This document shows positions 1 to 4,574 of a stretch of DNA of 4,574 nucleotides, piece after piece. The stretch lies in IMG/VR virus record IMGVR_UViG_2547132269_000010, one strand, 5' to 3'. The position numbers and the translations under genes are program-made. Positions within the stretch are counted from its first letter, which is position 1. Each line of letters starts with the position of its first letter. The DNA comes from a virus. Taxonomy: Duplodnaviria; Heunggongvirae; Uroviricota; Caudoviricetes. The notes under the pieces are model-generated. The model searched no databases, was not told the origin of the DNA, and saw nothing but the letters and a program-made list of their open reading frames with translations.

Positions 1-300
1 TTGATATCGAGATTTTTGGCAGCACTATTACTACAAGATGCACATGATCTGGCTATACATTTAACTCCAGAACCTCGCAATCCTTTATCCCGCAGGGTCC
101 TAAAGCGGTATTTTGGCGTCCAGATTATGTGATATTTGCAATGCCAATATACATGTGAATGTGACTAGTCCTGATATAAGTTGACACTTTTCTGTCTGTA
201 ATGGAGTGCCCCGCGCCCCTGGACAAATCTGTAGATAAACGGAAATGCACCAAGGGTTCTTCTGTTTGCGAATGCTAGCTGTCTAGTCGTTGATTAAGCC

Positions 301-330
301 TTGACATTTGTGATTCATGTTATCCATAGT
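301..330 (+). promoter_or_regulatory. candidate sigma70 promoter for the zinc-ribbon/MTase operon
   Basis: Perfect -35 hexamer TTGACA at 301-306; only weak -10 candidates 17-18 bp downstream (CATAGT at 325-330); about 40 bp upstream of the 373 start codon. A second TTGACA at 181-186 has no properly spaced -10. Confidence 0.25.
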
Positions 331-372
331 GAGTAAATCATTTTCATCTGATGTTATAAAAGAGAGGTACCA

Positions 373-648
373 ATGGTGACATGTAATTGTTGTGGTAAGG
401 CTCTGAACAAAGGTATTTGGACTCTGGATGGCAAATATAAAAGTTGTCCATTATGTTCATCTACGCATGGCGTTGAGCACATTTTCCGGCGCTATCCCGA
501 GGACTTTGGAACCACTGATGCCAGGATTACGCCGACGAACCCTGATGGTGCTCAAAGCTATTGTATTGACTGTCGGGGATTAGATAAAGGACAATCATCA
601 CTGGTAGATCTCACCAAACAGAGATTATGTAATACAGTGCGAATTTAA
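373..648 (+). CDS. small Cys-rich zinc-ribbon protein (91 aa) with Mu Com-like N-terminal finger; putative regulator or accessory factor of the downstream methyltransferase
   Basis: ATG at 373 preceded by Shine-Dalgarno AGAGAGG (361-367, 5-nt spacing). N-terminus has CxxC (C4,C7) then GKALNK, then CPLC (C25,C28); same spacing and the C-x-K-x-L-x-K signature as I recall for phage Mu Com (CKNCNKLLFK...CPRC). Further CxxC at C64/C67. Stop TAA (646-648) overlaps the ATG of the next gene (TAATG). Function inferred, not demonstrated. Confidence 0.6.
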   Translation: MVTCNCCGKALNKGIWTLDGKYKSCPLCSSTHGVEHIFRRYPEDFGTTDARITPTNPDGAQSYCIDCRGLDKGQSSLVDLTKQRLCNTVRI

Positions 649-1328
649 TGAATTTAAATCAGTTAGATGCAGTTGAATGGCTAAAAACACTCCCTTCTGG
701 GAGTGTTGATCTATTTGTAACAGATCCTCCATATGAATCGCTTGAAAAACATAGAAAAATAGGCACAACAACTAGGCTGAAAGTAAGTAAGTCTTCTAGT
801 AATGAATGGTTTGCTATCTTTCCAAACAGTAGATTTGGAGAGCTTTTAACCGAAATGTATCGTGTCCTCAAAAAGAATCGTCATCTATATATTTTCTGTG
901 ATCAAGAAACTATGTTCCATCTGAAGCCGATTGCCGAAGATGCTGGGTTTAAGTTTTGGAAACCAATTGTCTGGAACAAGATGGCTATCGGAATGGGATA
1001 TCATTACCGTGCCAAGTACGAATTTGTTTTGTTTTTTGAGAAAGGAAAGAGGAAGCTCAACAACTTAGGTATACCTGACATCTTGGAAGTGAAGAGGGTG
1101 ATGAGAGGGTATCCAACCGAAAAACCAGTTGATCTTATTAAGATTTTGATTGAGCAAAGTACAGTTCAAGGTGAGTCTGTATGTGATCCTTTTTTTGGTT
1201 CTGGCTCAACTTTAGTTGCAGCTTTCGAGTTAGGACGTTCTTTCTTAGGGACAGATATTTCGCCATCAGCTCATGCTTACTTTAAGCAGCGGTTATCTGA
1301 CAGCCAGTTAATACTTGACACGCTGTAA
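648..1328 (+). CDS. DNA methyltransferase, beta-class N6-adenine/N4-cytosine family (226 aa), probably N6-adenine-specific
   Basis: Motif IV DPPY near the N-terminus (VTDPPYES, codons at 723-734) and motif I near the C-terminus (DPFFGSGST, about 1185-1211), preceded by the conserved YPTEKP box: the beta-class order IV then I. No Shine-Dalgarno; start overlaps the upstream stop, implying translational coupling. Stop TAA at 1326-1328. Confidence 0.9.
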   Translation: MNLNQLDAVEWLKTLPSGSVDLFVTDPPYESLEKHRKIGTTTRLKVSKSSSNEWFAIFPNSRFGELLTEMYRVLKKNRHLYIFCDQETMFHLKPIAEDAGFKFWKPIVWNKMAIGMGYHYRAKYEFVLFFEKGKRKLNNLGIPDILEVKRVMRGYPTEKPVDLIKILIEQSTVQGESVCDPFFGSGSTLVAAFELGRSFLGTDISPSAHAYFKQRLSDSQLILDTL

Positions 1329-1336
1329 TGTTGGAT

Positions 1337-1358
1337 GGGGTTTGTAGTGAACCCCTTT
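1337..1358 (+). terminator. possible weak intrinsic terminator after the methyltransferase gene
   Basis: Hairpin GGGGTT (1337-1342) / AACCCC (1350-1355) with 7-nt loop, followed by only TTT (1356-1358); begins 9 nt after the MTase stop codon. The short T-tract makes this weak. Confidence 0.3.
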
Positions 1359-1596
1359 CAAAGAGTTTAGTCTCAAGGATTACTGGGGGGGAAGTAAAGT
1401 GATGAATTCAACTCCCTGATTGGAAGCTGAACTCGAATGTGCAATTAGGTGGAGATATTTGAAGCTTTAACGGAAGATTTCTCTTGTTGGGGTCTGAACT
1501 ATCTTTTCTGCATTTGGAGTGCACTCAGACCTCATGAATATAACGGTGGGTTACCGCCGAACGAATAGGAAAATAGATACTGGAAAAAATCTAAAA

Positions 1597-1785
1597 TCAT
1601 GGCAGTTTTTGTTGACCACTACAGTTCTTGGTAACAGGGATAATGTAGCGAAACTGCCAGATTTTACTTCCGCTGGATTTGATGAGTAGCTCAAGGCCAT
1701 CACCATCATAGAGAACATAGTCCGCTTCTTTGGGGTTGGCTGATTCGATTTCCTTAACGGATAGAGGTTTGGTTTGTCTTGCCAT
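1597..1785 (-). pseudogene. truncated/decayed P4 (IntA)-type tyrosine integrase, N-terminal arm-binding region only
   Basis: Minus-strand ORF from ATG 1783-1785 gives MARQTKPLSVKEIESANPKEADYVLYDGDGLELLIKSSGSKIWQFRY, closely matching the conserved N-terminus of enterobacterial P4-family integrases as I recall them (MARKTKPL...DGDGL.LLIKSSGSK.WQFRY). The frame stops after 62 codons at 1597-1599. An overlapping shifted frame reads ...FRFFPVSI..., possibly residual frameshifted homology. No catalytic domain follows on the minus strand. Confidence 0.6.
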
Positions 1786-1803
1786 TGCCGGGTTTCCATA
1801 GTT

Positions 1804-1858
1804 TTAGGCACCTCAAAAACAATAAAGCTTTATGAGGTGCCTAACAAGGTGCCTAAAA
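1804..1858. promoter_or_regulatory. palindromic plus direct repeats of AGGTGCCTAA immediately upstream of the integrase start; candidate operator/Int-binding or leader structure
   Basis: Perfect 12-bp inverted repeat TTAGGCACCTCA (1804-1815) / TGAGGTGCCTAA (1833-1844) with 17-nt spacer, plus a third direct copy AGGTGCCTAA at 1847-1856; lies 19-73 nt upstream (minus-strand sense) of the integrase ATG. Confidence 0.3.
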
Positions 1859-1910
1859 GGTTCGGATTTAATTAGTTGGCATCGGACTTCGCGGGACAAA
1901 TTCAAGGCAC

Positions 1911-1942
1911 AAAAAAGCCCGCGGAGCTTACGCCGTGCGGGC
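1911..1942 (-). terminator. putative rho-independent terminator (minus strand) between crr and the integrase region
   Basis: GC-rich hairpin GCCCGC(GG) at 1917-1924 pairing with (CC)GTGCGGGC at 1933-1942, flanked by A6 at 1911-1916 on the plus strand (a U6 tail after the hairpin on the minus-strand transcript). On the plus strand it is followed only by TCTT. Confidence 0.35.
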
Positions 1943-2146
1943 TCTTAGGACTTCATCGGATGACTCTGGTAATCACCGATGGAGAATTTTGGTGGGCTGG
2001 CGGAGTTTGAATAAATATTGTATTGCTTTGATTTTTAATGATTTTGTTTAATTCATTTTTTGTGCGTATACCTAATCGTATACCAATGGCTGGAAGTTAA
2101 TGTGAAATGAAAGCGCATTTTTACTTGGATTGATGCTATATCGTAC

Positions 2147-2270
2147 AGGAAAAAAATTTTTTTCGAAAGAACTGTTCACACTGTTCACCTTTCTGTTTTC
2201 TCCTTTTATTTCAGAGTGATAGGTGGTGAATAATGGGTGAAGGGTGAACATTCGATTCTTCACCTCCGGC
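2147..2270. repeat. crr-like cis-replication repeat unit 1 (iteron array)
   Basis: Begins with A7T7 (2150-2163). Contains TGTTCACA (2173-2180), TGTTCACC (2182-2189), GGTGAACA (2243-2250) and variants GGTGAATA, GGTGAAGG, TCTTCACC (2257-2264). Roughly 80-85% identical by eye to unit 2, offset 181 bp. Confidence 0.7.
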
Positions 2271-2276
2271 ATTCTG

Positions 2277-2326
2277 CCGGTGTGACTTGTGCAGGGGATT
2301 AATTTCCCGTGCTGAAATCACACCGG
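2277..2326. repeat. inverted repeat in the spacer between the two crr units
   Basis: CCGGTGTGA (2277-2285) and TCACACCGG (2318-2326) are perfect 9-bp inverted arms around a 32-nt spacer that contains a nested near-palindrome (GGGATTAATTTCCC). Confidence 0.4.
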
Positions 2327-2449
2327 AAGAAAAAAAGTTTTTTTTGATTTGATTGTTCACACTGTTCACCTTTCGTTTTTCTCTTTTAATTTCAGTGTGA
2401 TAACGGGTGAATATACGGTGAAGGGTGAACAGTGGATTGTTCACCTTCG
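2327..2449. repeat. crr-like cis-replication repeat unit 2 (iteron array)
   Basis: Begins with A7-G-T8 (2330-2345). Contains TGTTCACA (2354-2361), TGTTCACC (2363-2370 and 2438-2445), GGTGAACA (2424-2431) and variants. Direct repeat of unit 1. Confidence 0.7.
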
Positions 2450-2461
2450 GGGAATTCAGGG

Positions 2462-2488
2462 ATAAAAAAAGACCGGCAGATGCCGGTC
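2462..2488 (-). terminator. rho-independent terminator of the primase-helicase gene
   Basis: Perfect 7-bp GC-rich stem GACCGGC (2471-2477) / GCCGGTC (2482-2488) with 4-nt loop, followed on the minus-strand transcript by a U7 run (plus-strand A7 at 2464-2470); starts 16 nt after the TGA stop at 2505-2507. Confidence 0.65.
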
Positions 2489-2504
2489 AGATGAGTCATG
2501 ATGG

Positions 2505-4574
2505 TCAGGTTGTTGCAGGGTCGTCACATTTTGGCAGCCAGTCGCCGTAGCTTTCCTCTTTCAGCGTCAGGTTGGTCTGTATCCCCTGTTTGGTATGGCG
2601 CTTCTCGTAATTCAGTCCGTATTCCTTCAGCATCACCGGCAGCCCCAGCCCGAACATTTTCAGACTGAGTACATTCCGGTAGCCGTTTGCCTCCATGTAG
2701 GCCAGATAGGCGTGATAGAGGTATTTACGGTAATTACGCGGGATGATACTGGCGTTCCCCATATACATGCCGCTGGTCTGCGGCAGGGTTTCCAGATAGC
2801 CGATAAAATCAAACGTCGGGTCGGCATCCCGTTTGATGTTCAGTGCCTCGTCTGAGTTCTGCTGGGACTGAAGCAGTGACCGGGCGAGCATCGGGTCGCT
2901 GAACTTCTGCATCAGGTGACGCACGATGACCGCCAGCTCGCGGGTGATTTTGTCCTTAAGCTGCGGGTCGCGCTCCTGCGGGGCTATCTGTTCCGGGAAG
3001 TGAATAATCACCCGCCGGCGTGACACGCCGCCGCTGCGGTCGGTGAAGCGCATCGGGTTATTGTTCACGGCCAGAATCACCGCCGGGATATGCGTGGAGT
3101 ACGCATCCCGGTATTTCGGGTCAACGGACACCGCGTCGCCGCCGGTGATGGCCTTGAGTCCGGCACCGTCGCCGCTCCATTTTTCCTGGTCCGGCAGGCG
3201 TATCAGTGAGAAGCCAGTTAACGCGGCACGTTCACGCGGGGATTCCAGCGTCTCGATGGTGGCCGACGTGGCGTTATCCTCCCCGGCCAGCAGGGTGGCT
3301 ATTTCGGCCATGATACTTTTGCCGCTGCCGCCGGGACCGGTCACCTCCAGAAAGAGCTGCCAGTCGTAGCGGTTTGCCAGCACCATAAACAGTGCGGCCA
3401 GAATCACGTCGCGTTTTTCCGCACGACCACCGGCAGCACGGTCAAGCCAGCGCCAGAACGCGGGAGCGTGGGTTTCCAGCGTTTCACCGTCCACCGGCGG
3501 GGTGAAATCCACATCACACAGGGTACGCATCCAGTGTGACGGACTGTGCGGGTGGAACGTACCGTTCTGCGTGTCGAGCACGCCGTTACGAAAGCCAATC
3601 AGGCGGCGGGAGGGGGCTTCCTGCTGCGGAATAATCAGCTTCAGGGTGTCCACCACGGAGGCCACCTTCCCGGAGGAGAACGGCGCGCGCAGCCGCTGAA
3701 ACAGCCCGGCCACATCCCGGGCAAAGTCCTGTGGTGGCAGCACCTTCCAGACACCATTTTCATAGCGGGACAGAAGCTGGCCGTTGGCATCGACCGCGAG
3801 CGCCTCGCCGTAATGCTCATAGATACGCATGGCCTTTTCGCTGGTACTCATGGCGGAAAACTCCGCTTCGCTCATGGTGTCGAACGGGCTTTCAGCCGGT
3901 GGCCGGATTGCATCATAAATGGCCTTACGGGTGGCCTCCCCGCCGTACTGCGTGAAGGCATCATTCCAGTCACCGAAGACCGGCGGCAGGGCAACAACAC
4001 CTTCACACGCATCTGCGGCTGCGGCGGCTTTTTTCTGGCCGTCACCGCTGAGGTCACGGTCAGCGGCAAGGACAATCTGACAGGCGGGGGGCTTCTGCCG
4101 GGCAAGGCTGGCCAGAGAAAGGAGGTTCACGGAAGAAAGCGCCACCATCACCGTTTCACCGGTCAGGTGATGCACGGTAAGTGCGGTCGCGTATCCCTCC
4201 GCTATCCACAGACGTTTTCCGGCCTGATTCTGTCCTTCAAGGATGTGACAGGTGCCCCTGACCTGTCCGCCTTTCAGGGTGCGCTTACGGCCGTCAGCAC
4301 TGATTAACTGAAGGTTAACCAGTTCGCCGCTGTCGTCATACAGTGGCACCACAAGGTCACCGGCGCGCCAGCTCACGCCACCGGCTCTGTGTGTGCCGGT
4401 CAGCATCCGGCATTCCCGGCCGGGAAAGCCCTTGCGGGTCAGGTAGGCGTTACCGGTTCCGGGACGGGGTTTCGCCATCAGGGTTTGTGCCAGTGCGGCG
4501 GCGTTCTTCCGGGCGGCTTCTGTTTCAGCAACGGCGGCGGCCGTCACTGCCGGGTCAGCCGGTGGCAGGCTGGC
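2505..4574 (-). CDS. alpha: P4 alpha-type bifunctional primase-helicase (replication protein), 5'-partial; N-terminus beyond the window end
   Basis: Minus-strand frame is open from the window edge (no stop between 4574 and the first start-like codon, GTG at 4545-4547) to TGA at 2505-2507. Translation has TOPRIM-type primase motifs (WIAEGYATA with Glu codon at 4197-4199; AADRDLSGDG), a Walker A P-loop GPGGSGKS (3315-3338) and a C-terminal domain. It is followed by TGTTCACC iteron repeats, the known binding sites of the P4 alpha C-terminal domain. Confidence 0.9.
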   Translation of the reverse strand, partial: ASLPPADPAVTAAAVAETEAARKNAAALAQTLMAKPRPGTGNAYLTRKGFPGRECRMLTGTHRAGGVSWRAGDLVVPLYDDSGELVNLQLISADGRKRTLKGGQVRGTCHILEGQNQAGKRLWIAEGYATALTVHHLTGETVMVALSSVNLLSLASLARQKPPACQIVLAADRDLSGDGQKKAAAAADACEGVVALPPVFGDWNDAFTQYGGEATRKAIYDAIRPPAESPFDTMSEAEFSAMSTSEKAMRIYEHYGEALAVDANGQLLSRYENGVWKVLPPQDFARDVAGLFQRLRAPFSSGKVASVVDTLKLIIPQQEAPSRRLIGFRNGVLDTQNGTFHPHSPSHWMRTLCDVDFTPPVDGETLETHAPAFWRWLDRAAGGRAEKRDVILAALFMVLANRYDWQLFLEVTGPGGSGKSIMAEIATLLAGEDNATSATIETLESPRERAALTGFSLIRLPDQEKWSGDGAGLKAITGGDAVSVDPKYRDAYSTHIPAVILAVNNNPMRFTDRSGGVSRRRVIIHFPEQIAPQERDPQLKDKITRELAVIVRHLMQKFSDPMLARSLLQSQQNSDEALNIKRDADPTFDFIGYLETLPQTSGMYMGNASIIPRNYRKYLYHAYLAYMEANGYRNVLSLKMFGLGLPVMLKEYGLNYEKRHTKQGIQTNLTLKEESYGDWLPKCDDPATT

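Follow-up and report, generated by a model that had tools for sequence, protein, structure and literature searches.

The analyzed window, a stretch of 4,574 nt taken at its full length, was found to be 99.8% identical to a locus of Escherichia albertii 2013C-4143 (CP030787.2; L009). Its right part is occupied by the alpha primase-helicase gene of P4 (2505 to 4574, reverse strand), identified by matches to Toprim_3, D5_N, DUF5906, Pox_D5 and TIGR01613. The C-terminal 689 of its 777 codons are present and the reading frame is open to the window edge. The gene has a GC content of 60.9% and a DNA identity of 97.6% to P4 alpha.

The alpha gene is followed by its Rho-independent terminator (2471 to 2488, reverse strand) and by the cis replication region crr (2147 to 2450, no strand assigned), which is 97.6% identical to the stretch annotated as crr in P4. 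The crr contains two direct repeats of ~120 bp (2147 to 2269 and 2328 to 2450) and has a GC content of 39.5%. Five exact copies of the type-1 iteron TGTTCACC could be identified in it, compared to 0.14 expected by chance. Over positions 2150 to 4572, the annotated crr included, the identity to P4 is 97.6%. Adjacent to crr, an att-proximal arm of 29.7% GC (2012 to 2146, no strand assigned) was found, which is common to P4-like elements integrating at ssrA and is missing in P4 itself.

In comparison to P4 (X51522 / NC_001609), the two 120-bp crr repeats, the TGTTCACC iterons, the terminator and the step from 61% to 39% GC are shared, whereas the window has an att arm and core of the ssrA type instead of the leuX-tRNA type found in P4. 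In addition, the homology to P4 ends at 2150, and the integrase located past the core is neither P4 Int nor the satellite's own integrase.

Further genes of the same element are located to the right of the window. In L009 and its relatives, these are the sid/delta, psu and epsilon module (Ogr_Delta, Psu, Derepression and AlpA domains) and the satellite's own integrase (Phage_integrase domain), which is cut by IS911 in L009. In the E. albertii loci, the variable hotspot of the satellite, located after psu, is occupied by a gene for SIR2, NACHT or a 294-aa protein, with SIR2 in the closest genome. The own integrase and the psu-int variable region form the end of the element opposite to alpha and crr. 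Based on these homologies, the right part of the window can be assigned to the distal end of a P4-like satellite, consisting of alpha, terminator, crr, att arm and att core.

The att core (1988 to 2011, reverse strand) is a 24-nt copy of the 3′-end of ssrA (tmRNA). It is identical to the attR core of Ec55 and a near-match to the true ssrA 3′-end. For the class of E. coli P4-like elements integrating at ssrA, the satellite homology stops at 1988 to 1996, and for P4-like elements with other att sites at about 2147 to 2151. From the left side, positions 1625 to 2011 align colinearly with the "integrase | ssrA" junction annotated in many E. coli genomes, with 93.6% identity in some of them. The identity to the CP4-57 intA/ssrA junction of K-12, which in contrast to the window has no satellite, is 80%. 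The satellite block and the integrase-ssrA block share just the 24-nt core. In Ec55, the gene order is ssrA, int, Hachiman genes, psu through to alpha, crr, the identical core and the chromosomal glaH. By comparison of these sequences, the core can be identified as the boundary between the satellite on the right and a neighboring island on the left. Since the satellite ends at the core, the p91-methyltransferase operon found further left is located outside of it.

A scan for tRNA and tmRNA genes in the window and four related loci gave no result, the att core being only a 24-nt fragment. An attachment at ssrA in the E. albertii strain is suggested by the core sequence and the E. coli parallels; the E. 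albertii loci stop 10 kb to the right, within the IS911 inserted in the satellite's own integrase gene.

The region between the core and the integrase start (1786 to 1987, reverse strand), which precedes the integrase gene and is downstream of ssrA, contains three AGGTGCC repeats (1804 to 1853) and a terminator-like hairpin (1915 to 1929). The repeats are probably arm-type integrase sites. An Rfam match to IsrM over the hairpin scored 23.9 bits, which is far under the gathering score, and was taken as chance.

Next to this region lies a truncated integrase gene (1597 to 1785, reverse strand), in which PF13356 and NF007246 match residues 1 to 56. The genuine integrase part comprises the first 53 codons (1627 to 1785) with the arm-DNA-binding domain, and the frame continues into an IS fragment. 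The integrase fragment shares 96% identity with the second integrase of E. coli E47, located on the attR side, compared to 51% with the satellite's own integrase and 40% with P4 Int over 53 aa. On the DNA level, it is 93% identical to the N-terminus of an integrase pseudogene in E2348/69, which is located next to ssrA and upstream of the espC region. The truncated gene is therefore not that of the satellite, as had been assumed in the original prediction, and can be ascribed by its sequence to the neighboring ssrA island. With only 53 codons left, the integrase is predicted to be unable to function.

The tandem ssrA islands of E. coli E47 show the same combination of satellite, core copy and integrase of a second element. 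There, in contrast, the second integrase has its full length and is directly followed by IS1 and the chromosomal glaH. A second integrase across the att core can be regarded as a sign of a tandem neighbor.

The integrase fragment borders on the remnant of an IS3-family (IS911-like) element, which comprises its last ~107 bp (1518 to 1624, forward strand) with the terminal inverted repeat GTTGACCACTACA. This stretch is 86% identical to the IS911 right end (last 110 bp) in phage Sf6 and ends with CACTACA. Of the transposase genes (orfA/orfB), only a stretch of 38 residues from the orfB C-terminus could be detected in the fragment, and a second end was not found. In nine related E. albertii loci, the IS911-like end abuts codon 117 of the integrase. 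The window lacks a further 188 bp, and the missing stretch starts flush with the IS end. A degenerate tnpA fragment of the IS200/IS605 family (1 to 158, reverse strand; ~90% identity of 3 to 158 to tnpA in many E. coli records) is the scar that borders the cassette region on the left, and it runs on leftwards past the window. In L009, this IS200-like remnant covers 9071 to 9511 with an internal 45-bp deletion.

Between the IS200-like and the IS911-like scars, a cassette of 1 kb with two genes was found. A promoter-like site (301 to 330, forward strand; TTGACA, 18-nt spacer, CATAGT) was predicted by consensus scan only, and the ribosome binding site GAGAGG is located ahead of the ATG at 373. 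The first gene (373 to 648, forward strand) encodes p91, a cysteine-rich protein of 91 aa with conserved cysteines. The second gene (648 to 1328, forward strand), whose ATG overlaps the p91 stop codon (TAATG), encodes a beta-class N6-adenine/N4-cytosine DNA methyltransferase of 226 aa (PF01555, E = 5.5e-36) with the DPPY and FGSG motifs in beta-class order. It matches the PADLOC type II methyltransferase models, and its best PDB matches are N4-cytosine and CcrM-type methyltransferases.

The methyltransferase was paired with p91 in 21 out of 21 related loci examined. The cassette is commonest in Vibrio and Shewanella relatives, and its GC content is 36–43% (about 40%) in every host examined. 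This value sets the cassette apart from its flanks in Erwinia, in one Shewanella species, on a Salinivibrio plasmid and on small enterobacterial plasmids. In a comparison of the flanks in other genera for signs of a mobility mechanism, long inverted repeats were found on both sides of the cassette at one Shewanella locus but not at the other loci. Target duplications or an intact transposon around the cassette were not found. In 19 genome loci, no third conserved gene was identified beside it, and the neighbors are unrelated housekeeping genes. A search of the literature on the cassette gave nothing relevant. Although the cassette is horizontally acquired foreign DNA with a different compositional origin, the satellite does not carry it as cargo.

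To the left of the window, genes for EspG and an EspC-like autotransporter were identified in loci L004 to L013 (EspG and Peptidase_S6/Autotransporter domains). The left flank from espC to espG2 is 86% identical to E2348/69, and the left flank of L009 has a GC content of 39.5%. The EspC island is described, in the part of PMC7545054 that cites Mellies 2001, as a low-GC island of 15.2 kb at ssrA with an integrase and transposases. The characteristics of an EspC-type island were found here as well: an integrase of the IntA/P4 family directly next to an ssrA 3′-end copy, espC together with an EspG/VirA homolog, and ~40% GC with IS remnants. The left part of the window can thus be classified, by sequence, as the proximal end of a decayed low-GC EspC-type pathogenicity island.

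As far as it is described in PMC7545054, the EspC island of EPEC E2348/69 shares the low GC content at ssrA, the IntA-type integrase by the core, several IS, espC and the VirA/EspG homolog. In contrast to the window, E2348/69 has no p91-methyltransferase cassette and no satellite between ssrA and the island. Furthermore, in the genome of the window the integrase is down to 53 codons and the espC-espG block is inverted relative to ssrA in comparison to E2348/69; due to this inversion, the island is regarded as rearranged. The E. albertii locus represents a rearranged EspC island variant with an extra methyltransferase cassette, and this variant is probably immobilized, since both integrases are disrupted in 2013C-4143.

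The identical methyltransferase is encoded at ten places, all of them on contigs of 64 kb to 4.66 Mb. At all ten places, the same island genes are located on the left, and the complete satellite with the second integrase on the right. This distribution bears on an alternative reading, in which the window would come from an extrachromosomal P4-like element (plasmid or phage form) in its attP configuration. Such an element would have acquired a different integrase, and the cassette would travel with the satellite. Integrase fragment, arm, core, arm, crr and alpha follow each other exactly as in a circular P4-type element. Nevertheless, such a configuration is scarcely credible given these ten contexts with island on the left and satellite on the right, an integrase of 53 codons that cannot function, and the two-integrase arrangement known from E. 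coli E47 too.

The GC content was determined to be 40.6% for positions 1 to 2450 and 60.9% for 2505 to 4574. This contrast within the window is well above chance level. The third codon positions show 71% GC in alpha compared to 34–36% in the p91 and methyltransferase genes. The original prediction of an AT-rich left part abutting a GC-rich alpha gene with GC-biased codons is consistent with these values. It had placed the AT-rich part at 1 to 1650, which is just a portion of the AT-rich block; the block reaches 2472, ~820 bases further to the right.

In a one-breakpoint likelihood scan, the best single switch was found at 2472 with a log-likelihood gain of 95 (2-lnL support interval 2466 to 2533), whereas a breakpoint fixed at 1650 resulted in a gain of just 47. 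Position 2472 corresponds to the stop codon and terminator of alpha, at the alpha/crr boundary. A second GC breakpoint could not be identified within 1 to 2472, including the truncation point of the integrase (best gain 2.5, permutation p = 0.41), and no difference was found between 1 to 1650 (40.3% GC) and 1651 to 2450 (41.1% GC; chi-square p = 0.82). The switch had been placed where the integrase homology is lost, but the GC content on the two sides of this point (1624/1625) is 40.2% and 44.1%. The two halves do differ in GC content and codon usage, with the switch at 2472 instead of ~1650.

In phage P4, the GC content is 60.9% for alpha, 39.0% for crr and 39.3% for the attP region, which is the same step as in the window. 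For this reason, the GC step belongs to the satellite backbone. Being located at the alpha/crr boundary as in P4, it is no mark of a cargo insertion, for which it had been taken. The GC content of the island (~40%) equals the low GC content of crr and att, so that the left 2.45 kb look like one AT-rich block.

Chromosomes of Escherichia have a GC content of roughly 50%. The 61% of alpha are far above this value, and the trinucleotide signature of alpha is unlike that of the p91-methyltransferase cassette (r = 0.20), which could be explained if a GC-rich alpha of foreign origin had recently been grafted onto an AT-rich element by recombination, making alpha the newcomer. This is improbable, since alpha has its signature in common with the remainder of the left operon of the satellite (r = 0.91; GC 54%), and the same alpha/crr junction with P4-like GC values is found in P4 and in more than 1,000 E. 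coli elements at 94–98% identity. Such a graft would be older than the P4 family and nothing specific to this locus.

The AT-rich operon had been interpreted as cargo within, or replacing, the variable region of the satellite next to its own int, in place of gop, beta and cII. In P4-like satellites, AT-rich genes of foreign origin are indeed found at a hotspot beside int, the gop-beta-cII genes of P4 have a GC content of 34–37%, and int, attP, crr and alpha adjoin on the circular P4 map, which makes the order in the window superficially P4-like. The cassette also resembles the psu-int defense hotspot, in which small AT-rich gene cassettes beside the integrase are horizontally exchanged (Rousset et al., 2022; PMC9122126) and restriction-modification genes are among the contents (PMC9122126). 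However, this hotspot extends from psu/cos to int, at the far end of this element, where it is filled by SIR2, NACHT or other genes (SIR2 in the closest genome). The cassette is located outside the att boundary, the att core separates alpha and crr from the integrase fragment, and this fragment is just 51% identical to the satellite's own integrase. Moreover, espG/espC island genes and not psu/cos were found to the left of the cassette on contigs of up to 4.66 Mb. Cargo of the satellite is therefore highly improbable. The proposed acquisition stands insofar as the operon is foreign, with 36–43% GC in all hosts examined, but it is not inside the satellite, and gop, beta and cII are not replaced here. 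An integrase adjoining alpha does not identify the variable region of the satellite, because alpha/crr and int occupy opposite ends of the integrated element.

The window thus very probably represents the junction of two mobile elements arranged in tandem at ssrA of Escherichia albertii, with a GC step that is intrinsic to the P4 backbone and no cargo boundary. It is an ordinary mosaic, in which a P4-like satellite adjoins a presumably older island, both stacked at the tmRNA gene. The right side would be the distal end of the satellite and the left side, past the att core, the proximal end of the decayed EspC-type island. The island integrase was probably cut by the IS3-family insertion before all but 53 codons were lost. 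Leftwards of it, the p91-methyltransferase cassette and the IS200-like scar would be followed by espG2 and espC outside the window. While the boundaries, homologies and composition were observed directly, we infer for the order of arrival that the island came first and the satellite later entered an intact ssrA. The truncation of the integrase would be due to IS activity, by which the cassette may also have been introduced or rearranged.

For p91, no match to a Pfam, PADLOC or NCBIfam model was found. In 86 sequences, no variation was found at C7, C25, C64, C67, C86, H36, N56 and R68, and at least 90% of the sequences have C4 and C28 conserved. The protein probably binds two zinc ions. The AlphaFold2 model of p91 (pLDDT 87.6) gave no fold match among PDB structures, and the p91 profile gave only an insignificant zinc-finger match to Tim15 among PDB sequences (E = 0.14). 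A nuclease domain was not identified in p91, as its predicted secondary structure is not beta-beta-alpha and the PDB comparison revealed no matching fold.

The p91 family comprises 231 cluster representatives, and a C-terminal HNH domain was found in 9 of the 18 long members. The N-terminal 75 residues of nuclease P0141 are 49% identical to p91. In the metagenomic type II restriction-modification operons L038 and L041, which encode an HNH nuclease and a PF01555 methyltransferase, the gene order is the same and the end of the gene with the zinc module overlaps the start of the methyltransferase gene, which is similar to the cassette; p91, in contrast, stops after the zinc module and has neither an HNH nor another nuclease domain. 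By sequence similarity, p91 can be described as the stand-alone form of the N-terminal zinc module of an HNH nuclease family that is paired with methyltransferases. The recurrent link of this zinc module to HNH nucleases and N6/N4 methyltransferases is a lead of note.

With respect to type II restriction-modification, the cassette encodes the methyltransferase, but a cognate restriction endonuclease was not found alongside it in the 19 genome loci. As a tentative and rather unlikely interpretation, the pair could have arisen from an HNH restriction-modification operon as a widespread two-gene module, in which the nuclease gene was cut to its zinc DNA-recognition module. The methyltransferase would then be the methylation "writer" and p91 the sequence or methylation "reader". 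Such a module may regulate the methyltransferase or, in the manner of a decoy, protect incoming mobile DNA against the cognate p91-HNH nuclease. It would be neither a classical restriction system nor a plain orphan methylase. The partner methyltransferases of the HNH operons are not orthologous to that of the cassette and show a permuted motif order.

Sliding-window profiles and segment counts showed that the window is compositionally bipartite, with a GC content of 40.6% in positions 1-2450 and 60.9% in 2505-4574. The GC content at third codon positions was 71% in the primase-helicase gene alpha (2505-4574, minus strand) and 34–36% in the co-directional genes at 373-648 and 648-1328. A maximum-likelihood single-breakpoint scan placed the switch at position 2472 (support 2466-2533; log-likelihood gain 95). 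The original prediction of an AT-rich part next to a GC-rich alpha gene with GC-biased codons is therefore correct. Its boundary has to be moved, since the AT-rich block had been assigned to 1-1650 and the switch to the point where integrase homology is lost. The breakpoint corresponds to the alpha stop codon and terminator, approximately 820 bases further to the right, and forcing it to 1650 halved the log-likelihood gain. The segments 1-1650 and 1651-2450 were indistinguishable (40.3% vs. 41.1% GC; p = 0.82), a second breakpoint within 1-2472 was not supported (permutation p = 0.41) and no compositional change was found at 1624/1625, where the integrase homology ends.

The region 2150-4572 is 97.6% identical to satellite phage P4. 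The alpha frame is open up to the window edge, comprises 689 of 777 codons and contains the expected primase-helicase domains. It is followed downstream by a terminator (2471-2488) and the cis replication region crr. The latter has two direct repeats of about 120 bp (2147-2269 and 2328-2450) and five copies of the iteron TGTTCACC, compared to 0.14 occurrences expected by chance. The same layout downstream of alpha is annotated in P4. Since the GC content of P4 itself is 60.9% in alpha, 39.0% in crr and 39.3% in the attP region, the sequence comparison assigns the step to the P4 family, as an intrinsic and conserved feature in which an origin-like and attachment region that is rich in AT follows a GC-rich replication gene. 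These P4 values rule out the step as a signature of insertion.

Many contigs encode an identical 226-aa methyltransferase, among them CP030787.2 (Escherichia albertii 2013C-4143; PMC10673567), which aligned with the entire window at 99.8% identity. In none of the 5426 complete E. coli genomes searched was the left 1.6 kb present as one unit. The matches in these genomes could be sorted into three classes by the extent of homology. The first comprises P4-like elements homologous from the alpha side as far as 1988-1996, the second elements (P4 included) homologous only as far as about 2147-2151. The third is a separate set of genomes matching 1625-2011, with "integrase" and "ssrA" annotated beneath the match; the identity was 93.6% in some strains and 80% at the CP4-57 intA junction of K-12. 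The blocks of the first and third class share only 1988-2011 (TGGTGGGCTGGCGGAGTTTGAA), which copies the 3′-end of ssrA (TGGTGGAGCTGGCGGGAGTTGAA) with slight divergence and is identical to the satellite attR in E. coli Ec55. There, the order is ssrA, int, the Hachiman genes, psu, delta, sid and further genes up to alpha, crr and the core, followed by the chromosomal glaH. This order and the shared block identify 1988-2011 as the att core at the distal end of an integrated satellite, and everything further left is external to this element. The window contains no intact gene for a tRNA or tmRNA. An Rfam hit to the sRNA IsrM of Salmonella at 1911-1967 (minus strand; 23.9 bits, E = 8e-4) overlaps with a hairpin resembling a terminator, downstream of the ssrA core; the hit is weak, far below the gathering score and probably due to chance.

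The truncated integrase ORF (1597-1785, minus strand) has 62 codons, of which 53 are integrase codons representing the arm-DNA-binding domain. It is 96% identical to the second integrase of E. coli E47, located across the att core from alpha, and 93% identical at the DNA level to the ssrA-adjacent integrase pseudogene of E2348/69, which lies upstream of the espC region. The identity to the satellites' own integrases was 51% and to P4 Int 40%. Just upstream of the fragment, AGGTGCC(TAA) occurs three times at 1804-1853, and two copies form a 16-nt inverted repeat; the repeats probably serve the integrase of the neighbouring island as arm-type binding sites.

The integrase that belongs to the satellite is found 8 kb further right in the E. 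albertii loci, after psu, and the variable region at this position holds a SIR2, a NACHT or a 294-aa gene. This interval is the psu-int hotspot described previously (Rousset et al., PMC9122126). The variable region next to int of the original prediction thus exists, though at the other end of the element, and the placement of the operon in it is not supported. The hotspots of related satellites (surveyed at 19000-25000 in E47 and 21273-24798 in Ec55) differ in their defence genes, with SIR2 in E47 and 2013C-4143, Hachiman HamA with a helicase in Ec55 and a NACHT protein in another E. albertii locus (L004). In E47, an anti-phage dCTP deaminase lies directly past the integrase.

Beyond the left edge of the window, an EspG-domain gene and a SPATE autotransporter are present in the E. 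albertii loci, with 86% identity to espG2-espC of E2348/69. The island of E2348/69 has been described as 15.2 kb in size, low in GC, located at ssrA and equipped with an integrase and several transposases (PMC7545054). Compared to E2348/69, the espC-espG block of CP030787.2 (locus positions 1-9353) is inverted relative to ssrA, and additional IS200-like fragments are located nearby. The flank in CP030787.2 has a GC content of 39.5%, the same as crr/att, and the left 2.45 kb therefore looks uniform.

An IS3-family (IS911-like) element, of which the last ~107 bp with the inverted repeat remain (1518-1624), interrupts the island integrase. In nine related E. albertii loci this end abuts integrase codon 117. 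These nine loci retain 188 bp of integrase (10978-11165 in L005) that are additionally missing from the window and CP030787.2. This deletion begins exactly at the IS911-like terminal inverted repeat (1624/1625), the pattern that would be expected of an IS-adjacent deletion. A degenerate IS200/IS605 tnpA fragment (3-158) extends leftwards beyond the window. The integrase of the satellite is broken as well in CP030787.2, by an IS911 copy (locus positions 20425-20681; 99.5% identical to that of phage Sf6). With both integrases of the array disrupted and therefore inactive, the array is probably fixed in the chromosome of 2013C-4143.

In tandem islands at tRNA sites, the newest element generally lies nearest to the gene. 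On this basis, an EspC-type island would most likely have integrated at ssrA first, and a P4-like satellite would later have entered the still-intact ssrA, leaving the shared core 1988-2011 between the elements. An IS3-family element would then have entered the island integrase, and deletions would have stripped away the remainder of int together with most of the IS. The two-gene cassette now lies between the IS3-family and the IS200 scar. Two tandemly integrated elements thus meet here in an ordinary junction, a new instance of a kind already known.

Between the IS scars, homology to other genomes spans 332-1298. The cassette consists of a cysteine-rich ORF of 91 aa (p91; 373-648) and a beta-class N6/N4 methyltransferase gene (648-1328), the ATG of which overlaps with the stop codon of p91. 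Both genes are present together in 19 of 19 species-representative genomes found with p91, on a Salinivibrio plasmid and on 4.9-kb enterobacterial Mob plasmids. It was intact and self-contained, at about 1 kb, in all 21 related loci; neither a third gene nor a nuclease partner is conserved beside it across these loci, and its neighbours are unrelated housekeeping genes that differ between genera. The identity to p91 and the methyltransferase of the window was 80% and 93% in Erwinia, and ~54% and ~72% in Vibrio, Shewanella, Photobacterium and relatives. The cassette has a GC content of 36–43% in every host. This equals the host value in several Vibrio, Photobacterium, Pseudoalteromonas and Aliivibrio genomes and differs from it by 10–19 points in Erwinia, one Shewanella species, the Salinivibrio plasmid and the small plasmids. 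The trinucleotide signature is similar to that of the Erwinia copy (r = 0.76) and unlike that of alpha (r = 0.20). Due to this distribution, GC content and signature, the predicted foreign origin holds for the 1-kb unit, which was acquired horizontally; the interpretation as satellite cargo is not supported, the unit lying outside the satellite. Inverted repeats of 67 nt with 87% complementarity (9399-9465 and 11287-11353 in L018) flank the cassette in Shewanella cutis and hint at a transposon-like or MITE-like carrier. Such repeats were not seen in the other genera examined.

The only remaining lead from the locus is the zinc module of p91. No p91 family exists in Pfam, NCBIfam or PADLOC. C7, C25, C64, C67, C86, H36, N56 and R68 are the same in all 86 sequences compared, and at least 90% of these retain C4 and C28. 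The AlphaFold2 model was confident (pLDDT 87.6) and had no fold match among solved structures in the PDB. An exhaustive profile search yielded 231 cluster representatives, many of them stand-alone and many with an N-terminal DUF3553. Of the 18 homologues above 195 aa in length, nine carry an HNH nuclease domain at the C-terminus, with p91 as the N-terminal module. One is a fusion to a PF01555 methyltransferase and one a fusion to DndB, the latter with a PF01555 methyltransferase two genes upstream. Two p91-HNH genes adjoin a gene for a PF01555 methyltransferase, in one case with an overlap at the start of this gene as seen for p91 in the window. From these architectures we infer that p91 may be the DNA-recognition zinc module of a restriction-type HNH nuclease family. 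On this reading, the cassette would derive from a restriction-modification operon and lack the nuclease, and p91 may act in methylase regulation, as a methylation reader or as a decoy. In the loci L038, L041 and L045, the p91-fusion genes lie near N6/N4 methyltransferases and sometimes MutH-like genes.

Follow-up and report, generated by a model that had tools for sequence, protein, structure and literature searches.

C proteins regulate Type II restriction-modification systems, and methylases of the M.SsoII type carry a fused regulatory HTH. The HNH Type II restriction enzymes R.KpnI, R.Hpy99I, and R.PacI possess zinc-binding DNA-recognition regions. In phage Mu, the gene of the small zinc protein Com (PF10122; 62 aa, one zinc site) overlaps a downstream DNA-modification gene, mom, whose translation Com turns on. 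The window analyzed here, that is, the whole 4,574-nt stretch of a Caudoviricetes record (IMGVR_UViG_2547132269_000010), contains a cassette in which a gene for a zinc protein overlaps a gene for a DNA methylase (table 1). Similarly to the C proteins and the M.SsoII type, a small, here putative, DNA-binding protein is encoded within the methylase operon. However, C proteins have an HTH fold, whereas the window protein is a zinc domain with no HTH family match; moreover, a conserved C-box-like operator did not emerge from the regions 5′ of 42 non-redundant pairs, and the window contains no restriction gene to control. The likeness to the HNH Type II enzymes lies in the relatives of the window protein, which carry a C-terminal HNH beside a methylase, but the window protein itself lacks the HNH part, and no solved structure matches its zinc domain. 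With Mu com/mom the cassette shares a small zinc protein with an N-terminal CxxC...CxxC ribbon and the overlap with a downstream modification gene, the overlap being confined to the enteric clade; the target gene is a SAM methylase instead of Mom, and two zinc sites are predicted instead of one. The explanation preferred in this work, to which we give about an even chance, is that the cassette is a mobile, nuclease-free pair of restriction-modification type with a non-catalytic, DNA-binding zinc partner.

Table 1. Features of the window, with their positions, strands (., no strand assigned), and the basis of each assignment
Feature	Position	Strand	Basis
40 nt found unchanged on Escherichia plasmids, at or close to genes of IS3-family transposases	162..201	.	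sequence match
Promoter-like site TTGACA-18-CATAGT, shortly before the conserved module	301..330	+	consensus scan only
Conserved mobile module (5′UTR, zinc-protein gene, methylase gene)	336..1300	+	nucleotide comparison
Shine-Dalgarno GAGAGG of the zinc-protein gene	362..367	+	read in sequence
Zinc-protein gene (ATG start at 373), 91-aa stand-alone member of an unnamed family with two predicted zinc sites	373..648	+	ORF, family profile
TAATG stop/start overlap, junction of termination-reinitiation type	646..650	+	read in sequence
Beta-class amino-DNA methyltransferase, 226 aa	648..1328	+	Pfam N6_N4_Mtase, PADLOC MTase_II
Perfect 9-bp stem with 4-nt loop in methylase codons 13–20	686..707	+	sequence, RNA fold
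5′ remnant (62 codons) of a P4-type, ssrA-island integrase	1597..1785	-	profile matches
ssrA 3′-terminal 23 nt, duplicated here as the attR of a P4-like satellite	1989..2011	-	ssrA comparison
Two 123-nt direct repeats, 81% identical, 181-nt spacing, crr-like	2147..2450	.	repeat comparison
P4 alpha-type primase-helicase, running off the window	2505..4574	-	Pfam Toprim_3, D5_N, DUF5906, Pox_D5

Both ORFs of the cassette are real genes under purifying selection (dN/dS of 0.04–0.16 for the zinc protein and 0.03–0.12 for the methylase). An earlier, sequence-only reading had described a zinc-ribbon ORF overlapping a methylase gene and translationally coupled to it; the overlap holds, and so does a coupling that is tight or translational. 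The TAA of the zinc-protein gene (646–648) and the methylase ATG (648–650) have one base in common. The same TAATG overlap is found in loci L001, L003, L004, and L032, and an ATGA overlap in L074; these junctions are typical of the enteric clade, and the Vibrio-type clade has gaps of 6–14 nt with AGG-containing spacers. As had also been noted, a Shine-Dalgarno is missing in front of the methylase gene, with no purine-rich one within 20 nt 5′ of its start (648), and the cassette is AT-rich (38–43% GC vs. 61% in the alpha gene). The hairpin within the methylase gene is identical in the enteric clade (L001, L003, L004, and L032) and missing from the Vibrio-type orthologues. In the RNA fold of positions 600–730, the methylase AUG is placed in a weak AU stem only, with the strong hairpin 38 nt downstream. 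The promoter-like site upstream is not conserved in L001 or L032. Across gammaproteobacterial genera, the zinc protein is the faster-evolving of the two (46–57% identity vs. 69–74% for the methylase), and its stand-alone form keeps a length of 91–93 aa across many genera.

The methylase itself is ordinary. It matches Pfam N6_N4_Mtase (PF01555) with E = 5.5e-36 (125 bits against a cut-off of 26.7 bits) over profile positions 1–220 of 221, and PADLOC MTase_II with 5.8e-36. DPPY is located at nt 723–734 (residues 26–29) and FGSGS at nt 1194–1208 (residues 183–187), so that, judging from these motifs, motif IV is N-terminal of motif I, which is the beta-class order. The assignment of the gene to the beta-class amino-methyltransferases, proposed before from the same two motifs, is thus confirmed by the Pfam match and the motif order. 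Its relatives in PDB include 8s9m, CcrM, MboIIA, DpnA, and RsrI, and orthologues of 63–94% identity occur in more than 100 loci. The enzyme resembles the small beta-class amino-methyltransferases (DpnA/M1.HpyAVI-like, plasmid PRK13699, M.MboIIA, M.RsrI, and CcrM) in its N6_N4_Mtase match, in its motif order, and in size (~220–260 aa), but it falls below the NCBIfam cut-off of every named subfamily (e.g., 87.6 against 244 for PRK13699). N6-adenine is suggested as the target base by the DPPY motif, the one indication of specificity, since the closest solved methylase by sequence (8s9m) is an N4-cytosine enzyme.

The zinc protein belongs, by profile similarity, to a broad unnamed family with a domain of ~70 aa. 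The family profile, for which the window protein served as the seed, recovered 197 representatives at E ≤ 1e-3 and 109 at E ≤ 1e-10, in line with the previous suggestion that the protein may represent a distinct family. The Cys signature recognized earlier stands, with C4/C7 followed by C25/C28 17 residues apart, the extra CIDC at C64–C67 and, additionally, C86. The protein fits the family motif C-x2-C-x~17-K[SA]CPxCS...H[VI][FY]...FG...R...G-x-QS[YWH]C-x2-[CH]R...C, and the near-invariant positions are C4, C7, K23, C25, P26, C28, S29, H36, F45, G46, R51, G59, Q61, S62, C64, C/H67, R68, and C86. Eight conserved ligand candidates form two groups, C4/C7/C25/C28 and H36/C64/C(H)67/C86, each of which probably binds zinc; the C-to-H exchange at position 67 within the family fits a metal ligand. 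No Asp or Glu is invariant across the family, the invariant polar residues being K23, R51, R68, Q61, and S62. The median pI of the family is 8.5, and 77% of its members are net positive.

The AlphaFold model of the 91-aa protein reached a pLDDT of 93.6 with a 56-sequence alignment (50 with 8 close sequences) and shows one short helix (residues 26–32) and short strands. Comparison of this model with solved structures gave no fold match, including no DNA-binding fold. Likewise, the protein has no match in Pfam (0 families at E ≤ 10), NCBIfam, or PADLOC and no relative in PDB. Its sole match in PHROGs is phrog_7682 (function unknown; E = 1e-4), and tblastn of GenBank phages gave nothing below E = 2. 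Literature searches gave nothing relevant on DUF3553, on DUF6996/6997/7226/6339/6998, on zinc ribbon-HNH restriction-modification, or on orphan methylases with a zinc finger. The partner of this ordinary methylase is a widespread and strongly conserved domain with a confident predicted structure and no Pfam, NCBIfam, or PADLOC entry, regularly linked to amino-methyltransferases and restriction-type nucleases; defining its ligand would identify a new component of restriction-modification and defense systems.

The domain occurs alone (63 of 149 proteins are stand-alone forms of ≤115 aa) or fused to Tudor-like DUF3553, HNH nucleases, DndB, or PLD-like modules. Among 85 multi-domain representatives, the nuclease-free Tudor (DUF3553) fusion is the commonest architecture identified (30 cases), HNH is found in eight (plus one HNH_2), and DndB, PLDc_2, and DUF6339 in one each. 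In the Zn-HNH proteins (P0021, P0034, P0156, and L069), the zinc domain is N-terminal and the Pfam HNH C-terminal. With HNH, PLD-like, and DndB modules as its fusion partners, the domain is, as far as architecture can indicate, more likely a binder of DNA than of mRNA.

The zinc domain is almost always located beside an amino-methyltransferase gene, yet 8 of 40 stand-alone copies have no methylase nearby. In 29 of these 40 genome loci, the stand-alone zinc gene is followed, 3–45 nt downstream, by an orthologue of the window methylase. Zn-HNH proteins adjoin N6_N4 methylases in L029, L069, and L157, the first two with the gene order of the cassette; in L025 and L156, the neighbor of a Tudor-Zn protein is a methylase of the D12 or the N6_N4 type. 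In L159, DndB-Zn is in one operon with an N6_N4 methylase, whereas in L067 a D12 methylase and a DUF6996/6997 protein precede the zinc domain. The methylases that the domain accompanies are thus of three unrelated types (small beta N6_N4, permuted N6_N4, and D12), and the orientations vary and include divergent ones. A protein that looked like a Rosetta-stone fusion of zinc domain and methylase (P0067) was discarded as a frameshifted read-through.

Seen from the side of the methylase, the partnership is not obligatory. Only 26–30 of 77 orthologues, about a third, have the zinc domain, and among the 47–51 with no adjoining zinc-domain gene are orphans on chromosomes and members of what look like restriction-modification systems. 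Some other orthologues have a PD-(D/E)XK-like ORF downstream or an XRE-HTH gene overlapping the methylase start, that is, in the same upstream position as the zinc-protein gene (three loci).

The two-gene module is mobile. It is the only stretch that the window has in common with the Enterobacter/Citrobacter-type islands L001–L010 (82% nucleotide identity), with homology extending from 37 nt 5′ of the zinc-gene ATG to 28 nt before the methylase stop. Its settings are an ssrA island, islets with a DUF6538 integrase, Tn7/CAST cargo, the end of a prophage, and integron-like contexts. No other conserved neighbor gene surrounds the pair in the compared loci. Since conservation begins only 37 nt before the ATG, the module contains no conserved promoter. 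A k-mer census of 42 non-redundant upstream regions (150 nt), which could miss lineage-specific operators, showed no shared operator-like motif, the AAGGAG-type Shine-Dalgarno being the only k-mer common to these loci; inspection of the upstream regions by eye gave no shared operator either. Both results, the missing operator motif and the missing promoter, weaken the version in which the zinc protein is an autoregulator.

In the preferred explanation, the zinc domain would bind DNA, and the beta-class methylase can work without it. The 91-aa protein would be a free-standing copy of the domain that elsewhere leads HNH nucleases beside methylases, and would serve the methylase as a partner with no catalysis of its own, produced jointly with it through coupled translation. 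Its role may be regulatory or that of a reader. In the leading version, it would control the level or timing of the methylase from the position which an HTH regulator holds in some orthologous loci, whereas in the second version it would be a reader occupying unmethylated target sites. There is also a small chance that the domain is a new DNA-recognition fold reading the unmethylated target, and that as a free protein it makes up, with the methylase, a system of restriction without a nuclease ("by occupancy or flagging") or a portable reader-writer pair for epigenetic marks. If this is true, the HNH fusions would be cases of the zinc domain aiming a restriction nuclease, and integrons, transposons, prophages, and islands would move a reader-writer pair between hosts. 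Knowledge of what the domain binds could provide a new compact DNA-binding module, sequence-specific or methylation-sensitive. It would also explain the common "hypothetical protein plus methylase" cassette of integrons, CAST transposons, prophages, and pathogenicity islands.

Of the other readings, the one that survives best, though unlikely, regards the 91-aa protein itself as a miniature nuclease or nickase, which would make the pair a complete Type II restriction-modification system. Restriction-modification is classically signaled by two conserved, paired genes, one of them for a Type II-like methylase, in mobile elements and defense islands, and orthologous methylases are elsewhere paired with unrelated candidate nucleases (L116, L135, L155, and L138). 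In our reading of the alignment, CPxC-x7-H...N-x7-CxxC superficially recalls zinc-HNH motifs. However, searches of Pfam, NCBIfam, PADLOC, and PDB gave no nuclease family match, the fold of the model matched neither HNH nor other nucleases, and no cognate endonuclease was found by these means. The absence of an invariant acidic residue, the eight copies without a methylase, and the nuclease-free Tudor fusion as the commonest fused form identified (30/85) are in the same direction, and the HNH or PLD-like nuclease domains repeatedly fused to the small domain would be redundant if the latter could cut.

A somewhat lower probability is given to the zinc protein being a DNA-recognition or activating subunit required by a very short methylase. 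The enzyme has only 226 aa, and the two genes are co-translated and, in the 29 of 40 loci mentioned, co-inherited. On the contrary, most methylase orthologues (47–51 of 77, at 63–94% identity) have no adjoining zinc-domain gene, the domain accompanies three unrelated methylase types, and the zinc protein diverges faster than the enzyme that would depend on it.

The sequence-only reading had favored kinship with Com, and a role for the zinc protein in turning on, through binding to the cassette mRNA, translation of the overlapped methylase, as Com does for mom, is very improbable. The gene order, the TAATG overlap, and the methylase start with no Shine-Dalgarno do resemble com/mom, and the enteric clade has a conserved 9-bp hairpin 38 nt into the methylase gene. 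In addition, BLASTP (E = 0.07) pairs the N-terminal CxxC-17-CxxC ribbon with Com at the level of the motif, and hhalign of the family profile against Com gave E = 0.0013 over 28 columns. However, the hhalign probability is only 18%, and these 28 columns correspond to a generic CxxC...CxxC ribbon. Pfam Zn_ribbon_Com (PF10122) does not match the window protein even at E ≤ 10, whereas in the same search Mu Com, the positive control, was recovered at 2.7e-09 (36.8 bits vs. a cut-off of 22.9 bits), and the structures show no fold similarity. Homology with Com was rejected on the Pfam scan, the hhalign probability, and the pairwise BLASTP. The earlier remark that the protein is ~30 aa longer than Com and has an extra CxxC was accurate (91 vs. 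62 aa), and the 30 extra residues and the second conserved zinc site are themselves an argument against the likeness. No inhibitory mRNA stem of com/mom type was found over the methylase start, which is not buried in a stable stem in the fold of 600–730, and both hairpin and overlap are missing from the Vibrio-type orthologues with their AGG-containing 6–14 nt spacers. Unlike Com, the relatives of the domain are fused to DNA nucleases (HNH and PLD-like modules) and to DndB; they stand beside three methylase families in varied, even divergent, orientations, and two thirds of the methylase orthologues have no zinc domain at all. Least credible is that the small ORF is the functionless, decaying N-terminus of a Zn-HNH restriction enzyme, for although the same gene order is found with Zn-HNH proteins in L029 and L069, the constant length across many genera and the conserved C-terminal Cys of the stand-alone form (C86) speak against it, and the dN/dS of 0.04–0.16 already largely refutes it. 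The anti-restriction function considered in the sequence-only reading may apply to the methylase, and none of the results point specifically to it for the zinc protein.

The cassette had also been placed inside a P4-like backbone, which proved incorrect. A P4-like satellite does adjoin the cassette, and related satellites carry defense genes after psu (HamA and a helicase in L014), but the cassette lies beyond the attR of the satellite. The order is cassette, truncated integrase, attR, and then the alpha gene with the repeats, which we liken to P4 crr; in L011, the neighbors of alpha are Derepression, Phage_ASH, AlpA, Ogr_Delta, and Psu. The integrase remnant matches Pfam Arm-DNA-bind_3 and NCBIfam PRK09692 (residues 1–56) and is 95% identical to full-length integrases adjoining ssrA in Escherichia coli. 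Homology to the E. coli ssrA-integrase junction ends at 2011, and the end of ssrA is equivalent to 1989; this site is the boundary between the P4-like satellite and an older ssrA island. The cassette is outside the satellite, in the older island; in L012, an otherwise identical island, it is next to smpB with no P4 genes there. P4 cargo was rejected on both grounds, and with it, as with the Com-like annotation, an appealing but wrong path is corrected. No tRNA or tmRNA gene was found in the window, and the only Rfam match was to IsrM at 1911–1967, far below threshold.

The zinc-protein gene and the methylase gene form a mobile two-gene module, an operon in which the methylase is accompanied by a small accessory protein. 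The upstream gene is preceded by a Shine-Dalgarno sequence, GAGAGG, 5 nt ahead of its ATG. Its TAA (646-648) has one base in common with the methylase ATG (648-650), and by reading of the sequence no separate Shine-Dalgarno serves the methylase gene. The cysteines of the small protein comprise two CxxC pairs at 4/7 and 25/28 with 17 residues between, C64-I-D-C67 and C86. The sequence-only reading, an overlapping Cys-rich 91-aa ORF followed by a methylase gene without a Shine-Dalgarno, is correct. The GC content of the cassette is 38-43% versus 61% for alpha.

Features of the window with their coordinates and strands
Feature	Position	Strand	Remarks
ORF tail	1-132	
40-nt stretch	162-201		exact matches lie at or close to IS3-family transposase genes of Escherichia plasmids
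Zinc-protein ORF, 91 aa	373-648	+
Methylase ORF, 226 aa	648-1328	+
P4-type integrase remnant, 62 codons	1597-1785	-	Arm-DNA-bind_3; NCBIfam PRK09692 residues 1-56
Copy of ssrA 3' end, 23 nt	1989-2011
Two direct repeats, 123 nt each	2147-2450		81% identical, 181 nt apart; presumably resembling crr of P4
P4 alpha-type primase-helicase	2505-4574		Toprim_3, D5_N, DUF5906, Pox_D5

The methylase itself is of a known kind. It matches N6_N4_Mtase (Pfam E=5.5e-36) and PADLOC MTase_II, and DPPY lies ahead of FGSGS, which confirms the beta class proposed earlier. Its solved relatives by sequence are the N4-cytosine methylase 8s9m (1.7e-15), CcrM, M.MboIIA, the DpnA-annotated HpyAVI and M.RsrI. The DPPY motif as a rule goes with N6-adenine, and on this motif modification of N6-adenine would be favoured.

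A genome scan for the zinc gene returned 40 loci, 29 of which carry a methylase orthologue (69-93% identity) 3-45 nt downstream; a methylase is absent nearby in 8. In close homologues (Enterobacter, Citrobacter and relatives) the overlapping methylase is always present, and in Enterobacter/Citrobacter-type loci the pair sits on the margin of a small islet, which also carries genes for a resolvase and a DUF6538 tyrosine recombinase and a 311-aa ORF. The DNA common to these islets and the window is restricted to 336-1300 (82% identity). Homologues of about 50% identity keep the pairing in a Tn7/CAST-like element with TniQ, Csy2 and Csy3 (L017-L018), in Celerinatantimonas (L019) and in Salinivibrio (L020-L021). 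Outside the close enteric clade, identity is 46-57% for the zinc protein versus 69-74% for the methylase, and the junction is a spacer of 6-14 nt, for instance TAGAGGTTCAATG, not an overlap.

Upstream of the Vibrio copies (L044 ~450-590 and L054 ~3860-4000) there are sequences of the form '...GGGCGTTAGGTTAC', with toxin-antitoxin and GNAT cassettes nearby, which suggests that the Vibrio pair moves as an integron gene cassette. The motif 'TGCATA...TTGCATAT' is common to L044, L054 and L061. In six other loci (L022-L024 and L026-L028, ~4001-4282) a stand-alone zinc gene directly follows a GajA-like (AAA_15/OLD-TOPRIM) and GajB-like (UvrD) pair embedded behind hsdS of a Type I system; no small methylase follows these zinc genes. 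Further copies are found near SIR2-like or helicase genes.

The zinc protein is one of the free-standing representatives of an unnamed family of zinc domains, a family tied to amino-methyltransferases and restriction-type nucleases. A word-indexed search recovered seven close clusters only; a full profile search with HMMER across 1.84 billion representatives gave 197 when the limit was E<=1e-3 and 109 when it was E<=1e-10. The core of about 70 residues reads C-x2-C-x~17-K[SA]CPxCS-x3-G-x2-H[VI][FY]...FG-x-[ST]-x2-R...G-x-QS[YWH]C-x2-[CH]R...C, position 67 being Cys or His, and its eight conserved candidate ligands point to a pair of zinc sites. The domain appears to be undescribed: the 2025-2026 family libraries that were searched do not list it, the PDB has no relative, and the literature searched gave no match. 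The earlier proposal of a distinct family holds. For restriction-modification and defence biology, the cassette reveals a sizeable and structurally distinct family of domains that is open to experiment. The long, highly repetitive P0116 (1568 aa), with six matches to profile positions 41-80 at E=1e-10, is probably no true relative but matches through its composition or repeats.

Stand-alone proteins of 80-115 aa make up 63 of the 149 listed representatives. An N-terminal Tudor-like DUF3553 is joined to the zinc domain in at least 30, a C-terminal HNH follows it in 8 and an HNH_2 in one; DndB (P0027), PLD-like (P0145) and DUF6339 (P0062) modules precede it, and P0124, P0140, P0153 and P0156 combine it with an unnamed middle domain and in some cases with HNH. 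This middle domain, also seen in P0137 and in L069 (4001-5089), lies between the zinc domain and HNH, has the motif 'IRFLPMSK...YYY...LFQY.G.IIGYA' and no match in Pfam; our guess is a putative PUA/EVE-like fold.

The fused members also keep company with methylases. The Zn-HNH protein P0034 overlaps a downstream N6_N4 methylase, and upstream of it are a MutH-like gene and a D12 methylase gene (L029). P0021, also Zn-HNH, is divergent from its N6_N4 methylase. Tudor-Zn proteins are located upstream of a D12 (L025) or an N6_N4 methylase (L156). DndB-Zn is the last gene of an operon DUF6996/6997 - N6_N4 methylase - 198 aa (L159), and in the Prevotella MAG L067 the zinc gene comes after one gene for a D12 methylase and another for a DUF6996/6997/7226 protein. 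A conserved four-gene operon (L029 3-2862 and, in a Ruminococcus MAG, L069 2366-5835) consists of D12 methylase, MutH-like nuclease, Zn-(middle domain)-HNH and permuted N6_N4 methylase; its layout recalls the two methylases of DpnII-type GATC systems. DUF6996/DUF6997 proteins, with or without DUF7226, recur between methylase and zinc-domain protein (L067 2659-3987, L159 2757-3533) and are a candidate uncharacterised restriction component.

The zinc domain may bind DNA, because it is fused to HNH, PLD-like and DndB modules and because its invariant polar residues (K23, R51, R68, Q61 and S62) include no Asp or Glu in a mildly basic family (median pI 8.5). Most likely, the zinc protein would be a non-catalytic partner of the methylase. 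One tentative form of this partnership is that it governs methylase expression. Such control would be backed by its position, equivalent to that of HTH genes in orthologous methylase loci, and by the Tudor-like fusions, reminiscent of CarD-type proteins that bind RNA polymerase; it is weakened by the absence of a common operator, as no k-mer except the Shine-Dalgarno is common to the upstream regions (150 nt each) of 42 non-redundant pairs, nor is there a conserved promoter in the conserved module. Less probably, the zinc protein would be a reader occupying unmethylated sites. That it is itself a small nuclease seems unlikely.

The association was also examined from the methylase side, in 77 metagenome loci chosen by methylase similarity only (63-94% identity), all of them with 300 nt or more of upstream sequence. 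The zinc gene is directly upstream in 26 and convergent downstream in one (L081), and a 60-aa minimal variant is present in three (L082, L089, L112); the remaining loci lack it. The methylase would thus work without the zinc protein, which it does not seem to require, and an obligate methylase subunit is improbable, since most of these loci have no zinc gene. An XRE-HTH gene overlaps the methylase start in L138, L147 and L153, with a convergent ORF of ~420 aa; L116, L135 and L155 have a PD-(D/E)XK-like ORF of 152-168 aa downstream; some zinc-less loci resemble chromosomal orphans. The minimal variant (L082 2234-2416; L089 790-1026; L112 2224-2406), KASCPCRAC...FGLRNMGDG...QSYCRECR...C, does not have the first CxxC; its gene is found ~80 nt ahead of orthologous methylases.

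The likeness to Com, the translational activator of mom in phage Mu, does not hold. The zinc protein has no match in Pfam, NCBIfam or PADLOC, and none in Pfam even at E<=10, where a Mu Com sequence, used as a positive control, matched Zn_ribbon_Com at 2.7e-09. With hhalign, the family profile reached 18% probability against Com over 28 columns of generic ribbon. The AlphaFold model from 56 family members is a confident prediction (pLDDT 93.6, pTM 0.82). No stable mRNA stem would lock the methylase AUG. A Com-like translational activator is very improbable.

Methylase codons 13-20 contain a perfect hairpin at 686-707 (9-bp stem, 4-nt loop; AACACTCCC TTCT GGGAGTGTT), which the 82%-identical enteric relatives share at 100% identity and which Vibrio-type orthologues lack. 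It may serve as an RNA element or as a palindromic site for a protein. A remnant is very improbable, as dN/dS is 0.04-0.16 in the zinc gene (0.03-0.12 in the methylase), so the small ORF is functional and no decaying nuclease stump.

The cassette had been placed as cargo inside the P4-like backbone, and this placement does not hold. The exact 91-aa protein is recorded in many assemblies, where the cassette is one end of an island with EspG and a Peptidase_S6 autotransporter, next to a truncated integrase. In L011 and L013-L016 the integrase remnant is followed by a full P4-like satellite (alpha, DUF5375, Derepression, Phage_ASH, AlpA, Ogr_Delta, Psu); in L012 the island, 99.3% identical over window 1-1629, adjoins smpB directly with no P4 genes. 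The E. coli chromosomal junction 'ssrA - integrase' is 95% identical to window 1625-2011. In NZ_CP098214 ssrA ends at the equivalent of 1989 and homology stops at 2011, so that the segment between is a duplicated ssrA 3' end and the attR of the satellite. The cassette lies outside this attR, and with the integrase remnant it belongs to an older ssrA island in tandem with the satellite. Window 1-1624 is absent from 5,426 complete E. coli genomes at megablast sensitivity.

Window 1-30 recurs inverted ~8 kb off (L011 1423-1452), beyond the EspG/autotransporter genes; together with the 40-nt stretch it possibly represents IS remnants bracketing virulence genes. At window 1623-1625, 188 bp of the integrase remnant are missing relative to L011 11252-11441 (62 aa versus 117 aa in L011 and L013-L016), thus the remnant is still eroding. 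Just upstream of its truncated start, AGGTGCCTAA is present three times in 1804-1856, one copy inverted; the copies probably mark integrase arm sites or promoter sites. In L014 (18942-20276), HamA-domain ORFs and a DEAD/ResIII helicase come right after psu of the satellite; this set is Hachiman-like, and its position is the true satellite cargo site.

Follow-up and report, generated by a model that had tools for sequence, protein, structure and literature searches.

A covarying mRNA hairpin within the coding region of a DNA methyltransferase gene that directly follows a small zinc-protein gene

The two-gene module and its P4-type satellite

The window, by which we mean the whole stretch of 4,574 nucleotides analyzed here, carries a low-G + C segment between two IS remnants. 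This segment is a two-gene module that consists of a gene for a Cys-rich zinc protein of 91 amino acids (373–648, plus strand, with its TAA stop codon at 646–648) and a gene for a beta-class N6/N4 DNA methyltransferase (MTase) of 226 amino acids with a DPPY motif (648–1328, plus strand; PF01555, 5.5e-36; PADLOC MTase_II). The small open reading frame (ORF) is preceded by the Shine-Dalgarno (SD) sequence AGAGAGG (361–367, plus strand), in place of which its relatives have AAGGAG at the same spacing, and the MTase has the same amino-acid sequence as proteins of Escherichia albertii. The right half of the window (approximately 2150–4574) is 97.6% identical to satellite phage P4 and comprises the crr region, with two direct repeats of 123 nt (2147–2269 and 2328–2450; 81% identical, spacing 181), and the alpha gene for a primase-helicase of 680 amino acids (2505–4547, minus strand). 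The host element is a P4-type satellite in E. albertii. The module is flanked on the left by an IS-related remnant (1–158) with IS3-like and IS200/IS605-associated matches and on the right by an IS911/IS3-like end (1518–1627). The latter abuts, and caused the truncation of, a P4-type integrase gene, of which only the N-terminal 62 codons for the Arm-DNA-binding domain are left (1597–1785, minus strand). Given its position between IS remnants, the MTase module was apparently introduced by IS activity, and the satellite is probably immobilized. A GC-rich inverted repeat (GCCCGC...GCGGGC) lies beside the integrase start and is overlapped by a sub-threshold Rfam match to the IsrM sRNA (1911–1967, minus strand; E 4.6e-4, 23.9 bits versus a gathering score of 376); the match is probably a terminator or an att-region hairpin rather than an sRNA.

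The two genes overlap in the sequence TAATG (646–650, plus strand), in which A648 is common to the TAA (646–648) and the ATG (648–650). The initial annotation had reported this shared nucleotide as well as the lack of an SD for the MTase gene, and both observations hold; no SD precedes the overlap, and no anti-SD complementarity was found between −20 and −2 of the MTase start (best duplex energy 0). It had also placed the start codon within AATTTA repeats. AATTTAA does occur twice (642–648 and 651–657), but it is a product of AT-rich codons, and close relatives retain it only in part. In relatives, the junction remains tight, as TAATG, ATGA, GTGA, or gaps of at most 12 nt. The clade of the window has a TAATG or ATGA overlap with an anti-SD duplex energy of 0 to −0.5, and in many marine relatives the MTase gene is preceded by a good GAGG SD, the TAGAGGT-type SD spanning the stop codon of the small ORF. 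The overlap, the missing SD, and the conserved junction together make termination-reinitiation of the trp type (UGAUG/UAAUG) a reasonable route for MTase translation, which would be specific to the SD-less enterobacterial clade.

A sigma-70-like promoter candidate for the two-gene operon, TTGACA-18-CATAGT with 10 of 12 matches, is located at 301–330 (plus strand), and relatives have a conserved TTGACT approximately 95 nt upstream of the small ORF. In enterobacterial relatives (L003–L015), the region from approximately −100 to −20 of the small ORF contains a TTGACT −35-like box and the element GTAAAT(C/A)ATT(T/C)TTATC before a strong AAGGAG SD; this element may be an operator for autoregulation. 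The upstream region of the window is unlike that of these relatives and has TTGACA at 301–306. Inside the small ORF, a weak promoter-like site, TTGACT-18-GACAAT (566–595, plus strand), is present in only part of the enterobacterial clade and is probably incidental, arising from I-D-C and G-Q-S codons. Since this weak, clade-limited codon by-product was the sole candidate and no conserved internal promoter for the MTase gene was found, expression of the MTase generally relies on transcription that reads through from the operon promoter.

Close homologues of the small protein (67–80% identity) always had the MTase gene directly downstream with an overlap of 1 or 4 nt, and were encoded in islands of Enterobacter, Citrobacter, Klebsiella, and Erwinia beside a resolvase and a DUF6538 integrase. 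More distant pairs were found on Col-type plasmids of 4.9 kb (GTGA overlap), on Salinivibrio megaplasmids (6-nt gap), and as cargo of a TniQ/Csy (Tn7-like) element; a metagenome scan yielded approximately 50 additional marine loci, and a scan of genome contigs for the module yielded one locus. Complete E. coli genomes and the records of phages and plasmids contained few or no close copies of the two-gene module. In Vibrio nigripulchritudo (L019/L020, 2501–3475), the two genes converge without a single base between them, so that transcription from the two sides must collide there, and in this rpe-dam region the MTase gene extends into the end of dam.

The small protein has eight conserved Cys and His residues (C4, C7, C25, C28, H36, C64, C67, and C86) and further conserved basic or polar residues (K23, R51, Q61, S62, and R68), which suggests two zinc sites and a nucleic-acid-binding surface. 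It had no match in Pfam (E ≤ 1), NCBIfam, or PADLOC, a weak match to phrog_7682, a family of unknown function, and no match in a PDB sequence search. An AlphaFold (AF2) model based on 60 sequences had a pLDDT of 94.8, and a Foldseek search with this model gave no significant fold match in PDB or BFVD. A profile search for the domain returned 197 representative clusters, mostly unnamed or annotated as "hypothetical", and the literature searched contained no description of the small protein. We thus assign it to an undescribed and unannotated domain family with two predicted zinc sites. This family is tightly linked to DNA MTases on plasmids, islands, Tn7-like elements, and P4-type satellites. 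Where the domain is not fused, it is encoded beside N6/N4 MTases in tandem, convergent, or MTase-first order, and a clade of 79–86 amino acids comes after a complete Type II pair of PADLOC REase_II (DUF6996/6997/7226) and MTase. Fused forms also exist, in which the domain is joined to HNH nucleases, a PLD nuclease, DndB/DGQHR, DUF3553 (Tudor-like), and DUF6339.

We rejected a miniature HNH nuclease as the identity of the small protein; its CxxC..H..P..G..N..CxxC order looks HNH-like by eye, but hhalign against HNH gave a probability of 1.9%. The HNH domains to which the domain itself is fused elsewhere are genuine. Neither Pfam, NCBIfam, and PADLOC nor the HNH comparison and Foldseek supported a recognizable endonuclease, no HTH match of the Xre-type, C-protein-like controller kind was detected, and no REase gene accompanies the pair in the clade of the window. 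Because of the lack of a detectable HNH relation, the fusion partners, and the place after a complete restriction-modification (R-M) pair, the small protein is more likely an accessory DNA or RNA binder, such as a controller or a reader, than a miniature restriction enzyme.

A conserved hairpin within the methyltransferase gene

A stem-loop in the sense strand of the MTase gene (686–707, plus strand), AACACTCCC-TTCT-GGGAGTGTT, is formed by arms at 686–694 and 699–707 and a 4-nt loop at 695–698. The initial annotation had described a perfect 7-bp GC-rich stem at 688–705; the perfect stem-loop is present, but the stem is longer, extending to 9 bp. Its folding energy is −15.6 kcal/mol (z −6.4), none of 200 shuffles folded as well, and it is the only perfect inverted repeat of at least 9 nt with a real loop in the 4.6-kb window. 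A cmscan search of 1–2500 (E ≤ 1) gave no Rfam match at 600–760, and we found no description of the hairpin in the literature searched. The hairpin begins 38 nt past the A of the MTase ATG, with its core at +39 to +60, and spans codons 13–20 (K-T-L-P-S-G-S-V) in the N-terminal part of the MTase just before the DPPY motif. Across tandem loci its distance from the start is fixed (+36 to +63) and the stem stabilities range from −15 to −20 kcal/mol; the stem is lengthened to 11–12 bp in other clades.

In an RNAalifold consensus fold of 39 loci from −110 to +130, the hairpin was the sole conserved structure, and no conserved pairing involved the MTase start region. A long-range pairing of 602–611 with 708–716, which appears in the minimum free energy fold of the window itself, was not conserved in this consensus. 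The MTase start codon is not sequestered by the hairpin. Two further candidate roles were discarded. Most clades lack a slippery heptamer upstream of the stem that a −1 frameshift stimulator would act on, and the SD-like GGGAG in the 3' arm has no suitably spaced start codon for an internal start and is absent in other clades.

We examined the conservation of the hairpin in a gap-free alignment of 39 distinct tandem loci from the MTase ATG to the DPPY motif, in which helix columns 36–47 pair with columns 52–63 and the core corresponds to 686–694 and 699–707 of the window. Paired cells amounted to 87.8%, compared with 32–44% after the 3' partner was slid by 1–3 columns. The helix contained 54 double-sided changes, a number reached by none of 500 shuffles, and its covariation score was 0.342 as against 0.147 in shuffles. 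Three pairs exhibited 3–5 pair types each among the 39 loci, namely 42–57 (AU 23, GC 13, GU 2), 45–54 (CG 19, UA 9, UG 3, AU 2, GC 2), and 46–53 (GC 17, CG 15, UA 4), and there were at least 10 different fully paired stem variants. The loop sequence is not conserved and varies freely. Compensation is synonymous in some cases, such as Thr ACA/ACG with Ser AGT/AGC. Residues 16 and 18 covary with pairing kept, as P..G (CC/GG), A..A (GC/GC), S..E (UC/GA), and D..S (GA/UC). Codon choice is also biased in the stem: Ser19 is encoded by AGY in 39 of 39 loci, compared with 31% of the other serines of these genes, and Leu15 by CTN in 36 of 39, compared with 49% elsewhere in these genes. From the aligned sequences, we consider that the hairpin is not a product of chance and has evidently been selected as an RNA structure on the sense strand.

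Conserved amino acids fix four of the nine core pairs, and the partial self-complementarity of the codons (ACN CTN ... AGY GTN) for the conserved T-L...S-V peptide could in principle have produced the palindrome without any function. This is very improbable in view of the codon bias at Ser19 and Leu15 and the compensatory and amino-acid covariation. Moreover, orthologues that have the T/S-L-x-x-x-S-V/I peptide and no tandem small gene are unpaired (median 5 of 9 pairs, with at least 8 of 9 in one of 50).

The mismatches indicate which strand folds. Non-Watson-Crick core cells comprised 16 G·U against 2 A·C, and because of this excess the sense mRNA can be regarded as the folding strand; the asymmetry speaks against both a double-stranded DNA site and an antisense RNA. 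These data bear on a role at the DNA level, in which a dimeric DNA-binding protein, for instance the small zinc protein, would use the palindrome as an operator or roadblock site, or the palindrome would form a cruciform or single-stranded DNA hairpin. Half-sites of 9–12 bp with a 4-bp spacer do resemble an operator, and the fusion of the small-protein domain to DNA nucleases elsewhere suggests DNA binding. However, the symmetry is held while the sequence shifts at many positions among the fully paired variants, the G·U-type over A·C-type asymmetry would not be favored by a double-stranded DNA site, and the repeat is absent in convergent loci, so that we regard a DNA-level role as quite improbable.

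The occurrence of the hairpin follows the gene arrangement. We compared 41 distinct tandem loci, in which a homologous small zinc-protein gene lies directly before an orthologous MTase gene, with a non-tandem set that includes convergent loci with a small gene (L019, L074, and L075) and orphan MTases with their own SD. At least eight of the nine core pairs were present in 38 of the 41 tandem sequences versus one of the 50 MTase orthologues without a tandem partner (Fisher p 6.5e-21, a value that ignores shared ancestry and compares sets gathered with different seed queries). Similarly, 57 viral contigs that encode orthologous MTases (52–73% identity) without a small zinc ORF had a median of five of nine core pairs, and the hairpin was present in all three viral contigs with a tandem small ORF. 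The orphan MTase genes of Aeromonas and Edwardsiella phage-plasmids have their own SD and no hairpin, and the three distinct convergent loci of V. nigripulchritudo lack the hairpin despite having the small gene. On these sequence comparisons, the hairpin is evidently linked to the tandem order of the two genes rather than to the peptide of the MTase, and we take it to be an undescribed coding-embedded RNA element specific to this operon architecture.

One viral contig (L160) has AACGCTGCC-GGAC-GCCAGCGTT at MTase codons 13–20, with eight of nine pairs, and is the sole such orthologue without a detected small ORF. The small gene could have been lost recently in this contig, or could have been missed by the search pattern.

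Possible roles of the hairpin

The hairpin is probably a new regulatory element that sets the amounts of both proteins of the operon. As to how it does so, we favor, with a rough probability of 0.35, an operon-internal attenuator or 3'-end stabilizer that tunes the ratio of the small protein to the MTase. In this model, the hairpin at 686–707 would be a cis-acting structure in the sense mRNA of the overlapping operon and would not gate initiation. It would either terminate transcription weakly, as an intrinsic terminator, or obstruct 3'-to-5' exonucleases, and is placed as near the end of the small gene as possible without disturbing termination and reinitiation at TAATG. The outcome would be a surplus of short stable transcripts encoding only the small protein, with less MTase made from the full-length mRNA, on which, in the SD-less clade, the MTase would be translated mainly by ribosomes that had just terminated at the TAA.

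We favor the attenuator or stabilizer because the MTase depends on read-through, because the stem lies just beyond the junction, and because the hairpin occurs only where the small gene is adjacent without intergenic space. A ribosome terminating at the TAA or initiating at the ATG reaches only approximately +15, so that the stem stays folded. As the +36 to +63 position lies outside the footprint of such a ribosome, an element acting on the RNA end would fit better than a block of initiation. A terminator scan flagged 686–707 together with GATCTATTTG. A d'Aubenton-Carafa-type score had a median of −10 and exceeded 0 in 4 of 39 loci, lying just below the threshold in most of them; strong termination is therefore unlikely. 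Further points speak against the attenuator or stabilizer. The U-richness past the stem is mostly forced by the D-L-[FLI]-[VI]-T codons and is similar in hairpin-less orthologues, which weighs against a terminator; ribosomes translating the MTase would melt the stem; and transcripts encoding the small protein alone would be risky if that protein were toxic.

Our confidence in the other functional readings decreases in the order of a translational throttle, a protein-binding site on the RNA, an RNase III-type site, and the DNA operator discussed above. As a throttle, the stem would pause the first elongating ribosome approximately 7–8 codons into the MTase gene with its trailing edge on TAATG, so that MTase initiation, and possibly also termination at the small ORF, could go no faster than the hairpin is unwound; the MTase level would stay low and buffered against changes in upstream translation. 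The fixed +36 to +63 position in all tandem loci, which by our estimate is roughly one ribosome leading-edge length from the start, the stem stabilities, and the restriction of the hairpin to loci where two cistrons share a junction are consistent with such a pause. However, ribosomes quickly unwind stems of such size, and structure beyond approximately +35 only modestly affects expression in E. coli. A stem over the ribosome-binding site would be a simpler way to reduce translation, and the same hairpin is found in loci with and without an SD. We therefore consider a throttle unlikely, though it stands first in the order given above.

The stem-loop might also be bound by the small zinc protein, in a Com-like manner, or by the MTase, which would regulate MTase translation or the fate of the mRNA. 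The small protein is of a nucleic-acid-binding type, with its two putative zinc sites, conserved basic and polar residues, and a ribbon spacing as in Mu Com, and the hairpin is confined to loci that encode it. Nevertheless, even where the small proteins are closely related, the loop and the three central pairs of the stem are free to vary, the hairpin leaves the start codon unoccluded, and the three convergent loci retain the small protein and not the hairpin. The small protein has no Com family match, and the DNA nucleases fused to its domain suggest that it binds DNA and not RNA. No result of the present analysis points to RNA binding by the small protein, and we regard the hairpin as a doubtful protein-binding site. 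Endonucleolytic processing, for example by RNase III, would separate the cistrons by a cut in the 9–12-bp tetraloop stem and destabilize the MTase part. The stems of 11–12 bp in most clades are near a minimal RNase III substrate, and differential expression of the cistrons would match the arrangement-specific conservation, but the stem is shorter than typical sites and has no evident conserved sequence determinants, which makes processing improbable.

Returning to the favored attenuator or stabilizer, covariation rules out the functional silence described for the PvuII system (see below), but does not choose among the mechanisms. More speculatively, the zinc protein and the MTase could form a self-contained mobile two-gene module of an undescribed kind with an epigenetic or defence function. 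The zinc protein might then be a methylation-sensing controller or a non-nuclease effector, and the hairpin a dedicated device for the reader-to-writer ratio or the RNA target of the protein itself; we put this forward as a tentative picture.

The hairpin shows clearly how a protein can be constrained by an RNA structure, as it drove coordinated amino-acid substitutions in the N-terminal part of the MTase. The overlapping cistrons, whether toxin/antidote-like or regulator/enzyme, offer a directly testable model of how different levels are obtained from one promoter, and unequal expression from one promoter is a long-standing question for R-M-type modules. In addition, the present analysis brings an unannotated zinc-domain family of approximately 200 representative clusters to attention.

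Comparison with known systems

The arrangement resembles Mu com-mom, to which the initial annotation had likened it: in both, the start of a DNA-modification gene is overlapped by the gene for a small zinc protein and has an mRNA stem-loop nearby. The mom start region of Mu is itself part of the inhibitory structure, and Com binds beside that structure. Here, in contrast, the start is free, with the stem located 38 nt into the coding region, the loop lacks sequence conservation, and the downstream enzyme is an S-adenosylmethionine-dependent MTase, not Mom. The small protein is outside the Com family: Pfam gave no Com match (E ≤ 1), and hhalign against Mu Com gave a probability of 16.8% over 28 columns of a generic CxxC...CPxC ribbon. 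The first CxxC-17-CxxC ribbon of the small protein has the same spacing as in Mu Com. The hairpin is kept where the MTase gene has a good SD and is therefore neither tied to the absence of an SD nor a substitute for one. Together with the uncovered start codon and the absence of the hairpin from convergent loci, these differences mean that the suggested Com-mom-like mechanism was not borne out.

Among R-M systems, the MTase component of a Type II system is present (PF01555 and PADLOC MTase_II, as given above), whereas a partner endonuclease was not recognized. The R-then-M operons of Eco29kI and EcoRI likewise have a partner gene that overlaps the downstream MTase gene, and the ratio of their products must be set; such operons have internal MTase promoters and antisense promoters, and the review describes no intragenic hairpin (PMC3113576; PMC3874152). 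The present operon shares the overlap of an upstream partner gene with the MTase gene in one operon but differs in having no conserved internal promoter and in that the upstream gene encodes the 91-amino-acid zinc protein without a nuclease signature. In PvuII, up to approximately 20 nt of the small regulator gene are shared with the next gene, and hairpins predicted near the junction would occlude the ribosome-binding site; when tested, neither the overlap nor these hairpins affected regulation (PMC2997769). The overlap of a small gene with the next gene and the hairpin near the junction are thus common to the PvuII C-protein/REase pair and to our module. Unlike in PvuII, the hairpin here is downstream of the start and has strong covariation, and the small protein is a zinc module rather than an HTH C protein. 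Also unlike C-protein-controlled R-M systems, the downstream gene encodes the MTase, and this clade has no REase.

The hairpin shares with intrinsic terminators a G + C-rich stem-loop, of 9–12 bp and −15 to −20 kcal/mol. Stem-loops within operons, such as the malE-malF REP, that of the puf operon, and the internal terminator of rpsU-dnaG-rpoD, give more of the upstream than of the downstream product, which is also what we propose for the present hairpin. As in these operons, a stable stem-loop lies past the first cistron of the zinc protein-MTase operon. However, whereas those elements are intercistronic, the present one lies inside the downstream coding sequence and has shaped its amino-acid sequence.

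Follow-up and report, generated by a model that had tools for sequence, protein, structure and literature searches.

Beside the replication genes of a P4-like satellite, a minus-strand reading frame of 62 codons begins like an integrase and then stops, and the locus raises the question of which mobile element this frame came from and how the remainder of the gene was lost. The DNA analysed, called the window below, is the entire draft contig AEJU01000216.1 of GCA_000208425.2 (4574 bp), which ends within the satellite's alpha gene. The frame is very probably a genuine but inactive remnant of an IntA-type integrase, truncated by an insertion sequence (IS) and belonging to an island at ssrA. Just as probably, the window as a whole spans a junction at which the attR end of the satellite meets the left edge of this older, decayed ssrA island. 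The features of the window are as follows.

3-158: fragment of an IS200/IS605 tnpA gene
162-201: IS3-like end
373-648, plus strand: open reading frame (ORF) for a 91-aa Cys-rich protein, island cargo
648-1328, plus strand: type II-like N6/N4 DNA methyltransferase (MTase) gene (Pfam N6_N4_Mtase, 5.5e-36; PADLOC MTase_II)
1329-1496: AT-rich spacer from the MTase stop to the IS remnant (GC about 0.40-0.44)
1497-1623, plus strand: right-end remnant of an IS3-family (IS911-like) element, from blastn and tblastx against the intact IS
1624: junction base between the IS terminus (1623) and the integrase DNA (1625)
1597-1785, minus strand: 62-codon chimeric ORF, made of 53 integrase codons and 9 codons read from the IS (NCSGQQKLP), then a stop
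1625-1785, minus strand: what is left of the 5' end of an IntA/PRK09692-type integrase gene, with codons 1-53 at 1627-1785
1804-1856: three copies of TTAGGCACC (one on the plus and two on the minus strand), just upstream of the integrase start
1913-1947, minus strand: ssrA trailer with terminator hairpin, native tmRNA-downstream DNA
1990-2011, minus strand: degenerate ssrA-3' copy forming the attR core of the P4-like satellite
2012-2149, minus strand: satellite-side att arm with a TTGGTATACGNTTAGGTATACG motif (2063-2084)
2150-2460, minus strand: P4 crr (cis replication region), with two direct repeats of ~120 bp
2505-4574, minus strand: P4 alpha primase-helicase gene, N-terminus beyond the window (Pfam Toprim_3, D5_N, DUF5906, Pox_D5)

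The right part of the window, alpha included, is 97.6% identical to P4 (X51522, 4291-6703, with the annotated crr), the internal repeats of crr lying at 2149-2269 and 2329-2450, and the interval 1811-2150 between the integrase-stub region and crr is intergenic. Close relatives of the whole arrangement were found in a segment of CP030787.2 (99.8% identity to the window), which is the sequence of Escherichia albertii 2013C-4143 (PMC10673567), and the related loci L006-L013 are 99.3-99.8% identical over the window.

That the short frame is an integrase remnant, which the earlier note had read from the letters as an arm-binding N-terminus, is borne out by three comparisons. The 62-codon ORF matches Pfam Arm-DNA-bind_3 (E 6.8e-7, 29.8 bits, with a curated cut-off of 27 bits), though over no more than profile positions 1-40 of 83, and it matches NCBIfam PRK09692 (E 5.5e-28) over model positions 1-56 of 413, while tblastn with intact integrases encoded on E. 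coli chromosomes (L005, 413 aa; L001, 380 aa) gives 51 identical residues among residues 1-53 of the stub (window 1785 to 1627, E 1e-28). The limit of the similarity is sharp: in protein comparison it ends after codon 53, and in megablast the matches to E. coli integrase genes, hundreds of them, go no further than base 1625. Intact relatives have the domain order Arm-DNA-bind_3, Phage_int_M (residues 107-198) and Phage_integrase, and one of them scores 930 bits on PRK09692 over positions 1-413. The central core-binding domain Phage_int_M is absent from every frame of the window by tblastn, and the catalytic Phage_integrase domain, with its catalytic Tyr, is absent from the window and from the 10-kb flanks of the relatives. 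It had also been suggested that nothing integrase-like follows toward 1329, and this held in a permissive tblastn search (word size 2, E up to 100), in which no other integrase segment appeared in the window in any frame at E<1; the spacer 1329-1496 shows no similarity to integrase or IS by tblastn and tblastx, nor to E. coli genomes in distant mode. A C-terminal part displaced beyond the MTase cargo was considered as well and rejected, since the 10 kb to the left, covered in 8 related loci, holds no integrase C-terminal DNA. The stub is accordingly a gene remnant, about half of an arm-binding domain fused to 9 IS-derived codons, and since the core-binding and catalytic domains are missing, it is unable to recombine DNA and the island has no self-excision. 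The nearest well-known counterpart is IntA (SlpA) of CP4-57 in E. coli K-12, which we take to belong to PRK09692, the family model matched by the stub; like the stub, this gene comes directly after ssrA and its terminator and has the same orientation, whereas the stub keeps residues 1-53 only and is devoid of the central and catalytic domains. By alignment, the stub allele is distinct from the intA-like copy in the E. coli locus L002.

The integrase frame runs directly into the end of an IS. Positions 1521-1623 are 83.7% identical to the end of a complete-length IS in L002 (3716-3819), the transposase C-terminus ALRPHEYNGGLPPNE is kept in the plus-strand translation of the remnant (tblastx 3e-16, from 1497), and the terminal inverted repeat of the IS ends ...TTGTTGACCACTACA at 1623. 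The terminus ...CCACTACA is identical across four different, unrelated flanks, which places the last IS base at window position 1623, and 1514-1623 is matched by thousands of E. coli IS3-family copies. Both marks of an IS3-family end, a 5'-TG...CA-3' terminal inverted repeat and the adjoining C-terminus of OrfB (the DDE transposase), are found at 1497-1623. A complete IS with both ends and with orfA and orfB is not present, and tblastx finds no IS similarity to the left of about 1497. Compared with intact IS911/IS3-family elements, the remnant agrees with annotated E. coli IS3-family copies in its terminal repeat (TGTAGTGGTCAACAAAAACTG...) and in the C-terminus of its transposase, but only about 105-127 bp are left here, and the element is hence inactive. 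The designation IS911-like follows what we take to be the ends of IS911; RefSeq calls the relatives just 'IS3 family'.

This remnant also accounts for the second piece of supposed integrase sequence. The peptide FRFFPVSI, in an 86-codon overlapping frame, had been taken as possible residual integrase homology, and it has to be rejected as such: it is the antisense reading of the IS right end, and the antisense frame of the intact IS (L002, 3716-4966) reads FRVFPVSVF and aligns with it in tblastx. The CSGQQKL residues of the 62-codon ORF itself likewise come from the IS end by tblastx, all nine of its final codons being a translation of the IS inverted repeat. No frameshifted integrase segment exists, so that, of the proposed inactivation by frameshift and deletion, the deletion stands and the frameshift gives way to a clean junction with the IS end at 1623/1625.

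How the gene was shortened can be read in part from the relatives. Comparison with them placed the junction and also revealed an intermediate form, as seven loci (L006-L010, L012, L013) carry a longer integrase remnant of 117 codons that is 95% identical to the intact integrases, ends ...AERWWNV exactly at the same IS terminus, and contains a complete Arm-DNA-bind_3 domain (68 bits, positions 1-83 of 83). Since this remnant ends at the IS terminus, the IS would have inserted after codon 117. Window positions 1-1623 are 99.3% identical to L007 9354-10977, so that the left flank and the IS end are common to both forms, and the single window base 1624 then stands in place of 188 bp of L007 (10978-11165), so that about 187 bp, comprising codons 54-117, have been lost on balance. 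The joint of the window form sits exactly at the IS terminus. Transposase-mediated adjacent deletions end exactly at an IS terminus, and the loss in the window form may have been such a deletion. The order and mechanism that we infer would thus begin with the insertion of an IS3-family (IS911-like) element into the island's IntA-type integrase after codon 117. In the simplest account, a single deletion from inside the IS, whose remnant is bordered on its left by non-IS DNA, would then have removed most of it together with integrase codons 118-413, bringing MTase-bearing DNA against the IS stub, and in the window lineage a further loss, flush with the IS terminus, would have left codons 1-53 only. 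The suggestion that the MTase cargo had directly replaced the body of the integrase is not sustained, because the MTase segment is joined not to the integrase but to a breakpoint inside the IS remnant.

The last of these steps was probably not a simple one. The 62-codon and 117-codon forms disagree at 9 of the 161 integrase positions, 8 of these differences being synonymous (window 1625-1785 against L007 11166-11326), while the MTase differs at 0 of 956 positions and the IS stub at 1 of 127, so that the 5' fragment of the integrase is the most diverged segment between otherwise near-identical loci. The contrast of 9/161 with 0/956 makes a single recent deletion of 187 bp too simple an account, and the history must also have involved either recombination between alleles or a more extensive loss, still flush with the IS, that ran into a tandem integrase copy. 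Such duplicated integrases exist at the ssrA site in E. coli (L002, L003), and in a further locus, L015, a window-type integrase 5' end is combined with an L007-type spacer, a mosaic that indicates recombination around the IS junction. The junction base 1624 (or a slip in a run of T) falls outside the proposed deletion account and is unexplained by it, and a scan of species-representative genomes for either junction sequence gave no match.

The same divergence gives some room to a different origin of the short form: the IS end may have come to lie at codon 53 through a separate insertion event, or because an MTase-bearing unit transposed there, and not by deletion from the 117-codon form. The two 5' alleles differ by 5.6%, mostly at synonymous sites, next to nearly identical DNA to the left of the IS end, and another IS3-like end at 162-201 could be imagined as the other boundary of such a unit. 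This origin is nevertheless unlikely: both forms share the internal IS breakpoint and more than 9 kb of left flank, so that an independent insertion would need the same deletion twice; no C-terminal part of the integrase lies on the far side of the putative unit; and the IS-like ends at 162-201 and 1623, as read from their letters, do not form a matching inverted-repeat pair. Deletion from an IS-interrupted integrase is the reading followed below.

The question of which element owned this integrase is answered by the DNA between the stub and the satellite. On the minus strand, 1990-2011 reads TTCAAACTCCGCCAGC-CCACCA where ssrA has TTCAACTCCCGCCAGCTCCACCA in the alignments, and beyond this ssrA-3' copy, which is the attR core, come the native trailer with its terminator (stem at 1929-1915 in a terminator scan) and then the stub. 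The trailer in the window is continuous in sequence with the intact tmRNA gene of L015 (an assembly of SRR22864269). In that locus smpB and an intact tmRNA gene (ARAGORN, 2434-2796, tag ANDENYALAA) are followed by the same trailer, an identical 62-codon stub and junction, and the MTase, and no P4-like element is present. The integrase stub therefore adjoins the tmRNA attachment site on its downstream side and reads away from it, as is seen both in L015 and, through the ssrA-3' copy, in the window. Neither the window nor the E. coli loci L001-L005 contain a tRNA or tmRNA gene, only the ssrA 3' copy, and an Rfam match to IsrM was dismissed at 23.9 bits against a gathering score of 376. In L005, the same type of integrase follows the attR of a different prophage. 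Relative to the ssrA 3' end, the attR core lacks one base in the window and four in the L007-type loci (L007, about 11530-11550), and it is intact in E. coli E47 (L001, 6367-6390); the degenerate core might impair excision of the satellite.

Sequence motifs separate the two elements in the same way. The TTGGTATACGNTTAGGTATACG motif at 2063-2084, confined to satellite-bearing loci, occurs again directly upstream of the satellite integrase in E47 (L004, 13578-13599), and a GGTATACG motif pair is common to both satellite arms and does not occur in the satellite-free loci. Situated on both att arms of ssrA-specific P4-like satellites, TTGGTATACGNTTAGGTATACG probably marks the arm-type sites of the satellite integrase. 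The region upstream of the stub carries TTAGGCACC repeats (3 matches against 0.01 expected) and not the satellite-arm motif; the repeat region is identical in the satellite-free L015, and the repeats are putative arm-type or operator sites of the island integrase. P4 similarity, for its part, covers 2150-4572 only and ends at 2150. The satellite with alpha and crr is thus very probably a separate element that integrated into ssrA upstream of the island, which makes its attR (1990-2011) abut the island's old attL and ssrA trailer, and the stub. Elements have accumulated here in tandem at ssrA, a well-known integration hotspot (PMC10673567).

P4 itself offers a reason to think otherwise. Circular P4 has the order alpha-crr-attP-int, known in part from its annotation, and the window shows the same order with a stub of P4/IntA type; the stub could therefore be taken as what is left of the P4-type element's own integrase, with the satellite immobile, domesticated or plasmid-borne, which is how the earlier note had understood the locus. 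The P4 integrase and its attP, which are leuX-specific, share the integrase superfamily and domain order with the family of the stub, and the alpha and crr sequences beside it are, as given above, nearly those of P4. Unlike in P4, the att site here is a copy of ssrA and the stub lies outside the satellite. An identical stub follows intact ssrA where there is no satellite at all (L015), the DNA between the att core and the stub is native ssrA trailer, the homology to P4 has already stopped at 2150, and the relatives are chromosomal, so that ownership of the stub by the satellite is very unlikely.

Satellites of this kind, moreover, carry their integrase at the other end. Integrated P4-like satellites have the order int-hotspot-psu (PMC9122126). 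In E. coli E47 (L004), two ssrA-3' copies some 10.4 kb from each other enclose a closely related satellite, whose own integrase (403 aa) is encoded at the far end, beside a SIR2 gene and psu, with the second ssrA-3' copy upstream of this integrase; the protein is only 51% identical to the stub over 53 aa, and the gene has its own arm-site motif. A Phage_integrase gene likewise lies beyond psu and the hotspot in L007-type loci; in CP030787.2 the 10 kb covered run out at a SIR2 gene and an IS, short of any integrase. The idea of a satellite left without its own integrase, unable to integrate or excise, accordingly finds no footing in a fragment that lies beyond attR and is present in a satellite-free locus. 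A domesticated or plasmid-borne replicon fares no better, given that all the close relatives found are chromosomal and that related satellites have their integrase at the opposite end. There is no true plasmid among the matches; stub and MTase are not found together in any plasmid or phage record, and P4 itself matches 2150-4572 only, so a plasmid or phage origin was rejected. The stub bears no information on the satellite's own ability to integrate.

Some side observations concern these tandem arrays. E47 (L004, which is NZ_CP121151.1 1132000-1149500, together with L001) carries a P2-like prophage, a P4-like satellite and an IS1-cut IntA-type island integrase in tandem at a single ssrA site, with a dCTP deaminase gene between the prophage and satellite integrases and a SIR2 gene in the satellite hotspot. 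The psu-adjacent hotspot varies among the relatives (L006-L013, about 19000-20400), holding NACHT/STAND in L006, SIR2_2 in L011, and a 294-aa protein of no assigned family in L007-type loci.

If the stub is an island remnant, it may still be asked whether it is only debris. The short ORF could be a retained, functional mini-protein that binds arm sites, for example as a regulator or as an interference factor against ssrA-targeting elements, where binding to the arm sites of related ssrA-targeting islands or phages would modulate their integration or excision. The start codon, the upstream region and the three TTAGGCACC repeats are intact and conserved, nonsynonymous changes are few, and the 117-codon form of the relatives contains a complete Arm-DNA-bind_3, for which reason that form might be the more plausible candidate for expression as a DNA-binding protein than the 62-codon form. 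Such a function is extremely unlikely all the same, as the window form retains just profile positions 1-40 of 83 and takes its last 9 residues from the IS, a low pN/pS fits equally well with allelic differences that predate inactivation, no promoter-like site was found in 1300-2520, and two truncation lengths occur side by side, as decay predicts. Were it true, a fragment of an integrase would have been domesticated for interference. A sequencing or assembly artefact, which a 4574-bp draft contig with many IS fragments might suggest, can be set aside almost entirely, since 7 contigs, drawn from at least 5 samples and including the complete genome CP030787.2, encode the identical 62-aa product, which excludes an assembly error, the same junction is found in that closed genome and in several independent read-set assemblies, and the missing gene body of about 1.1 kb is no base-call error.

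The island from which the dead integrase descends is the EspC/EspG island present in the near-identical E. albertii genome CP030787.2. In the relatives, espC (the EspC autotransporter gene) and an EspG homologue lie 3-8 kb to the left of the MTase; this espC/espG island at ssrA is seen in L006-L013, outside the 4.6-kb window itself. In the account given in PMC7545054, the EspC island of enteropathogenic E. coli (EPEC) is located at ssrA and has an integrase, several transposases and a VirA homologue. As that paper relays it from Mellies et al. 2001, the EPEC island resembles the relatives in its integrase, transposase remnants, espC and VirA/EspG homologue, while the version described here comes from E. 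albertii-type genomes. The integrase is reduced to 53 or 117 codons in the present loci, whereas the island versions of E. coli have full-length (frameshifted) pseudogenes or IS-split genes, from which it follows that the island integrase has decayed repeatedly.

The cargo of the island in the window consists of the 91-aa Cys-rich ORF, which gives no Pfam, NCBIfam or PADLOC match, and the MTase gene, whose start it overlaps (TAATG). This module was not found at megablast level in 5,426 complete E. coli genomes. Mobilizable plasmids of 4.9 kb from E. coli, Klebsiella and Raoultella carry the same ORF and MTase pair in the same order, as does Salinivibrio (about 54% amino acid identity). A restriction enzyme gene is not seen, and the pair is therefore a conserved module of a small protein and a methyltransferase. 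To the left of the cargo, the window is a patchwork of IS debris: the tnpA fragment at 3-158 is about 90% identical to E. coli IS200/IS605 copies, and the 40 bp at 162-201 are identical to one end of an IS3-like (ISEc16-type) element.

Because the stub belongs to the old ssrA island and not to the satellite, the locus represents ordinary island decay, and IS-linked decay of this sort is common and already known, with no new biology implied. The main value of the result is correct annotation. At tRNA and tmRNA hotspots several elements stack in tandem, and an integrase fragment beside satellite replication genes can come from a neighbouring older island; assigning the stub to the satellite would wrongly mark the latter as immobilised or plasmid-borne. 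For the EspC-type island of E. albertii-like genomes, the consequence is that its own recombinase has been lost, and the locus illustrates clearly how an island can be locked into the chromosome, through insertion of an IS and then through IS-linked deletions.

Follow-up and report, generated by a model that had tools for sequence, protein, structure and literature searches.

A stretch of viral DNA of 4,574 nucleotides (the window, meaning the whole stretch) carries two diverged direct repeats beside a primase-helicase gene, and the question was what these repeats are and what part they may play in replication. The initial annotation had called them a crr-like replication enhancer, composed of two ~120-bp direct repeats 181 bp apart. 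Both the sequence and the name of crr date from work on phage P4 in the 1980s. A repeat search of the window returned a single direct-repeat family with units at 2147-2269 and 2328-2450. The unit length was 123 nt, and the two units were identical at 100 of 123 positions (81%). The two ~120-bp repeats were thus recovered, but the 181 nt proved to be the distance from start to start, and the gap between the units is 58 nt (~58-60 bp). As had been noted, an A/T tract heads each repeat. Read from the letters, it is A7T7 at 2150-2163 (AAAAAAATTTTTTT) in repeat 1 and A7-G-T8 at 2331-2346 (AAAAAAAGTTTTTTTT) in repeat 2. The features were found within 3 nt of the interval 2147-2449 that had been assigned to them. 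The GC content of the region was 40%, compared with 61% for the alpha gene.

The octamer TGTTCACC was then counted with at most one mismatch, and 14 matches were obtained across the whole window. In 200 dinucleotide shuffles of the window, the mean was 3.9 matches and the maximum was 8, so that none of the 200 reached 14. Ten of the 14 matches were located within 2173-2445, while about 0.26 would be expected by share of length in the 304 nt of 2147-2450. Each repeat contained five of them, at equal offsets and on both strands, with starts at 2173+, 2182+, 2225-, 2243- and 2257+ in repeat 1 and at 2354+, 2363+, 2406-, 2424- and 2438+ in repeat 2. The result was in agreement with the earlier description of octamer copies and variants in both orientations. 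The repeats and their sites, named after the P4 features, are as follows.

2150-2449, no strand assigned: crr, cis-required replication region, homologue of P4 X51522 4291-4590
2147-2269, no strand assigned: crr direct repeat 1, att-proximal and distal from alpha (direct-repeat search)
2173-2180 (TGTTCACA) and 2182-2189 (TGTTCACC), plus strand: tandem type-I iterons of repeat 1 (octamer scan), equal to the P4 'ori type 1 repeat' features 4314-4321 and 4323-4330, respectively
2225-2232, minus strand: TATTCACC, site 1 of the repeat 1 cluster 2225-2264
2234-2241, minus strand: CTTCACCC, site 2 of the same cluster, an unannotated variant
2243-2250, minus strand: TGTTCACC, site 3 of the same cluster
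2257-2264, plus strand: TCTTCACC, site 4 of the same cluster
2328-2450, no strand assigned: crr direct repeat 2, alpha-proximal (direct-repeat search)
2354-2361 (TGTTCACA) and 2363-2370 (TGTTCACC), plus strand: tandem type-I iterons of repeat 2 (octamer scan)
2406-2413, minus strand: TATTCACC, site 1 of the repeat 2 cluster 2406-2445
2415-2422, minus strand: CTTCACCG, site 2 of the same cluster, a variant
2424-2431, minus strand: TGTTCACC, site 3 of the same cluster
2438-2445, plus strand: TGTTCACC, site 4 of the same cluster

The sites at 2243-2250 and 2257-2264 of repeat 1 also emerged from an inverted-repeat search as a 22-nt inverted pair. The iteron-like sites at 2234-2241 and 2415-2422, a sixth one in each repeat, have two mismatches to TGTTCACC and are unannotated in the P4 records. 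Two ORFs over the region (2072-2272 and 2211-2444, minus strand) were dismissed as mechanical reading frames across the iteron repeats. A promoter scan of 1780-2560 found no promoter, so the repeats are no obvious promoter region.

A sensitive blastn search with 2050-2520 against 50,697 phage records matched three bacteriophage P4 records only, with 94% identity across 2150-2498 of the window. In the matched stretch of the P4 record X51522, the label 'crr 120bp direct repeat' occurs twice and 'ori type 1 repeat' ten times, together with the t-alpha terminator and alpha, and X05623 ('alpha gene and cis replication region crr') is labelled likewise. The ten octamers labelled in P4 map one-to-one onto ten sites of the window. 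Over 301 nt of crr there were 15 differences from P4, 13 of them in the 58-nt spacer and one in each repeat, namely a lone A/T change at 2156 in repeat 1 and a lone extra A within the A-run of repeat 2. Like the P4 crr (X51522 4291-4590 / X05623), the region consists of two direct repeats of ~120 bp around a ~60-bp spacer, with five labelled type-I octamers per repeat at identical offsets, and it has the t-alpha terminator on one side and the att site on the other. Furthermore, the repeats are ~99% identical to those of P4, and the DNA-binding domain of the cognate alpha is identical. Unlike in P4, the spacer is 22% divergent (13/58) and holds a strong palindrome, the A-runs are one base longer, and the flank beyond crr is unrelated, with no P4 homology left of 2150 in the alignment with P4. 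The flank differs because the window's element uses ssrA as its attachment site and P4 uses leuX.

With high confidence, the region can be assigned as the crr of an ssrA-integrated prophage, a P4-like satellite whose replication module is essentially that of phage P4. Nothing found contradicts the crr assignment. The element is already known and belongs to a common prophage family, and as a near-identical copy of the described P4 crr, which should be functionally identical to it, it is real but ordinary. The proposed match to crr was upheld by the alignment, and only the word enhancer falls somewhat short. The GenBank records X51522 and X05623 describe crr as 'cis required' for replication, and it counts as essential to DNA replication in a 2026 preprint on the engineering of P4. 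A literature search on the biochemistry of crr found nothing directly on the topic.

The elements adjoining crr on its two sides are listed below.

2505-4574, minus strand: alpha primase-helicase gene, residues ~89-777, with the 5' end outside the window
2529-2828, minus strand: C-terminal winged-helix origin-binding domain of alpha, with 100 of 100 residues equal to PDB 1KA8 chain A
2461-2488, minus strand: t-alpha, rho-independent terminator of the alpha operon, with its hairpin at 2471-2488 (terminator scan; P4 label)
~1991-2010, minus strand: probable attR core, with a degenerate ssrA (tmRNA) 3' end, from alignment with the E. coli ssrA-int region

The alpha ORF shared 99% identity with P4 alpha over residues 90-776 and contained the Pfam domains Toprim_3, D5_N, DUF5906 and Pox_D5. 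Its DNA diverged from that of P4 by 1.9%. The origin-binding winged-helix domain of P4 has been crystallised (PDB 1KA8), and alpha binds the origin repeats through this domain (PMC4234260; PMC2777425). Binding of alpha to the crr repeats of the window can very safely be expected, because the identical reader domain adjoins identical sites. The terminator consists of GACCGGCATCTGCCGGTC followed by TTTTTTT. The placement of the repeats just downstream of the primase-helicase gene was confirmed, as they start 55 nt past the stop codon with the terminator in between. The order of the alpha stop (2505), the terminator (2471-2488), crr (2150-2449) and the att core (~1991-2010) was the same as in P4.

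The alpha-crr block matched 1,926 of 5,426 complete E. coli genomes, as part of P4-like prophages. The homology of many of these prophages ends at window position 1988, and 1625-2000 is matched in E. coli strains by the ssrA 3' end together with the beginning of an integrase. The degenerate ssrA copy at ~1991-2010 places crr ~140 nt inside the attR end of an ssrA-integrated satellite, and the probable attR core marks the end of the satellite. A P4-family integrase remnant at 1597-1785 was cut to 62 codons, and the homology breaks at ~1624. Together, the features between 1597 and 2010 are what is left of an older island that lies in tandem with the satellite. A terminator hairpin lies downstream of ssrA at 1915-1946 on the minus strand. 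At 1911-1967 (minus strand), a partial Rfam match to the IsrM sRNA reached 23.9 bits under a permissive threshold, compared with a gathering score of 376. This match corresponds to the terminator hairpin, and IsrM itself is almost certainly not present. No tRNA or tmRNA was detected in the window by ARAGORN. For annotation, the replication module of the prophage is now fixed as alpha, t-alpha, crr and attR at ssrA. P4-like satellites reach past alpha to crr and att, which gene-based delimitation schemes can miss.

The conservation of the repeats was studied in a survey of relatives, in which one genome per species was scanned and 75 loci with alpha 62-99% identical were obtained. Column conservation was calculated from 14 relatives with two adjacent units and a C-terminal alpha identity of 75-93%, with the window as the reference. 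The fraction identical to the window in these 14 relatives was 0.94 for the labelled iteron columns, 0.92 for the sixth iteron-like site (CTTCACC[CG], 2234-2241 and 2415-2422), 0.87 for the terminator columns, 0.83 for the A/T tract columns, 0.61 for the other repeat columns and 0.34 for the spacer columns. Iteron columns differed from the other repeat columns with a Mann-Whitney p of 9e-12, uncorrected for phylogeny. The iteron columns are thus under selective conservation in the relatives. In the survey, constraint fell on the A/T tract and on six TTCACC-core sites in each repeat; the spacer, the unit number and the distance to alpha were free to vary. This comparative baseline is useful for engineering minimal P4 replicons or cosmids. 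Six records of the survey (L006, L007, L008, L009, L074 and L077), mostly on short contigs, carried an alpha 85-99% identical to that of the window under the labels of Ferruginibacter, Clostridiales, Ruminococcus and Dysgonomonas MAGs or a Vagococcus isolate. Such an enterobacterial alpha is probably the result of binning or assembly contamination.

The number of crr units varied. Among 73 scorable related loci, two adjacent units were present in ~17 and a single unit in ~27. Loci L008, L010 and L015 are examples of the single-unit form. In L084 (11687-11808), a clean 181-bp deletion was observed in comparison with the near-identical L082, L083 and L085, and one hybrid unit remained, which looks like recombination between the repeats. 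The many single-unit relatives and the loss of one unit in L084 indicate that the two-repeat form is not obligatory. In addition, low-GC cargo of 0.7-3.1 kb was inserted between t-alpha and crr in 12 loci (L013, L030, L034, L036, L037, L039, L055, L058, L063, L064, L077 and L078) and between two crr units in three (L033, L041 and L070). The cargo products included an AriA/OLD-like AAA_15 ATPase, an Mrr-type nuclease (Mrr_cat), PIN_12 together with DUF3800, an FRG protein and a DUF4431 protein. A minor 'primase-att' defence hotspot has already been reported in P4-like satellites (PMC13586616), and the crr-adjacent cargo fits this hotspot.

The spacer is the most divergent part of crr, and its feature is given here.

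2270-2327, no strand assigned: variable spacer, with a 27-nt imperfect palindrome (arms 2272-2298 and 2305-2331)

The spacer was 22% divergent from P4, compared with ~98-99% identity of the surrounding region. Folded as DNA, the spacer hairpin of the window had a free energy of -17 kcal/mol and a z of -4.9, compared with a z of -1.4 for the P4 spacer and of ~0 for other relatives. Both spacer types circulate in E. coli, the window type in 172 genomes and the P4 type in 190. The divergence, the palindrome and the cargo between units in some relatives together imply that the spacer could be functional. It might serve as a recombination or insertion point, or as a lineage-specific protein or cruciform site modulating replication, with crr bounding the 'primase-att' cargo hotspot. 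This reading is unlikely. As a conserved structure the hairpin was rejected, since P4 and other relatives fold non-significantly and the changes relative to P4 do not compensate one another. Folding and comparison with P4 and relatives provided no evidence for a functional role of the palindrome.

The initial annotation also predicted that the true origin, with the same iterons, would lie elsewhere on the element. In P4, the rep_origin is labelled at 9086-9809, with six type-1 repeats at 9310-9413. The locus L086 (CP030787.2), which was found by an exact-protein match of a methyltransferase and is 99.8% identical to the entire window, contained six exact copies of TGTTCACC at 16523-16626, between alpA and sid and ~4.7 kb from its crr. 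The E. coli relatives L003 and L004 possessed an origin with six type-1 repeats, as in P4. The prediction of a separate origin was therefore confirmed by L086 together with P4, L003 and L004. Like crr, the P4 ori (ori1, X51522 9086-9809) has TGTTCACC type-I iterons recognised by alpha, six in number and in both orientations. Unlike crr, it is ~4.7 kb away between ORF88/alpA and sid, outside the window, and it has type-2 decamer repeats. Moreover, its iterons are all exact, with 10-11 bp spacing and without the 120-bp duplication. The P4 ori is the labelled replication start site, whereas crr is an auxiliary cis site.

The iteron variants of ori and crr co-varied across 33 elements, with a rho of 0.54 for G at position 2 and of 0.75 for T at position 8, the phylogeny being uncorrected in these statistics as in those on conservation. 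Such co-variation was as predicted by a shared reader protein. An exception was found in L044 and L080 (Erwinia/Pantoea), where the crr octamers were T[GC]TACACC and the ori octamers had the TTCACC core. This mismatch does not fit simple co-recognition. In these two loci, the crr-like unit falls within the 200 nt that follow alpha, and its octamers are TGTACACC and TCTACACC.

The following mechanism is proposed. After excision or derepression, alpha would bind the type-I iterons of ori and crr through its C-terminal winged helix. The alpha-loaded ori and crr would then be joined in cis by DNA looping. Alpha, an SF3 helicase with a DnaG-type primase, would next open and prime the DNA at ori, and replication from ori would run bidirectionally. 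In this scheme crr would not be a start site, and a replicon without crr in cis would fail to fire. The A/T tract and the T-rich 35-bp segment between the opposed iteron groups might, speculatively, contribute bendability or easy melting. These steps reportedly go back to the work of Flensburg and Calendar in 1987, Ziegelin and co-workers in 1993, Ziegelin and Lanka in 1995 and Yeo and co-workers in 2002. A comparable arrangement exists in R6K, in which the gamma-origin iterons enable the distant alpha and beta origins via initiator-mediated looping. Like crr, the iterons of the plasmids R6K, P1 (incA) and F (incC) form clusters that bind the initiator at a distance of kilobases from the start site and contact that site in cis via the initiator. 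These plasmids, however, have no sequence or protein homology to crr or alpha, and their initiators pi, RepA and RepE, unlike alpha, are not helicase-primases. In addition, P1 incA and F incC act negatively, whereas crr is positively required.

In one rival explanation, the iteron repeats are mainly a negative copy-number or titration locus, like the extra iteron sets incA of P1 and incC of F. They would sequester alpha, or pair with ori in an inhibitory manner ('handcuffing'), and would not activate initiation. Initiator-bound iterons outside the origin agree with this explanation, as does the natural variation between one and two units, which is expected of a tunable dosage element. It is nevertheless very improbable, because a requirement for replication would not be expected of a purely negative element, and both the GenBank wording of 'cis required' and the 2026 preprint's treatment of crr as essential speak against it. 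Moreover, it is the Cnr protein, through its action on alpha, to which copy-number control of P4 is attributed, and this also counts against a negative role of the repeats. The view of the region as an inert relic is less probable still. According to it, the prophage would be defective and the repeats kept only through recent insertion, since foreign low-GC DNA and a truncated piece of integrase (1597-1785) flank the element, and only part of alpha falls within the window. The truncated integrase, however, is part of the neighbouring older island beyond the attR core, and in the 99.8% identical L086 alpha is complete at 777 aa and alpA, ash, sid, delta and psu of the P4 core are present. Furthermore, relatives with a 62-93% identical alpha keep the iteron columns while the neighbouring columns decay, which indicates purifying selection on the family.

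Least probable of all is that the repeats are a second origin at which initiation takes place, or integrase/excision arm-type sites beside att. The repeats are AT-rich (40% GC against 61% in alpha), carry iterons and lie ~140 nt from the att core, all of which could suit either role. A second replicon of P4 is reportedly described by Tocchetti in 1998 and Magnoni in 2006, which would count in favour of a second origin. The P4 'ori2' (replicon II) is reported inside the alpha gene. Against initiation at the repeats, the labelled rep_origin of P4 is away from crr. Against arm sites, the labelled attP arm repeats of P4 are 12-mers that end at 4174, outside crr; crr is conserved between the leuX element of P4 and the ssrA element of the window, whereas the DNA from crr to att is not. 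In both cases, the cargo of relatives enters on the alpha side and leaves crr unchanged. Copy control, relic, second origin and att arm site each found little support, and the assignment of the region as the cis-required crr of a P4-like satellite is preferred.

The wider surroundings of the prophage were also compared. In L086, the genes identified were the 777-aa alpha, DUF5375/ORF106, ORF151, epsilon, ash, alpA, sid, delta and psu; the integrase falls outside the stretch of L086 examined. None of the RefSeq complete E. coli genomes covered more than 64% of the window, and 1-1624 was absent from the 5,426 RefSeq complete E. coli genomes. An N6/N4 DNA methyltransferase (PF01555) is encoded at 648-1328, in the low-GC DNA left of the island fragment. 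It abuts a Cys-rich ORF of 91 aa, in which several CxxC motifs but no Pfam match were found, and the two together span 373-1328, at 40% GC. The stop of the Cys-rich ORF overlaps the methyltransferase start in ATGA. In L081-L086, the methyltransferase region adjoins an island with EspG and a SPATE autotransporter.
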